The notes under the pieces: model-generated
What the model was told of the DNA's origin: nothing
Database searches by the model: none
Seen by the model: the letters and a program-made list of their open reading frames with translations, nothing else
Program-made: the position numbers and the translations under genes
From: an uncultured Clostridia bacterium
GTDB lineage: Bacteria > Bacillota > Clostridia > Christensenellales > Borkfalkiaceae
Length of the DNA stretch: 64,000 nucleotides
NCBI GenBank assembly: GCA_944327625.1
Contig: CALVHL010000025.1
Location: 19,648-83,647, forward strand
Direction: 5' to 3'
Part shown: in pieces, positions 1-64,000 of the stretch
Layout of the letters: the number at the start of each line of letters is the position of its first letter
Position numbering within the stretch: the first letter of the stretch is position 1

Positions 1-2726
1 GCCGTGCCTGCGGTTATCTGCTGAGCGGTTTCTTCGGGCAACCAGCTGAGATCTGCCGCGAAGTCGATGTCTGCCGTGAGAATATATATCTTGGAGGAAT
101 CGTTGCTGAGCAGAACGTCCTTCAACTGAGCCGCGGTGCCTATTTCAACCGTCTGAACCGCCGTAGAGTAAACCTCGGAGGTTACGTCGCCGTAGAGGTT
201 GGTAAGTACGTAGTAGACGTTATATGCGCCGCTGTTGGCATTCTCGAACTGAGCCGCGATAGAGTCGCTGCGGAATTCGTAAGCCGTACCCTTGGAAACC
301 ACTTCCTCCGCCGTTATGTTTTCGACGGGCTGTGCGGATGCGTAGGAGTAGAGAATACCCGTAGGGCTGTTCATCTCGCCGCTTATGATATAGCCGTCCT
401 TGTTGACGTTAATCGTAGGCGTTGAAGCGAAGTCGACGTCTGCAAACGAGCTTGCGACATAGATAGTATAGGTGAAGGTCGTCTTCTGTTCGCCGAGCTT
501 TATGGTCTTTTCTACGACGTAAACGCCTGCGACGCCCGTCGTGAAGTGATGAACTTCTACCGAGTTGTCCGACTTGGTCTCTGCATACTTATATACGCTT
601 TCGATCTCGTAGAGCGATTCGTCAAGCAGCTTGCCGTTATAGTCTGCGGCGTTGCTTACGTAGATTTCAGGCTCGGTCGCGTCGGTGAACTGGTCGAAGA
701 TGAGGCTGTCGCCGTCCATGCCGTCGATTATTACGTCGCCGATAGTCGGAACGTCCGCCTTGACGGTGATGACAAATTCCCTCTTCATGCTGACCGTCTT
801 ATCCTCGGTCGAAGTGATTGTCGCGGTGAGGGTAACCTGCTTATCCTCTGCGCCGCGGTAAACTATCGCCCTCGCGTCATGCGCGCCCGAATAGGAAACG
901 GTCGTATCGGTATCGATATCGATGATATTCTTGTCGCTCGTCGTCCAGGTTATAGTCACGTCTTCCATTACGGTCGTGAGGTCGAAATCCTGGAAGGTCG
1001 CCTCGGTTGACGTGTTGACGTACAGCGTAGCGTGTGCGGAAGTTACCGCAGCGTCAGCCGCGCCGTCGCAGTTGGAAGCGTTGACATAGTCGGGATGAAT
1101 ATAATCGTCCCAGCTCGTACCGTTGAGGTCAGAGCCTATCTTGTGTTCGTCGCCGAACATTCCCGCATAAGCCGTATCCTTGATATTGAGCATAGTGCCC
1201 ATATTGATGGAGTTATCCGCATTGCGGTAGGTTTCGTGCACGTCGTGGTTGCCCTTGCCCGAGAGGTTATATACATAATTGCTGTATACGCCGTCGGTAA
1301 GCGTCCACGTTACGGGCAGCTGCTCGAATACGTCGGCGCTGATTGCATCAACCTGAGTACCCTTCTGAGCGTAAGGCTCGGAAACATCCGAAGCGTCAAC
1401 CCATTCTTCAATCTTGTACGCCTTGCCTGCCGCGTTGTCGAATAAGCAGTACTCTGCCGCGCCCCTGTAAGCGTCGCTTCCGAGATGCGTAGAGTCATTA
1501 TTGACGGAAAGCACATTAGAGAGGATATTGTAGCTGTAATCCTGCCTCGACATATCGATATTGTTGCAGGAATCGGCAGTAACGCCGCTCATTACAACCT
1601 GACCGTTCGCGTCAACTATTGCAGAGTTGTTGTATGCCGTAACGTTTTTAATGTTGAGAACCCCGGGGTTGGAGTTGTCGGTTACGCCGTGCATTCTGTT
1701 GCTGAACGCCAGACAGTTATACATGAACACGTCGCCTTCCATTACCGAACCGCCGAGCTTGAAGCCGTTGCCGTCTCCGTCGCGGGTATAATAGGAAGAA
1801 GTGTCGGGCTCATTGTATCCCGTATCATAGTTGGGGAACTTGGCATTGAACTCTGCCTGGCTCTCCATAAGGAAGCCGTTTTCGAATGCAACGCAGTTAT
1901 ACATTATGACCGCGCCGATATTGCCGGAGTCTGCCTTTGCATAGAGGTCCCAACCGTCGTCAGAGTTGCGGTATGCTATACAGCCGTCGAAGATATTGCC
2001 GTAGCCTATCGTCAGCTTTGCCGCGAAGCCGTCGGCGTTTTCGCCGTAGGTCTCGTTATCATAGTTGTTGTAGGACGTGCAGTTCTTGATGAGGTTATAG
2101 CTCGGCCAGTCGTTGATATTGTTGTATTCGCTGAGGCTTCTGCCGAGCTGTAAGCCCGTATCGCGGTTGTCATAGAATTCGGAATTCTCTACGACGTTGT
2201 AGCTGCCGCCGATATACATGCCGTTATCGCCCGCGCCGCAGATGTCGACGTCTATCCAGTGCCAATAGTCGCCGACTATTTCGACGCCGCGGTTGGTGCT
2301 TAAAAATACCATGTCATAGAATTTGAGCACGGCATTGCCTTCCGCTTCCTCTTTCTTTACGGTGATATAGCCGTCGGTCGAACCGCTTGCCGTCAGCTTC
2401 ATTGCCGCATTCACCTCGTATTCGCCGTTCTTGACGATTACGGTGTCGCCCGGCTGAAGCGTGCTGCCCGTGAGCAGCGTGTAGATGTTATAGGGAGAAG
2501 CTTCTGTGCCTTCGCCCTCGCCCCTCGCCACGTCGGGAGCGACGTAGTACGTCTTGCCCTCGACCTTGTTGGTTATTGTATAGTTGCTCTGTACAGGGGT
2601 TGCGCCTTCTTCTGCCGCGGTGAATACCATATCGCCCGTAGCGGCAAGACTGCCGAATACAACGGAGGCAGATAACGCCGCAATTATCGCGCCTTTATAG
2701 AGCTTTTTATTTATAGCTTTACTCAT
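1..2726 (-). CDS. secreted pectate lyase-like right-handed beta-helix protein (PL9-like); the C-terminal end runs off the window
   Basis: ATG at 2724-2726 (minus) is preceded by GGAGG. Hand translation gives a signal peptide (MSKAINKKLYKGAIIAALSASVVFGSLAATG...), then NADGFAAK (2016-2039) and RNSDDGWDLY (1941-1970), motifs typical of PL9-type beta-helix lyases. The frame was open wherever I translated it (2726-1900 and 300-240). It is absent from the ORF track because no stop codon lies inside the window. The + ORFs at 546-2153 are its antisense shadows. Confidence 0.7.
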   Translation of the reverse strand, partial: MSKAINKKLYKGAIIAALSASVVFGSLAATGDMVFTAAEEGATPVQSNYTITNKVEGKTYYVAPDVARGEGEGTEASPYNIYTLLTGSTLQPGDTVIVKNGEYEVNAAMKLTASGSTDGYITVKKEEAEGNAVLKFYDMVFLSTNRGVEIVGDYWHWIDVDICGAGDNGMYIGGSYNVVENSEFYDNRDTGLQLGRSLSEYNNINDWPSYNLIKNCTSYNNYDNETYGENADGFAAKLTIGYGNIFDGCIAYRNSDDGWDLYAKADSGNIGAVIMYNCVAFENGFLMESQAEFNAKFPNYDTGYNEPDTSSYYTRDGDGNGFKLGGSVMEGDVFMYNCLAFSNRMHGVTDNSNPGVLNIKNVTAYNNSAIVDANGQVVMSGVTADSCNNIDMSRQDYSYNILSNVLSVNNDSTHLGSDAYRGAAEYCLFDNAAGKAYKIEEWVDASDVSEPYAQKGTQVDAISADVFEQLPVTWTLTDGVYSNYVYNLSGKGNHDVHETYRNADNSINMGTMLNIKDTAYAGMFGDEHKIGSDLNGTSWDDYIHPDYVNASNCDGAADAAVTSAHATLYVNTSTEATFQDFDLTTVMEDVTITWTTSDKNIIDIDTDTTVSYSGAHDARAIVYRGAEDKQVTLTATITSTEDKTVSMKREFVITVKADVPTIGDVIIDGMDGDSLIFDQFTDATEPEIYVSNAADYNGKLLDESLYEIESVYKYAETKSDNSVEVHHFTTGVAGVYVVEKTIKLGEQKTTFTYTIYVASSFADVDFASTPTINVNKDGYIISGEMNSPTGILYSYASAQPVENITAEEVVSKGTAYEFRSDSIAAQFENANSGAYNVYYVLTNLYGDVTSEVYSTAVQTVEIGTAAQLKDVLLSNDSSKIYILTADIDFAADLSWLPEETAQQITAGT

Positions 2727-2743
2727 TGCTTTCTACCTCCTTC

Positions 2744-4672
2744 TCAGTGCGTATCGACCATGGTTATGGTCTGAATACGTCCGCCCCTCGTCGTCGTACC
2801 GCTGGGTGCGCATATCGTGTATACTCCCGCTTCGCTGACTTCGAACGTAAGCGTTACATACGCAGTACCCGTAACTTCGTAAGTACCGGCATCTTCTCCG
2901 TCCGCTACCGCAGTTGCGCCCGTCGAGACACTCGCGGGGATATATGCGCCGCTTGCGTCCTTAATGCCGAACCTCGAATTATTGCTGCCGCCCGTCGAAG
3001 ATACCGTGAGCGTGATAGTACCCGTGCCAAGGAAGGTAACCTGCAATCTGTCGCCCTTGATCTCTATGCAGCCGCCGCCGCTCGTTCTGTACTGGTCAGA
3101 GCTGCCGCTGCCGTCCGCTATGAACGTAAGGAACGCGTTGCTGCCCGTAAACTTATCCGCACTGAGCGCAGTTTTGTCTGCGGGAGCTACGCCTTCTACC
3201 GTGAGGGCTGCCGTCAGCTCGCTGTAACTGAACGAGTAGTTATCGGTAACCACCGTGCCGCTGCCGCCGACGGTATCCACCATGGTTATGGTCTGAATAC
3301 GTCCGCCCCTCGTCGTCGTGCCGCTGGGTGCGCATATCGTGTATACTCCCGCTTCGCTGACTTCGAACGTAAGCGTTACATAAGTAGTACCCGTAACTTC
3401 GTAAGTACCTGCGTCCTCTCCGTCCGCTACCGCAGTCGCACCCGTCGAGACACTCGCGGGGATATATGCGCCGCTTGCATTTTTAAGACCGAACCTCGAA
3501 TTATTGCTGCCGCCCGTCGAAGATACCGTGAGCGTAATACTACCCGTACCCTCGAAAGTAACCTGCAATCTGTCGCCCTTGATCTCTATGCAGCCGCCGC
3601 CGCTCGTTCTGTACTGGTCAGAGCTGCCGCTGCCGTCTGCTATGAACGTAAGGAACGCGTTGCTGCCAGTGAACTTATCCGCGCTGAGCGCAGTTTTGTC
3701 TGCGGGAGCTACGCCGTTGACAGTGAGAGCCGCAGTAAGCTCTTCATAGCTGAACGCATAGTTATTTACCTGCGTTTCGCCGCCCGTCTGAGGCGCGGTT
3801 ACGGTGTAGTTTACCGTTGTCTCCTGCTTCTCAAGCTCGCCCTTGGCGTTGGTATATTCATAGTAGATATTCGCAACGCCCGCGTCGGTCGCGGAGGTCG
3901 TCTTTACGTTGTCGATCTTAACGTCGTCTGCCGTGAGGGGCAGGGTTGCGCCGCTCTTGAAGGTCGCCGTGAAGGTCCAGGTGGGCGACATGAGGTCTGT
4001 CGTGCCTGCTTCCTGAGTGGTCACGGTGCCTGCCGCTTCCGCATTGAACTGTATGGAAATGAGTTCGTCAACTACGTATACGATGACGAAGCTTTCAACT
4101 TTCTTGTTCGTGCCGTTGCTGTCTATTTCGGCTTCTACCCAGATATTGTACGCACCTGCTCCCAGTGCGCTGACATCTGCCGCGGTAAGCGTCTTGCCCT
4201 CTGCCTGCAAGGGTTCTGCGCCCTTATAGCCGTACATAGCATACTCGGTGACGGTCTCCCCGTCCGTGCCGTCGCTGAGTACGGTATTGACCTTGATGTC
4301 GTCGAGCGCAACTGCCGCAGTAGTGCTGCCGTCAAGGACGTATTCCTTTGCCGTCTTGGTCATCTCGATGCCGACCGCATAGGGGGTTATAGGCATCTGG
4401 TCATAGTCGCAGACGTCGCATACGCCGTCATTGTTTGCGTCGACGTGCGCCGCCTCATCGCTTTTCAGGTCGCTGTGCTCGCACGTTGCCGCGTGCCAGT
4501 GGTTGTTTTCGTCACACGACCAGTCGGGCGAATAGGTATGCTCATGCTGTTCTCCCCCGGGAGGCGGCGTCGTCGTGTCGCTGCACCCTTCGCAACCTGC
4601 CATGAGCACCATACCCGCACTTACAGCGGACGCAAGGGCGATCGCTGAAAGAATTTTGGTTAATTTGTTCAT
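2744..4672 (-). CDS. cell-surface lipoprotein with a His/Cys-rich N-terminal motif, Ig-like region and two tandem 164-aa beta-sandwich (putative carbohydrate-binding) modules
   Basis: ATG at 4670-4672 follows GGAGGAAAGGA. There is a lipobox signal peptide (...VLMAGC). The stop lies 17 bp upstream of the lyase start, so the two genes are probably co-transcribed. The C-terminal half is an internal duplication. Confidence 0.75.
   Translation of the reverse strand: MNKLTKILSAIALASAVSAGMVLMAGCEGCSDTTTPPPGGEQHEHTYSPDWSCDENNHWHAATCEHSDLKSDEAAHVDANNDGVCDVCDYDQMPITPYAVGIEMTKTAKEYVLDGSTTAAVALDDIKVNTVLSDGTDGETVTEYAMYGYKGAEPLQAEGKTLTAADVSALGAGAYNIWVEAEIDSNGTNKKVESFVIVYVVDELISIQFNAEAAGTVTTQEAGTTDLMSPTWTFTATFKSGATLPLTADDVKIDNVKTTSATDAGVANIYYEYTNAKGELEKQETTVNYTVTAPQTGGETQVNNYAFSYEELTAALTVNGVAPADKTALSADKFTGSNAFLTFIADGSGSSDQYRTSGGGCIEIKGDRLQVTFEGTGSITLTVSSTGGSNNSRFGLKNASGAYIPASVSTGATAVADGEDAGTYEVTGTTYVTLTFEVSEAGVYTICAPSGTTTRGGRIQTITMVDTVGGSGTVVTDNYSFSYSELTAALTVEGVAPADKTALSADKFTGSNAFLTFIADGSGSSDQYRTSGGGCIEIKGDRLQVTFLGTGTITLTVSSTGGSNNSRFGIKDASGAYIPASVSTGATAVADGEDAGTYEVTGTAYVTLTFEVSEAGVYTICAPSGTTTRGGRIQTITMVDTH
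2750..3763 (-). repeat. intragenic tandem duplication, period 522 bp (copies 2750-3241 and 3272-3763, 30-bp linker)
   Basis: The string catggttatggtctgaatacgtccgcccctcgtcgtcgt occurs at 2759 and again at 3281. The two 164-aa protein copies differ at about 8 residues by eye. Confidence 0.9.
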
Positions 4673-4910
4673 TCCTTTCCTCCATTTTCGGCGGCAATAC
4701 GCTTGTCCGTCAGCTTTTCGGGCACGGACGGGAATTTGCCTCCCCGTCCCGATCTTACGTACAGACGCAATACCGCACTTTTTTGCATATTATATTTTAT
4801 CACGCGCGCCCGCCCGTGTCAACATATCATTGTAAAATATTATCTTTTACTGTTAAGGTTTAACTGATTTTTACGGATTTTTTTGCGCTTTTCTGACATT
4901 AAAACGCATT

Positions 4911-4939
4911 GCGCGGGGCGAAATTCCCTTCGCCCGCGC
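4911..4939 (-). terminator. GC-rich hairpin downstream of the GH105 gene
   Basis: The stem-loop is gcgcggggcgaa-attccc-ttcgcccgcgc, 30 bp past the GH105 stop. The U-tract on the minus strand is weak (aatgcgtttt). Confidence 0.45.
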
Positions 4940-4968
4940 AAAATTGCTTAGTTTTTCTTAAATTTTTA

Positions 4969-6099
4969 TTAAAGTTGCTTTATTTCGGTATACGCCATTA
5001 CGAACGGTCCCGTGCCCTTGGCGTCGTTCTCGACGACGGGCTCGGAAATATAGTACTCGTAACTGCCGTCCCTGCGGCGATTACTCTCGGGGCCGAGCCC
5101 CGCAACCAGACATATTCCGCCGAGGTTGAGCTTGCCGTCCGTTTGGGTGAGGTATTTCTTGCAAATACCCTCGAATACTGCCTTGCCGACCGCCGAGAAC
5201 CGCGCGTCCACATAACCGAGGCGCGCGCCTTTGAGCATTGCGTAGGCGATCATGGACGAGCCCGAAGTTTCGGGATAGTTGCCCTCGTCGCCCACTCTGT
5301 CGACGACCTGCCAGAACATATTAGTGTCGGGATCGATATACCTTTCCAGCCCCTCTATGGTGTTGCGGAAGATTTCGGCGAGCGTCGCCTTCTCCTCCTT
5401 CTTGTCCTCGGGCATATAGGAGAGTACGTCTATGAGCCCTACGGTGTACCAGCCGATAGAGCGAAGCCAGAAATTTTTGGAAAGCCCCGTCGTCTTGTCC
5501 GCCCAGAAAGCAGTCTTGCTTGCGTCCCAGCCGTGATAGTAGAGCCGCTTATTCTTGTCGTACATATTGTCATATATGCTGACAAACTGCTTTACTATCT
5601 CCGAAAAGTCGCCGTCGCCGCGCTCTGCGACGTAGCGGGTATAGAACACTTCCGACATATATATGCCGTCCAGCCAGACCTGGTTGGGATAGATGAGCTT
5701 ATGCCAGAAGTTGCCGTATTCCGTGCGCGGCTGTCTGACTATCTGTTCGTGCAGCAGCTCTATCGCCTTATTGTACTTCTCCTTGCCCGTCTCGGCATAC
5801 AGGTCGAAAAGTATTCTGCCCTCGTTGAGATTGTCGAGGTTGTACGTTTCGAGGTCGTAGCCGAGTATGCTGCCGTCCTCGCGCACGTAGTAGTCGACGA
5901 ACTTATCGATGAAATCGAGATATTTTCTGTCGCCCGTCTGCCTGTATATGCTGTAAAGCGAGGTCATCATGCAGCCGTCGATATAGTTCCAGCCAGGCTT
6001 TTTGCCATGGCGGATATTCTCTATGTTCCATATCGGCGCGTCGGGCGTAGTCTCCTCGATGAGCCTGTCGATATACCTGTCAATTATTTCATAAGCCAT
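4969..6099 (-). CDS. unsaturated rhamnogalacturonyl/galacturonyl hydrolase, GH105 (YteR/YesR-like)
   Basis: 376 aa with NQVWLDGIYM, HGWDASK, FWLRSIGW and PETSGSSMIAYAMLKG segments typical of GH105. ATG start with a G-rich RBS. Confidence 0.85.
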   Translation of the reverse strand: MAYEIIDRYIDRLIEETTPDAPIWNIENIRHGKKPGWNYIDGCMMTSLYSIYRQTGDRKYLDFIDKFVDYYVREDGSILGYDLETYNLDNLNEGRILFDLYAETGKEKYNKAIELLHEQIVRQPRTEYGNFWHKLIYPNQVWLDGIYMSEVFYTRYVAERGDGDFSEIVKQFVSIYDNMYDKNKRLYYHGWDASKTAFWADKTTGLSKNFWLRSIGWYTVGLIDVLSYMPEDKKEEKATLAEIFRNTIEGLERYIDPDTNMFWQVVDRVGDEGNYPETSGSSMIAYAMLKGARLGYVDARFSAVGKAVFEGICKKYLTQTDGKLNLGGICLVAGLGPESNRRRDGSYEYYISEPVVENDAKGTGPFVMAYTEIKQL

Positions 6100-6116
6100 A
6101 AATCTCCCCCCCCGCG

Positions 6117-7658
6117 TCAGGCAATTGTCAGCTTATCGCACTTCTTTTTGATTATCTTGTCGCCCTCTACGCCCTCGAAAGTGACGTTTTTGAGCGTAAG
6201 ACTTTCGACGTTGTCGACGTAGATGCCTTCCTTGCAGTAATCTCTGACAAATTCGAGCATTGCGGGCTTGAAGGGCTTTGCGTCCTGCTTGAACGAGAAG
6301 GAGACGTTTTCAAGCACTATCTCCTTGACGGGCTGTTCGACGAGACCGTCGAAATATGCGCACATACACTCGCAATCGACGCACTCTATGTCCCTGAAAT
6401 GGAACCTGCCCATATACGGCGTGTCGTCGCCGACGGGGTGCGGCTCTCTCGAATAGACGTATTCGGTATGTCCGTCCGGATCGCAGAAATAATACATATT
6501 GATGACGAGCGGGGTGATGACGTTCTCCATTTTGATATTTTCAAAGAGTACGCCGTCGATTATGCAGTCCTTGCCCCTGCCGCGCCTCGACTTAATCCTC
6601 AGCCCCCTGTCGGTGTGTCTGAATACGCACTGGCAGACGGTCAGATTCTTTACGCCGCCCGAAATTTCGCTGCCCAGCACTATCGCGCCGTGTCCGTCGC
6701 GGAACAGGTCGTTCCTTATGGTGTGGTGGTTTGCGGGAGTCTTGTACTTCGCACCCATGTAGAGCTTGCCCGATTTGAGCGCGACGCAGTCGTCGCCCAC
6801 CGAGAATATGCAGCCGACTATCTCGACGTTGTCGCAGCTCTCGGGATCGAGCCCGTCGGTATTGGGACCGGTGTACGGGTTCTGCACCCTTATGTCGTAG
6901 AAGCCGAGGTTATTCGAGAAGAAGGGGTGCAGGTTCCACGCCGCCGAGTTCTTGCAGGTTACGCCGTGGAATACGACGTTTTCGCACTTGTTGAGCGTCA
7001 CCAGCCTCGGACGGGCGACCGCCCTGCCCTTGGGCGTTGCCCACCACGTCGATTTGTCGGCGTTGCCGTTGATTGCGCCCTCGCCGATAATCCTGATATT
7101 CTTCTGCTTGTACGCCGAAACAAAGGATTGGTGACAGGGGTGAGGGTTGCCCTCCCACGTCGCAAGCACTTCCTCCGTACCGTCGTCGTGCTCTATCTTG
7201 GCGGGAACGTAGGGATAGTGCTCCTCGACTATGTCGCCGAGCAGTTCGCCGCCCTTGTATATCTCGATAGTTATGTCCGAACGAAGCACTATCGGACGAA
7301 CGTAATAACTGCCCTCGGGTATGATTACTCTGCCGCCTTTGGGGCAACTGTCTATCGCCATCTGAACGTAATAGGTATCGTCCGAAACGCCGTCGCCCTT
7401 TGCGCCTAAATCGCGGACGTTGACCGTGCCGCTCTCCTTTTCGGTGCGGAAGGTCATAGTGTAGCCGTCGAGCGTCGTTCCGACGGTATATTGGGTGTCG
7501 GGGGTGAGGTTAAAGAGCGAAAATACGTTACAATCCTTCTCCTCCCCCGTCTTTTTGCCGCCAAGAAGCACCGTATATTTTTCGGGGCTGTAATAGGCGT
7601 TGTCATTTTCAAGCTCGAAACAAGCCGAAGTGCTTGAAACAAACAGCTTTTTAAACAC
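6117..7658 (-). CDS. GH28 (exo-)polygalacturonase
   Basis: The four GH28 signatures are present: NTDGLDP, GDDCVALKSG, GHGAIVLGSE and RGLRIKS. GTG start at 7656-7658, 6 nt after AAGGAGGAG. Confidence 0.9.
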   Translation of the reverse strand: MFKKLFVSSTSACFELENDNAYYSPEKYTVLLGGKKTGEEKDCNVFSLFNLTPDTQYTVGTTLDGYTMTFRTEKESGTVNVRDLGAKGDGVSDDTYYVQMAIDSCPKGGRVIIPEGSYYVRPIVLRSDITIEIYKGGELLGDIVEEHYPYVPAKIEHDDGTEEVLATWEGNPHPCHQSFVSAYKQKNIRIIGEGAINGNADKSTWWATPKGRAVARPRLVTLNKCENVVFHGVTCKNSAAWNLHPFFSNNLGFYDIRVQNPYTGPNTDGLDPESCDNVEIVGCIFSVGDDCVALKSGKLYMGAKYKTPANHHTIRNDLFRDGHGAIVLGSEISGGVKNLTVCQCVFRHTDRGLRIKSRRGRGKDCIIDGVLFENIKMENVITPLVINMYYFCDPDGHTEYVYSREPHPVGDDTPYMGRFHFRDIECVDCECMCAYFDGLVEQPVKEIVLENVSFSFKQDAKPFKPAMLEFVRDYCKEGIYVDNVESLTLKNVTFEGVEGDKIIKKKCDKLTIA

Positions 7659-8385
7659 TTGCGTTCTCCTCCTTAATCTTTCTGTGCCGTCTGACGAGGT
7701 ATACTATCAGATCCTTTATTCCGATGAAAATCATATCGGCTATGAAGCAGAATACTCCGTAGAGCAGCGGCTCGACGCCGACGTTTATGTTTGCTCCGCC
7801 CTCCGTTCCCTTAATGACGTCGATGAGCAGATTGAGCCCCGTATACATATAGTTTACGACCAATACGACGACCATATAGTACGCCACGTTGGCAAAGAAC
7901 GTCCAGAATTTTTTGAACGGGAAGGGGAACATCATATAGTTGTCGTATTCCCTGTCGGACGACTGGAAATAGCGCATCGCTGGGTTGACGAGCAGGTCGA
8001 CGACTATGCCGAGCACCACACCTGTCAGCAACATACGGTTTTCGTCGTTGGTTATTATGCTGCCCAACCCCATGCCTATGAGGTAGCACACCATTCCCGC
8101 AAACCAGAACTTGATGACGAACGCCTTGATGAACGTCGGCACCCTCGACAGTCTGTCGAGTTTGTAGGGGTTGAACTCCTTATCCTTGCCGCGCGTCTTG
8201 TATTCGCGCTCCACGCCCTGTTCGGCGGCTTCCGTGCCTATGCACTCCTCAATGTTATAGCTTATTTCCTTCTGTTCGGTCGGGGTTTCGTTTTTGAGAA
8301 TGGATACCAGCTCGTCTACCTGGTCGACGCGCAGGTCATAATAATTCTCTATATTTGTCTCTTTATGTTTCTTTTTCTTTGACAT
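7651..8385 (-). CDS. hypothetical polytopic membrane protein (charged N-terminal domain plus about 4 TM helices)
   Basis: The ORF overlaps the GH28 start by 8 nt (coupled). I chose the ATG at 8383-8385. The track start at 8439 is a TTG, and neither start has a clear RBS. I recognised no family motif. Confidence 0.55.
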   Translation of the reverse strand: MSKKKKHKETNIENYYDLRVDQVDELVSILKNETPTEQKEISYNIEECIGTEAAEQGVEREYKTRGKDKEFNPYKLDRLSRVPTFIKAFVIKFWFAGMVCYLIGMGLGSIITNDENRMLLTGVVLGIVVDLLVNPAMRYFQSSDREYDNYMMFPFPFKKFWTFFANVAYYMVVVLVVNYMYTGLNLLIDVIKGTEGGANINVGVEPLLYGVFCFIADMIFIGIKDLIVYLVRRHRKIKEENASV

Positions 8386-8456
8386 TTTGGCCTGTTTAGA
8401 GCAATAACCGACAATGGTCGCATTGCCGGTTATTCGCAATCTGTTTTATTATTGTT

Positions 8457-9119
8457 TTAGTCCTCGATTTCGATTGCCTTCATGCTTTCGGCGGTCGATT
8501 CGAGTTCCTTTCTCGTATTGATCTTCATGATGAGCTTTCTGTAAAGAGGTAACGTAAGCAACAGCACGAGACCTACGCCCAGAAGAATGATGTGCGTTAC
8601 GCTGAACGTAAGCGAATTCTTGATGAGAATAGCCGCTTCCGTACCTGCCATATCGGGCTTATTTACGTACTGCTCGATATAGTTGGCATTCATCAGGTTA
8701 TAATATACGCCTTCGCAAACTATCATGCAGACAATCATGACAATCGTCACGACGAGCATTATTATGTTGATGTGAAGCTTTATTCCCGACTCCGTTAAGG
8801 TCAATACCGTCTTGGATCCGGGCTTTTTAAGCTTGGGGAACGTGTTCATATAAGCGACAAGCATAAGTATGGAGAACAGCGTATTTATGAACACCATCAG
8901 ACCTACCCACTCTACGTCCTTGGCATACATTATGATTGCCTCGGAATATACCGTCAGGGTAAGAAGATTATAAACTGTGACGATGGCGAAATATAAAAGC
9001 GCTATGTTCTGCGGTTTACGCTTTATATTAACTATCTTTTTTCTGCCCCACTCCTTAAATCCGCCAGCGGAGGATTTGGTTTTTTCGGGGACAGCAACCG
9101 TCTTTTCGTTTTCTGACAT
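8457..9119 (-). CDS. hypothetical polytopic membrane protein
   Basis: ATG follows AAGGAGG. 220 aa with 4-5 hydrophobic helices and a charged C-terminal tail. No recognisable motif. Confidence 0.6.
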   Translation of the reverse strand: MSENEKTVAVPEKTKSSAGGFKEWGRKKIVNIKRKPQNIALLYFAIVTVYNLLTLTVYSEAIIMYAKDVEWVGLMVFINTLFSILMLVAYMNTFPKLKKPGSKTVLTLTESGIKLHINIIMLVVTIVMIVCMIVCEGVYYNLMNANYIEQYVNKPDMAGTEAAILIKNSLTFSVTHIILLGVGLVLLLTLPLYRKLIMKINTRKELESTAESMKAIEIED

Positions 9120-9130
9120 GACCGACCTCC

Positions 9131-10190
<1,060 letters not shown>

Positions 10191-10198
<8 letters not shown>

Positions 10199-10793
10199 TT
10201 ACTTCACCCCCTGCGGAAATCTGCTGATCGGGCTCTTCTTTAAGTGCGGCTTCGAGATCAACCTTGCCCTCGTTGACATCCCTAACGAACTTTTCAAGTC
10301 TGTTAGCCCTGATAAAGCCGATTACGCCTGCCGCGATGAGGCTGGCTGCGGACAATACGAGGAAGACAATGAGGAGAATTAAGGTATCTATCTCAAAAAT
10401 ATAGTTAAGGTTGCCGCTTACGCCCGCTTTGAGCGGAGTAAGATATGTTGTGAGCGGGTAGATGAATATGCGCGCTATCTGAATGGCTGCAAGTACCCAC
10501 AGCACTATGGAGAAGCGCTTGTCATAACCCTTGACTCTCTCGGACGAAAGGAAGGTTACGAGCAGCATTATGAGGTTTATTATGACCGATGCGCCCATGA
10601 TATAGCTGTATACGGGAGTATCGTTGTCAAACATGCCTTTTATACCATCGGGGCATACCTGCTTATACATAAACATAAGGTACAGGCAGTTGAACGCTAT
10701 TCCGAGAAGAGCAAGGTTAGCCGCAAGCTTATTCTTGCCGTATCTCATGACGTCGTTTGCTATTACGGGATTGGAAATGACCTTCTTTTTCAT
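10191..10793 (-). CDS. hypothetical polytopic membrane protein
   Basis: ATG follows AAGGAGG. 200 aa with about 5 TM helices and an acidic C-terminal tail. It overlaps the ATPase start by 8 nt. Confidence 0.6.
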
Positions 10794-11407
10794 TATGCCG
10801 CCTCCTTTGCGAGTCCGCCGTTGAGAAGCGCCTTCTCTCCCTTCATCAGCTTAACCTTCCAGACGAGGTTGAAGACGAGTGCGCAGCAACCGACTATTAT
10901 CAGCGGATAGATGACATAGGCGAGCGTGAAAGGCCAGATTGCCGTAGAATAGAGCACCTGGTCAGCGCCTTCCGCGATCTTCTGATAGGTTGCAAGCACG
11001 TCGGGATCACCGATGATGCCGAGATAGCGAACAAAGAAGGTGCTGCTCTGAATGATAATGTATAGAGAAATGGCTATGTCTGCAATGCTGACTAACCCGA
11101 TAGTTACATAGTTGGAAATATAATAGTTTCTGCGCTTATTGGTCGCCGTAATGTAGAGCAACACCGCACAGAGTATCATAACCACAGACAGTACCAAAAG
11201 AGTGTTGTTGAAAGGCTGAACGTCAAGGTATATCTGCGCTTCGGGCAATGTATCGCGGGGCAACTGCTGGCCTTCCCTGTTGAGCAGGGTTGAGCCCAGA
11301 CCGGCAAGTCCGCCGGAACAGTACACAAAGGAATACACTGCCGATAATGCGCCGAGTATCAGCATCACAAGACACATTATCTTCTGAAATTTCATCTGAG
11401 TTTTCAT
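10793..11407 (-). CDS. hypothetical polytopic membrane protein
   Basis: ATG follows GGGGGAG. 204 aa with about 5 TM helices. TAATG stop/start overlap with the next gene. Confidence 0.6.
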   Translation of the reverse strand: MKTQMKFQKIMCLVMLILGALSAVYSFVYCSGGLAGLGSTLLNREGQQLPRDTLPEAQIYLDVQPFNNTLLVLSVVMILCAVLLYITATNKRRNYYISNYVTIGLVSIADIAISLYIIIQSSTFFVRYLGIIGDPDVLATYQKIAEGADQVLYSTAIWPFTLAYVIYPLIIVGCCALVFNLVWKVKLMKGEKALLNGGLAKEAA

Positions 11408-11495
11408 TCTGACTCCCCCAAAATTATATATGCGCCCGCACCCGCTGGCGCAGGCGCATATAACTACTTATTTAGACTGATTTATAACCATCCTA

Positions 11496-14045
11496 TCAGC
11501 CGAGTTTTACTACGACGCCCTGCTGACTATACTGTCCGCTGTATCCGTTGAAGATGATGTAGTGGAAGATGCTGTAGAAGTTCTTTTCACTGCCCTTCTT
11601 GGTACCGGTCATATATTTGAGGTCTGCCTGGCCGGTAGAGTCAATGTTCGACTGTTCGTCGTCGCTCAGAGGAAGGCCGGTGGGAACGACGGTATACCAC
11701 AGGTTCTCGCCGGGTATGAGCGTAGGATGCTTGATGGTGCCGTTTGCGATGCTTACGGAAACCTTGGTTGCCTCAGCCGCCGCTTCCTTTGCAGTCAGCT
11801 GGTTCTCGAACGACTGATCCTTGACGCCCATGGGAAGCGTTGCGCCGAGTACCTTACGAGCATAGCCCGTGAAGTTGCCCCTTGCGGAGAAGGTCGTATA
11901 GACATCGTCGGAAGTCGAAATGAAGCTTGCGTACAGTTCGTCCGTGATGGTCGGCGTCATCTTGCCCTTATAGAGAGTACCGGTATAGAGCTCGTTATTG
12001 AATGCGAAGTACTTATCCTGATATTCTTCGTCAACGACGTACTGTCCGCCTATCTTGGTTGCAACGGTGTCTATGTCAACGTTGGTGACCTTAGTGCCGT
12101 ACCACGTACCGTTGGGGTTGGTGTTGCCGTTGGTCGACTGGATACCGAAGGTCGAGGTTATCTGACCGTCGTTGGAGTACAGATAGTCGATGAAGGTAAG
12201 AACTGCATTGAGCTTGTTCTGATCGTCTTCAACGCTCTTGGCAACCGTAAGACCAGAAGTCTTGGTCGAACGCCAGCTCTCGGTGAATCTCATTATGGTG
12301 TCCTTGACGCCGTCGCCGTCGTCATCCCAACGGGATACAGGGGTACTTATGGGTGCGAACAGATAGTCGTCGTCATCCTTGAGGTCGAACATCTGCGTCG
12401 TCTGCGTCTGCGAGTAGTCATACATCATGAAGCCGTTGCCGGGCTTATCCTTGCAGTCGCCCTTGAGGTCGGATGCGGAGACGGTGCCGAGCGTGCCGTC
12501 GCTGTTGACATAAGTTGCTACGAGGCCTTCCTTTGCAAGCAGACCGAAGTTTTCGAGTGCCTGATAGAAGGTCGCGTTCTGACGAGCGTCCTTGAGCTTG
12601 CCGTCTGCGTCGATATAGGTGTATTCATAACGGGAGTCAGCGCCTCTCTCGCCGTAGAGCTGAGAAGCAAGACGGATTATATCGGGAGTTCTGTCGTTAG
12701 TGTTGTCACGAGGGAATATGCCCGTCGTGCTGAGCGATTCAAGCCCGAGGTTCTGCGAGTTGGTCTTAACTATTCTGAGCATAGCGACGAGGTCGTCAAC
12801 GTCCCAAGCCGCATTGTAGCCGTTAAAGAGTTCGGAACGGGTGGTATAAGCCTTTTCGGTGCCGTTCTTGTAAGCCACGTCGATATATGCCCTGTAGAGG
12901 GTTGCCAGCTGCTTGCCGGTTGCGTCTGCCTTCTTTGCGAGTGCAGCGTTCATTATGTCGACGATGTTACCGCTCTCGCCCGCATAAGCTTCGCCTGCGA
13001 TTGCGTTGTATGCGGCGCCGAGTTCGGTGGTCGTATCTGCCGCCGCCGTCTTGGCTGCGTCATAGTCCTTGGTAAGCGTGAAGGTTGCGCCCGTCTCGTC
13101 GAGCGTCGTCTCTACCGTATAGGTACCGGTGGTGCCCATATAACCCGAAACGTATGTCTCTTCTGCGCAAGCCGCGCTGTAGGTGTCGCCGTCTTCTGAA
13201 AGCGTCTTGTCGAGCAGGTCTTCTACCCAGTCCTGACGGATGAGGCAGTATCTCTCTATATCGTCGTTACCGTCGAAGTAAGGAGCGATGTAGATTTCCT
13301 TGCCCGTGCCGTCTTCCTCCATGCCTTCCTGAAGGAGCGACAGATATACGATGGGGTTAGATTCGAGGAATGCCTTGAAGTTGGGCATCTGGTCGAGATA
13401 TTTGCCGAGGTTGAGTATATCGTCGTCGTTATTGGACGAGGTGATGGCAACCGAGAGGTCGGTCGTACAGATGTCTACCGTAACGCCCCACTTATAGTTA
13501 CCCGTCTGTTTGAGGTTGGAAAGGTTTGCCGAGGTCGACTGTTCGCCGAAGTAGTCGACAAACTTGACGTTCAGCGCGTCCTGAATTGCGGAGAATGCAG
13601 GCTTGATTGCATTGGTCGTTGCGGTATATCCGCCGGGAAGCGTAATGCTGCCGCTTATCGTATCGAAGAATGCGCCCGTGTTGTTCTTGTCGTAACCGAT
13701 AGCTATGCCGATCTCCGTTCTCGAAGTGTAGGAAAGATTTGCGCCTTCTTCGGAGGGATCTGCGACGAGGTCTTTGAGCCACGACCAGTATTCGTTAGCT
13801 CTGTCCCAGCCGCTCGCATTGTTCTTTACGCGCGAGGAAAGTCCGTAACTGTCGTTGAGGAGGGTTACGAAACCCTTTGCGCCCGCGCTGGGTTCAGAGT
13901 CCCACGCGCCGCCGGCTATCTGGTTTCCGTTGTTGTTATTATTGTTGTCGTTATTATTTCTGTTACAACCTGTCAACGAAAACACCATAGTTCCTGCCAT
14001 TACGAGCGATACCGCAGCAACGGCAATTTTCTTAGTTCTGTTCAT
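11496..14045 (-). CDS. very large (849 aa) extracellular solute-binding lipoprotein of a carbohydrate ABC importer (LplA/YtcQ-like)
   Basis: Lipobox ...FSLTGC followed by a poly-Asn linker. Strong RBS (TAAGGAG). It sits directly downstream of the two permeases. Confidence 0.75.
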   Translation of the reverse strand: MNRTKKIAVAAVSLVMAGTMVFSLTGCNRNNNDNNNNNNGNQIAGGAWDSEPSAGAKGFVTLLNDSYGLSSRVKNNASGWDRANEYWSWLKDLVADPSEEGANLSYTSRTEIGIAIGYDKNNTGAFFDTISGSITLPGGYTATTNAIKPAFSAIQDALNVKFVDYFGEQSTSANLSNLKQTGNYKWGVTVDICTTDLSVAITSSNNDDDILNLGKYLDQMPNFKAFLESNPIVYLSLLQEGMEEDGTGKEIYIAPYFDGNDDIERYCLIRQDWVEDLLDKTLSEDGDTYSAACAEETYVSGYMGTTGTYTVETTLDETGATFTLTKDYDAAKTAAADTTTELGAAYNAIAGEAYAGESGNIVDIMNAALAKKADATGKQLATLYRAYIDVAYKNGTEKAYTTRSELFNGYNAAWDVDDLVAMLRIVKTNSQNLGLESLSTTGIFPRDNTNDRTPDIIRLASQLYGERGADSRYEYTYIDADGKLKDARQNATFYQALENFGLLAKEGLVATYVNSDGTLGTVSASDLKGDCKDKPGNGFMMYDYSQTQTTQMFDLKDDDDYLFAPISTPVSRWDDDGDGVKDTIMRFTESWRSTKTSGLTVAKSVEDDQNKLNAVLTFIDYLYSNDGQITSTFGIQSTNGNTNPNGTWYGTKVTNVDIDTVATKIGGQYVVDEEYQDKYFAFNNELYTGTLYKGKMTPTITDELYASFISTSDDVYTTFSARGNFTGYARKVLGATLPMGVKDQSFENQLTAKEAAAEATKVSVSIANGTIKHPTLIPGENLWYTVVPTGLPLSDDEQSNIDSTGQADLKYMTGTKKGSEKNFYSIFHYIIFNGYSGQYSQQGVVVKLG

Positions 14046-14155
14046 TTATTTTTCTCCTTAAAAAATTTTTATATTATAAGTTTTTTGAACTTTAATATAA
14101 GCCACTGTAAATCCGCCACGCGGAACTTTTATAATTCCGTCGGCAGAGCGAGCGA

Positions 14156-15103
14156 TTATTCCTTGACGCCGCCCATGTTCACGCCCTTCGCAAAGTACTT
14201 CTGTATGAAGGGATAGATGACGAGTATGGGGATAATTGCACAGACGACCATCGCATATACGACCGAAACCGCAGAGAAGGTGTTTTCGCCGTAGAGCGAT
14301 TCCTGATAGCCCTCCCACGATACCGCGCCTTCGCTGGGATCGTAGTTGGTCGTACCCGTAAGCGTCGTCCAGTTATCGATGAAGTCACGGATGTAGACCT
14401 GGATGGGCCAAGAATACTGCTGTTCTTCCATGACTTTCTGAGCCCAGAAGTAGCCGTTCCAACGGGAAATCCCGAAGAACAGAGCAACCGTTGCAATCGT
14501 CGCCTTGCTCATGGGGAGATATACCTTTGTCAATACCTGCATTTCGGTCGCGCCGTCTATCCTTGCCGCCTCCTCTATTTCGGAGGGAACGCCCTCGAAG
14601 GAGTTACGCAGAAGGATTATGTTGGTCGCGTTCATGCCCATCGCAATGACGACAACCCATTTGAGGTCGGTTATGCCCATTGCGCCGAACACGTTAGCCG
14701 TCTGCATATAGTTGAGGTACATGGGAACGATACCTGCCGAGAACCACATCGTGAATACGAGGAAGAAGTTCCAGCCGTGTCTGCCCATAAGTCTCTTTTT
14801 GGAGAGGGCATACGCGCCGAGTATCGAATATCCGAGCGCCCAGATAGTACCGAGAGCCGTAAGGAACAGCGTGTTGGAATAATTAACCCAGAAAGTTGCG
14901 TCGACTATTACATACCTGAACGCGTTGATCTGGAAATCGATAGGCCAGATGACTACCGACCCTTCATCGACGGCTACGTCACCGCTGAGCGAAGACACGA
15001 GGGCATATAACAGAGGATATACACACATTAACGCAAATACGATGAGGAAAAAATAGGCTACAATTCTGAATATAAGCTCAGAAACTTCTGTTTTTCTTTT
15101 CAT
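14156..15103 (-). CDS. carbohydrate ABC transporter permease (LplC/YtcP type)
   Basis: EAA loop EIEEAARIDGATEMQVLTKVYLP. 6-TM MalG-like layout. Confidence 0.85.
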   Translation of the reverse strand: MKRKTEVSELIFRIVAYFFLIVFALMCVYPLLYALVSSLSGDVAVDEGSVVIWPIDFQINAFRYVIVDATFWVNYSNTLFLTALGTIWALGYSILGAYALSKKRLMGRHGWNFFLVFTMWFSAGIVPMYLNYMQTANVFGAMGITDLKWVVVIAMGMNATNIILLRNSFEGVPSEIEEAARIDGATEMQVLTKVYLPMSKATIATVALFFGISRWNGYFWAQKVMEEQQYSWPIQVYIRDFIDNWTTLTGTTNYDPSEGAVSWEGYQESLYGENTFSAVSVVYAMVVCAIIPILVIYPFIQKYFAKGVNMGGVKE

Positions 15104-15120
15104 AAACCCTTATCCCTCCA

Positions 15121-16200
15121 TCAATACAGCGATACGTCGGACGCGCTTCTCGCGATCTTGTTTGCGCCGATAACCAGAATCATGCCGATGAGGTTATTGA
15201 GCATTTCGGCGGCCATACCGAGGGCTCGTCCGTTGGTAATTGCGCCTGCGCCCGACGACCAGGAGTTGGACAACGTCGAAACGACTTCCGCAACTTCATA
15301 GTTGCCGCTCGAACGCAAGAGGTAAATCTTTTCGTAGCCTACGGAAAGCAGCGAACCTATCTTCATTATGAGCATTATGACGACCGTCGAGAGTATGCTG
15401 GGCAGCACGACGTAGCGCATCTGCGCCATTTTGCCCGCGCCGTCTATCTGCGCAGCCTCGTAAGAGGTCGGCGAGACGGCGATGACTGCCGCGAAGAATA
15501 CTATCGAGTCATAGCCCGCGTGCTCCCACAGGTCGGTGATTACATAGATGGTCCTGTAATACTGAGTGGTGTTTATGAGGCCCTTGGTTACGAGCGCGGG
15601 ATCTGCACCCAACAGCTCGAACAGTCGGGACATAAGGCCTGCCGCCTGGTCGGTGCCGCCCGTAACGATCGTTTCGGGACGGAAAAGCATGATGGCGAGC
15701 GTGGTAACGATAACCGTAGAAAGGAACTTGGGAAGGTATACGCACACCTGCAAAATGCTTCTCGTTATGTTAGAACGGACTTCGTTGAAGAAAAGCGCCA
15801 GAATGATGGGCGTGGGGAAGCCGAAAAGCAACCCGTAGAACGCCGTGATGAACGTATTTCTGAATGCATTCCAGAACTGCGGCGAGATATTCTTATCCGC
15901 GCCGAGCAGCTGCTCGAAGAATCTCGTTCCTACCCATAACTGGTCTTCTACCTCAGTTGCCGAGCTCGGGTTCTTGAAACAGCCGATGAGTTCGTACATC
16001 GGCATGTACTTCCAGAGCAGGAACACGAGGACCATGGGAACGAGCATGAGATAAAGACGCCAGTCGGCAAGGACGGTTCTGCCAATCTCTTTCCAACGGT
16101 TCTTTTCGACTTCATCCCTGACTTTCTGTTCCTGGGGTATCGAATATGTACCCGAGGATTCGTCATAGTCAAGGAAGTCGTCATACTTTAATTTGACCAT
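15121..16200 (-). CDS. carbohydrate ABC transporter permease (LplB/YteP type)
   Basis: EAA loop SYEAAQIDGAGKMAQMRYVVLP. ATG follows GGAGGG. Confidence 0.85.
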   Translation of the reverse strand: MVKLKYDDFLDYDESSGTYSIPQEQKVRDEVEKNRWKEIGRTVLADWRLYLMLVPMVLVFLLWKYMPMYELIGCFKNPSSATEVEDQLWVGTRFFEQLLGADKNISPQFWNAFRNTFITAFYGLLFGFPTPIILALFFNEVRSNITRSILQVCVYLPKFLSTVIVTTLAIMLFRPETIVTGGTDQAAGLMSRLFELLGADPALVTKGLINTTQYYRTIYVITDLWEHAGYDSIVFFAAVIAVSPTSYEAAQIDGAGKMAQMRYVVLPSILSTVVIMLIMKIGSLLSVGYEKIYLLRSSGNYEVAEVVSTLSNSWSSGAGAITNGRALGMAAEMLNNLIGMILVIGANKIARSASDVSLY

Positions 16201-16266
16201 TAAATTTTCCCTCCAATCCCTTTTTGTGTTTAGATATACAAAACAGCTTCCGCCGTATTGCAGCCA

Positions 16267-16983
16267 TCATCTGCTGTCGGGAGGATATTCGTCCTCGGGC
16301 GATATCCCGCGATTGCGTCTTCCGCCCTTGCCGCCGAGCTTTGAAAGTTCTTCATCGTCCAGCTCGGTATATCCGTCCCAATAATCCTCTTCTGCCGCGT
16401 GCGGCTCGTTTTCCCGCGCCACGCGCAACAGGTACTTCTTCTGATCTTCGAGGAGCCCGTCAATCTTTCTGCCGATGAGAAAAAACGCCGCGGTGAAGAA
16501 GAAACTTACGCACTCCGACAAAACAGTCTCCGTAAAAATCTCAGAAAAGGAAATACCGACGCACAGCCCCATAAGGGTTCTGCCCGCCACGAGCAATACA
16601 AAAGAAACTATTACATATATCACGGCCAGATACCAACGAGAAAACCATTTCTCCTTGTAAACCGGCACGAACAAAAACCAACTTAAAAGCACGAACGCAT
16701 TGCCGACGGCGTAGACGAGGTACGACTGCGCACCCGCGCCGTTGAGCCAGCAGTATAAAATTCCGTCCGCGACGGGGAATATCGCCGCAAACCAATTCCA
16801 CCTTATAAGCACCGCCAGCGTCACGGGCAACATCACCGACACGGTGAACGTCATTCCCTCGAACCACTTTCTTATCGCCAGCACGTTTATCGCTTCGCAC
16901 ACGCACATTATGAGGAGGAATATCATCAGGTCGGCAACCCGATATTGCCCGAAAGATATGCCTTTGGTATTTTTATTACTCAT
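16267..16983 (-). CDS. hypothetical membrane protein (5-6 TM helices, acidic C-terminal tail)
   Basis: Hydrophobic ORF. The track start at 16998 is a TTG. The first ATG is at 16981-16983 and has no clear RBS, so the start is uncertain. Confidence 0.5.
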   Translation of the reverse strand: MSNKNTKGISFGQYRVADLMIFLLIMCVCEAINVLAIRKWFEGMTFTVSVMLPVTLAVLIRWNWFAAIFPVADGILYCWLNGAGAQSYLVYAVGNAFVLLSWFLFVPVYKEKWFSRWYLAVIYVIVSFVLLVAGRTLMGLCVGISFSEIFTETVLSECVSFFFTAAFFLIGRKIDGLLEDQKKYLLRVARENEPHAAEEDYWDGYTELDDEELSKLGGKGGRRNRGISPEDEYPPDSR

Positions 16984-17139
16984 ATTCGTTTCATTCAAAC
17001 ATTATAAAGCGATATTTTGTGTTATTATCACATTTTACTTTAACATTATAACACGGGATTTGCCAAAAATCAATACATTTTTTAATTGTTTCACAAAAAA
17101 AAATGTGTTACAATGTAATTACCCGAAAGGAGGATTGTC

Positions 17140-18105
17140 ATGAATAAAATTACAGTTTGTCCGTCCGATGACATACAGTCTATATTGGATACTCTCACCG
17201 CTCCCGCCACAATATATATGAAAAGCGGCGTATATCGCGCAAAACTTACCGTCAGATGCGACAACGTGAAATTTGTCGGCGAGGACCGTGAAACAACGAA
17301 AATCACCTACGACGACTATGCCCGCAAGCCCCACGCCGACGGCGGCGAATACAACACCTTCCGCACCTATACCGTCTGCGTTACGGGCGAGAACGTCGTA
17401 ATGGAAAACCTGACGATAGAGAACGCCAACACCTCGCCCGAAAAGGTCGGGCAGTGCGTCGCGCTGTCCGTCAACTCAAAGCGCTTCTATGCGCGGCGGC
17501 TCAACCTCGTCTCCACGCAGGATACGCTCTTTACCGCGCCCTTCCCCGACGACCTCGTCATACGCTATTCGGGGCTGACGGACGATCCCGCCTACTACGA
17601 CGGCTTCATTCCCCGCAACCAGCTGTATATGGAGGGCAACTCCGTCCAGATATACGATAGTTGCAGGATATGCGGCACCGTAGACTTCATCTTCGGCGGC
17701 GCGGAGGCGTACTTTTACGACTGCGACATAGTGTCGCTTGCCGACAAGCGCAACTGCGGATACGTAGCCGCCCCCTCCCACTCGCTCAAAGACGAGCGCG
17801 GATATGCCTTCATCGACTGTCGGATAATGACGGAGGGCGCGTCGGAGGGCAGCATCTATCTCGCGCGGCCGTGGAGAGATTTCGGCAAGTGCGATTTCGT
17901 CCGCTGCACCGTTCAACGGCACATATCCCCGCTCCTTTTCGATAAATGGAACGATACTTACCGCGATAAGACGGCGCGTTTCGGCTACTTTGAACTGACG
18001 GGCGCGCCCCTCTCGCCCGTGCCCTGGTCGCATGAACTTTCAGCCCGTGAGGCACAGAATATTATAGAGAATTTCGAGCGGCGCAAAAGGTCGTTTAATG
18101 TATAA
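17140..18105 (+). CDS. pectinesterase (CE8 pectin methylesterase)
   Basis: CE8 motifs STQDTLF, GTVDFIFGG and YLARPW. ATG follows AAAGGAGGA. Confidence 0.9.
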   Translation: MNKITVCPSDDIQSILDTLTAPATIYMKSGVYRAKLTVRCDNVKFVGEDRETTKITYDDYARKPHADGGEYNTFRTYTVCVTGENVVMENLTIENANTSPEKVGQCVALSVNSKRFYARRLNLVSTQDTLFTAPFPDDLVIRYSGLTDDPAYYDGFIPRNQLYMEGNSVQIYDSCRICGTVDFIFGGAEAYFYDCDIVSLADKRNCGYVAAPSHSLKDERGYAFIDCRIMTEGASEGSIYLARPWRDFGKCDFVRCTVQRHISPLLFDKWNDTYRDKTARFGYFELTGAPLSPVPWSHELSAREAQNIIENFERRKRSFNV

Positions 18106-18118
18106 AAAGCACAAAAAA

Positions 18119-18148
18119 ATCAGGGCGGCGAACCGTCCTGATTTTTCT
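18119..18148 (+). terminator. rho-independent terminator of the pectinesterase gene
   Basis: The stem is atcagggcgg-cgaa-ccgtcctgat (one mismatch), followed by ttttt. Confidence 0.7.
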
Positions 18149-18271
18149 TTCGTGATATGGAGGTATGCGGCTTTCGCCGCCCCGTTTGCGTTACCCTCAT
18201 CTTCGGCATCTTTCCCGATGCCCCGATGTCGGATTACCCGTTATTCGTAAGATCTTACATAAGCCTCTAAG

Positions 18272-18623
18272 CTTCCGCGCACTTTGTGTTGCGCCGTGCG
18301 CCGCGCATTTTAAGTCTTAGGCGGAGTGTCCTCCTCAATTTGCCGATGTCTTAAAATTTTTGTTACAAGCCTTCCGCGCACCTTACGCGCCGTGCGCCGC
18401 GCTTACAATTCCTAGGGGGAGTGCCCTCCTTAATTTCAACACGTCCGTAAAATCTGCAACTTTGCTTCCGCGCACCTTATGCGCCGTGCGCCGCGCTTTA
18501 CAGTCTTAGGGGGAGTGTCCTCCTTTACAGGTATTTATTGCTATTATGAAGGTTGCCTCAGAGATACCGCGTACTTAATGCGCTGTACGCCGCGCTTACT
18601 ACTTACGATTGGAGTGTCCTCCT
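18272..18623. repeat. array of four ~60-65-bp structured repeats separated by ~35-bp unique spacers
   Basis: Copies are at 18272-18336, 18371-18430, 18465-18526 and 18565-18623. The core is CTTCCGCGCAC-N-GCGCCGTGCGCCGCG-N-GGAGTGTCCTCCT. It lies in the convergent spacer between the pectinesterase and hsp20 genes. Confidence 0.85.
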
Positions 18624-18648
18624 TTTGTTTATTCTGCCCTTTCTCCCG

Positions 18649-19065
18649 TCACAATATGTCGATGAAGTGGCTCTGAACGCTCTTAGGCTCCGCCTTGGGC
18701 AGTGAGAGGATAAGCATACCGTTGTCATATTTAGCGGTAATCTGTTCCTTGGTGAGTTCCGTGCCTACATAGAAGCTGCGCTGGCAGCTCTCGGTAATCT
18801 CCTTTCTTATGTAGTGCTTACCGCTCTCCTCCTCTTTCTTCTCTTTCTTCGCCGCAACGGTCAGGTATCCGTCGTCTAAGGATACCTTTATCTCATCCTT
18901 GGCGTAGCCCGGGATCTCGACTTCCAGTTCATAGCCCGTGTCTGTTTCCTTGATATTGGTGCGCAGGTCGTGCTGTTCGTCGAAAAATACGGGAGGGAAA
19001 ATGTCGTTGAATGCGTCGAACAGGTCGTAATCTGCGTTATTTCTTGTCTGTAAATACTTTTTCAT
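18649..19065 (-). CDS. Hsp20/alpha-crystallin family small heat-shock protein
   Basis: Alpha-crystallin domain (DIKETDTGYELEVEIPGYAKDEIKVSLDDGYLTVAAKK). The ATG at 19063-19065 follows AAGGAG. The upstream extension in the track is rejected. Confidence 0.85.
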   Translation of the reverse strand: MKKYLQTRNNADYDLFDAFNDIFPPVFFDEQHDLRTNIKETDTGYELEVEIPGYAKDEIKVSLDDGYLTVAAKKEKKEEESGKHYIRKEITESCQRSFYVGTELTKEQITAKYDNGMLILSLPKAEPKSVQSHFIDIL

Positions 19066-19263
19066 GGTCTTAATTCTCCTTGTTATAAAAAATTTATAAC
19101 TCGGGAAGTGGTAACGCCGCACAGGGCTTTCGCCCTTTCGGCTGCCTGCTTTCTTCGTTCACTTTATATATAACACACGAAAGGGCGTTTTAAACGCTTC
19201 GTAAAATATTTTTTAATCGGCGCACCCCTTCGCGGCGGACGATTATATAATAGTGAAAAGAGA

Positions 19264-19296
19264 GCGGCGGCAGAAAAATTTTTTTCTGCCGCCGCG
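19264..19296. terminator. hairpin terminator (usable in both directions) just after the stop of 19301-20695
   Basis: The stem-loop is gcggcggcag-aaaaattttttt-ctgccgccgc, with T-rich runs on both sides. Confidence 0.6.
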
Positions 19297-19300
19297 TTTT

Positions 19301-20695
19301 TTATGTATTTTTACCCTCTTTTTTCTTCTTCTTGCGCAAAATCAGCACGACTGCGAGAATACCGCCGCCGTAGCAGAATACTACCGCGATGAGCATGGGC
19401 AGGAAAATTACGAGAAGCAGCGTCTTTGCCGCCTTGTTCTGCGCCTCGCCCGGAAGATAGCTATAACTCCGGCTTTCGCACAGCGAGAACCGATAGCGCC
19501 CGCTGTTTTCCTCCACCTCGAAGCCGTAGTCGGTCTCCGTCATGTAAGTCGAGGAAATTCCGCCCTTATAATAGTCGGTCTCGACGACCAGCCACATTTC
19601 GCCGCGCACCGCCGCCCACATATCCGTGAGGGGCACGTCGTACCTGTAAACTTTGACGGTCGGCGAATAGCTGTCGTTGATGAAGGGCATTGCGGGCAGT
19701 TCGACCGTGACGTATGCCGACGAATGGGGCGCAACCGTCACTTCAAAGGTGTTCCACATAAAGAACTCCGCATTGCGCAACCCCTTGACCTGCCGCGCGA
19801 GCACGCCGTTGTACCAATCGACCTCGCTTATGTAAGTGCGGTCGCCGCGCAGTCCGTCGACGTACTCGCCGAGCGTATAGCCCTCGCCCGTCATCGTCAC
19901 CTTATACTCGCCGACCTCCGTGTCGACGTAGCCCACGTCTTTCTCGTACTTCTCTATCGTCCATTCGACGGCGGACAGATCGACGGGCTCGCCTATCACG
20001 CACAGCGTCACGCCCTCGCCGTCGTCCACCCCCGTCATTCTGTAACCGTCCTCGACGCGGTTTATATATTCCGTCCAGTACGCCGTCTGGTCGTCGATCG
20101 CGGGCAGAACGCCTTTTATGTAGAACTTTTCGCCCTCGGCGGCGTCGGCTATCGCAAAGTTATACACGGTCACCGCCGCGTCGCGGGTGAATATGCCGTT
20201 CTCGTAATATTCGTCGCTGAGAGATTTTATCTGCTCCGCGTACTCGTAAGACGAATAGCCCTCGGGCGTATAGTTGCCCCCGACGGACAGATAGTTATCA
20301 TAGACGTGCCGCCTCTGCGCCGTCACCGCCACTCCGTCGACAGTCACCGAAGCTACGGGCAATACGCCGTCGTAATACCCGGGCTGACTGCCCGACGGCA
20401 CGGCGAGCTGTTCGGTGACGCTCTCGTCGCCCTGATTGTATAGCGCATACTGAATACTCAAAGTCGACAGATATTTGCCGTCCTCGGCGGGGAAATCGAC
20501 TATGTCGTAGACGACGAGCTGCCCCGTCACCGTGAGGGGCGAACTGCCGTCGCGGACGTATATTCCGCTGTTAATGCTGCCGCTCGTGTACTCGTCGTAA
20601 ATTTCACAGCCCGAAAAGAGCGTTGCCGACAGCGCGAGCGCGATTGCCGCGCCGACTACGCCGACGCGCTTTAATTTAGCCTTATTTATCTTCAA
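19301..20695 (-). CDS. hypothetical surface protein: lipoprotein signal peptide, large ectodomain, C-terminal TM anchor with poly-Lys tail
   Basis: TTG start 5-6 nt after AAGGAGAG. Lipobox LFSGC. C-terminal hydrophobic helix followed by RKKKKKEGKNT. It is a paralog of the next gene. Confidence 0.65.
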   Translation of the reverse strand: MKINKAKLKRVGVVGAAIALALSATLFSGCEIYDEYTSGSINSGIYVRDGSSPLTVTGQLVVYDIVDFPAEDGKYLSTLSIQYALYNQGDESVTEQLAVPSGSQPGYYDGVLPVASVTVDGVAVTAQRRHVYDNYLSVGGNYTPEGYSSYEYAEQIKSLSDEYYENGIFTRDAAVTVYNFAIADAAEGEKFYIKGVLPAIDDQTAYWTEYINRVEDGYRMTGVDDGEGVTLCVIGEPVDLSAVEWTIEKYEKDVGYVDTEVGEYKVTMTGEGYTLGEYVDGLRGDRTYISEVDWYNGVLARQVKGLRNAEFFMWNTFEVTVAPHSSAYVTVELPAMPFINDSYSPTVKVYRYDVPLTDMWAAVRGEMWLVVETDYYKGGISSTYMTETDYGFEVEENSGRYRFSLCESRSYSYLPGEAQNKAAKTLLLVIFLPMLIAVVFCYGGGILAVVLILRKKKKKEGKNT

Positions 20696-20728
20696 TTTTC
20701 TCTCTCCTTCGGAAGTTATGCCGCGCGG

Positions 20729-22171
20729 TTACCCGACGCGCTTTCTGACGAGCTTATACAATAGTACCGAGGCGACGACTATTATCGCAATGCCGATTAC
20801 GGCGACCGCGACGAGCACGACGACGAGCACGGCGAAAAAGCCCGAACCGCCGTAACCCGTCCTTTCAGGCTGACTTACCGAGCAGAGCGCAAAGGTCAGT
20901 TCGCCCTCGGGCAGCCCGCTTATCTCCGTCCGATAGCCGCCCGACACGCTTTCGAGCGTCACGTTGTCAGAAGTATAGCTATCCTGAATGTAGTAGGGCG
21001 TATTTATGACAATTTCCAGCTCGCCGAAGTCCGCCCAGCTCTTGGCAGGCGAGAGGTAATAGACGTATTCATATATATACGGTTTATAGTTGAAATGTAT
21101 GGTAGGATAGAGCAGAGCGGTCACCGAATTTGTGAACGATGAATTGGGCGCAACGCTCGTCTCGTAGACGTACCACGAGGTGAACAGGTAGGGAACGAGG
21201 ATAATATCGTGACTGCTCCCCGCTATCTTGTCGTCCGAAAGGTTGCCGACGGCGGCATTGTACCAGTCGGTGCGGCTTATTCCGTACTCCTCGTCGTACC
21301 CCGAAAATATCAGCTCGCCGAGCGTAGTCGAACTGCTCTTAAAGATTATGTCGGCGTCTATCACTACGTGTTCGCCCGCTCTGTCCGAATAGGACGAGGC
21401 TATCCACCCCCACTCGACGACGGGGACGTCGTCGCCCAGCACGTACACGTCGACGCTGTCGCCGCTCGTCATTACGTTCCATACAGTCGCGGACGAGCCG
21501 CTGCCGCCGAACGGCCCGACAAGCCGCGTGCCGTCGCCCGTCGCGGGCAGGCTGTCCAGCCTTAACGCCGCATAGTCGGACATTCCCCGCCCGACCTCAT
21601 ATTCCAGAGTTATCGTATAGACAGTCACGGGCAGATCTGCGCTGTAAAAGTCGTCCTCGATAACCCCGTCGAGTATTTTTCTTACGTCGGTCTCGAAATC
21701 GGTATATTGGCTGTAAGTGTGCCGTATCTGATAATCGGCGGGCGAGCCGTCAATACAGACGGGGGTAATTTCCGCCTCGGTCAGCTCTCTTTCGTAGTAC
21801 GGGTTGGACGCGAACGGGAACGCCATCTGCGTGGTGACGTATTCGGCGGTCGGGTTATAGAAGGTATATTCGGCGGTGACGCGCGCGTCGTATTCCTGCC
21901 CGTCGTCCAACTCGTCGGGCAATGCCGTGATATTGAAAGTCAGAAGCTCGCTTTTGACTTCGAGCACGCTGTCTTCGTGCACGGAATACACTCCCTCGGC
22001 GGTCACGCCCATTTCCCACGGCGCGCCGGAGTTGGCGCTTGCCGAAAGGGTGCGCGGAGCAGCCATGCCCGACAGGAGCAGGGCGAAGATAAAGACAGCC
22101 CCGCCCGCCGCGGCGACAGCCGCGCGGAAAAAGGTAGATTTTGCGCCGTTTTTATGGTTAAGCGTCCTCAT
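20729..22171 (-). CDS. hypothetical secreted/membrane-anchored protein, paralog of 19301-20695
   Basis: The ATG at 22169-22171 is 6 nt after GGAGG, so the track's extension to 22606 is rejected. It has a signal peptide and a C-terminal TM helix plus KLVRKRVG. Shared segments: LSIQYALYNQGDESVTEQLAVP versus VTAEYTFYNPTAEYVTTQMAFP, and an F(S/A)LC motif near the anchor. Confidence 0.65.
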   Translation of the reverse strand: MRTLNHKNGAKSTFFRAAVAAAGGAVFIFALLLSGMAAPRTLSASANSGAPWEMGVTAEGVYSVHEDSVLEVKSELLTFNITALPDELDDGQEYDARVTAEYTFYNPTAEYVTTQMAFPFASNPYYERELTEAEITPVCIDGSPADYQIRHTYSQYTDFETDVRKILDGVIEDDFYSADLPVTVYTITLEYEVGRGMSDYAALRLDSLPATGDGTRLVGPFGGSGSSATVWNVMTSGDSVDVYVLGDDVPVVEWGWIASSYSDRAGEHVVIDADIIFKSSSTTLGELIFSGYDEEYGISRTDWYNAAVGNLSDDKIAGSSHDIILVPYLFTSWYVYETSVAPNSSFTNSVTALLYPTIHFNYKPYIYEYVYYLSPAKSWADFGELEIVINTPYYIQDSYTSDNVTLESVSGGYRTEISGLPEGELTFALCSVSQPERTGYGGSGFFAVLVVVLVAVAVIGIAIIVVASVLLYKLVRKRVG

Positions 22172-22642
22172 ATTATGCCTCCTCTCTCCCCGCGTTTTTC
22201 CATTGCCCTGCCGCAGACCTAAGCCTAACTGCCCCGACGGAATTGCCGCCGCCCTTTTGCCCGTTTGCCGAGCTTGCGCTCCGCCGCATTGCCGCCGAAT
22301 TGCCTCAATTTTATGAGGTTTGCGCCGACTGACACGAAAAAGTTGCGGGTATTTTCTTAACTCAACAGTAGGAATTTCGCCCTTAAATGTTACGGCGGCA
22401 ACCGCAACTTCTATAAAATTGTACCACTTTCGGGCGTATTTTGTCAATAACCGCGCCATATTCTGCCCCCTTACAGAATTGTAAGATAAGCTTATCGAGG
22501 TTTGCCGACAGTAAAACGGGGCGATGCGCTTGCCGAACCGCTCCCCTCTCCCGTCCAATTGTTGCCGACCGCACTGTGCAATACTGCTGCCCGTCACTAT
22601 CGGCACTCCTGCACTACTCCCGCACTATCGCCGCAAAATGCG

Positions 22643-22680
22643 CAAAAAAAAGAGTTACCGCGAAAACGCGATAACTCTTT
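22643..22680 (-). terminator. rho-independent terminator of tuf
   Basis: The minus strand reads agagttatcgcg-tttt-cgcggtaactct followed by tttttttt. Confidence 0.85.
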
Positions 22681-22697
22681 TGAAGTTTTTAAGTCAA

Positions 22698-23918
22698 TTA
22701 GCCAAGAATCTTGGAAACGACGCCGGAACCAACCGTTCTGCCGCCTTCGCGGATAGCGAACTTGAGCTTTTCTTCAACTGCAACGGGCTTGATGAGCTCG
22801 ACAGTGATGGTGACGTGGTCGCCGGGCATAACCATTTCGGTGCCTTCGGGAAGGTTGATCGAACCGGTTACGTCGGTCGTTCTGATGAAGAACTGAGGAC
22901 GATAGTGGTTGAAGAAAGGAGTGTGACGTCCGCCTTCCTCTGCTTTAAGAACGTAAACCTGAGCTTCAAACTTGGTTGCGGTCTTAACGGTGCCGGGCTT
23001 AGCGAGAACCTGTCCCTTTTCGATACCCTTCCTGTCGATACCACGAAGGAGTGCGCCGATGTTGTAGCCTGCGATAGCTTCGTCAACGCTCTTGTGGAAC
23101 ATTTCGAGACCGGTGATGGTCGTGCCGACGGGCTTGTCGATAAGGCCAACGATTTCTGCGGGATCGCCGACGTGAGCTACGCCTCTCTCTACACGACCGG
23201 TAGCAACGGTGCCACGGCCGGAGATGGTGAATACGTCCTCGACGGGAAGAAGGAAGGGCTTATCGGTGTCTCTCTGAGGGGTAGGAATATACTCGTCGAT
23301 GATGTTCATGAGCTCAAGAATGCACTGGCATTCGGGAGCTGCAAGAACCTCTGCATCGGAAGCGCCGGAGGTAGCCTTTTCAAGTGCTTTGAGTGCGGAA
23401 CCACGGATGATGGGGGTGGTGTCGCCGGGGAAGCCATAGCTCGAAAGGGTGTCTCTGATTTCCATTTCAACGAGTTCGAGAAGTTCGGGATCGTCCATCT
23501 GGTCGCACTTGTTGAGGAATACTACGATGTAGGGAACGCCAACCTGACGGGCAAGGAGAATGTGCTCCTTGGTCTGGGGCATGGGACCGTCGGTTGCTGC
23601 AACGACGAGGATTGCGCCGTCCATCTGAGCTGCGCCGGTGATCATGTTCTTGACATAGTCAGCGTGGCCCGGGCAGTCAACGTGTGCATAGTGACGCTTG
23701 CCGGTTTCATACTCTACGTGAGCGGTGTTTATTGTGATACCACGAGCCTTCTCTTCGGGAGCCTTATCGATTTCGTCGTATCTCATCTTCTGTGCCTGAC
23801 CCTTGCATGCCATAACCATTGTGATAGCTGCGGTCAGAGTGGTCTTGCCGTGGTCAACGTGGCCGATAGTGCCGATGTTAACGTGGGGCTTGCTGTTGTC
23901 GTACTTAGCCTTTGCCAT
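22698..23918 (-). CDS. tuf: translation elongation factor Tu
   Basis: [17 protein letters not shown] and NKCD G-motifs. 406 aa. Confidence 0.98.
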
Positions 23919-24032
23919 TTTAATTTCTCCTATTATTTTTTATAAAATGATAACTTACGCCTTGTAAGGCGTCGCAGCTATCCTTACGTCAATTTGGGGC
24001 TGCAATAATTTTTCGCCTAATGCGTTAAAATT

Positions 24033-24061
24033 ATTATATATTAAAAATTTTAAAAACACAA
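24033..24061 (-). promoter_or_regulatory. candidate tuf-proximal sigma-A promoter
   Basis: The minus strand reads TTGTGT-N17-TATAAT. The region is AT-rich, so this could be a chance match. Confidence 0.35.
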
Positions 24062-24094
24062 TTATTTTGACGTATGTTTTTAAAATTTTAGCCT

Positions 24095-24864
24095 TTTCGT
24101 AATTTTGTCGCTTAGTGACAGCGACAAAATTGACGAGGCTTAGCGGCTCTGCCGCTCTTGCCGCGACATTTTTTATTGCTCTCGATTATGAGAAGTCGCG
24201 GCAATTCACACCGCTGAGGTCGCAAGCGACTATTTGAGTGCGCTGGCGCAGGGAAACCCTGCTTGCGCCGCTAATTTATGTTTCGTAAATTTGTTTTCTG
24301 GTGACGAAAACAAATTTGACGATTTGAGGGCGTTGCCCTCGGCGGCGCAACCCTCAGCGCTCTCCATTCATTTAGTTGCGCCGCCTTCACCTACTGAGGT
24401 GGCGAAGCCACAAATGTGGTGCGCGGGCGCAAAAGCGTGGTTTTGCTTGCGCCGTTAGTTTTTTGTTTCGTAATTTTGTCGCTTAGTGACAGCGACAAAA
24501 TTGACGAGGCTTAGCGGCTCTGCCGCTCTTGCCGCGACATTTTTTATTGCTCTCGATTATGAGAAGTCGCGGCAATTCACACCGCTGAGGTCGCAAGCGA
24601 CTATTTGAGTGCGCTGGCGCAGGGAAACCCTGCTTGCGCCGCTAATTTATGTTTCGTAAATTTGTTTTCTGGTGACGAAAACAAATTTGACGATTTGAGG
24701 GCGTTGCCCTCGGCGGCGCAACCCTCAGCGCTCTCCATTCATTTAGTTGCTCCGCCTTCACCTACTGCCCGCCCGACGAAGTCGGTCGCACGAAGCGAAA
24801 GCGCAGCAGGTGTAGGTATGCACAAATGATGTGAAAGACCAAAAAGCGTGGTTTTTGGTCTTTC
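24095..24864 (+). repeat. four head-to-tail copies of a ~180-nt multi-hairpin element (E1 24095-24270, E2 24281-24454, E3 24466-24641, E4 24652-24864)
   Basis: 24095-24396 equals 24466-24767 with one mismatch (offset 371 bp). Each copy has the same ordered hairpins, with conserved linkers and different but complementary stems. Details are in the findings. Confidence 0.9.
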
Positions 24865-24920
24865 CGTGAATTATTCGGAAGCAGACCGCCTTAACAGGAA
24901 AATCCTGCTTTATTTATTAC

Positions 24921-27029
24921 TTAGTTATTCTTCTTAGCTCTGTCGCCTATTACCTTGTCGGCTACGGACTTGGGAACTTCGGAATAATGATCGAACTGCA
25001 TAGTGAACTGACCGCGTCCCTGAGTTCTCGAACGGAGGTCGGTAGCATAGCCGAACATCTCTGCAAGAGGAACTTCTGCGTCGACTACCTTTGCGCCTGC
25101 CCTGTCATCGGTGGAGATGATGGTGCCGCGCCTTGCGGTTACGTTACCCATTATATCGCCGAAATAATCGTCGGGGGTGATGACCTCTACCTTCATTATG
25201 GGCTCGAGGAGTACGGGCTTAGCCCTGGTCATGCCGTCCTTGAACGCCATAGAGCCTGCGATCTGGAATGCCATTTCGGACGAGTCGACCTCGTGATAGC
25301 TTCCGTCGTAAACCTGTACCTTGAAGTCTACCATTTCATAGCCTGCAAGGAAGCCGTTCTTTGCCGCGCCCTGAATACCCTTGTCGATTGCGGGGATATA
25401 TTCCTTGGGAATAGAGCCGCCGACGGTGAGGTCTTCAAACGAATATCCGCTGCCGGGTTCGCCGGGAATGAGGTGAATTTTGCAGTGACCGTACTGACCT
25501 TTACCACCCGACTGACGCTTGTACATACCCTCTGCGTCGCAAGCCTGACGGAACGTCTCTCTGTATGCAACTTGGGGTGCGCCGACGTTTGCCTCTACCT
25601 TGAATTCGCGCAGAAGTCTGTCGACGATGATGTCGAGGTGAAGTTCGCCCATGCCCGCGATGATGGTCTGTCCCGTTTCCTGATCGGTGTAGGTCTTGAA
25701 CGTGGGATCTTCTTCGGCGAGCTTGATGAGCGCCATGGTCATCTTCTCCTGACCTGCCTTGGTCTTGGGCTCTATCGAGAGCTGAATGACGGGATCGGAG
25801 AAGGTCATCTGTTCGAGTATTATAGGATGAGCTTCGTCGCAGAGCGTGTCACCCGTCGTCGTGTCTTTAAGACCGACTATCGCACAGATGTCGCCCGAAT
25901 AGATTTCGGGGATTTCCATACGGGTATTGGCGTGCATCTGCACGAGACGGCCAACCCTCTCCTTCTTGCCCTTCGTGGAGTTGTACACGTAGGAACCTGC
26001 GGAGAGCTTGCCGGAATAAGCTCTGAAATATGCAAGACGGCCGACGAAGGGATCGGTTGCGATCTTGAATGCGAGACCTGCGAAGGGTTCGTCGTCGGAG
26101 GTCTTTCTCTCCTCCTCTGCGCCCGTGTCGGGGTTTACACCCTTTACGTGGTCTACGTCGACGGGGGAAGGCAGATAGTCGATGACTGCGTCGAGCAGCA
26201 TCTGAACGCCCTTGTTCTTATAGGAAGAACCGCAGAGCACGGGGGTTGCCTTCATTGCTATGGTAGCCTTGCGAAGTCCCTGACGGATTTCGTCGGGGGT
26301 GAGCTCCATGGTGTCGAGGAACTTCATCATGAGTTCGTCGTCGCCCTCTGCCGCAGCCTCCATTACTGCAAGGTGCGCTTCTTCGGCGGCAGCCTTCATA
26401 TCCTCGGGAATTTCTGCCCTGTGGTACTGCTTGCCGTCGTCGCTGTCGTATATTTCGGCATTCATCTCGATGAGGTCGACGATGCCTCTGAAAGTATCTT
26501 CCTTACCGATGGGAAGTTCGATGGGAACGGGGTTGGCGTTGAGCCTCTCCTTCATCATCTTGACGGCCCTTTCAAAGTTAGCGCCGTTGATGTCCATCTT
26601 GTTGACGTAAGCTATGCGGGGAACCTTGTACTTGTCCGCCTGACGCCATACGGTTTCGGACTGGGGCTCGACGCCGCCCTTAGCGCAGAAGGTTGCGACC
26701 GCGCCGTCGAGTACGCGGAGCGAACGCTCGACCTCAACGGTGAAGTCGACGTGGCCCGGGGTATCGATGATGTTGATGCGGCATTCGTCCTTCTTGGTTG
26801 CGCCCGACCTCGTCCAATGGCAGGTGGTTGCAGCCGAAGTTATGGTAATGCCTCTCTCCTGCTCCTGAACCATCCAGTCCATCGTCGCGGTGCCGTCGTG
26901 CGTTTCGCCTATCTTATGGTTAATACCGGTATAGTAGAGTATACGCTCGGTCGTCGTCGTCTTGCCGGCGTCGATGTGCGCCATTATACCGATATTTCTG
27001 GTATGCAATAAATCGTATTCTCTTGCCAT
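24921..27029 (-). CDS. fusA: translation elongation factor G
   Basis: [17 protein letters not shown] and NKMD motifs. 702 aa. Confidence 0.98.
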
Positions 27030-27041
27030 AGTTTACCTCAA

Positions 27042-27512
27042 TTAGAAACGGAAGTGAGCAAACGCCTTGTTTGCCTCTGCCATTCTGTGGGTATCTTCCT
27101 TCTTCTTTACCGCGCCGCCTGCGTTGTTGTACGCATCCATGAGTTCTGCGGCGAGCTTAGCGCTCATATCTCTTTCGGAACGCTTCCTCGTGCTGATGAC
27201 GAGCCAGCGGATAGCGAGAGTCTGACGGCGTTCGGGCCTGATTTCCATGGGCACCTGATAGTTTGCGCCGCCTACGCGCTTAGCCTTTACTTCGAGTACG
27301 GGCATGATGTTGTTGAGCGCCTGGTTGAATACGTCCATGGGCTCCTGTCCGAGCTTCTCGCTCGCGATTTTGAGTGCATCATAGACGATAGTCTGTGCCG
27401 TGCCGCGCTTGCCGTCATACATTATCTGGTTTACAAGCTTGGTGATTACCTTGCTGTTGTACACGGGATCGGGTAATACATCCCTCTTGGGGACGCTTCC
27501 TCTTCTGGGCAT
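27042..27512 (-). CDS. rpsG: 30S ribosomal protein S7
   Basis: 156 aa starting [20 protein letters not shown]... RBS AAGGAGG. Confidence 0.97.
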
Positions 27513-27680
27513 AATGTTATCCTCCTTCTGAATTTTTAAGGGTTAGACCTTAAATAAGCTATTGCTTGCCCCGCGCAAAAGTTTTTTCGGGGTAGCAAAT
27601 CTTCTCCGCAACGCAGTTGCGAATACTGCCTACTTTTATCGGCTAAGGGTAGATATATTCCGAAACAAGTAGGGTGTCTG

Positions 27681-27908
27681 TTTCGTAAATTTGTTTTCCG
27701 GTGACGAAAACAAATTTGACGAGTTTTGGAGGCTCTGCCTCCCTGCCCTCAATTATAAGGGCTCTCGCATTGCTCAATTGAGGGCATTCCCTCCGCTGAG
27801 GCGCAGGTATGCGCTGATTGAGTGCGCTGGCGCAAAATAGCGATTTTGCTTGCGCCGTGATTACTTTTCAGAAATGTTTGCGCATCTTAGCAAACAAAAT
27901 TTACGAAA
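27681..27908 (+). repeat. fifth copy of the multi-hairpin element (27681-27857) plus an inverted copy of its first module (27877-27908)
   Basis: The module order matches 24095-24270, but every stem sequence is different and complementary. The terminal TTTCGTAAATTTTG / CAAAATTTACGAAA pair forms inverted ends. Confidence 0.85.
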
Positions 27909-27915
27909 GTAGTTT

Positions 27916-28290
27916 TTAGGACTTAGGACGCTTTGCACCGTAACGCGAACGGGCCTGCTTTCTCTTGGAAACGCCTGCCGTATCGAGTGCGCCGCGCACG
28001 ATGTGGTAACGAACGCCGGGGAGGTCCTTAACTCTGCCGCCGCGGATGAGGACGGACGAGTGCTCCTGAAGGTTGTGGCCTTCGCCGGGAATATATACGG
28101 TACCTTCCTGCTTATTGGTAAGTCTTACCCTCGCGATCTTTCTGATTGCGGAGTTAGGCTTCTTGGGCGTCGTAGTGGTAACCGAGAGGCAGACGCCGCG
28201 CTTCTGGGGACAGTTGTCCAGAATGGGCGACTTGCTCTTGTATACCTGCTTTTCTCTGCCGTGCTTTATAAGCTGATTGATTGTGGGCAT
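27916..28290 (-). CDS. rpsL: 30S ribosomal protein S12
   Basis: 124 aa starting [14 protein letters not shown]... RBS AAGGAGGAG. Confidence 0.97.
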
Positions 28291-28451
28291 TTAATGCTCC
28301 TCCTTGCTTTACTCGACCGAATGTCGGTCTGTGGAATATATCCTGCCCGTCGTATTTACCCTTAAAAACACGATGGATAGAAATCAATAAAATAAATCGT
28401 TCAGATGAGCGGTTAAGCATAACAACCCAAATTAACGATTGAGCAAAAGCT

Positions 28452-28480
28452 ATTCTATCAAATGCCGACGCAATTGTCAA
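28452..28480 (-). promoter_or_regulatory. sigma-A promoter of the str operon
   Basis: The minus strand reads TTGACA-N17-TAGAAT, about 160 nt upstream of rpsL. Confidence 0.6.
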
Positions 28481-28612
28481 CGATTTTAAGCGATTTTTTT
28501 ATTTATGCCCGCTTATCGACATTTTTATCGGCTTTTTTCATAATTATAATATATTATCGCGCCGAAAACGGTCGCAATTGCGGCGGCGGGCGAGATTATT
28601 CCGCCGTTATGC

Positions 28613-28641
28613 TTGCCAAGCGCGGCGGGTTATGGTAGAAT
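28613..28641 (+). promoter_or_regulatory. candidate extended -10 promoter of pnuC
   Basis: TTGCCA-N17-(TGg)TAGAAT. The -10 element ends 7 nt before the pnuC ATG. Confidence 0.45.
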
Positions 28642-28648
28642 ATGCGCT

Positions 28649-29362
28649 ATGTTAAGGAAAATTTTAAAGTACTTCACCCCGTTCGAGTGGACGCTCTGGC
28701 TGGGCGGAATGACGGTAATACTCATCAGCTTTTTCGTCGGGCAGGACAAAAACCTGCTCTCGCTCTTTTCCTCGCTGTTCGGCGTAACGCTCATAATCTT
28801 CAACGCCAAGGGCAACGTCTGGGGGCAGGTGTTCGCCATAGTCTTTTCCGTGCTGTACGGCATACTCGCCTACACCAAGGCGTACTACGGCGAAATGCTC
28901 ATCTATTTCGTCCTGATGCTGCCCATACATATCGCCAGCATAATAATCTGGGTTAAAAACCAGAACAGCGACGCCAAACACCTCGAAGTAAAGATAAACA
29001 CGCTTTCGGCGACGGAATACGCCATAGCCGCACTCTGCACGGCGGTTGCGACGGTGGCGTTCTATTTCCTGCTCGACGTCATGGGCACGGACAACCTGAT
29101 AGTGTCGACGATATCGCTCGTCACCTCGCTTGCGGCGGCATACCTCATGTTGCGGCGCTGCGAATATTTTTCGATCTGCTTCGTACTCAACGACGTAATT
29201 TTAATAATACTGTGGTCGCTGAAACTTTCGACCGACGGCATAGCCGTCCTGCCGAGCGTTATCTGCTTTTCGATATTCCTCATCGACGACGCATATTGCT
29301 TCATAAGCTGGCGCAAACTCAAATACAGCCAGCGCGCGCCCAAGCCCGAAAGCGCGGCTTAA
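28649..29362 (+). CDS. pnuC: nicotinamide riboside transporter PnuC family
   Basis: A 7-8 TM protein of PnuC-like length and sequence character (FEWTLWLGG..., NAKGNVWGQ...). Family assignment is by resemblance. I chose the ATG at 28649; the track start at 28613 is a non-ATG codon inside the promoter. Confidence 0.7.
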   Translation: MLRKILKYFTPFEWTLWLGGMTVILISFFVGQDKNLLSLFSSLFGVTLIIFNAKGNVWGQVFAIVFSVLYGILAYTKAYYGEMLIYFVLMLPIHIASIIIWVKNQNSDAKHLEVKINTLSATEYAIAALCTAVATVAFYFLLDVMGTDNLIVSTISLVTSLAAAYLMLRRCEYFSICFVLNDVILIILWSLKLSTDGIAVLPSVICFSIFLIDDAYCFISWRKLKYSQRAPKPESAA

Positions 29363-29406
29363 ATTGCGTTATCTGCGGCATATATGCGGGGCAATTTAAT
29401 AAAGGC

Positions 29407-29455
29407 GGCGCGGCGTTCCCAAATTTTGCGGAACGCCGCGCCTTTATTTTTTTTA
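29407..29455. terminator. bidirectional terminator between the convergent pnuC and recG genes
   Basis: The stem-loop is ggcgcggcgttcc-caaattttgc-ggaacgccgcgcc, followed by tttatttttttt. Confidence 0.8.
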
Positions 29456-29457
29456 GT

Positions 29458-31464
29458 TCAATTCATGACTATGTCTTTGAGCTGTTCGTACCGCCTGAGC
29501 GCAAGTCGGCGCAGTTCGCTTATCTCATACGCGCCCGAGAACGCCTCGTCCGAGATTGCCTTTGCCGTGAAAATTGCCGAGGCGGGGAAGCGCAGGTTTT
29601 TGAGTTCGGTAAGTATTCTGCCGCTCTGCCGCGTGCCCATGAAGTCGCCGCCTCCCCTTATGCGCAGGTCGCTTTCGGCAATGGCGAAGCCGTCAGAGTT
29701 GTCTTTGAGCACCGAAAGCCGCTCCCTCGCCGCGTCCGTGTCGCTGTCGGTGAGCAGAAAGCAATAGCTTTTCAGGCTGCCCCTGCCCACTCTGCCGCGG
29801 AGCTGGTGCAGCTGCGACAGACCGAACCTGTCGGCGTCGCATATCACCATTACCGTCGCGTCGGGCACGTCTATGCCGACCTCGATGACCGTCGTCGACA
29901 CGAGACAGTCGTACTGCTTATCCCTGAACGCCTCCATTACGGCGTTCTTTTCCTTATCCTTCATTCTGCCGTGCAGAAGCGCTATGCGGGCGGTCGGCAT
30001 TGACTTCTGAAGCTCCTCATAGAGCTCGGTCACAGACATTACCGTGCCCTCGTCGTCGCCGTCTATCTTGGGACAGACGAAATACGCCTGCCTGCCCTTC
30101 TTCGCCTCGCCCTCTATCCACGCGAGCATATCGGCGTACTTGTTTCTCGGAATAATCGAGGTCGAAATCTCCTGCCGCGAGCGCGGCTTTTCGCGTATGG
30201 TCGTAATGTCGAGATCGCCGTAGAAGACGAGCGACAGCGTGCGCGGTATGGGCGTAGCGCTCATCACGAGGCAATCGCACCCCTCGCCCTTTTCGGCGAG
30301 CGCCGAACGCTGTGCCACGCCGAACCTCTGCTGTTCGTCGCAGACGACGAGCGAGAGATTTTTAAACTGCACGTCGCCCTGAATGACGGCGTGAGTGCCG
30401 CAGAGAATTGCCGCCGTGCCGTCCTTTATCTCCTTTTTGATGCTGCGCTTTTCGGCGGCGGGCGTAGAGCCGCTTAAATACCGCACCCCGAAATCGGGAA
30501 AGCGCCTTGCAAGCTGTTCGGCGTTCTGCCGCGCGAGCACCTCGGTCGGCGACAGCATTGCCGCCTGATAGCCCGATTTGACCGCCATATATATGGCGGC
30601 GAGCGCGACAGCCGTCTTGCCGCAGCCGACGTCGCCCTGCAAAAGTCTGTTCATGACGCGCGGCGAAGTCAGGTCGGCATATATCTCCCTCACCGCCTGC
30701 TTCTGCCCGTTTGTGAACTCGAACGGAAACGAGGAGACGAAGTCGGCGACCTCCCGCCCCGTCACCGAATATCTGTTGACGCGCGCTATCTCCCTGTCGC
30801 CCTTGACGACCTTGAACGCGCAGACGAGCAGGAAATATTCCTCTATTGCTATGCGCTCGCCCGCGGCGGTTATATCGTCCATACTCTCGGGACAATGTAT
30901 GCGGAAGTACGCGCCTTTGAGGTCGGAGAGGTTGTACTTTTTCTGCAACTGGTAGGGTATTATACTCTCCGTATGCACGTTTTTGAGCGCCTGCCTGACC
31001 GCCGAGCGCACCGCGCCCTGCGTAAGCCCGCCCGACAGCGGATATACGGGCATTATGCCCTGCAGATTATTTAGTTTGTCGGCGCTCTCGAACACGGGGT
31101 TTACCATGCTCGCGCCCATTCCGTAGCGGTTGCTCACCCTGCCGTAGAAGAAATATTCCCCCGCTTTGAGGCGGCCGAGCACGTAGGGCTGATTGAACCA
31201 CACCGCCTCGAAATAGTTATAACCCTGCCTGCACACCGCCTTGACGAAGGGGCGGCGGGCATACTTGACGAGCGTCGCGCTGACGACTTCGCAGGGGACG
31301 AGCACTATTTCGTTGTGCCGCGCCTCGGTTATCGAGCCGACGTTGGTGAGGTCGAGATAGGTCCTCGGGAAAAGGCGCAACAACCCCTCCTGGCTGGTCA
31401 CACCCAGCTTTGCGAACTGCTCCGCCCGCTTGTCGGATATATATTTTAAGTCGGTAAGTTTCAT
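29458..31464 (-). CDS. recG: ATP-dependent DNA helicase RecG
   Basis: Helicase motifs GDVGCGKT and CDEQQRFGV plus an N-terminal wedge domain. I chose the ATG at 31462-31464; the track start is a TTG. Confidence 0.93.
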   Translation of the reverse strand: MKLTDLKYISDKRAEQFAKLGVTSQEGLLRLFPRTYLDLTNVGSITEARHNEIVLVPCEVVSATLVKYARRPFVKAVCRQGYNYFEAVWFNQPYVLGRLKAGEYFFYGRVSNRYGMGASMVNPVFESADKLNNLQGIMPVYPLSGGLTQGAVRSAVRQALKNVHTESIIPYQLQKKYNLSDLKGAYFRIHCPESMDDITAAGERIAIEEYFLLVCAFKVVKGDREIARVNRYSVTGREVADFVSSFPFEFTNGQKQAVREIYADLTSPRVMNRLLQGDVGCGKTAVALAAIYMAVKSGYQAAMLSPTEVLARQNAEQLARRFPDFGVRYLSGSTPAAEKRSIKKEIKDGTAAILCGTHAVIQGDVQFKNLSLVVCDEQQRFGVAQRSALAEKGEGCDCLVMSATPIPRTLSLVFYGDLDITTIREKPRSRQEISTSIIPRNKYADMLAWIEGEAKKGRQAYFVCPKIDGDDEGTVMSVTELYEELQKSMPTARIALLHGRMKDKEKNAVMEAFRDKQYDCLVSTTVIEVGIDVPDATVMVICDADRFGLSQLHQLRGRVGRGSLKSYCFLLTDSDTDAARERLSVLKDNSDGFAIAESDLRIRGGGDFMGTRQSGRILTELKNLRFPASAIFTAKAISDEAFSGAYEISELRRLALRRYEQLKDIVMN

Positions 31465-31550
31465 AGCAATATCCTTAGCCAAATGTCAAAGACTTAGCGC
31501 CGGATGCGGGCTTTCGCTCCCGCCGTTTACTCCAGCCGAAGGGGTGGTCT

Positions 31551-32957
31551 CTACCACTTTACCGGCGTCTTTCCGTCCTCGGCATAATGCCAGAAATTGC
31601 CCGCTTCGGCAGGAGGGTTCTGGCTATAATAGTAGCGCGGCGCGGTCTGTACCGGAATGTTATTCCAAAGGAAGTTTATCCGCCAATCGTCTTCCGTTCC
31701 GCCATAATATACGGCCCTCACAAGCTCGCAGCCGTCGAACGCATATTCCCCCACATCGGTCAGACTTGCGGGAATAATTACGGTTTTAAGCGAGGAACAA
31801 TCATAAAATGCGTATTTGCCTACTTCCTCGACGCCGTCGGGTATCCTGATGTCCGTAATCAAAGAACAATAAGCAAATGCGTATTCGCCTATCCGCGTTA
31901 TTCCGTCGGGCAGCTCTGCCCTTTCGAGCGAATAACAGCCGTTGAATATTCTGTCGCCGATAACGCCGACGCCGGCGGGCAGAATTATTTCCGAAAGCGA
32001 TGAACAACCAGAAAACGCGCTGTTACCTATCTCGGTTACTCTGTCGGGAATGTGCAGATTATCAAGGTTGATGCAACCCGAAAAAGCCCCGACGTCTATC
32101 ACGGTAAGACTTTCGGGAAGTTGTATGCTTTCAAGGCTTTCGGCATTGCTGAAAACATACATATTCAATCGATCCAGTCCCTCGGGCAACTCTGCTCTTT
32201 CGAGCAACGGGCAGTTTGAAAAGGCAGAATTGCCAATATCTGTCACTCCGTCGTGAATAGTTACGCTCGTAAGCGACGAACAGCCGCAAAAAGCGCCGTT
32301 ATTTATCCTCGTTATGCCGTCGGGAATTACGAGGTCGGTTACAAGCTCGTCGTTGAGATAGAGCTTGTAGTCATAGGAAAGCGGAGCGGCAATGCTTACC
32401 TGAAAGTCCAACCTGCACCACGCCTCCAGATCGGAAATATGCACCTCGGAAATGGTCTCACAGTTCTTGAAAGCGTCGCTTCCTACGGTTACAAGCGTAT
32501 CGGGTAATGTAATTTTTTCCAACTTATCACAACCGACAAACCCCTCGGATATAATCTCAGTCACCGCCGCGCCATTATAAGACGACGGAATGACTATTTC
32601 GCTGAGGTATACAGCGCTGCCCGCTCCGACAGCGTAAGTACCGCCCGCCAACGGATAGTATTCCAGACCTTCCGTGCCGACATTCTGAGCCTTATTCTTC
32701 ACCCAGACAAGGAAATCGTCAAAACTGCCTGTATTTCCCGCTCCCAGCCAGATCTCGTATGCCTCCTCATCGCCACGCCCGTCCTTTAACCAAGCAAAGA
32801 AATCCTCCTCTGTACCCGTATGCCCCGCTTCCAGCCAGATATCGTATGCGGAGGAGCCCGCCACGCCGTTATCCGCACAAGCCGCCAATGAAAACGCCGC
32901 AGAAGCGGAAGCGCCAATCGCAACCGATAAAAGTACTTTTAATGCAATCTTTTTCAT
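31551..32957 (-). CDS. BspA-type leucine-rich-repeat surface lipoprotein
   Basis: Lipobox SLAAC. Two N-terminal Y(D/E)IWL.AG.TG...DF..W(L/V)K repeats. These are followed by about 12 LRR units of about 23 aa (I.IP..V..IG..AF..C..L..V). Confidence 0.8.
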   Translation of the reverse strand: MKKIALKVLLSVAIGASASAAFSLAACADNGVAGSSAYDIWLEAGHTGTEEDFFAWLKDGRGDEEAYEIWLGAGNTGSFDDFLVWVKNKAQNVGTEGLEYYPLAGGTYAVGAGSAVYLSEIVIPSSYNGAAVTEIISEGFVGCDKLEKITLPDTLVTVGSDAFKNCETISEVHISDLEAWCRLDFQVSIAAPLSYDYKLYLNDELVTDLVIPDGITRINNGAFCGCSSLTSVTIHDGVTDIGNSAFSNCPLLERAELPEGLDRLNMYVFSNAESLESIQLPESLTVIDVGAFSGCINLDNLHIPDRVTEIGNSAFSGCSSLSEIILPAGVGVIGDRIFNGCYSLERAELPDGITRIGEYAFAYCSLITDIRIPDGVEEVGKYAFYDCSSLKTVIIPASLTDVGEYAFDGCELVRAVYYGGTEDDWRINFLWNNIPVQTAPRYYYSQNPPAEAGNFWHYAEDGKTPVKW

Positions 32958-33090
32958 TTCCTCCCCCCCCCGTTAAATTTTAATTTTGCTTAAAAACGTT
33001 CAGGCGGCAAGACGCCTCAATGTTATCCGACGATAAGTCAGAAACCGCACTAAGTTTAAGCAAGCAGAAAACTGTAGCCTTTAAAACTAA

Positions 33091-33119
33091 GGGGAAGCCG
33101 CTCTGTCTTCGGCTTCCCC
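33091..33119 (-). terminator. terminator of yloV
   Basis: The minus strand reads ggggaagccg-aagacagag-cggcttcccc followed by ttagtttt. Confidence 0.6.
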
Positions 33120-33144
33120 TGTATGTCGTAATCTTATCTGCCCG

Positions 33145-34794
33145 TCATTCGAGAGATACCATATAATAATATACGGGCTGGCCGCCGTAATGGTAGTCTA
33201 CGTCGCAGTCGGGGAACGCCTCCTGCACCTTTTGGGCGAGAGCTTCCGCCGCGCTCTCCTCAATGCCCGCGCCGTAGTAGAGCGTGATCATCTCGTGCTC
33301 GCTGTTCTTCATTCTCTTGATGAGGTCGAGCGTGGTCTGGTCGATGTCGTCGCCCTTGGCGAGTATTTTCTTGGCGTCGAGACCTATTATGTCGCCCTCT
33401 TTGAGCGTAAAGCCGTTCATCGTCGTGTTGCGGACGGCATAAGTTACCTGACCTGCCGCGACGTTGTCGATTGCGTGCGTCATATTGGTCTTATTTTCGG
33501 GCACGCTGACCTCGGGGTTGAACACGAGCGCCGCCGCGAAGCCCTGGGGTACGTTCTTGGTGGGAATGACGTGAATGGTGCGGTTATTTACAAGCCCCTT
33601 TGCCTGCTCTGCCGCGAGAATTATGTTAGAGTTGTTGGGGAAGACGAAGACGTTTGAAGCATTTATCTTCTGCACCGCCTCGGCAATGTCCTGCGCCGAA
33701 GGGTTCATCGTCTGACCGCCCTCTATTACCCTGTCGACCATGAGGTCCTTGAATATCTCTGCAAGCCCTTCGCCCGCGCAGATTGCGAGCATGCCCATCT
33801 CCTTCTTCTCGGCTTCGAGCTTCTTTTTGAGCTGACGGTTTTCTTCGAGCATGTTCTCGATTTTGAGCCTGTCGAGTTCGCCGAGTTCGAGAGCGTAGGT
33901 GAGCGCCACGCCGGGCGTATTGGTATGGACGTGGACCTTGATGAAGTCGAGGTCGCCTATGCAGATTACGCTGTCGCCTATGCCCATGAGCTTTTCTTTG
34001 AGCTTATCTATGTCGGCAAGCGTCGTCTGCTGCTTTAAGTTGATTACGAAAAATTCGGTACAATATGCGAACTCTATATCGCCGAGGTCGAGATTTATTA
34101 TGTCCGAATTATCGTCGAAGTCGGGTTCTTTGGCGTTTTCCTGCGCCTCGGTGGGGATGCTGTCGGTGCCGATATCCTCACCCGTGAGCGCAGCGAGGAA
34201 GCCGCGCATTATGGTCATTAAGCCCACGCCGCCGCTGTCGACAACGCCTGCCTTTTTGAGGACGGGCAGAAGTTCGGGCGTCTGAGCGAGCGCGTCGTCG
34301 CCGACGGCTATGACTGCTTTCAGAAACTCGGTAAAGTCCTTATTCTTGGAGGCGAGCTTGGGCGCAGCCTCGCTCATCATTCTGATGACGGTTAAGATTG
34401 TGCCTTCTTTGGGAATGGATACGGCGGAATAGGCAACTTTCGTGCCCGCCTCCATCGCCTTTGCGAAGGTCTTTGTGTCAAAACTTTCGTTACAATTTTT
34501 AAGAACGGAGCAGATGCCCCTGAATATCTGCGAAGATATAACGCCGGAGTTGCCTCTCGCGCCCCTTAAAGCGCCCTTGGAGACCGCGTCGCATATCTCC
34601 TGGAAGCGGTTGGACGAGCAGGCGTTCATCTCCCTTATCGCCGACTGCATGGTAAGCGACATATTCGTACCCGTATCGCCGTCGGGTACGGGGAAGACGT
34701 TGAGGGCGTCGACTTTTGCCCTGTTTAATTCAAGCATCCTTGCACCGGAAGCTACCATTTTACGGAATTCGGTGCTGTTGACGGTTTTCTGCAT
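33145..34794 (-). CDS. yloV: DAK2 domain fusion protein YloV
   Basis: DAK2 motif PDGDTGTNMSLTM. About 550 aa. Conserved position after asp23. The ATG at 34792-34794 follows AAGGAG. Confidence 0.88.
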   Translation of the reverse strand: MQKTVNSTEFRKMVASGARMLELNRAKVDALNVFPVPDGDTGTNMSLTMQSAIREMNACSSNRFQEICDAVSKGALRGARGNSGVISSQIFRGICSVLKNCNESFDTKTFAKAMEAGTKVAYSAVSIPKEGTILTVIRMMSEAAPKLASKNKDFTEFLKAVIAVGDDALAQTPELLPVLKKAGVVDSGGVGLMTIMRGFLAALTGEDIGTDSIPTEAQENAKEPDFDDNSDIINLDLGDIEFAYCTEFFVINLKQQTTLADIDKLKEKLMGIGDSVICIGDLDFIKVHVHTNTPGVALTYALELGELDRLKIENMLEENRQLKKKLEAEKKEMGMLAICAGEGLAEIFKDLMVDRVIEGGQTMNPSAQDIAEAVQKINASNVFVFPNNSNIILAAEQAKGLVNNRTIHVIPTKNVPQGFAAALVFNPEVSVPENKTNMTHAIDNVAAGQVTYAVRNTTMNGFTLKEGDIIGLDAKKILAKGDDIDQTTLDLIKRMKNSEHEMITLYYGAGIEESAAEALAQKVQEAFPDCDVDYHYGGQPVYYYMVSLE

Positions 34795-34868
34795 TGTTTC
34801 TCCTTGATAAAATTGCGGCACATACCTCTCTCATTCCCGCCGCACGCAAAAGGGGATTAAACGTAATT

Positions 34869-35219
34869 TTAAAGTTTAACCCCGATTATATTGACGTTTA
34901 CGGTATCGACAATCATACCCGCAAACTTTTCAACCTTATATTTAATTCCTTCTTTAAGACTTTCGGCAACGGCATTTATGGATACGCCGTATTTGATTAT
35001 GACGTAGACGTCGATGAAAATTCTGTCGCCGTTAGTCACGACCTTTACGCCCTTGCCGCCCGCAGGTTTTTTCAGAAGTTCGCACAGCGAGTCTGTAAAC
35101 TTGCGCGACACGGTATCGACGATGCCGTAACATTCCAGCGCGGCGTTTGCCGCAACCTTGGCTATGGCAAGGTCGGAAATTGAAATTTTTCCGTATACAT
35201 TGCTCGTATTAACTGACAT
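34869..35219 (-). CDS. Asp23/Gls24 family envelope stress protein
   Basis: 116 aa with ...ISDLAIAKVAANAALECYGIV... It is paired with yloV and divergent from rpmB, the conserved Firmicutes arrangement. Confidence 0.85.
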   Translation of the reverse strand: MSVNTSNVYGKISISDLAIAKVAANAALECYGIVDTVSRKFTDSLCELLKKPAGGKGVKVVTNGDRIFIDVYVIIKYGVSINAVAESLKEGIKYKVEKFAGMIVDTVNVNIIGVKL

Positions 35220-35489
35220 GACGAGTTTCCTTTGAAGTAATTTTTATCACTCCCACAATTCAATTTTAAACTTTTTTTTTATAATTTGCAAGTACTTTGC
35301 TCAAATTGTATACTATTTTATTACACTTTTATAAATAAATTTGCCTTCAAGCCAAAAAAATTGCTTTTAAGCACCCGTTTTTGATTGATTTTTTTATCCG
35401 TCCGTGATATATTGTATTAGCTGTTTTAGTAAACGGCTTTATTTTTAACCTTAAATTTGCAAAATAACCTTAGCGGGAGGAAGAATAAT

Positions 35490-35675
35490 ATGTCCAGAGT
35501 ATGCAGCGTTTGCGGTAAGGGCCAGGCGTCGGGTAACAACGTCAGCCACTCCAAGAGAAGAACGAGAAGAACTTTCAAGGCGAATGTTCAGAAGGTTTCT
35601 TACGTCAACGCAGAGGGCAAGGTCGTAAACGATTACGTATGCACGAGATGCCTCAAAACCGTTGAAAGAGCATAA
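35490..35675 (+). CDS. rpmB: 50S ribosomal protein L28
   Basis: MSRVCSVCGKGQASGNNVSHSKRRTRRTFKANVQ... The ATG follows GGAGG. Confidence 0.95.
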   Translation: MSRVCSVCGKGQASGNNVSHSKRRTRRTFKANVQKVSYVNAEGKVVNDYVCTRCLKTVERA

Positions 35676-35691
35676 GTTTTAAAAGAGAGCG

Positions 35692-35726
35692 AAATGAGTT
35701 CGGTTGCCGGACTCATTTTTTATTTT
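35692..35726 (+). terminator. rho-independent terminator of rpmB
   Basis: The stem-loop is aaatgagt-tcggttgccgg-actcattt, followed by tttatttt. Confidence 0.75.
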
Positions 35727-35880
35727 GCGCCGCCCCCCATTCGGGCAACCTCGGACGAGCAGGCGCAACGGACGGGCGGCTTCGGGCAGAACGGCGCGGA
35801 CGGGCAAGCGCGGAGCGGAATAAAGCGCGGCGGGCGCACTTATAGACATAATTATATATAATAGAATAAGGAATAAGCAA

Positions 35881-35922
35881 AGCGCCCCGCGCGGCAATAA
35901 ATGCCGCGCGGGGCGCTTTTTA
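35881..35922. terminator. GC-rich hairpin after atpC
   Basis: The stem-loop is agcgccccgcgcggca-ataa-atgccgcgcggggcgct. The T-run is on the + side; the minus side has only a weak run. Confidence 0.55.
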
Positions 35923-35932
35923 CATTGAAACA

Positions 35933-36361
35933 TTACTTGATTGTATGCCCGCCTTTGAGATAGCTGCGGCGGATTTTAAGCTTGCTGACCGCCCTTGCGA
36001 GCTGCGCCTGCGCGGAGAAATACTGCTGTCTGGACAGCTTTTGAAGCATTGCCTCCTTTGCGTCCTCGGCTACGCGCTTAGCCCACTCCTCATCGATTTC
36101 CTCGGGACGGAGCACCGAGTCGGCGAGAATGAGCACGTCGTTATTCTCAATCTTCATTATACCCGCGGAGATTGCCGCGACCTGCGGCTCCTGCCCCGCC
36201 GCGCGGAAGCTGAGTTTGCCGGGGACTATCGCCGTTATCGCGTTGCTGTGCCCCGCCATTACGCCGTACTGACCGTCGACGGCGGGTATGGTAAGGCTTT
36301 CGCACTCGCCCTCGAAAAATATCCTCGTCGCGCTGAAAATGTGCGCAGTGAAAGTACGCAT
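35933..36361 (-). CDS. atpC: F-type ATP synthase subunit epsilon
   Basis: 142 aa, last gene of the atp operon, with epsilon-like N-terminal beta-sandwich sequence. Confidence 0.85.
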   Translation of the reverse strand: MRTFTAHIFSATRIFFEGECESLTIPAVDGQYGVMAGHSNAITAIVPGKLSFRAAGQEPQVAAISAGIMKIENNDVLILADSVLRPEEIDEEWAKRVAEDAKEAMLQKLSRQQYFSAQAQLARAVSKLKIRRSYLKGGHTIK

Positions 36362-36364
36362 CTT

Positions 36365-38661
<2,297 letters not shown>

Positions 38662-38673
38662 ATCTTCCGCCCT

Positions 38674-40704
38674 TTAATGCGCCGAACGCGCATAGTCCTC
38701 GGCAAACCCTCGCGCGCAGTCGATTATCTTCTGCCGAAGTTCGGCGGTTATCGCCCTGCCCGTCTTTATCTCCTCGCAGATTTCGGGCTGGTTCTGGTCG
38801 AAATAGTCTATGAGGCGGTTCTTGAAGTCGGGCATATAGTCGTAATGCACGCTCGTCAGCGCGTGGCCGAGCGCCGCGACGAGCACTATTACCTGACTGT
38901 GCATGGGTATGGGGCTGTACTGCGGCTGACGGAGGAGCATCATCAGGCTCTTGCCGTAGGAGAGCAGGTTCTTGGTCGCGTCGTCGAGGTCGGAGGAGAA
39001 CTGCATGAACACCTCCATTTCCCTGTACTGCGCGAGGTCGAGCCTTATCGCGCCCGCCGCCGACTTCATCGCCTTGGTCTGCGCGTCGCCGCCGACACGC
39101 GACACGGATATGCCGACGTTTACCGCGGGGCGCTGTCCCGAGAAGAATAGATCGCCCGCAAGGAAAATCTGTCCGTCGGTTATGGAAATTATGTTGGTAG
39201 GGATATATGCCGAGATGTCGCCCGCCTGCGTTTCGACGATGGGGAGCGCGGTCATGCTGCCGCCGCCCTTTTCGTCCGAGAGGTGCGCGGCACGCTCCAA
39301 CAGCCTCGAATGCAGATAGAATACGTCGCCGGGGTACGCCTCTCTGCCGGGCGAACGCCCCAAGAGCAGGCTGAGCGCACGGTATGCCACGGCGTGCTTT
39401 GAGAGGTCGTCGTAGACTATGAGCACGTCCTTGCCCTGCTGCATGAAGTATTCTGCCATTGCACAGCCCGAATAGGGCGCGATATACTGCATTGCCGCGC
39501 CGTCGCCCGCGAACGAGCAGACGAGCACGGTATAGTCCATTGCACCCTTCTTTTTGAGCGCTTCCCTAAGTCTTGCGACCGAGCTGGACTTCTGCCCGAT
39601 TGCGACATATATGCAGATTACGTCCTTGCCCTTCTGGTTGAGTATGGTATCGATAGCGACGGCGGTCTTGCCCGTCTGTCTGTCGCCTATTATGAGTTCT
39701 CGCTGACCTCTGCCTATGGGGAACATTGCGTCGATTGCGAGTATGCCCGTCTCCAAGGGGCGATTGACGGGCTGTCTGTCGATTATGCCCGGCGCAGCCG
39801 CCTCAATGGGCATATACCTCTCTGCCTTAATGGGTGCGCCGCCGTCTATGGGCGAGCCGAGGGCGTCCACCGCCCTGCCTATCAGTCCGTCGCCCGCGGG
39901 TACGCCCGCCGTCTTGCCCGTGCGGTAGACCGCGCTGCCTTCCTCTATGTCGCGCTCGTCGCCGAACAGCATTACGCCGACGTCGCCGTCAGAAAGCTCC
40001 TGCACCATGCCCTTTACGCCGCATTCAAAGGCGACTATTTCGCCGTATCTGACGAGGTCGAGCCCGCTCACCCTCGCGATGGAGTCGCCGACGGAGATAA
40101 CCCTGCCCGCCTCGCTCGCGCCGAGCGACATCTGCCATTCGGCAATAGCCGACTTTATGCCCTCTACGCTGTCTTTGAGGAGGGGAATTACGCCCGACGA
40201 CATATTGTCGCGTATGTCCTGCTTCAATCGGTTGAGCCTGCCCTGCGCCGTCCAGTCGTAGACGTTGTCGCCGTATTCGAGGCGGAAGCCGCCGACCACC
40301 GATTGGTCTATGACTATTTCAATCTCGGGGCGGACGCCGTATGTGCGCTGCAAGAAGTCGCGCATGCCCTCCCTCTGCGCCGCGTCGGGGGGATTTACGC
40401 AGTAGAGCTTTGCCGAGGGCGCAGCCTGAGGAGCGCAAGCCGTCTGCCCTTCGGGCGCGGCCTTTCTTATGCTCTCCTTTATGCTCTCAACCTTGCCGCG
40501 GGCGGAATAGTCGAACACCTTTCCGCCGTATTCGAGGCGGAAGCCGCCGCCGACCGATTTATCTATGATTATCTCTATTTCGGGGCGTTCGCCGAAAGTG
40601 CGTTGAAGGAAATCGCGTATTCCCGCCGTCTGCTTCTCGTCGGGCGGGGTTATGCAAAAGAGTTTGGCGCGTTCAGCCGCGCCGACCTTTTTCTTTTCAG
40701 CCAT
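38674..40704 (-). CDS. atpA: F-type ATP synthase subunit alpha with an in-frame N-terminal extension of about 170 aa made of two delta(OSCP) C-terminal-domain-like repeats
   Basis: The alpha core carries GDRQTGKT. The N-terminus has two copies of AKL(F/Y)C..PPD....G(I/M)RDFLQRT(F/Y)G.RPEIE(I/V).ID.SV.GGFRLEYG..V(F/Y)D. No stop codon separates them from alpha. The ATG at 40702-40704 overlaps the atpF end. Confidence 0.85.
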   Translation of the reverse strand: MAEKKKVGAAERAKLFCITPPDEKQTAGIRDFLQRTFGERPEIEIIIDKSVGGGFRLEYGGKVFDYSARGKVESIKESIRKAAPEGQTACAPQAAPSAKLYCVNPPDAAQREGMRDFLQRTYGVRPEIEIVIDQSVVGGFRLEYGDNVYDWTAQGRLNRLKQDIRDNMSSGVIPLLKDSVEGIKSAIAEWQMSLGASEAGRVISVGDSIARVSGLDLVRYGEIVAFECGVKGMVQELSDGDVGVMLFGDERDIEEGSAVYRTGKTAGVPAGDGLIGRAVDALGSPIDGGAPIKAERYMPIEAAAPGIIDRQPVNRPLETGILAIDAMFPIGRGQRELIIGDRQTGKTAVAIDTILNQKGKDVICIYVAIGQKSSSVARLREALKKKGAMDYTVLVCSFAGDGAAMQYIAPYSGCAMAEYFMQQGKDVLIVYDDLSKHAVAYRALSLLLGRSPGREAYPGDVFYLHSRLLERAAHLSDEKGGGSMTALPIVETQAGDISAYIPTNIISITDGQIFLAGDLFFSGQRPAVNVGISVSRVGGDAQTKAMKSAAGAIRLDLAQYREMEVFMQFSSDLDDATKNLLSYGKSLMMLLRQPQYSPIPMHSQVIVLVAALGHALTSVHYDYMPDFKNRLIDYFDQNQPEICEEIKTGRAITAELRQKIIDCARGFAEDYARSAH

Positions 40705-41398
40705 TGCTCTTGCCCCCGTTGACGCTCTTTAAGAATTCGTCGTAGACTGCGCCGTCGCTCGTCGCCGTCCGCGCCTTCTCCATTGCGGCAAGCGCGGCCT
40801 GACCGACTATGTCGGCAACGTCGCCGCCCTCCTCCGCCTTTTCCTCGGCGGTGCGGTTGAGGCGCTCGGCAAGCGTCGCCCTTGCCTCCTCCGACACGCC
40901 GCTGACGGTCAGGTCGGACTGAGCGGTTTTAAGATAGCTGTCGTAGAGCGCGCTGTCGTTTTCGGGCGTGCTGCCGACGACCAGCAGCTTTTCCGCCGAC
41001 TGAACGACCATCTTGGCAATCTCGTCGCTCGCCTGCGCCATATACGCGGCGCGTTCCTGCTCTGCGCGGGTTTTGCCGTCGGCTATAATCGCGCGGGCGC
41101 GTTCCTCCGCGTCCGTGACTATCTTCTTGCCTTCCTTTTCGCTGCGGGATATGAGTTCCCTGCGCTTAGCCTCCATTTCGCCGTCCAGACCTGCAAGCTT
41201 TTCCTCGCGCTGTCTGTCCAGCTCGGCTATCTCCTCCTTTCTCTTTGCGTGTTCTTCGGCAGACTTTTTATACTTCTCCTCGCGCTCGCGCATGAACTTG
41301 CGCACGGGCTTGAAAAGGAGCAGCGAAAGCCCCGTCGCCAGAATGAGAAAGTTGAAGACGTGCAGCAATATCTGCTGCCAATCTATGTTCAAAGGCAT
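40697..41398 (-). CDS. atpF: F-type ATP synthase subunit b with an extra C-terminal region of about 70 aa
   Basis: N-terminal TM helix followed by a long charged coiled coil. 233 aa versus about 160-175 aa for typical b subunits. RBS AAGGAGG. Confidence 0.85.
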   Translation of the reverse strand: MPLNIDWQQILLHVFNFLILATGLSLLLFKPVRKFMREREEKYKKSAEEHAKRKEEIAELDRQREEKLAGLDGEMEAKRRELISRSEKEGKKIVTDAEERARAIIADGKTRAEQERAAYMAQASDEIAKMVVQSAEKLLVVGSTPENDSALYDSYLKTAQSDLTVSGVSEEARATLAERLNRTAEEKAEEGGDVADIVGQAALAAMEKARTATSDGAVYDEFLKSVNGGKSNG

Positions 41399-41452
41399 AT
41401 TTTACCTCCTTGTGCGGCAGGGCGGAAGCCCGTCCCCGCGGTACGGTTATCT

Positions 41453-41866
41453 TTATAATACGAATACTATGATTATGGCTATGACGAATGCGTAGATTAT
41501 CGCCGTTTCGAGGAAGAAAAGACCGAGCATGGTCGAAGAACGTATGCCCTTTTCCGCCTCGGGCTGACGCGAAATGCCCTCGGAAGCCTTTGCAATGGCA
41601 ATGCCCATGCCGATTGCGCCGCCGAGTGCGGCAAGACCTATCGCAATGCCTGCGGCAAGCGCCTTGCCCGTAACGCCGTCGTCGCCGTTCTCCTCGGCAG
41701 GTTCTGCCGCGACGGTCGTATCGTCTTCGGTAGCATAGACTACCGCGACGGGCTGATTGTGCGTCTCTGCGCTTGCCGTCAGTGCGGCAGACGACACGAA
41801 CGCGATTGCTATGAGGGCGATGAACGCCGTCAGTATGAGTGCCATATACTTCTTAGCCGATTTCAT
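41453..41866 (-). CDS. atpE: F-type ATP synthase subunit c with an N-terminal signal-peptide-like extension of about 65 aa
   Basis: The C-terminal 72 aa form a c-subunit hairpin (..ISRQPEAEKGIRSSTMLGLFFLETAIIYAFV..). The N-terminus is MKSAKKYMALILTAFIALIAIAFVSSAALTASA followed by an acidic linker. The ATG follows GGAGGA with 8-nt spacing, and there is no in-frame internal start before the c core. Confidence 0.85.
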   Translation of the reverse strand: MKSAKKYMALILTAFIALIAIAFVSSAALTASAETHNQPVAVVYATEDDTTVAAEPAEENGDDGVTGKALAAGIAIGLAALGGAIGMGIAIAKASEGISRQPEAEKGIRSSTMLGLFFLETAIIYAFVIAIIIVFVL

Positions 41867-42024
41867 GATGAAAATCCTCCGAATGATTTACGATGTTTTT
41901 ATATATCTTAAACGCCGCCGAGCGGCGGTCTTTTCCGCATTTCATTTGCGCAATTTTTTATAATTCGTCCGCGGATATGCCCCGCCGAACGCAATTTTTT
42001 ATAAGTTCTGCGCCGCCCGCTATT

Positions 42025-42888
42025 TTACGCGGGCTGTGCGCCCTTTTCGCGCCGCTTTTTAGCGCGTTTGGGCTTTCTTATATACGGCTCTGTAACCTCC
42101 CCGAAATAGGTCGAGGTGAGCAGCACGAGGACGTAGGTCTGCACGAGCGCGTGCATGAGCGTGAACAGTATGCCGACCGCGACGGGCAGCACAACGCTGA
42201 GCGCAATGGTGTAGTAGACGAGCTCGGTGACCAAAAGTCCGCTCAAAAGCGCGCCGAACAGACGGAAGCTCATGGACACGGGCAGCGAAAATTCCTTGAT
42301 CGCCCTGCCGAAGCCGCGGATACCGCACTGCGCTATGCCGCCGCCCATTATGAACAGATAGGAAAGACAGCCCATGGCTATCGCCGCGTTGATGTCCGAA
42401 AGGGGCGCGGGCAGGGATACGACGTAGCCCTCGGTCGTCGTCCACTGTACGCCGAACAGCTCGAACAGCGTTCCGAAGCAGACGTAGCAGCCCGCCGAGA
42501 ATATGTAACAGCCTAAAATGTTGTTGCTGTGCGGGCTGTTGTTTCGCGCCATGTCGTCGAAAAAGCCGACGAGCGCCTCTATCGCCGTCTGGAACTTGCC
42601 CGGCACTTCCCTGAAGCGGGGAATGGCGAAAATTCTTATGACGAGCGCCGCGAGAAGCAGTATGCCCGTGACAATAAACGCCGATATTGCCGCAGGGTTT
42701 ACCGCCCAGCCGAACAGATTTATCTTGTTCTCCTCGTGCAGAACGGCGTCTTTAAGCTCCTCGGAAAGGCTGCCCGACCGCTCGCCCGCGCCGATGAGTA
42801 TCGCCCCGACGAGCGACGCAATCAGCACGGCGACGACCGCGGCAAGTATAAAATATTTCTTGCTTAAAGGTTTTCTTACGTCCTTCAT
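42025..42888 (-). CDS. atpB: F-type ATP synthase subunit a
   Basis: Polytopic protein, first gene of the operon, with the conserved Arg region ...LPVSMSFRLFGALLSG... The ATG at 42886-42888 follows GGGAGAGG. Confidence 0.88.
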   Translation of the reverse strand: MKDVRKPLSKKYFILAAVVAVLIASLVGAILIGAGERSGSLSEELKDAVLHEENKINLFGWAVNPAAISAFIVTGILLLAALVIRIFAIPRFREVPGKFQTAIEALVGFFDDMARNNSPHSNNILGCYIFSAGCYVCFGTLFELFGVQWTTTEGYVVSLPAPLSDINAAIAMGCLSYLFIMGGGIAQCGIRGFGRAIKEFSLPVSMSFRLFGALLSGLLVTELVYYTIALSVVLPVAVGILFTLMHALVQTYVLVLLTSTYFGEVTEPYIRKPKRAKKRREKGAQPA

Positions 42889-43400
42889 AGACCTCTCCCG
42901 CCCCGCCGCGGCAACTCCGCCGACGGGAACGCACATAAAATTAGTTGCGCTTGCAACCTTTCGTCTTTAAAATTATCCGCACCTTGCCGTGCGGTAAAAA
43001 AATAAACGCCACAGGACAGGAAATAACCTGCCGCGCGACGCTTCTCAACGAGATACGGTAAAATACGCGGCGGCTTGCCGCCGTAACTATTTGACCGACG
43101 CCACGCGACGTCGTCTCAGCCGCCCGCGCGCGGCTGCCGACTTCTTCCCCTCACCGTTTACGCTATTCTACTTCAAACTTCGTATTCTGTCAAATGTTAT
43201 TTGCCCTGCCGCCCCCTTTTTCGACAATAACAATTATTTTGCGCGAATATAACAATTTGTTTTGCCATAAATAACCTTAATTTCCGCCCGCCGCGCCGTA
43301 TTTGCCCTGAAATGGTGGCGCGCCCCCGAACAGCCATTCGGGGGCGCGCACATTCCTCATATATCTTTCTCCGTCCGTCGGAGCGGTTAAACATAATACA

Positions 43401-45311
43401 TTACTTTTCCCAGCTCTTGCTGTTGCCCGAAGTGACCTTATAGGCGGGATCGGGCGCGTCGACCTTGAACACGGTCATTTCGTCGGAGTATTCGCCCGCG
43501 CGTACGACTATTTTATTCTCCTTTTGGAGCTTTACGCGGCACCTGAACACCTTTTCCCCGCGCGAGTGCGCGACTTCCCTGCCGTTGACAAAGAGCGTAA
43601 CTTCGCCGACGTTGGAGATGACCGCAATTTCCGTGCGTTTCTCCGCGCGGTTTATATACCGCTTGCCGCAGAGGTGCAGCACGGGCTCTTCCGACCAGTG
43701 CGCCTTGTAGAGATAGAACGCGTCCTTCTTTGTCTTTCGGTCGAAGGTGACGAGCCCCTTGTGGTTTTTGCCGGGATCGCCGCCCTGATTTCTGCCGTCC
43801 GCGCCGAAGTCAAACATATTCCACACGTAAGTCGCCCAGAGGTGCGGGTTGCGGTCGAAAAATCTCAGCATATACTCGTGATATATCGTCTGATATTCCT
43901 CGGAATTGTCGAACCGCTTTGGCTTTGCCGAATGGATATTGGGCATGCCCTCCGCGCCGTATTCCGAATAGCACAGCGGCACGCGGCGGTTGAACAGCCG
44001 ATAGAGCTTTATCCACAGATCGTTTAAAAACAGCCCGGGCACGTACCAGCCGAGATAGAGGTTCCAGCCGACGAGGTCGGTTATGCGGGCGGTCTTATCC
44101 CACGGAGCGCACATCGCAAAGCAGGCGAGCGTGGTGAGGCGCGAGGGATCGAGCGAATGGCAGAGCGCGTTCAGCCTGCCGTGAGTGCGCAACATATTGG
44201 CGTCGTCCGTCCGCTTCATGGTTATTTCGTTGCTTATGCCCCAGAAACATATCGAGGGGTGATTGTACTGCTGGGCGACAAGCTCCCTCATCTGGCTTTC
44301 GGCGTTGCCGTCCGCCGCCGTCGAGTGACGGGAAATATAGGGTATTTCCGCCCAGACCACCAGCCCGTTACGATCGCAGAGGTCGTAGAAATAGTCGTCG
44401 TGCTGATAGTGCGCGAGGCGCACGGTATTCGCCCCGACCTCCCTTATGAGCGCAATATCCTCCTCGTGTTCGGCGCGGGATATGGCGTTGCCGAGCGTCG
44501 GTCTGTCCTGATGGCGGGATACGCCGTGCAGGGGGTACTCTCTGCCGTTGAGTATGAAGCCCTTGTCCCTATCGACCGAAAAGGTGCGCAGCCCGAAGTA
44601 CGCCGACGCGCGGTCGCACTCCTGCCCGCCGACGCGCAGCACGGCATCCGCCCTGTACATGAAGGGATCTTCGACGCCGTTCCAGAGGTGCGCCGAAGGG
44701 ATGACTATTTCCTCGTCCGCGCACCCCGTCGCCACTATCTTATCGCCGTCGTAAATTACAATATCCACGGCATATATGCCGTCGCAATGCACGTTCGCCC
44801 GCACGGTGACGACGCCGTCGCCGCCCGAAACGCCGCTCTCGACTTTGAGTTCGGGCGAGCAGTATTCGCCGAACGCAAACCCCTTTTCGGGGAATATGCA
44901 CAGGTACACGTCGCGGTATATGCCGCCGTAAAAGGTGAAGTCGGCAGCCTGCGGGTAGATATCGTCGGCGGGCGAGTTGTCCGCCGTCACTTCCAGCAGA
45001 TTGTCCTCCGCAAGCAGCGCGGTAACGTCTGTCGAGAACGCCGAATAGCCGCCGTCGTGGCGGCATATCTCCGCCCCGTTGAGCCTTACCGTGGCGCGGG
45101 CGTTTACGCCCTTAAAGAGCAGAACGCACCTGTCGCCCGCGCTCAGCGCGGGCATTGAAAAGCGCTTTTTATAGGTCGCGGCAAACCGCGCATAGTCGCC
45201 GCCTCCGTCCTGGCCGTCCGTGCCGTTCCAGGTGTGCGGCAGGGTTACGGGCAATTCAATCCCCGCTCTCCCGAACGTCCAGCCGTCATTGAATAAAATT
45301 CTGTCTTTCAT
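43401..45311 (-). CDS. uidA: GH2 beta-glucuronidase (GUS)
   Basis: Acid/base motif WGISNE, nucleophile motif SEYGAEG, and the glucuronate-specific N-x-K-G motif (GKNHKGLVTFDRKTKKDAF; compare E. coli GGNKKGIFTRDRKPKSAAF). Neighbours are a GPH permease, uxuA and a UxuB-like SDR. Confidence 0.8.
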   Translation of the reverse strand: MKDRILFNDGWTFGRAGIELPVTLPHTWNGTDGQDGGGDYARFAATYKKRFSMPALSAGDRCVLLFKGVNARATVRLNGAEICRHDGGYSAFSTDVTALLAEDNLLEVTADNSPADDIYPQAADFTFYGGIYRDVYLCIFPEKGFAFGEYCSPELKVESGVSGGDGVVTVRANVHCDGIYAVDIVIYDGDKIVATGCADEEIVIPSAHLWNGVEDPFMYRADAVLRVGGQECDRASAYFGLRTFSVDRDKGFILNGREYPLHGVSRHQDRPTLGNAISRAEHEEDIALIREVGANTVRLAHYQHDDYFYDLCDRNGLVVWAEIPYISRHSTAADGNAESQMRELVAQQYNHPSICFWGISNEITMKRTDDANMLRTHGRLNALCHSLDPSRLTTLACFAMCAPWDKTARITDLVGWNLYLGWYVPGLFLNDLWIKLYRLFNRRVPLCYSEYGAEGMPNIHSAKPKRFDNSEEYQTIYHEYMLRFFDRNPHLWATYVWNMFDFGADGRNQGGDPGKNHKGLVTFDRKTKKDAFYLYKAHWSEEPVLHLCGKRYINRAEKRTEIAVISNVGEVTLFVNGREVAHSRGEKVFRCRVKLQKENKIVVRAGEYSDEMTVFKVDAPDPAYKVTSGNSKSWEK

Positions 45312-45336
45312 CGATTAACCCCCGTATATGTGCCGA

Positions 45337-47283
45337 CTATTCCCCTTCCTGCGCCTCGTCCCTGTACTGTTCGGGTATGGGTACGGCGTTGGACGAAGGG
45401 GCGGCTATCCTGCCCTCGCAACGGGCGAATAACCGCGAATATATCCTGTCGGCGACGGTAATCTTTTCCTCGACGGGCTTACCCGTCTTCTTGTCGATGC
45501 GCCTGCGGGGAGGGTTGACGAACTCCTCGGGAACCTGGTCTATCGTCTGCCAGGTCGCCATGGCTTCTTCCATGGACATACCGCCGCGGACGGCAGCCTT
45601 GCGCACGGCGTTGACCGCCTGCACTTCCCTCAGCTTTTCGCCCGACAGGCTGTACCGCGTCATGCAGAAGGTCGTAATGAGCCACGCCGTCATGGGCAGC
45701 AGGCAGAAGCAGATTATCGCCGACAGCTGCATGCCCTCCATATAGGGCGTGCTCTCCGCGGGCAGAGCCGTGAGATCGGGCACGAGCAATACTATGAAAA
45801 GCTGCAAGAGCAGCGTCTGGAGCGAGGATATTACCTTGTCGACGAGCGAGAATATCGTACCCATTATGCCGGGAACATACTTGCCCGAACGGTAGGTCTC
45901 GAAGTCCGTACAATCGGCGATCATTGGTATGGTCAGCTGGTCGCAGCAGTTGAACGCGCCGTATCCGCAGCCGTATAATACTATGAACGCTATCGTGTAG
46001 AAGTTTATCGTCAGGTGGAAGCCGCCTTCCATCGAGAATATTTTAAGGTACGTGGCGGGGTTTTCGTGGTCGTATATGCAGAGCAGCGCGAGCACGCCGA
46101 TATAGAACAGTATGGCGAGCACGGTGAACTGCGCCACGCCGCGCTTCTGCCCCTTTCTGCCCGCCGTAGCCGAGCCCCAGAAGAAGAATATCGCCATAAA
46201 GACGAAGCACAGCGCATAGAAGGGTATGTACAGCCCGTTATAGTCGCCCATCAGGCACCCGTAGACGAGCGCGGCGACGGGTACGCTCGTGGCGACCGTC
46301 GAGGCGAGCTTATTGAAGCCCGACGACAGCATCAGCCAGCGTATTTCCTTGTTGCCCTTTATTATGCCGATATAGTCTTTGAGCTTTGCGGGCTCCTGCG
46401 CGACGCCCCAGAATTCGGGGCGGTCTTTCGACCAGATCGCCGCAACCGCCATGACGGTATAGGCGGCCGACAGCACGATGACGAACGGCACCATTATGTC
46501 GTAGAACTGCGTGCCGTAGGGCGCGCCGTAGTTGTATGCGTACAGCTTTGCGGGATCGAGGTTGAGCGCAGTCAGCTTTCCGATGAGCGTCCTGCTCCCC
46601 TCGGGATCGAGCCCCGCGATTATGTCGGAGACGAGCTTTCCGCTCTCCGACTCGTAGACGATAAGTCCCTTGGCGCAGAGCGCCTCGTTGGTCAGCACGC
46701 CGCCCGCCATTACGTTGACGAGCACTATCGAGCCTATCTGACCTATCATATTCCAGATAACGAACTGCGAACGCTGTTTGGGATCGTTGGTGAGGCAGGT
46801 CTGCCCCGCCTTGGTGACGGCGCACTGGCAGGTGTAGCCGAGCACGTAGATTATGTAGGATACGATATATATCGTCCAGCGCACCCACGAAACGCCCACC
46901 CCGCGGAAGAAGGTCATCATTATGAGCACGGACAGCGCGAGCAGCACGTTGCCGATTATCATATACGGACGGAACTTGCCGAGCCTCGTCTTCGTCTTGT
47001 CCATCATTCCGCCGAGCAGGGGATCGGTTATGCCGTCGAATACCCTCATGCAGGGCACGAATACCGCCGTGAAGTTGGAGACGGTCATGACGAGCGCGGC
47101 GCTGAGCACCGTGCCGGCTATCGCGCCCGCCGCACTGCCCGTCAGGTACAGCACGGCGTAGTAGGTGAAATAGGTATAGAACGCGAAGTATACGTTGGTC
47201 GCGGCGTTATTGAAGGGGAAAAGCGCAATCTGCCAGCCCTTCGCGCGGTTGACGGCGCGGGTACCCGCTGCGCTGCCGTCCAT
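45337..47283 (-). CDS. glycoside-pentoside-hexuronide (GPH) family cation symporter with a cytoplasmic C-terminal tail of about 100 aa
   Basis: 12-TM MelB/UidB-like protein. Its start abuts the stop of the upstream SDR gene. Confidence 0.8.
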   Translation of the reverse strand: MDGSAAGTRAVNRAKGWQIALFPFNNAATNVYFAFYTYFTYYAVLYLTGSAAGAIAGTVLSAALVMTVSNFTAVFVPCMRVFDGITDPLLGGMMDKTKTRLGKFRPYMIIGNVLLALSVLIMMTFFRGVGVSWVRWTIYIVSYIIYVLGYTCQCAVTKAGQTCLTNDPKQRSQFVIWNMIGQIGSIVLVNVMAGGVLTNEALCAKGLIVYESESGKLVSDIIAGLDPEGSRTLIGKLTALNLDPAKLYAYNYGAPYGTQFYDIMVPFVIVLSAAYTVMAVAAIWSKDRPEFWGVAQEPAKLKDYIGIIKGNKEIRWLMLSSGFNKLASTVATSVPVAALVYGCLMGDYNGLYIPFYALCFVFMAIFFFWGSATAGRKGQKRGVAQFTVLAILFYIGVLALLCIYDHENPATYLKIFSMEGGFHLTINFYTIAFIVLYGCGYGAFNCCDQLTIPMIADCTDFETYRSGKYVPGIMGTIFSLVDKVISSLQTLLLQLFIVLLVPDLTALPAESTPYMEGMQLSAIICFCLLPMTAWLITTFCMTRYSLSGEKLREVQAVNAVRKAAVRGGMSMEEAMATWQTIDQVPEEFVNPPRRRIDKKTGKPVEEKITVADRIYSRLFARCEGRIAAPSSNAVPIPEQYRDEAQEGE

Positions 47284-48111
47284 TTATACCCCCGAATATG
47301 CCGAGAAGCCGCCGTCGACGGGTATGCACACGCCCGTCACGAAGCCGCTCGCCTCGTCGCTCGCCAGCCACAGGAGCACGCCGTAGAGGTCCTCGGGCTT
47401 GCCGAATTTCTTTTGCGGAGTTGCGGCGAGTATCTTGCCCGTCCTCGCCGTCGGCGTGCCGTCGGGGTTGAACAGCAGTTCTTTATTCTGCTTTGTGACG
47501 AAGAAGCCGGGCGCGATTGCGTTGCACCTTATGCCGCAGGGCGCAAAGTGCACGGCGAGCCATTCGGTGAAGTTGGTAAGCCCCGACTTTGCCGCGCTGT
47601 ATGCGGGTATTTTTGTAAGCGGGCGGTATGCGTTCATCGAGCTTATGTTGATTATGTTGCCGCCCGTGCCTATCATATCCTCGGCGAATACCTGCGTCAC
47701 GAGGAACGCCGTCGTTATGTTGAGGTCGAACACGAACCTGAACCCCGCCTCCTCCATGTCGAAGAAGGACTGACCGCCGTCATAGTCGGGCGTCATGGTC
47801 TCGCAGGCGGTCTGCGCCTTGGCGTTGTTGCCGCCCGCGCCGTTGATGAGGAAGTTGACCTTGCCCCACTTGTCGTTGATCTGCTTCTTTGCAGCGATTA
47901 TGCTCTTTTTGTCGAGGCAGTCGCACTGCACGGCGAAGGCGTTTTCGCCTATTTCGTCGGCGTACTTCTTTGCGCTGTCGTAGGACCTGTCGACGAGCGC
48001 GACCTTTGCGCCGCACTCTGCAAGCGCCTTGGCGAACCCGCTCATCAGCACGCCGCCCGCGCCGGTTATTGCAATTACTTTATCCGATAAATCGACTTTG
48101 AATGGTATCAT
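47284..48111 (-). CDS. SDR family oxidoreductase (probable UxuB-type mannonate/fructuronate oxidoreductase)
   Basis: TGAGGVLMSG Rossmann motif and the YSAAK catalytic motif. The specific function is inferred from adjacency to uxuA. Confidence 0.7.
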   Translation of the reverse strand: MIPFKVDLSDKVIAITGAGGVLMSGFAKALAECGAKVALVDRSYDSAKKYADEIGENAFAVQCDCLDKKSIIAAKKQINDKWGKVNFLINGAGGNNAKAQTACETMTPDYDGGQSFFDMEEAGFRFVFDLNITTAFLVTQVFAEDMIGTGGNIINISSMNAYRPLTKIPAYSAAKSGLTNFTEWLAVHFAPCGIRCNAIAPGFFVTKQNKELLFNPDGTPTARTGKILAATPQKKFGKPEDLYGVLLWLASDEASGFVTGVCIPVDGGFSAYSGV

Positions 48112-48141
48112 ATATGTAAATTTCGCTCCTTTGTATGACGA

Positions 48142-49209
48142 TTATTTGCCAACCTTGTCCGCGCCGCGCGCGATAAGCTTTTCTGCCGCCTCGAAAAGGC
48201 CGTTGAGATAGGTCGCGCCCAGCGCCCTGTCGTACAGCCCGTAGCCGGGCTTGCCGTCCTCGCCCCAGATATTTCTGCCGTGGTCGGGACGGACGTAGCC
48301 GTCGAAGCCGTTTCTGACCAGCGCGAAGACTATTTCCGCCATGTCGAGGCTGCCGTCGGGCGTATAGTGCCCCGTCTCGCAGAAGCTGTCTGCGTCGTCC
48401 GTGTACTTAATATTTCTGAGGTGCGCAAAGTGCACCCTGCCCTGCGCGGCGTACTTTGCCGCCATGCCGACTATGTCGTTGCTCCTGCCCGCCCCGAGCG
48501 AGCCCGTGCAGAGCGTCAGCCCGTTATTTTTCGAGGGAACGGCGGCGAACAGCGCGTCGAGGTCGGCCTCCGAAGATACCGTGCGGGGTATGCCGAACAC
48601 GTTCCAGGGCGGATCGTCGGGATGTATTGCCATCTTTACGCCCGTCTCGTCGCATACGGGGATTATCCTTTCGAGGAAATAGACGAGGTTTTCAAAGAGC
48701 TTTTCGCGCGATATTCCCCTGTACGCCTCCAACAGCCCTTTGAGCTGCGAGGGCGTGTAGCTCTCGTCCCAGCCGGGCAGATGAAGATTGTCGGGATCTA
48801 CCCGCGCGAAGTCCTCCGCCGAATAGGCGAGCGAGTTGCTGCCGTCGGCGTTGACGCGGTGCATATCCGTGCGCAGCCAGTCGAATACGGGCATGAAGTT
48901 ATAGCAGACGCATCTGACGCCGTGCCGCGCGAGTATGCGGATATTTTCGGCGTAGTTGGCTATGTACTCGTCCCGCCTGCCGCAGCCCATCTTGATGTCC
49001 TCGTGGACGGGCACCGACTCTATAACCTCCATTTCCAGCCCCTTTTCGCGGCACAGCCGCGCGAGCGCGGCGACCGAACTCTCCTTCCACACCCCGCCGA
49101 CGGGCACGTCGTAGAGCGCCGTGACCACGCCGCGGACGCCGGGTATCTGCCTTATGCTGTCGAGGGAAATGCTGTCGCTCTCCCCGTACCAGCGAAATGT
49201 CATTTTCAT
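48142..49209 (-). CDS. uxuA: mannonate dehydratase
   Basis: MKMTFRWYGESD... N-terminus and UxuA-typical length. The ATG at 49207-49209 follows GAGGTG. Confidence 0.88.
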   Translation of the reverse strand: MKMTFRWYGESDSISLDSIRQIPGVRGVVTALYDVPVGGVWKESSVAALARLCREKGLEMEVIESVPVHEDIKMGCGRRDEYIANYAENIRILARHGVRCVCYNFMPVFDWLRTDMHRVNADGSNSLAYSAEDFARVDPDNLHLPGWDESYTPSQLKGLLEAYRGISREKLFENLVYFLERIIPVCDETGVKMAIHPDDPPWNVFGIPRTVSSEADLDALFAAVPSKNNGLTLCTGSLGAGRSNDIVGMAAKYAAQGRVHFAHLRNIKYTDDADSFCETGHYTPDGSLDMAEIVFALVRNGFDGYVRPDHGRNIWGEDGKPGYGLYDRALGATYLNGLFEAAEKLIARGADKVGK

Positions 49210-49246
49210 AAGCACCTCATAAAATGTCTGCAATGATTTTCAGATT

Positions 49247-49325
49247 TTATTGCAGTTATTCATATATTTTTTACGACTTTATATTGCATTTTTCGATATT
49301 TGATATTGCATTTTCACGCAATATG
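49247..49325. promoter_or_regulatory. candidate AraC-type operator repeats in the uxuA/araC divergent region
   Basis: ATATTGCATTTT occurs at 49281-49292 and 49303-49314 (22-bp phasing). There is a degenerate copy (TTATTGCAG) near 49248 and an inverted copy (CGCAATAT) near 49317. Confidence 0.35.
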
Positions 49326-49363
49326 TTTTATAATTGAGTTATAAATCTTTTTGGGAGAAAGAG

Positions 49364-50182
49364 ATGTTCAAATTTACCTGGAAGGAAATGGACCTTTCGC
49401 ATAAATACGACGAAGTTCCCTCGGTTTCCTCGGATAAGGAATTTACCAAGCATTACCACAATTTTTACGAGATATTCTACTTCATCTCGGGCACGGCGAT
49501 GTACACCGTCGAGAACGAGAAGCGCCCCCTCAACCCGGGCGACGCGCTCATAATCAAGCCCTACGAATTCCACAACGTCGAATTTCTCGATACCTCCCCC
49601 TACGAGCGGTACGTCCTCAAACTGCCCGTCGGGTTCATGCCGCAATACCTTACCGATAAACTAAAAGAGAGAAGTTCTTTCTTCCCCAGACAGCAGGGCG
49701 CGCTGGACATATTCAAGCGGCTGGACAGGGCGGCGGAGATGTTCACCGAAAACGATATGTTCTACTACGGCGGCAGCCTCGCGACGCAGGCGGCGATCTA
49801 CTTCTGCGCGACGGGCGCGCAGGCGGAGGAGAGCACCAACCTCGCCAATACCGAGATAGTGCAGATACTCGACTACATAAACGACAATATAGAGCAGGCG
49901 ATGACGCTCTCGGACATTGCCGACGCCTTCCACTATTCCTTCGACTATCTCAGCCGCAAGTTCTATCAGTACATGAAGACGTCGATAATGAAATACGTGC
50001 GCACCAAGCGCATACTCGTCGCGCACAAGATGCTGCTCATGGGCATAAAGCCCACGCAGGTTGCCGAAGCCATGAATTTTTCCGACTATTCGACCTTCTA
50101 CCGCTCTTACGTGTCGGTCATGGGCAAATCGCCCTCCGAAGATCCCTCGGTCAAGAGCTTTACCATACTCAAAGGCGACTGA
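49364..50182 (+). CDS. AraC family transcriptional regulator
   Basis: N-terminal cupin-like domain and a C-terminal double HTH (...LSRKFYQYMKTSIMKYVRTKRILVAHKML...FSDYSTFYRSY). The ATG at 49364 follows GGGAGA; the track start is a TTG. Confidence 0.88.
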   Translation: MFKFTWKEMDLSHKYDEVPSVSSDKEFTKHYHNFYEIFYFISGTAMYTVENEKRPLNPGDALIIKPYEFHNVEFLDTSPYERYVLKLPVGFMPQYLTDKLKERSSFFPRQQGALDIFKRLDRAAEMFTENDMFYYGGSLATQAAIYFCATGAQAEESTNLANTEIVQILDYINDNIEQAMTLSDIADAFHYSFDYLSRKFYQYMKTSIMKYVRTKRILVAHKMLLMGIKPTQVAEAMNFSDYSTFYRSYVSVMGKSPSEDPSVKSFTILKGD

Positions 50183-50465
50183 GAAAGACTTTCGGCAATA
50201 ACATTTTCTGTTTTTTACCAACATATAGTAACACACTTTTCGTCATTTTACCATTGTAATTTCAATAAGTGCCGCATTGCATTTTTATGCGTAATTTGCG
50301 CGGCATTTCGCGCATATTTTTAAATTTTGCGGCAATTTAAGCTTATTTTTGCGACTTATCGCATATTACAGGCATTTACGACAAATTCACCCCGACAAAA
50401 ACCGCAATGACGGGGCGCTTTTCGGGCATAAAAGCGATCAGTATTTTTTTGAGAGGCTGTCTGCA

Positions 50466-51131
50466 ATGCAGAACAAATTTACCGTAATAGACACGGCGAC
50501 GTGGAAGCGCCGCTCAGTATACCGCAAATTCATCGGCTATACCAACCCCGTCTTTTCGCTGAGCACGCGGCTGGACGTAACGCCGCTTTTTATGCGCTGC
50601 GCAACCCGAGGCACTTCTTTCTTCACAGATTTTCTGTATATAGTGACGACCTGCCTGAACGACGTAGAGGAATTCAGGCTGCGCATAGCGGACGACAAGG
50701 TAGTGCTGTTCGACAGGGTTGAACCGAGCTTCGTCGTCATGGCGGACGACGGCTTCATAGTCACTGCGCGGACGCGCGGGGAGAGCGGCTACGCCCCCTT
50801 CTACGCGGCGACGCGGGCGGCGATAGAGCGCGCGCGGCAGTCGTCGGGCGCCGCAGATTTCGGCGATGATTCGGCAGACTGTTTCTACGTATCCTGCCTG
50901 CCGTGGGCGGACATACGCTCGATAATCAACCCGTACGACCTCAAAGACGTCTGCGCCACCAGCATACCGCGCATAACGTGGGGCGCCTATGCCGACAACA
51001 ACGGCAGAAAGGAAATGACGCTGGACATCTCCGCGCACCACGCTTTAATCGACGGCGAACCGCTGTGTAGGACGTTCAGGGCAATACAGTCGGCAATTTT
51101 CGGCGGCGACGAATGGTTTGCCGCAAAATAA
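50466..51131 (+). CDS. chloramphenicol acetyltransferase (CAT, type A)-like acyltransferase
   Basis: CAT-like N-terminus (IDTATWKRRSVYRKF...) and the catalytic-His motif SAHHALIDGEP. I chose the ATG at 50466. Confidence 0.75.
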   Translation: MQNKFTVIDTATWKRRSVYRKFIGYTNPVFSLSTRLDVTPLFMRCATRGTSFFTDFLYIVTTCLNDVEEFRLRIADDKVVLFDRVEPSFVVMADDGFIVTARTRGESGYAPFYAATRAAIERARQSSGAADFGDDSADCFYVSCLPWADIRSIINPYDLKDVCATSIPRITWGAYADNNGRKEMTLDISAHHALIDGEPLCRTFRAIQSAIFGGDEWFAAK

Positions 51132-51159
51132 AAGGCGAAAAATACGGATAAGGTACACT

Positions 51160-52503
51160 ATGAAGGATAAAATATTTATAATCTGGAGCGGAACGAACGA
51201 AATAGCCCTCAAGGTCAAGCACATTCTCGAAACCAAGAACTATAAGTGCACCATAGGCGGCAACGCCGACAACAGCTCTACCTTCGCCTCGGTCGGCGAT
51301 ACGGTCATTCAGCAGATAAAGAGCTGCAATCAGGCGATAATAATATTCCAGAACAGGGCGGACGGAATGGTGAGCAATAATCTGTTCTTTGAACTGGGGT
51401 ACGTGCTCGCCTCCTACGGTCAGCCCAAAATTCACTGCGTCAAACGCGCGGACGAGGCGGTCGTGCTCCCCTCCGACTTCGATAATTCCTTCGTGGAAAA
51501 CATACCCTGCTCCGACGACGAACAGTTCGTCAACGGCATTATCGACTATTTCTTCGCAAGGCAGAAGATGTCGATAAATACCAACAAGATGCTGCTCATA
51601 AATAACCGCTATAAGATGCACGACTATATACAGCGCCACTTTTCCGAACTCGGGAGCAAGTGCTCCGACTATGAGCTGGCGCAATACATACTGTTCTATA
51701 TGCAGGCGGGGCACATGTTTGGCGACGAGCGCAAGGTTCAGCGCGAACTTACCAAATTCCGCGACGACAACCACGCTTACTTTTCGGACGAGCTGTCGAC
51801 GGCGGTGGATATTGCGCTGTCGTTCTTCGACATGGTGCTCAACATTAAAACGGCGGACAACGGCGAATTCTATATCGACAGGGCGACTTACAGAAAGTGC
51901 AGGGATACTATGCTCAAATGCCGCGAAGATCTGACCTCGGACGACACGGGCTCTTTCCGCGAATGGGCAAACGCCATACTCTCCGACCATATCTCCTATT
52001 CCAACAGTCTGTATATGTTCTCGCCCGAACTTGACGAAGAAAGAATGAAGAAGATTGCGCAGAGGTGCATCGAATGGAGCACGACGGCGATTGCCGACCT
52101 CGACAATCTGCAAAACAAGACTCCCGTAAGGGACAACAACGACCACAAGGGACTTATTTCGCTGATGTACTCCTACGCATACCGCAATCTGTTCATAAGC
52201 TGCAGAATAACGGGCGACGGCGAGGGCGAACTCAAATGGCTTGAAAAGACCTTAAAGGAGCGCACTTCGCTGAAAAACACCTTCACCGCGGGGAGCATAG
52301 ATTCGCAACTGTACGACAACTTCGCAATGGAGTACTTCCTCTCCCTCGCCGAATATCTCCACTACGCCGACAGGCTGGGATTGGACGAGGACGACATAGA
52401 CTATTACCGCGACGAAATAAAGAAATACATAGACGAATGTAACAAGCGCTCGGACCAGCGGAAGTATTTGGAGCGGATAGAGATGTTCTACCGCAAGGGC
52501 TGA
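51160..52503 (+). CDS. TIR-like (CAP12/PycTIR-type, PF10137-like) domain protein with an uncharacterised alpha-helical C-terminal domain of about 320 aa
   Basis: The N-terminal ~125 aa read KIFIIWSG...AIIIFQNRADGMVSNNLFFELGYVLASYGQPKIHCVKRADEAVVLPSDF. This matches the family pattern vFIvHG...aivLlTpDD...NVifElGyf...lPSDl. I chose the ATG at 51160 (weak RBS); the alternative at 51118 overlaps the CAT gene end. Confidence 0.7.
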   Translation: MKDKIFIIWSGTNEIALKVKHILETKNYKCTIGGNADNSSTFASVGDTVIQQIKSCNQAIIIFQNRADGMVSNNLFFELGYVLASYGQPKIHCVKRADEAVVLPSDFDNSFVENIPCSDDEQFVNGIIDYFFARQKMSINTNKMLLINNRYKMHDYIQRHFSELGSKCSDYELAQYILFYMQAGHMFGDERKVQRELTKFRDDNHAYFSDELSTAVDIALSFFDMVLNIKTADNGEFYIDRATYRKCRDTMLKCREDLTSDDTGSFREWANAILSDHISYSNSLYMFSPELDEERMKKIAQRCIEWSTTAIADLDNLQNKTPVRDNNDHKGLISLMYSYAYRNLFISCRITGDGEGELKWLEKTLKERTSLKNTFTAGSIDSQLYDNFAMEYFLSLAEYLHYADRLGLDEDDIDYYRDEIKKYIDECNKRSDQRKYLERIEMFYRKG

Positions 52504-52555
52504 CGCAGGCAGGCGCGAAAGACACAGTAAAATTTAACTTTCAAGCAAGAGAGAG

Positions 52556-52595
52556 ATAACCCCGCCGCGCAGAAAACTCTGGACGGCGGGGTTAT
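52556..52595. terminator. hairpin between the convergent TIR-like and LOR genes
   Basis: The stem-loop is ataaccccgccg-N16-cggcggggttat. The T-run is weak. Confidence 0.5.
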
Positions 52596-52712
52596 TTGCG
52601 CTTAATTTATCCATTACACAGCTACTATACTTTATCAACGCCGTTCAATGCGCCTCTAAAATAATGCAACCCGCTGAATTTCTCCCGCACTATGCGGCGA
52701 TTACCGCGTCTT

Positions 52713-53201
52713 TCAGGAGCGATTCTTGTCGTTGATATTGTCTATGGCGATGACCAGCGCGACGAGCAGCGGCGCGTCCTCGTCGTTGTAGCTGACGAGC
52801 GTGAAGCTGTCGACGAGCGAGACGAACTTCTTGCCCACCTCGCCTATCTTTTCGCCGTTCTTGAATATTTCGAGGCAATGCTGAATGAAGTCGCCCTTGA
52901 TCTCGATTTCGTCGGCATAGCCGAGGAGAATAAACTCCTTCTTGAATATCTTGAACTTCTGCTTTATGCGCGCGACCTTGTTGCCGTCCGCGTCGTATAT
53001 GTAACAGCTGTTGGTGAGAAACCTGATGAGCTTATTCTTTATCGTATACAGCAGGTTACCGTCGAGGTCGTAGACCTGCTTTTTTCTGCGCAGCGAAAAG
53101 ACCGCGCCCTTGACGATAAACTTATCCGCCCCGTTTTCGTCCTGAACGGTCGACTTGCCCGTTATGGAAAACATCTTATTTTTAATGACAAGAGTAATCA
53201 T
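52713..53201 (-). CDS. LURP-one-related (LOR)/tubby C-terminal-like family protein (YxjI-like)
   Basis: 162 aa: MFSITGKSTVQDENGADKFIVKGAVFSLRRKKQVYDLDGNLLYTIKNK...YIYDADGNKVARIKQK. This is the typical YxjI/DUF567 pattern. RBS AAAGGAGAGG. Confidence 0.75.
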   Translation of the reverse strand: MITLVIKNKMFSITGKSTVQDENGADKFIVKGAVFSLRRKKQVYDLDGNLLYTIKNKLIRFLTNSCYIYDADGNKVARIKQKFKIFKKEFILLGYADEIEIKGDFIQHCLEIFKNGEKIGEVGKKFVSLVDSFTLVSYNDEDAPLLVALVIAIDNINDKNRS

Positions 53202-53213
53202 ATTCCCTCTCCT

Positions 53214-53717
53214 TTAAAAGAAGTTTGCAATTATTGCTATCGCGCAGCCTATTATGCACAGCCACGCAACGAAGCGCAGCCAGTTGACTATCTTGCGGCG
53301 CTTTTTAAGTTTTGCCGTATTGACGTATTCGTTTTCGCGTATTTCCGTCTCGGTCGCACAGCTCAGTCCGAGCGCGGGCGAGCCCTCCCCCTTCTCGCGG
53401 AGGACGGTCGCGACGATAGTATCGTCGCCGCGGGGGTGAAGCACCACTTCAAACGCTATCTCCCTCAGATATTTGCCCCTGCCCCAGTCGAATATGCCGA
53501 ATACGCTTACGACGAAGAAGACAAATTCCCACAGCAGCCAGAGCGGGCTTGATATTATTTCCCAGGTATAAATTTTTAAAACCGAGCCCTCGGTCGCCTC
53601 GAAATTGCCCTCGAGGTTGCCGAAGCTGTTTTTTCTGAGCTTTACTTTCTGATCGTCTATCGTGGCGAGCGGCGATACGCCCGCCGCGCCCTTAATACTC
53701 AATTTTATTCTGCTCAT
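53214..53717 (-). CDS. hypothetical 2-TM membrane protein
   Basis: 167 aa. ATGA overlap with the upstream gene. No recognisable motif. Confidence 0.55.
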   Translation of the reverse strand: MSRIKLSIKGAAGVSPLATIDDQKVKLRKNSFGNLEGNFEATEGSVLKIYTWEIISSPLWLLWEFVFFVVSVFGIFDWGRGKYLREIAFEVVLHPRGDDTIVATVLREKGEGSPALGLSCATETEIRENEYVNTAKLKKRRKIVNWLRFVAWLCIIGCAIAIIANFF

Positions 53718-54142
53718 TGTACCACCAACCTTGAAAATATGACGATCGCAACGGTGAGTACGGCGAACACGACGGACAATACTATCTTTGCGACGTGCTT
53801 TTTCGGCCGCACTTCAAGGGAGAGCAACAGCACCGCCAGAACGGCCGCCGCAACGCCTATGCCCGCGAAATAGGGCATGGCGACGAGCGCCGTCTCGGTA
53901 AAACTGCCCATGAATTCAGTCGAATTGGTAAAGAACCCGCCGAAATCGTCAACCATGACGAAAATTGTGCCGATCGTTATGAGTACGATAAATATCAGCA
54001 CGAGCAGGTACAGCGCAAACAGGAAGGGCGTGAACGCCGTAAAGAGCGTCAGAATTGTGCATACGAGGCTTATGCCGAAAAAGATATTGCCCAGCCTGAC
54101 CACACCTATCCTCAGTCTATCACCCGAAGTCAATTTTTTCAC
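53714..54142 (-). CDS. hypothetical 4-TM membrane protein
   Basis: The track start at 54142 is a GTG that abuts GGAGG. A TTG at 54131-54133 has better spacing, so the start is uncertain. Confidence 0.5.
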   Translation of the reverse strand: MKKLTSGDRLRIGVVRLGNIFFGISLVCTILTLFTAFTPFLFALYLLVLIFIVLITIGTIFVMVDDFGGFFTNSTEFMGSFTETALVAMPYFAGIGVAAAVLAVLLLSLEVRPKKHVAKIVLSVVFAVLTVAIVIFSRLVVQ

Positions 54143-54231
54143 CTCCTGCCGCCAACGGCTTTTTGTGCCTCTATAATACCATAGCCCGCCCCGCCTGTCA
54201 ATATGCCAAATTTCGATTAAACAGGCATTTT

Positions 54232-54273
54232 AATACAAAAAATACAGAGAGCGGCGCATTTTGCGCCGCTCTC
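54232..54273 (-). terminator. rho-independent terminator of asnS
   Basis: The minus strand reads gagagcggcgca-aaa-tgcgccgctctc followed by tgtatttttt. Confidence 0.8.
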
Positions 54274-54279
54274 ACTAGT

Positions 54280-54351
54280 ATTTATAATTTAATTATCTCA
54301 AATATTTATAATTTAATTATCTCAAATATTCATATTTTAATTATCTCAGTT
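54280..54351. repeat. three tandem 24-bp direct repeats; the last overlaps the asnS stop codon
   Basis: ATTTATAATTTAATTATCTCAAAT occurs at 54280-54303 and 54304-54327. A degenerate copy, ATTCATATTTTAATTATCTCAGTT, is at 54328-54351. Confidence 0.9.
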
Positions 54352-55720
54352 CGCCCTTGGCGCGAGGGAATACCTGCGTGTCGCGGATATTGCCCATGCC
54401 CGTTACGTACATGAGTATTCTTTCCAGCCCCAGCCCGAAACCGCTGTGGGGAACGGAGCCGAACTTGCGGAGGTCCATATAGTTTTCATAGTCGCTCATC
54501 TTCATTCCGCGGTCGGTTATGGCTTTGAGGAGCTTGTCATAGTCGGCCTCGCGCTCGCTGCAGCCGATTATCTCGCCCACGCCGGGAACAAGAAGGTCGG
54601 TAGCCGCAACCGTCTTGCCGTCGGGGTTCTGCTTCATATAGAAGGACTTGATCTCCTTGGGATAGTTTACGACGAATACGGGGCGGTTGTAGACGACGTC
54701 GGTGAGGTATCTCTCGTGCTCGGTCTGCAAATCCAGCCCCCATTCGACGGGATAGACGAACTCCTTTCCGCTCTTTTTGAGTATTTCAATCGCCTCGGTA
54801 TAGTCCACCCTCGCGAACTCGTCGTCGACGACCTTCTGGAGCTTTGCCCTCAGCCCGGGCTCGTAGAACCTTTCGAGGAGCGCGAGCTCGTCGGAACACT
54901 CGTCGATGACCGCCTTTATTATATATTTGATGAACTCGGTGGCGATTTCGATGATGTCGTCGATTTCGGCGAACGCAACTTCGGGCTCAATCTGCCAGAA
55001 TTCCGCCGCGTGGCGGGTGGTATTGGAGTTCTCGGCGCGGAAAGTCGGACCGAAAGTGTAGATTTTGCCGAACGCCATTGCCATCACTTCGCCCTCGAGC
55101 TGACCGGAGACGGTAAGCCCCGCGCTCTGACCGAAGAAGTCGGCGGCGTTATACTCCTCCAAGCTCTTGTACTCGGGCGCATAGCCGAGCGTAGTCACCT
55201 GGAATATCTTGCCCGCGCCCTCACAGTCGCTGCCCGTTATTATGGGCGTGTGAGCGTAGATATAGTTCCTCTCCTGAAAATAGCGGTGAATTGCCGCCGA
55301 AATTCTGCTCCTTATTCTGAAAATGGCGTTGAACGTGTTGGTGCGCACGCGCAGATGAGGGAGCGTGCGGAGATAGTCGAGCGAAGTCTTGGCTTTCTGA
55401 ATGGGATAGTCGAGCGGGCAGTCGCCGAGGAGCGTGACCTCTGCGGCGTTGACCTCTACCGCCTGATTTTTATTGAACGACTTTACGGCCTCGCCGCAGA
55501 TTTTAACCGACGAGCCGACGCGCGTCGCACCCTCGGGCAGAGCGACGTTGGCCTTATCGATGACTATCTGCAAGTGGCTGAGCGTCGTACCGTCGTTGAG
55601 CGCGATGAAAGCCATATTCTTGCTGTCGCGGAAAGAGCGTATCCAGCCGCAGACCGTGACGTTCCTGCCGAAGAATTCTTCGGGCGCGGACATTATGTCC
55701 TTGATGTCGGTATGTTTCAT
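54341..55720 (-). CDS. asnS: asparagine--tRNA ligase
   Basis: Class IIb aaRS of 459 aa with N-terminal OB fold (VCGWIRSFRDSKNMAFIALNDGT) and ending ...VFPRAKGELR. The ATG at 55718-55720 follows AAGGAG; the track's extension to 55894 is rejected. Confidence 0.9.
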   Translation of the reverse strand: MKHTDIKDIMSAPEEFFGRNVTVCGWIRSFRDSKNMAFIALNDGTTLSHLQIVIDKANVALPEGATRVGSSVKICGEAVKSFNKNQAVEVNAAEVTLLGDCPLDYPIQKAKTSLDYLRTLPHLRVRTNTFNAIFRIRSRISAAIHRYFQERNYIYAHTPIITGSDCEGAGKIFQVTTLGYAPEYKSLEEYNAADFFGQSAGLTVSGQLEGEVMAMAFGKIYTFGPTFRAENSNTTRHAAEFWQIEPEVAFAEIDDIIEIATEFIKYIIKAVIDECSDELALLERFYEPGLRAKLQKVVDDEFARVDYTEAIEILKKSGKEFVYPVEWGLDLQTEHERYLTDVVYNRPVFVVNYPKEIKSFYMKQNPDGKTVAATDLLVPGVGEIIGCSEREADYDKLLKAITDRGMKMSDYENYMDLRKFGSVPHSGFGLGLERILMYVTGMGNIRDTQVFPRAKGELR

Positions 55721-55860
55721 TATAGAGTTATCTCCTTGATTTTTTACCTTATTATTTCCGCCGCTCAACGCGGCTTTATTATTCTCTTTTCCCCGATTGA
55801 ACGGCACATATCCCCGCCCCAATCGGTTTTTTACAACCCTGCTTCCCAAATAATTATGTT

Positions 55861-56155
55861 GCGCAAGCAAAATCGCCATTTTGCGCCAGCGCACCGCATT
55901 TGTGGCTTCGCCACCTCGGTAGGTGAAGGCGGCGCAATTATTATATTTGAGAGCACTTTAAGATTGCGCCGCCGAGGACGAGGGCGGACTTCTCAAAATG
56001 TGCCTCGGCTTGGCACATTTTGCCGACCGAGATAAGTCCGACACATCAGGTCGTGGCGGACGATGACCGAGCAAGGCGTTGCCATTACGCCTTGCGAGAA
56101 AGCGCCCTCAACCTCGTCAAATTTGTTTTCGTCACCAGAAAACAAATTTACGAAA
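55861..56155 (-). repeat. sixth copy of the multi-hairpin element, on the opposite DNA strand to the str copies, with an expanded second hairpin
   Basis: The minus strand starts GTTTCGTAAATTTGTTTTCTGGTGACGAAAACAAATTTGACGAGG. It ends ...GGCGGCGCAA-N-TTGCGCCGCCTTCACCTACCGAGGTGGCGAAGCCACAAATGCGGTGCGCTGGCGCAAAATGGCGATTTTGCTTGCGC. Confidence 0.85.
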
Positions 56156-56163
56156 CCCAAGGC

Positions 56164-57753
56164 TTATATTCCACTCGCCCCATAGTTTTTGAGCACCCTC
56201 GCCGAGGGATCGTTGACGTTACAGTTCTCCCAATTCTTGTTGGGCATCCAGAAATCGGCGATGAGGTGTCCCTGACCGGGATAGTACTTCTCGAATATCT
56301 CGCGGTACAAAAGCGATTCCTTGGTGAAAGGCCGCGCGTGGTCGTACTTTGCGGAGAGCTTTTCAAACTGTTCGTCGGTGTAATAGCTTTCGGCATACTC
56401 TTTGAGATAGTCGACCATTGAATGTCCGACCGCGTCGGAGAACGCCGCTTTCTGACGATAGAGTATGTCGTGCGGCAGATAATCGCCCTCGAACGCCTTT
56501 CTAAGAAGGTATTTGCCCATATTGTAGGTGTTGAGCTTCTTTTCGGGATCGATTGCCATTACGTACCTGACGAACGCGAGATCGCCGAAGGGTACGCGCG
56601 CTTCGAGCGAGTTCTCGCTTATGCACCTGTCGGCGCGGAGCACGTCGTACATATACAGTTCGCGTATGCGCTTCTGGCTCTCCTTCTGAAATTCCTCCGC
56701 GTTGGGCGCGAAGTCGGTATATTTATAGCCGAAAAGTTCGTCGGATATTTCGCCCGTCAGAAGCACCCTTATATCCGTCTGCTCGTGAATGGCCTTGCAG
56801 ATGAGATACATTCCCATCGAGGCGCGGACGGTCGTAATGTCGAAAGTTTCAAGCACCTCTATTACCTTTTCGAGACTTTCAAGCACGAGGTCCTTGTTGA
56901 TATATATTTCGGTGTGTTCGCTGCCGATATAGTCGGCGACCTGCCTTGCATATTTGAGGTCGATTGCGTCCTCGTTCATGCCGACGGCGAAAGTGCGTAT
57001 TTTCTTGCCCTGCTTTTTATAGTGCTTTGCGGCGATAGAGCAGACGAGCGAGCTGTCAAGTCCGCCCGAGAGCAGAAAGCCCACGGGAGAGTCCGACTCT
57101 AACCGCTTCAAAACGCCCTCGGTGAGGAGCGAATTGATATTCTTATATATCTCCTCGTGGCTGTCGGTGAGGTACTTGTCGACCTTGGCTATGTCGGAAT
57201 AGCAGACGAACTTGCCGTCCTTATAATAGTGTCCCGGCGGGAAGGGGAAAACCTTGTCGGCAAGGGGCATGAGAACCTTTGCCTCCGATGCGAACATTAT
57301 GTTGCCGCTCTTGGAATAGGCATAAAAGAGCGGGCGGATGCCGATGGGATCGCGCGCGGCGACGAACTTGCCCGACGGGCGGTCGTAGATTATTATTGCA
57401 AACTCGGCGTCGAGCATGGCGAACATATCCACGCCGTATTCCTCGTACAGCGGGAGCAGCACTTCACAGTCAGAGTTGGAGCGGAATTCATACCCCTGCT
57501 CTATGAGCTGACGGCGGATATTGCGGAAGCCGAACACTTCGCCGTTGCACACCACCTGATTGCCTTTGAGCGAGAAGGGCTGCATGCCCAGCGAAGAAAG
57601 TCCCATAATGGCAAGGCGGTTGAAGCCTATATATCCCCCCGCGAGCGTCTGAATACAGCGTGCGTCGGGGCCGCGCATATAGCTGCGCGAGAATGCCGTG
57701 TCAAGTTCCTGCAGGGATATGTCCCTGCCCTCGTAACCAATGATTGAACACAT
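56164..57753 (-). CDS. asnB: asparagine synthase (glutamine-hydrolysing)
   Basis: N-terminal MCSIIG (Cys2 nucleophile) and PP-loop SGGLDSS. 529 aa. Confidence 0.93.
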   Translation of the reverse strand: MCSIIGYEGRDISLQELDTAFSRSYMRGPDARCIQTLAGGYIGFNRLAIMGLSSLGMQPFSLKGNQVVCNGEVFGFRNIRRQLIEQGYEFRSNSDCEVLLPLYEEYGVDMFAMLDAEFAIIIYDRPSGKFVAARDPIGIRPLFYAYSKSGNIMFASEAKVLMPLADKVFPFPPGHYYKDGKFVCYSDIAKVDKYLTDSHEEIYKNINSLLTEGVLKRLESDSPVGFLLSGGLDSSLVCSIAAKHYKKQGKKIRTFAVGMNEDAIDLKYARQVADYIGSEHTEIYINKDLVLESLEKVIEVLETFDITTVRASMGMYLICKAIHEQTDIRVLLTGEISDELFGYKYTDFAPNAEEFQKESQKRIRELYMYDVLRADRCISENSLEARVPFGDLAFVRYVMAIDPEKKLNTYNMGKYLLRKAFEGDYLPHDILYRQKAAFSDAVGHSMVDYLKEYAESYYTDEQFEKLSAKYDHARPFTKESLLYREIFEKYYPGQGHLIADFWMPNKNWENCNVNDPSARVLKNYGASGI

Positions 57754-57767
57754 AGTCTTGTCTCCTC

Positions 57768-58065
57768 AAAACAAAAACCCCCGCTCGTCCCGTATATATT
57801 AGGACGAACAGGGGGTATATGTCCGTGGTGCCACCTAAATTACTGCAAAGCAGTCACTTTGAGAGCGTGTTATCGTACAGCCGGACGGTTACCCTACTGC
57901 CCGCCGCACGAGGTTCGGATAACTCGCTCCCGAGGGTTTTTCGCAGGGGTGCGACTTGCGGAACTTCCACCGCCATCCGCTCGCTGAAAGACGCCTTCCT
58001 CTGTTACTCGCTCGTTCATCGCGATATTTTTATCGGCGGGCCTGCGCTCACCGAAAGGTTATGTA
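57768..58065 (-). promoter_or_regulatory. T-box riboswitch leader of asnB-asnS
   Basis: The minus strand has a Stem I GA motif (GCGATGAACGAGCGAGTA) and distal AGCGAGC...GGTGGAAG. The T-box sequence AATTTAGGTGGCACCACGG is at 57822-57841. A terminator follows: CCCCCTGTTCGTCC-N10-GGGACGAGCGGGGG plus TTTTTGTTTT (57768-57815). A candidate AAC (Asn) specifier is at 57913-57915. Confidence 0.85.
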
Positions 58066-58071
58066 CTTTAT

Positions 58072-58100
58072 AATATAAATGACAGCGCGGGCTTTGTCAA
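58072..58100 (-). promoter_or_regulatory. sigma-A promoter of the asn T-box leader
   Basis: The minus strand reads TTGACA-N17-TATATT. Confidence 0.65.
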
Positions 58101-58210
58101 GCGTTTTTTAAGACTTTTTGCGCCCGCCCGAAGCGGAAAAAGTACGTCTGCCGCGGCGAAACGCCGCTGCATTAAGACGCGCTGTCCGATAAAAACGACA
58201 ACGGCTGTTA

Positions 58211-59956
58211 TCAGTCGTCTTTCTTACCGCCGCCGAAGACCTCGCCAAACGCGGCATATACCTCGTCGTTTACCTTGCTTAGCCTCTCGGGCGTGACTTT
58301 GCACTTCATATCCGAGGCGAACAGCCCGTTGACCTCCTGCTCGACGTCGCAAAGCTGGGTGTACACCGTCGCGGCAAGCCCCTGCGAGCGGATGAGCGGC
58401 ACTACCTCTTTGAGATACAGCCGTTCAAGCGCCGCCGCGTATTCCGCCGAGGTCGAAAACCTGCGGTAGCTGAAAGCCTTTTTGTCGCCCGAGGAACAGG
58501 CATATCCGCCGAACTCCGTGACGGCGAGCACGCGCTTTTTGTCGTTCTTTACCCTGAGTTTTCTGAAATATACGTGGCGGCTGTACACGTCGCCGCCGCC
58601 CTTGTCCTGCCAGCCGCTGGCGTGGTCGTATTGTCGGGTGGGATCGAGTTCGCGCAGAGCCCTCCACACGCCGACGGCGTCAAACTGCCCCCAACCCTCG
58701 TTGAAGGGCGTCCACAGGCACAGCGAAACGCAGTTGAAAAGCGTCTTTATCGTGTCCTCCGCCTCCGCCATGTACTGCCTGCGGGAGCGCGGGTTATCCC
58801 TGCCCATACTCTTAAAATTCATGTCGTCGAGGTGCAGATCTATGAACGGGCCGAGGTTTATGCGAAGTTTTGAATAGGGTGCGCCCCCGTTTACCATATC
58901 CTGCCATACGAGTATGCCGAGTATGTCGCAGTAGTAGTACCATAGAAGCGGCTCTACCTTGATATGCTTTCTTAGCATATTGAAGCCCAGCCCCCTGACC
59001 GCTTTGAGGCAGTCGTACATCTCGCGGTTGCTTGCGGGCGTGTAGATGCCCTCGCCCCAATAGCCCTGATCCAACAGTCCGTTATGGTATATCGGGTTGC
59101 CGTTGAGCGTAAAGCACCTGCGCCCGCCCCTCTCGGCTGTTCCGAACGTGCGCAGCCCGAAATAGCTTCTTACCCTGTCCTGCCCGTAAGTTATGACTAT
59201 TCGGTAGAGCTGCGGGTTGTCGGGCGACCACTTCTGACAGCGCGAAACGTCTAAAATGCACGATTGCCCCGCATATATGCCCTCGCGAAAGGCAATGCGC
59301 TCGTCGCCGTCGAGTACGGCTATTTCGGCGGGAATACCCGCGTCCGAGGCGTCCAAAATGACTTCGAGCCTGCCGCTCTGCGCGTCGGGCAGAAGTTTCA
59401 CGCCCCGCAAAAAGTCCTTCGGCACGCTTTCCAGCCATACCGTCTGCCATATTCCGCTTATCGCCGTGTACCATATTCCGCCCGCCGAATAGCTCTGCTT
59501 GCCCCTGCCGTACACGTCCGAGGCGGCGTCGTCGGCGACGACGACGCACAGCTCGTTTTCGCCCCCGTTAAGGCTTTTGGTCAGCTCAACCGAAAAGGGC
59601 AGATAACCGCCCTCGTGCCCGCCGACCTCCGCGCCGTTGCAGTACACCGTGCAACGCTGGTCGACCGCGCCGAAATTGAGCATTACCCTGCCGCGGTTGA
59701 AGCCTTCGGGCAGGGTGAAAAAGGTGCGATAGTGCAGATATTCGCTTGCAGACGGCGCTCTTTGCGCACCAGAGAGCGGGCTTTCGGGCGAATAAGGCAC
59801 TTTTATTCTGCCGTCGTAGCGCGTCGGCCTTTCGGGCGAGGAAGTCACGGCATAGTCCCATTCGCCGTTGAGCGATATATAGCTGTCCCGCGCGAACTGC
59901 GGGCGGGGGTATTCTTTCAGCCCCTCGCCGTCCGAAAACTCTGCCTCAAATATCAT
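58211..59956 (-). CDS. glycoside hydrolase family 2 protein (specificity unknown; not a GUS)
   Basis: 581 aa with acid/base motif PFNEGWGQF and nucleophile motif VTEFGGY. It lacks the N-x-K-G motif. The ATG at 59954-59956 follows GGAGGA; the track's extension to 60313 is rejected. Confidence 0.8.
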   Translation of the reverse strand: MIFEAEFSDGEGLKEYPRPQFARDSYISLNGEWDYAVTSSPERPTRYDGRIKVPYSPESPLSGAQRAPSASEYLHYRTFFTLPEGFNRGRVMLNFGAVDQRCTVYCNGAEVGGHEGGYLPFSVELTKSLNGGENELCVVVADDAASDVYGRGKQSYSAGGIWYTAISGIWQTVWLESVPKDFLRGVKLLPDAQSGRLEVILDASDAGIPAEIAVLDGDERIAFREGIYAGQSCILDVSRCQKWSPDNPQLYRIVITYGQDRVRSYFGLRTFGTAERGGRRCFTLNGNPIYHNGLLDQGYWGEGIYTPASNREMYDCLKAVRGLGFNMLRKHIKVEPLLWYYYCDILGILVWQDMVNGGAPYSKLRINLGPFIDLHLDDMNFKSMGRDNPRSRRQYMAEAEDTIKTLFNCVSLCLWTPFNEGWGQFDAVGVWRALRELDPTRQYDHASGWQDKGGGDVYSRHVYFRKLRVKNDKKRVLAVTEFGGYACSSGDKKAFSYRRFSTSAEYAAALERLYLKEVVPLIRSQGLAATVYTQLCDVEQEVNGLFASDMKCKVTPERLSKVNDEVYAAFGEVFGGGKKDD

Positions 59957-60015
59957 ATTTCCTCCTCTGCCGCCGTTATCGCCGCGCAATATCGCCGCTT
60001 TGCCGCCCGTTACGG

Positions 60016-60705
60016 TCATTCGCCGAGCGGCACTATGTCCTGATAGAGTACCCTGAACTTGTCGTTGAGCTTTGCGTCGAGGTGATAATGCCCGAAATAC
60101 CAGCGGGTATATTCGACCGTGTCCTCGAAAAATGAGAGCATCTGATTGTCGGGATAGACGCTCATTCCGCGCCCGAAAACCCTGAGCGGCGGGTACATGA
60201 GCGCCCGCTCGCCGCAGGAATGGGTGATGATATAGTCGACTTTGTTGCCGTATTTTCTGAGGTTGGCGATGCCCTCGTCGAGCTCCCCGAAGGTCGGCAT
60301 TTCCTCCGCCCACCAGGAAATTCCCTCACGGCGGAATGCCTTGTCCGTACTCGTCGCGCCGCCGAAGGCGAAGATGGTCTTGCCCTCGAGCGTAAAGATC
60401 TGCCCGCGCATGAGGTGAATTATGTCGGGCGCGATCTCATGCACCTTGCCGCCCCGCCACTCCGTCACGGGAAAGGAATTGAGCAGCCGGAAATTTTCGT
60501 GATTTCCGTCGACGAAAAGGGTGGTAAACGGCAGTTTTTTATATGTTTCAAGGTCGCTATCCAGCGTTTCGCGCGCCCACACTCCGCCGAAATCGCCGCA
60601 GATTATGACATAGTCGTCCTTGGTAAGCTGCGGATTTTTATCGGCAAACAGCCCCAATTTTAGCGCATCGAGTTTACCGTGAGTATCTCCCGTAACGTAA
60701 ATCAT
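60016..60705 (-). CDS. calcineurin-like metallophosphoesterase
   Basis: GDTHG, GDFGG and GNHEN motifs. 229 aa. Confidence 0.85.
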   Translation of the reverse strand: MIYVTGDTHGKLDALKLGLFADKNPQLTKDDYVIICGDFGGVWARETLDSDLETYKKLPFTTLFVDGNHENFRLLNSFPVTEWRGGKVHEIAPDIIHLMRGQIFTLEGKTIFAFGGATSTDKAFRREGISWWAEEMPTFGELDEGIANLRKYGNKVDYIITHSCGERALMYPPLRVFGRGMSVYPDNQMLSFFEDTVEYTRWYFGHYHLDAKLNDKFRVLYQDIVPLGE

Positions 60706-60828
60706 TCCCCCTCCTCCCCGCAGGATAAATATAACACTTTCGGGTTAAGTAATCAAGTCTTAATATAAATTTTATGCAAGGGCTGATAATCTCAGCCCTT
60801 GCCTCGCCGTCTGAAAATGCCCCGATCG

Positions 60829-61887
60829 TCAGGATTTTATGGAGATTTTCAGGCGGTTGAATATATAGTCGCTCATGTTTTTAAGCTCCGAAAGGACGCC
60901 TTCGTAGAGGGTTATTGCGGCTTTGTCCGCCAGATCGCGGGCGGCGTAGAGGCAGCCCTCCGCCATGGTTATCGCCTTGCCGCGCGTCATCTTTGCGTCG
61001 CGGCCGAATATGTCCGCGACCTTCTGCCGCACGGCGTTATTGTAGCCGACGGTATTCGTCCCGCGCCGCGCCTCCCTCTTTGCGACCTCGGCGAGTACGC
61101 CCGCAAGGCGGTCGACCGCCTCCCTGCGCTTTTCCGCCTCCCCGATATATTCGCCGAGCAGCTCTTTCGGGAAAGCCAGACGGAATTTTCCGTCCTCGCC
61201 CGTGATGAAATCGTTGAAGTAGAGGAACAGACAGACGCCGCTCGCGGCGTCGGAGGAAATATTCAGCCTGTACTCCAACAGCTCTGCCGAAATATAGTCG
61301 CCGTCCGCGCACATTTTCAGCGCGGCGATCGCCAGCCCCGCCTCCTCGCTGTGATTATCGAAAAGCTCGGCGAGATTTCTGCGTATCTCCTCCTCGGAGG
61401 TTTCACCCTCGCCGTCGGCGGAAGTTTCGTCCTCGTCGTCATCGTCCCCGCCCGAGGCGTTCTTCTCGTCCTCGCGCAGGCGGGCAATGAGTTCGCGCCT
61501 GCGCCTTTCGAGATATTCCCGACGGCGGCTGTACTCGTCGTCCTCGCCGCCCTTACGGGAGCGGGAGGGAAGCTTTTTGCCGAAGCGCTTTACCCGCCAG
61601 ACCGAATCGGTAATATCCGCCCTGCACAGTCCGCCCGCTTCGGGCGGCTCGTCCTGCACGCCCGACTTCTCGCCCGCGAGCACACTCTGCCGCAGAGTAT
61701 ATATGTCGACGACTATCTTATACTTCCTTGCGCCGACCTTGCGGATAAGCCCCGCCTTTTCGAGCGCGGCGATCTCGTCGTCCGCGTCGAAGGTTATGTC
61801 GTCGAAGTCGGGCAATTCCCTCGCGTCGAAGAAGCGGTTGCCCGTATTGAGTTTGGTCAGAAGCAAATTTGCCATAGTGCTGTGCAT
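60829..61887 (-). CDS. hypothetical protein with a highly acidic/charged central linker, co-operonic with the FtsH-like gene
   Basis: The ATG follows GAGAGGTG, 10 nt after the upstream stop. The central stretch DEKNASGGDDDDEDETSADGEGETSEEE separates two folded-looking domains. I recognised no family. Confidence 0.55.
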   Translation of the reverse strand: MHSTMANLLLTKLNTGNRFFDARELPDFDDITFDADDEIAALEKAGLIRKVGARKYKIVVDIYTLRQSVLAGEKSGVQDEPPEAGGLCRADITDSVWRVKRFGKKLPSRSRKGGEDDEYSRRREYLERRRRELIARLREDEKNASGGDDDDEDETSADGEGETSEEEIRRNLAELFDNHSEEAGLAIAALKMCADGDYISAELLEYRLNISSDAASGVCLFLYFNDFITGEDGKFRLAFPKELLGEYIGEAEKRREAVDRLAGVLAEVAKREARRGTNTVGYNNAVRQKVADIFGRDAKMTRGKAITMAEGCLYAARDLADKAAITLYEGVLSELKNMSDYIFNRLKISIKS

Positions 61888-61897
61888 TGTACACCTC

Positions 61898-63979
61898 TCA
61901 ATTTGCGGAGATGAGGTTCGAAAGTTGTTCGCCGCTCAGGCTTTCGCGCTCGTAAAGCGCCTTTGCGACCGCCTCCGCCCTGTCCTTATTGTCGGTAATC
62001 AGCCTGAGCGCACGGCCGTACTGTTCGGCGATCAGCCCGCGCACCCTTGCAAATATTTCAGCATTTTCGAGCGCCTTTTTTCTGTCGATGCGGCAGAGCA
62101 GCCCCTCGTCCATGCCGAAGTCGCAGACCATTGCAACCGCCGTCTGAGTGGCGCTGCGTATGTCGCCCGCCGCGCCCGACGATATGCCGTCCTCGCCGAA
62201 GAAGCAGACTTCCGCCGCCCGCCCCGCCATTGCCGCGCATATTCTGTCGAGACATTCCGAACGCGAGAGTTCGGGCTTGTCCTCCTCGCCGAACTGCACG
62301 AAGCCGCCGTAGTTGGCGCGCGCGACGATAGTAGCATATACGGGGTTGAGCCCGAGAAGACTTGCGACGAGCGAATGTCCCGCCTCGTGGTAAGCCGTCC
62401 GCTCGACCGTCTTTGCGTCGTAGACCTTTCTGTCGCCCGCATTGAAGCTCTCGAACGCCTCGAAAAGTATCTCGTCGGTCAAGAGGAATTTTCCGTCGTT
62501 CTCGCTGTGCCTTACGGCGTTCTGAACGACGAGATTGAGGTCGGCGAGCGACCACCCGACCGAGCGGCGGGCGATAGTCGCCGCCGTTCCGTCGCTGACC
62601 TCAGAGAAGGGGTATCTGCCCAGTTCGCGCCCGATAAACGCCAGCCGTTCGGCAAACGCGGGCAGATTGATATGTATCTTCTTGTCGAACCTGCGCAGAA
62701 ACGCCCTGTCGAGCGAAACGTCGTCGCCGCGCGTTTCAAAGTTGGTCGCCGCGATGACGAATACGGGCGCAGCGCTCCCCGTATCGAAGCCGTCGAGTTC
62801 GGACAGCAGCGAGTTGGTCAGCCCGTCGGTATGCGCCGACTGCGCCGCGTCGCCCATTCTGTCCTTGGCTATGCAGTCTATCTCGTCTATGAACACGATA
62901 GAGGGCGCATATCGCCTTGCGGCGGCGAATACTTCGCGTATTCTGCGCTCGCCCTCGCCCACCCAGCGGGAGAGAAATTCGCCCGCGTTCATGGAAATGA
63001 AGGGCATATCCGCGGCGTTTGCGACCGCCTTTGCCAACATGGTCTTGCCGCAGCCGGGCGCGCCGTCGAGGATTATTCCGCGCGGTATGCGTATGCCGTT
63101 CTTCTCGTACTCCCTGTAATTTCTCAGCTGTCGGATTACGGGCAGAAGTTCGCGCTTGGCCTCCTCCGCGCCTATTACGTCGTCGAAGGTCACGTCGGGA
63201 ATGGTCTCCCTGCCCTCGAACAGCGCGCTCTCGCCGCCGCCGAAGGCTATCGCCTCGGCGAAGTCCGACAAAAGTATGTCGACCGAGCAGGAGCGGCGGT
63301 AATACTTATAGGAAGTCGAGCAGGTTATAATCTTATTGGTTCTGAACAGCAGCCGCACCGACCGACTGAGATCTATGCCCGCCGCCGCGTCGCTTATCCA
63401 CTCGCTGAAAGACAGCGGGGAATTGCGCGTGTGACAGTCGACCGCGCCGTTGTCGGCGTAGTAGGTGAGCGGTATGCTGTCGCTTCTGGTATAGACGTAG
63501 ACGGGCACCTGCGCAGCGATAAGATTGTTGAAAACTGCCTTCGCCTTTGCCAAATTCTGCGCCGTCACGCCGACGAACGCAATGGCGGGGGCAAGCCGCT
63601 TTATGCCGTGAATGTCTATGTCGTCCTCCGCCTCGACGAGCGTCACGCTCCCCCGCTCGGTAGCGTATATATAGCCGCTCAGATCGCCGCCGTAGGAGAG
63701 CACGTTGGAATGTCCGCCCTCCGACAGCACTTCCGCCGCCTCCGCCGTAGCCGAATCGAAGTCGAGCCGAAAGCGTATCCTGCATATTCTGCCGCCGCAG
63801 CCCAGCCCGCTGACGAGCTCTGCCGAGCGCTCGAAGTTGTTTGAAAAGAACTCCCTGACGGCGCGGACTATCGAACGCGCGTCGGCGTTGCCGCCCTGCG
63901 AGAATATGATATAATCTGCAAGCGCCGACTTGTCGGTTATTACCTTAATGTTGTACGCGCCGTAGTAATAGTTCATCAT
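61898..63979 (-). CDS. soluble FtsH-like AAA+ / M41 zinc metalloprotease with an uncharacterised N-terminal domain of about 270 aa in place of the TM/periplasmic module
   Basis: Walker A GAPGCGKT, Walker B IVFIDEID, SRH ATNFETRGDDVSLDRAFLRRFD, and the zinc motif HEAGH. No hydrophobic helices. The frame is still open upstream of 63979 to the window edge, so the true start may lie beyond 64000. Confidence 0.8.
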   Translation of the reverse strand: MMNYYYGAYNIKVITDKSALADYIIFSQGGNADARSIVRAVREFFSNNFERSAELVSGLGCGGRICRIRFRLDFDSATAEAAEVLSEGGHSNVLSYGGDLSGYIYATERGSVTLVEAEDDIDIHGIKRLAPAIAFVGVTAQNLAKAKAVFNNLIAAQVPVYVYTRSDSIPLTYYADNGAVDCHTRNSPLSFSEWISDAAAGIDLSRSVRLLFRTNKIITCSTSYKYYRRSCSVDILLSDFAEAIAFGGGESALFEGRETIPDVTFDDVIGAEEAKRELLPVIRQLRNYREYEKNGIRIPRGIILDGAPGCGKTMLAKAVANAADMPFISMNAGEFLSRWVGEGERRIREVFAAARRYAPSIVFIDEIDCIAKDRMGDAAQSAHTDGLTNSLLSELDGFDTGSAAPVFVIAATNFETRGDDVSLDRAFLRRFDKKIHINLPAFAERLAFIGRELGRYPFSEVSDGTAATIARRSVGWSLADLNLVVQNAVRHSENDGKFLLTDEILFEAFESFNAGDRKVYDAKTVERTAYHEAGHSLVASLLGLNPVYATIVARANYGGFVQFGEEDKPELSRSECLDRICAAMAGRAAEVCFFGEDGISSGAAGDIRSATQTAVAMVCDFGMDEGLLCRIDRKKALENAEIFARVRGLIAEQYGRALRLITDNKDRAEAVAKALYERESLSGEQLSNLISAN

Positions 63980-64000
63980 CTCGGCGATATTCCTGACGGC

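Follow-up and report, generated by a model that had tools for sequence, protein, structure and literature searches.

Several nucleotide-signalling immune systems have as their effectors TIR-type N-glycosidases joined to a sensor domain, and the version that is gated by a TPR domain, ThsI/BcTpr, was validated only recently. ThsI/BcTpr is the effector of type VIII Thoeris and has a 'core Tpr architecture' in which an N-glycosidase is combined with a TPR domain (10.64898/2025.12.03.692087; 10.1101/2023.05.26.542521). Binding of cADPR to BcTpr (Kd 1.9 uM) licenses the binding of NAD+, the protein is reported to make a cADPR isomer itself, and 29 of the 78 members of the Tpr family stand alone (10.64898/2025.12.03.692087; 10.1101/2023.05.26.542521). 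Residues N82 and E86 of BcTpr are essential, as determined by mutation (10.1101/2023.05.26.542521). Proteins with RyR domains bind or cleave (hydrolyse) cADPR-type immune signals, including 2'/3'cADPR (10.64898/2026.05.28.727677).

The window analysed here, a 64-kb stretch of DNA, contains a gene for which ThsI/BcTpr is the closest known analogue and which we call TIR-TPR. It stands second in a small operon of gut and rumen anaerobes, which is horizontally mobile and has as its core a CAT-like gene followed by TIR-TPR. The locus contains the following features.

50297..50314, + strand: terminator-like hairpin after an AraC-type gene (consensus scan: 7-bp stem, 5 GC pairs, T-rich tail)
50466..51131, + strand: O-acyltransferase of 221 aa from the CAT (chloramphenicol-acetyltransferase-like) family, opening gene of the operon (PF00302, 82 bits)
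51160..52503, + strand: TIR-TPR gene, 447 aa (ORF, homologue set and AlphaFold2 model)
51160..51570, + strand: TIR-like domain, predicted N-glycosidase, aa 1-137 (PF10137)
51373..51399, + strand: predicted catalytic motif S72-N-N74-L-F-F-E78-L-G80 (alignment of homologues)
51571..52500, + strand: TPR-like alpha-solenoid, aa 138-447, putative ligand-sensing/regulatory domain (AlphaFold2, Foldseek)
52549..52603, no strand assigned: strong hairpin separating TIR-TPR from the convergent LOR gene (MFE -33.3 kcal/mol, followed by UUAUUU)
52713..54142, - strand: convergent operon M2-M1-LOR (PF04525 LOR, 57 bits; TM-like segments in M1 and M2)

Genes for UxuA, adh_short, MFS and GH2 proteins lie on one flank of the locus and that for AsnS lies on the other, which agrees with the position between hexuronate genes and asnS given in an earlier sequence-only reading of this stretch.

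Domain structure of TIR-TPR

The longest reading of the ORF covers 51118..52503 (+) and opens at an upstream TTG, with an ATG at 51160. We favour 51160 as the start because all homologues share the N-terminus MK(D)xIF(I)AWSG. The motifs quoted in the sequence-only reading (KIFIIWSG, AIIIFQNRADG, NNLFFELGYV, LPSDF and RDNNDH) are all present in the translation. Full-length homologues number 293, at 50-72% identity, and the AlphaFold2 model has a pLDDT of 89 and a pTM of 0.85.

The match of residues 4-108 to PF10137 scores 40.7 bits, where Pfam sets the gathering cutoff at 24.7 bits, and the domain is present in 67 of 68 diverse members of the family; 13 of the 68 also show a weak match to PF05014 (nucleoside 2-deoxyribosyltransferase). 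In Foldseek, the N-terminal domain resembles the TIR domain of SfSTING/TIR-STING (7un8, 9lmq; probability 1.0, E about 6e-3). The elements in the AlphaFold2 model follow the order beta-alpha-beta-alpha-beta-alpha(E78)-beta-beta-alpha, and model and alignment together describe a TIR/flavodoxin-like fold in which the conserved glutamate E78 opens the third helix. Residues S72, N74, E78, L79 and G80 of the predicted catalytic motif are unchanged across 60 close homologues. In the family sample, which reaches down to 18% identity, N74 is kept in 66 of the 68 members and E78 and G80 in 67. The sequence-only reading was right to place a TIR-like domain here, and the glutamate that it took to be catalytic is E78, the predicted catalytic residue. 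Searches of the PDB by sequence with the protein, the family profile and the N-terminal domain alone gave no meaningful match. The PADLOC model for PycTIR scores weakly (16.7 bits, E 9e-4), and no PADLOC system is matched by the protein above noise. To our knowledge, every characterised PF10137 protein (Cap12, PycTIR) is an immune effector, as the name of the Pfam family also indicates, and PF10137 TIRs are known as effectors and not as makers of signals.

The remaining ~310 residues form a wholly helical domain in the AlphaFold2 model, with pLDDT values mostly above 90, and have no match in Pfam. This is in line with the helical region lacking a recognised motif that had been described from the sequence. 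Foldseek relates the domain to LGN/Pins and to designed TPR/helical repeats (probability ~1.0, E 1e-2 to 5e-2, TM-scores 0.3-0.5). Sub-threshold matches to Pfam TPR_1/2/8/10/12 are found in just 2-6 of the 68 family members, and the weak TPR_1/8/10/12 matches come from distant ones. Only 120 representative clusters among 1.84 billion proteins contain the domain, and 19 of 20 sampled clusters carry an N-terminal PF10137. It is found essentially only in this context and constitutes an obligate fusion. A single 990-aa ORF that joins a helicase to the C-terminal domain is seen on a lone 4-kb contig (L067); it may be a fusion, a truncation or an artefact of assembly, and we do not take it as proof of domain modularity.

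Many polar residues of the C-terminal domain are unchanged (among them GSxCSDYELAQY, W269, NND328xxG331, Y339 and R342), which fits a fixed small-molecule ligand better than a fast-evolving phage protein. That this domain performs sensing, as the sequence-only reading had supposed, is plausible for a TPR-like solenoid that is obligately fused to PF10137. Both domains of TIR-TPR are under strong purifying selection, and for an immune gene the sequence is highly conserved between phyla. RDNNDH had been judged too weak to call a HEPN domain, and we likewise reject this assignment: R324 is an arginine in 12 and H329 a histidine in 33 of 60 close homologues, and both are gone in distant family members.

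Operon partner, neighbours and distribution

The CAT-like gene stops 28 nt upstream of TIR-TPR. The sequence-only reading had noted this spacing, treated the gene as unrelated and considered TIR-TPR to be stand-alone and partnerless. The comparison of loci does not support that view. In 42 of 59 genome loci, CAT directly precedes TIR-TPR on the same strand, with gaps of 4-117 nt; these loci belong to different phyla, and the linkage is scattered over the entire TIR-TPR tree. It also lies immediately upstream in L070, L072 and L075-L078, with overlapping stop and start codons in L070, L072 and L077, and still adjoins TIR-TPR members that are just 25-29% identical. The identity of CAT rises with that of TIR-TPR (Spearman rho 0.70, n=42). 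CAT is missing from 17 of the 59 loci, one entire clade among them. CAT is a conserved operon partner of TIR-TPR, and a HAD phosphatase is a frequent third member: its gene lies before CAT at 13 loci and directly before TIR-TPR at two, and in one case, P0203, it is fused to TIR-TPR. The ancestral cassette probably also had a leading HAD phosphatase.

The catalytic set of CAT (H191-H192-x-L-x-D196-G197, S143 and R15) is conserved in at least 95% of 62 homologues. The protein shares the PF00302 fold with type A CAT and with the NCBIfam 'CatA-like O-acetyltransferase' families 1-3 and, like type A CAT, keeps the HHxxxDG histidine, the serine and the Arg/Asp pair, but it belongs to none of these families. 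The NCBIfam CatA and CatA-like models score 57-94 bits against family cutoffs of 250-300 bits, the best being 93.9 bits against a cutoff of 270, and the protein is therefore outside those families and is not predicted to be a chloramphenicol-resistance gene product. Its membership is limited to the Pfam CAT superfamily, within which it represents a small subfamily (62 clusters found) that is mostly linked to TIR-TPR.

Other neighbours recur at fewer loci. TIR_2 proteins are found beside CAT-less or distant members (L005, L021, L038, L051 and L064), adjoining TIR-TPR in only about 5-6 of the 59 loci. Proteins with a RyR domain (PF02026) lie beside TIR-TPR in L042, L053, L064, L073 and L077/78, which represent at least five lineages; the RyR genes are directly downstream in L077/78 and are also found so in L053 and L073. 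A Macro domain protein is a neighbour in L042 and nucleoside hydrolases are in L064 and L073. The TIR_2, RyR, Macro and nucleoside-hydrolase neighbours of CAT-less members point to ADP-ribose-signal biochemistry. A membrane protein of ~735 aa, c4, lies beside the cassette in L021, L026, L037, L038, L039 and L051 and has no Pfam or PADLOC match. It was considered as a RyR protein and rejected as such, since BLAST connected a RyR domain with no c4-like protein other than that of L053.

A census with Pfam and PADLOC was taken of 149 neighbours drawn from 38 loci. TIR_2 is the commonest Pfam family among them. Most of the neighbours are housekeeping genes and PADLOC returned only generic ATPase/WYL matches, so that we do not regard the cassette as part of a defence island. 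Defence-type genes adjoin L008 (GmrSD, SRA and Fic) and L077 (DNA methyltransferases). In the window, as in most loci, no gene for an enzyme that generates a signal adjoins TIR-TPR. Within the 64-kb window there is no signal-producing TIR, cyclase, ThsA or canonical TIR gene, and here the sequence-only reading, which had seen no cyclase or ThsA nearby, holds. A RyR-domain gene is likewise absent from the window.

The operon convergent with TIR-TPR encodes a LURP-one-related/tubby-like protein (LOR) and two predicted membrane proteins, as had been read from the sequence. A LOR homologue (42-44% identity) convergently adjoins TIR-TPR also in L047, L061 and L065, where M1 and M2 are not kept. The operon is a possible associate of TIR-TPR. 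The hairpin that separates the two converging genes (z = -6.98 versus shuffled sequences) is probably a bidirectional terminator that closes the CAT/TIR-TPR transcription unit. The start of this unit might perhaps be placed downstream of the hairpin at 50297..50314.

TIR-TPR is present in 59 of 185,579 species representatives, belonging to Bacillota, Bacteroidota, Actinomycetota and one archaeal bin, and the family is confined to anaerobes of gut and rumen. The comparison of synteny that the sequence-only reading had proposed shows flanks that vary at nearly every locus. In addition, L069 is syntenic with L017/L018 through the exact 3' end of CAT, yet lacks TIR-TPR. Because the flanks vary and a close relative retains CAT without TIR-TPR, the latter is part of an accessory, mobile cassette and is not a core gene. 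The phage, plasmid and IMG/VR viral collections contain no TIR-TPR homologue. The gene has a GC content of 50.4% compared with a window mean of 53.9% (18th percentile among windows of the same size), and the A/T-richness that had been judged by eye is thus real but slight; GC3 is ordinary at 72.5%. Composition is therefore poor evidence for a foreign origin. A compositional island around the gene was considered and set aside, since the signal is weak and the composition is barely atypical.

Possible function of the cassette

Our preferred explanation, which we put forward tentatively, is that TIR-TPR is a ligand-gated NAD+/nucleotide N-glycosidase, the ligand or product of which is modified by CAT and HAD. 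The TIR-like domain would cleave NAD+, the presumed substrate, or a related ribonucleotide via Glu78, positioned together with Asn74. The TPR-like solenoid would be a receptor or regulator that responds to a small ribose nucleotide of the ADP-ribose/cADPR class and would hold the enzyme inactive until this ligand binds. Such a gating scheme is reported for ThsI/BcTpr, and Cap12 and PycTIR are reported to use it with sensor domains of other kinds. Activation would drain NAD+ or nucleotides and cause growth arrest or abortive infection, which may give the cassette an anti-phage role. The co-transcribed CAT, and HAD if present, may work on the same small molecule, O-acetylating or dephosphorylating the ligand or the ribosyl product and in this way tuning or ending the signal or protecting the cell.

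Alternatively, HAD, CAT and the TIR-like N-glycosidase may form an accessory metabolic pathway that salvages or detoxifies a ribosyl compound (nucleotide, nucleoside or NAD derivative), such as a nucleoside of dietary or xenobiotic origin, with no part in phage defence and with the TPR-like domain used for oligomerisation or allosteric control. The partners are indeed metabolic-type enzymes (CAT, HAD, NagB-like enzymes, nucleoside hydrolase) and a HAD-TIR-TPR fusion exists. TIR-TPR lies outside defence islands among mostly carbohydrate and housekeeping genes, with AraC-type regulators nearby in the window and in L055. The strong purifying selection on both domains, the confinement of the family to gut and rumen anaerobes and the weak matches of 13 of the 68 members to PF05014, a family of metabolic N-glycosidases/transferases, are in agreement with such a pathway as well. 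We nevertheless find it rather unlikely. The characterised PF10137 proteins that we know of, Cap12 and PycTIR, are immune effectors, and a 310-aa TPR module that is obligately joined to the enzyme is atypical of a simple catabolic enzyme. ADPR signalling is suggested by the repeated occurrence of TIR_2, RyR and Macro neighbours, and the distribution is patchy, with presence/absence polymorphism among close relatives.

It is also conceivable, if quite improbable, that TIR-TPR senses infection via its TPR domain and makes an ADPR-derived signal itself, which CAT and HAD would tailor and for which c4, the RyR750 protein or the convergent LOR plus two-TM-protein operon of the window would be receptors or effectors. 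BcTpr, reported as a producer of a cADPR isomer, offers an example, tailoring-type enzymes are tightly coupled to TIR-TPR, and cADPR-type molecules are recognised by RyR domains, the genes for which are directly downstream of TIR-TPR in L077/78 and occur also in L053 and L073. Furthermore, c4 lies beside the cassette in six loci and LOR recurs in two lineages. On the other hand, PF10137 TIRs are known as effectors and not as signal makers, RyR and c4 genes are missing from most loci including the window, LOR is linked in only four loci without conservation of M1/M2, and acetylated nucleotide signals lack precedent. We attach a similarly low probability to the idea that CAT O-acetylates an ADP-ribose-derived nucleotide that is made or sensed by TIR-TPR while HAD trims a phosphate, with RyR/membrane proteins, possibly including the LOR/two-TM operon of the window, as receptors or effectors. 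An autonomous single-gene abortive-infection protein, with sensing entirely in the C-terminal domain and a functionally irrelevant CAT, was the version advanced in the sequence-only reading. Its domain architecture could in principle suffice by itself, 17 of the 59 loci lack CAT and 29 of the 78 members of the analogous Tpr family stand alone, but the linkage to CAT goes back to the ancestor of the family and extends throughout it, the stop and start codons often overlapping and the identities co-varying, and CAT-less members usually have other specific partners (TIR_2, RyR, HAD or nucleoside hydrolase), which makes this version very unlikely. Finally, TIR-TPR could be a constitutively toxic NADase that CAT neutralises, for example by acetylating its product or a cofactor. 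The putative antidote comes first in the two-gene operon, and L069, which keeps CAT without TIR-TPR, shows the pattern of an orphan antidote. Such a pair is extremely improbable in view of the 17 loci, a whole clade included, where TIR-TPR occurs without CAT; moreover, CAT-fold enzymes are not known as antitoxins, and the internal TPR regulatory domain makes an external antidote needless.

If the cassette is immune, as in the ligand-gated N-glycosidase that we prefer, this would suggest that the host itself tailors or terminates ADPR-class signals by enzymatic means, and a first function would be provided for an orphan subfamily of CAT, the members of which may be misread as antibiotic-resistance genes by annotation pipelines. 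A metabolic cassette would give the PF10137 TIR-like domain its first role outside immunity. Were CAT to acetylate an ADP-ribose-derived nucleotide, this would add a new chemical layer to bacterial NAD-derived immune signalling, be it an acetylated second messenger or an acetylation-based off-switch, and a new class of Thoeris-like system in gut anaerobes.

Comparison with Thoeris, CBASS and Pycsar

The catalytic domain of TIR-TPR is a PF10137 domain above cutoff, like those of Cap12 (TIR-STING, CBASS) and PycTIR (Pycsar), and it structurally matches the SfSTING TIR domain. With both systems it has in common an N-glycosidase (NADase) domain, predicted in our case, that is joined to a ligand-sensing domain, here putative. 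The sensor differs, being a TPR-like solenoid in place of STING or another nucleotide-binding module. Membership of CBASS is rejected, as the neighbourhood in the window contains no CD-NTase and the C-terminal domain is TPR-like and not STING. Membership of Pycsar is rejected as well, there being no adjacent PycC cyclase (PF00211) and only the score of 16.7 bits for PycTIR in PADLOC. Neither CD-NTase nor Pyc cyclase is among the 25 most frequent Pfam/PADLOC families of the 149 neighbours at 38 loci. RyR domains (PF02026), as they are known from RyDEP, are encoded beside TIR-TPR genes, but in bacterial chromosomal proteins of 97-750 aa, unlike the RyDEP phage anti-defence proteins. CAT and HAD are typical metabolic enzymes for which we know of no precedent in Thoeris, CBASS or Pycsar, and searches of the literature for a link between CAT and TIR, for 'CatA-like' and for 'TPR-S' found nothing relevant. 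The pairing of TIR-TPR with CAT has not been reported from immune modules of the ADP-ribose type, nor has any role in such systems been described for a CAT-fold acyltransferase or a HAD phosphatase, the enzymes to which this family is coupled throughout.

The differences from ThsI are found in both domains. The C-terminal domain of ThsI is TPR-S (PF20308, 64.5 bits for a ThsI-type protein on plasmid NZ_CP147111.1), a concept that reportedly stems from Burroughs & Aravind 2020. TPR-S has no match in the window protein at E<=1 and is not among the 25 families listed for the 68 members. The N-terminal domain of ThsI is MilB/CMP-hydrolase-like and does not match PF10137. ThsI occurs mainly in proteobacteria and has ThsB as its partner, whereas TIR-TPR belongs to gut anaerobes and has CAT and HAD as partners; no ThsB TIR gene is adjacent in the 64-kb window. 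We therefore do not assign TIR-TPR to the ThsI/TPR-S family, for which Pfam and hhalign, with shallow alignments and with diverse alignments per domain, gave nothing significant. The comparison of the TIR-TPR family with the ThsI family (A1 versus A3) reached a probability of 0.4%, and the diverse alignments per domain reached at most 1.7% (P 0.03-0.09). The best of these alignments, none of them significant, run collinearly and bring together the motifs that are most conserved in each domain. Among the 50 PDB matches listed for the ThsI model there is no solved ThsI/BcTpr structure, and the two models have only generic TPR matches in common.

The likeness to ThsI/BcTpr is one of architecture. 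Both proteins have ~400-450 residues and consist of two parts. The first is a flavodoxin-like N-glycosidase domain, predicted for TIR-TPR, in which the secondary-structure elements come in the same order in both proteins; the second is a TPR solenoid or, in TIR-TPR, a TPR-like one. Both carry an N-x3-E-L-G motif, the spacing of N74 and E78 being that of N82 and E86 in BcTpr, and the ThsI consensus NxNAxYELG resembles the motif of TIR-TPR. Like ThsI/BcTpr, TIR-TPR often occurs without an adjacent TIR gene and with variable accessory enzymes, while some of its loci have adjacent TIR_2 genes, as in type VIII Thoeris. What is shared suggests that TIR-TPR 'works like' ThsI/BcTpr, not that it belongs to the same family. 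TIR-TPR represents a second lineage of this architecture, without detectable sequence homology to the first, in hosts that are poorly studied gut and rumen anaerobes.

Genomic setting and the CAT/TIR-TPR operon

The gene for the TIR-TPR protein follows a CAT-family (chloramphenicol-acetyltransferase-like) gene and faces a convergent operon with a LURP-one-related/tubby-like (LOR) gene.

Features around the TIR-TPR gene
Upstream operon bound: terminator-like hairpin after the AraC gene
50466–51131 (+): CAT gene
51160–52503 (+): TIR-TPR gene, 447 aa
Downstream operon bound: strong hairpin past the TIR-TPR stop codon (−33.3 kcal/mol, z = −7)
52713–54142 (−): M2-M1-LOR operon, two predicted membrane proteins without a family match and the LOR protein

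The TIR-TPR reading frame runs from an upstream TTG (51118–52503, +), and the ATG at 51160 was taken as the start because all homologues begin with MK(D)xIFIAWSG. What the sequence-only reading had observed holds as a whole: all motifs that it quoted are found in the translation, the CAT gene ends 28 nt upstream, the LOR operon with its predicted membrane proteins is convergent, and the locus lies between hexuronate genes (UxuA/SDR/MFS/GH2) and AsnS. The A/T-richness judged by eye is real but slight (50.4% GC versus a window mean of 53.9%, 18th percentile), and GC3 is normal. Its interpretation as a single-gene defence module stands in part, the real unit being the [HAD]-CAT-TIR/TPR operon (window 50466–52503) rather than a single gene.

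In a survey of 59 loci from species-representative genomes plus further metagenomic contigs, a CAT-like gene lies directly upstream on the same strand in 42, at gaps of 4–117 nt, so that the gene can no longer be called stand-alone. The stop and start codons of the pair overlap in L070, L072 and L077. The linkage is present in Bacteroidaceae, Bacilli/Erysipelotrichaceae and Clostridia, and extends to members just 25–29% identical to the window protein (L075/76, L077/78); in L077/78 the order is CAT, TIR-TPR and a 750-residue RyR-domain protein. In a neighbour-joining tree it spans the whole family, deepest branches included, and is lost in one derived clade. Measured against the window pair, CAT identity rises and falls with TIR-TPR identity (Spearman 0.70, n = 42). 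With 62 clusters found, many sharing contigs with TIR-TPR homologues, the CAT subfamily is a small one. It retains the catalytic HHxxxDG, Ser and Arg residues; it scores far under the cutoffs of every named CatA or CatA-like family. Upstream of CAT, 13 loci carry a HAD phosphatase, and another, different HAD directly precedes TIR-TPR in L021 and L038. One family member, P0203 (L074:1061–3046, 661 aa), has a C-terminal HAD_2 domain fused behind its TPR-like domain; its N-terminal domain has no Pfam match at E ≤ 0.01 and its gene is preceded by a SAM methyltransferase. In the searchable literature we found neither the TIR-TPR family nor a CAT–TIR-like gene link described.

Behind CAT, L075:2808–6365 and L076:1438–4995 each carry two divergent TIR-TPR paralogues in tandem, of 491 and 454 aa, whose stop and start codons overlap; this suggests hetero-oligomers or subfunctionalisation. 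In the window, a near-consensus sigma-70-like promoter just upstream of M2-M1-LOR (TTGACA, 17-nt spacer, TATTAT, with TG; 11/12 matches) and a terminator-like hairpin between this operon and asnS (54247–54273, a perfect 12-bp GC-rich palindrome) both fall within 54173–54273. Long antisense 'shadow' ORFs of 356–691 aa occur at 51076–52146 (−), opposite the TIR-TPR gene, and at 46015–48090 and 54446–56035; their translations are arginine/valine-rich and low-complexity-like, and the genome is GC3-rich. These ORFs, antisense to real genes, are not genes.

The TIR-TPR protein

Residues 4–108 match PF10137, the CAP12/Pycsar-effector TIR domain, scoring 40.7 bits where the gathering threshold is 24.7; an NCBIfam scan gave no match. 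The AlphaFold2 model, built from a 60-sequence alignment, is confident (pLDDT 89, pTM 0.85) and comprises a β-α-β-α-β-α-β-β-α domain up to residue ∼137 and, behind it, about 14 helices. A Foldseek search of the PDB pairs the first domain with the TIR domain of SfSTING/TIR-STING (7un8, 9lmq), in agreement with the proposed TIR-like family, and the remainder with TPR proteins, among them LGN/Pins and designed TPRs. The E-values are modest (1e-2 to 1e-3), and the TM-scores are low because each match spans one domain only. A search of a viral structure library returned the same two classes.

Searching 1.84 billion representative proteins with a profile restricted to the C-terminal domain recovered only 120 clusters, nearly all of 430–480 aa with the domain beginning at residue ∼140–160. 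PF10137 is found at the N-terminus in 19 of 20 distant members tested, and 67 of 68 diverse members scanned with Pfam match it. In TIR-TPR, therefore, a TIR-like N-glycosidase domain is obligately fused to a TPR-like domain that is private to the family. Among the same 68, PF05014 (nucleoside 2-deoxyribosyltransferase, MilB-type family) matches 13 weakly and generic TPR models match 2–6. The predicted catalytic motif is conserved down to 18% identity (Asn74 in 66/68, Glu78 and Gly80 in 67/68), and the polar invariants of the C-terminal domain in the close family are GSxCSDYELAQY, Trp269, NNDxxG, Tyr339 and Arg342. The RDNNDH motif, which had been thought too weak for a HEPN call, is indeed not conserved.

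In a 990-residue ORF on a 4-kb contig (L067:936–3908), a DEAD/Helicase_C (Lhr/Cas3-like) helicase runs in frame into the TPR-like domain only (equivalent to residues 167–447, 34% identity, without the TIR-like domain). Possible origins of this ORF are a true exchange of domains, a truncation-fusion and an error of assembly.

Distribution and gene neighbours

Of 185,579 species representatives, 59 carry a member of the family; they are spread over Bacillota, Bacteroidota, one Eggerthellaceae MAG and one archaeal bin. Flanks other than CAT/HAD differ in nearly all loci. L069 is syntenic with L017/L018 (amino-acid identity ∼80% for amylase, ∼84% for YitT, 95% for aldolase) exactly up to the 3' end of CAT; TIR-TPR is missing. 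The orphan CAT (L069:4001–4648) has diverged more (74% identity) than the flanking aldolase, which could reflect relaxed or altered selection after loss of its partner. Variable flanks, patchy range and absence from L069 thus set the gene apart from a conserved core gene, which the sequence-only reading had named as part of a case against a defence role. The operon is accessory and mobile; phage, plasmid and viral-contig collections contained no TIR-TPR homologue.

When 149 neighbours at 38 non-redundant loci were typed with Pfam, unrelated housekeeping families prevailed, and the commonest single family was TIR_2 (4/149). Next to CAT-less or distant members, a canonical TIR protein is encoded in L005, in L021/L038 (where a NagB-like half is fused to it), in L051 (TIR-LRR-CutA) and in L064; L053 with its TIR-WD40 protein probably belongs here too. 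RyR-domain proteins adjoin TIR-TPR in L042, L053, L064, L073 and L077/78, a Macro-domain protein in L042 and nucleoside hydrolases in L064 and L073 (overlapping genes in the latter), while NagB/IF-2B-type sugar-phosphate enzymes, an inositol-monophosphatase-like protein and Tpt1 are neighbours in L005, L045 and L052. The neighbours of these CAT-less or distant members bind NAD/ADP-ribose-type molecules or act on them as enzymes; recent work has shown RyR-domain proteins to bind or cleave 2'/3'cADPR (10.64898/2026.05.28.727677). A multi-TM protein of ∼700–740 aa with 3–5 N-terminal TM-like segments recurs beside the cassette (L021, 141–2336; L026, L037–39, L051) and has no Pfam or PADLOC match. 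Its C-terminus recalls RyR-type motifs by eye (E/HxRWNA), and BLAST upheld this link only for the analogous protein of L053. Defence-type neighbours occur in a few loci (GmrSD/SRA/Fic in L008, methyltransferases in L077); across loci there is no consistent defence island and the PADLOC matches of neighbours are generic. The 64-kb window holds no TIR_2, RyR, HAD, Macro or cyclase gene, which bears out the lack of an adjacent cyclase.

A LOR homologue (42–44% identity) also convergently adjoins TIR-TPR in L047, L061 and L065, three loci of Bacilli/Erysipelotrichaceae on branches distant from that of the window protein. The adjacency may be due to a true association or to transfer of the block as a whole.

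In L005:5047–11861 (contig NODE_32_length_226979; also L058), a dense NAD/ADP-ribose-type gene cluster surrounds a HAD-CAT-TIR/TPR operon: two HD_4 proteins flank a Tpt1/KptA RNA 2'-phosphotransferase, followed by IF-2B-like, TIR_2 and inositol-monophosphatase-like genes. Binning assigns the contig to a Methanomassiliicoccales archaeon, yet its TIR-TPR protein is 61% identical to the clostridial one, which suggests mis-binning or inter-domain transfer.

Proposed function and comparison with Thoeris, CBASS and Pycsar

The evidence on the function of the cassette is circumstantial, and we infer its substrate, gating, CAT/HAD targets and anti-phage role. We tentatively prefer to see TIR-TPR as an N-glycosidase for NAD+ or nucleotides that is gated by a ligand, and its accessory cassette as centred on ADPR and probably related to conflict. 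A ligand would switch NAD+ or nucleotide cleavage by TIR-TPR, and the co-transcribed CAT, with HAD where present, would modify the ligand or the ribosyl product. An accessory metabolic pathway for a ribosyl compound would also account for the enzyme partners and the housekeeping surroundings, but the known roles of the family, the obligate TPR fusion and the TIR/RyR/Macro neighbours make it rather unlikely. We consider it improbable that the system is a sensor-synthase in which CAT and HAD tailor a signal for membrane or RyR proteins as effectors. The autonomous single-gene module of the sequence-only reading appears more doubtful still, and a toxin-antidote pair is very hard to credit.

A ligand-gated glycosidase has precedents. 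In type VIII Thoeris the TIR protein ThsB makes canonical cADPR upon infection, and the effector ThsI is described as a "CMP hydrolase and TPR", of which the TPR is proposed to perceive cADPR (10.64898/2025.12.03.692087). For the BcTir/BcTpr pair of B. cereus, an earlier preprint reports that NAD+ is depleted by the MilB-like N-terminal glycosidase of BcTpr, which requires Asn82 and Glu86, that BcTpr binds cADPR (Kd 1.9 µM) and NAD+ only afterwards, and that 29 of 78 "core Tpr" genes stand alone, others having assorted accessory enzymes (10.1101/2023.05.26.542521). E. coli plasmid NZ_CP147111.1 yielded a ThsI-type gene whose neighbour is a type VIII-like ThsB; the ThsI-type protein matches TPR-S (PF20308) with 64.5 bits and does not match PF10137. 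On this conjugative IncP plasmid (L068:2776–5972) two Thoeris-like pairs lie side by side, ThsI-type (TPR-S) with ThsB and ThsB with a SLATT/DUF4231 effector, corresponding to type VIII and type VII configurations, respectively; they adjoin recombinase and tellurite/toxic-anion resistance genes.

The ThsI consensus NxNAxYELG and SNNLFFELG of the window protein share the N-x3-E spacing, and an AlphaFold model of ThsI, for which no solved ThsI structure is among the 50 PDB matches listed, has the same order of N-domain elements and a TPR solenoid. Profile–profile comparison was not significant with shallow alignments (probability 0.4%) or diverse ones (0.6–1.7%; P = 0.029 for the N-domains, 0.056 for the C-domains). 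The best of these non-significant alignments are collinear, with the catalytic motifs paired and NNDxxG...YRNL of the window protein set against the invariant SNDPETxG...KRLW of ThsI. ThsI is a TPR-S protein outside PF10137, whereas the window protein belongs to PF10137. Membership in the ThsI/TPR-S family was rejected on the non-significant comparison and the absence of TPR-S among the 25 families listed for the 68 diverse members, and membership in CBASS or Pycsar on the lack of a cyclase in the window and a weak PADLOC match to PycTIR of just 16.7 bits. Given the shared architecture and motif and the non-significant homology, the window protein is filed as working like ThsI and not as belonging with it. 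Its family membership is PF10137 only and, by analogy with ThsI/BcTpr and Cap12/PycTIR, it would act as an N-glycosidase fused to a ligand sensor.
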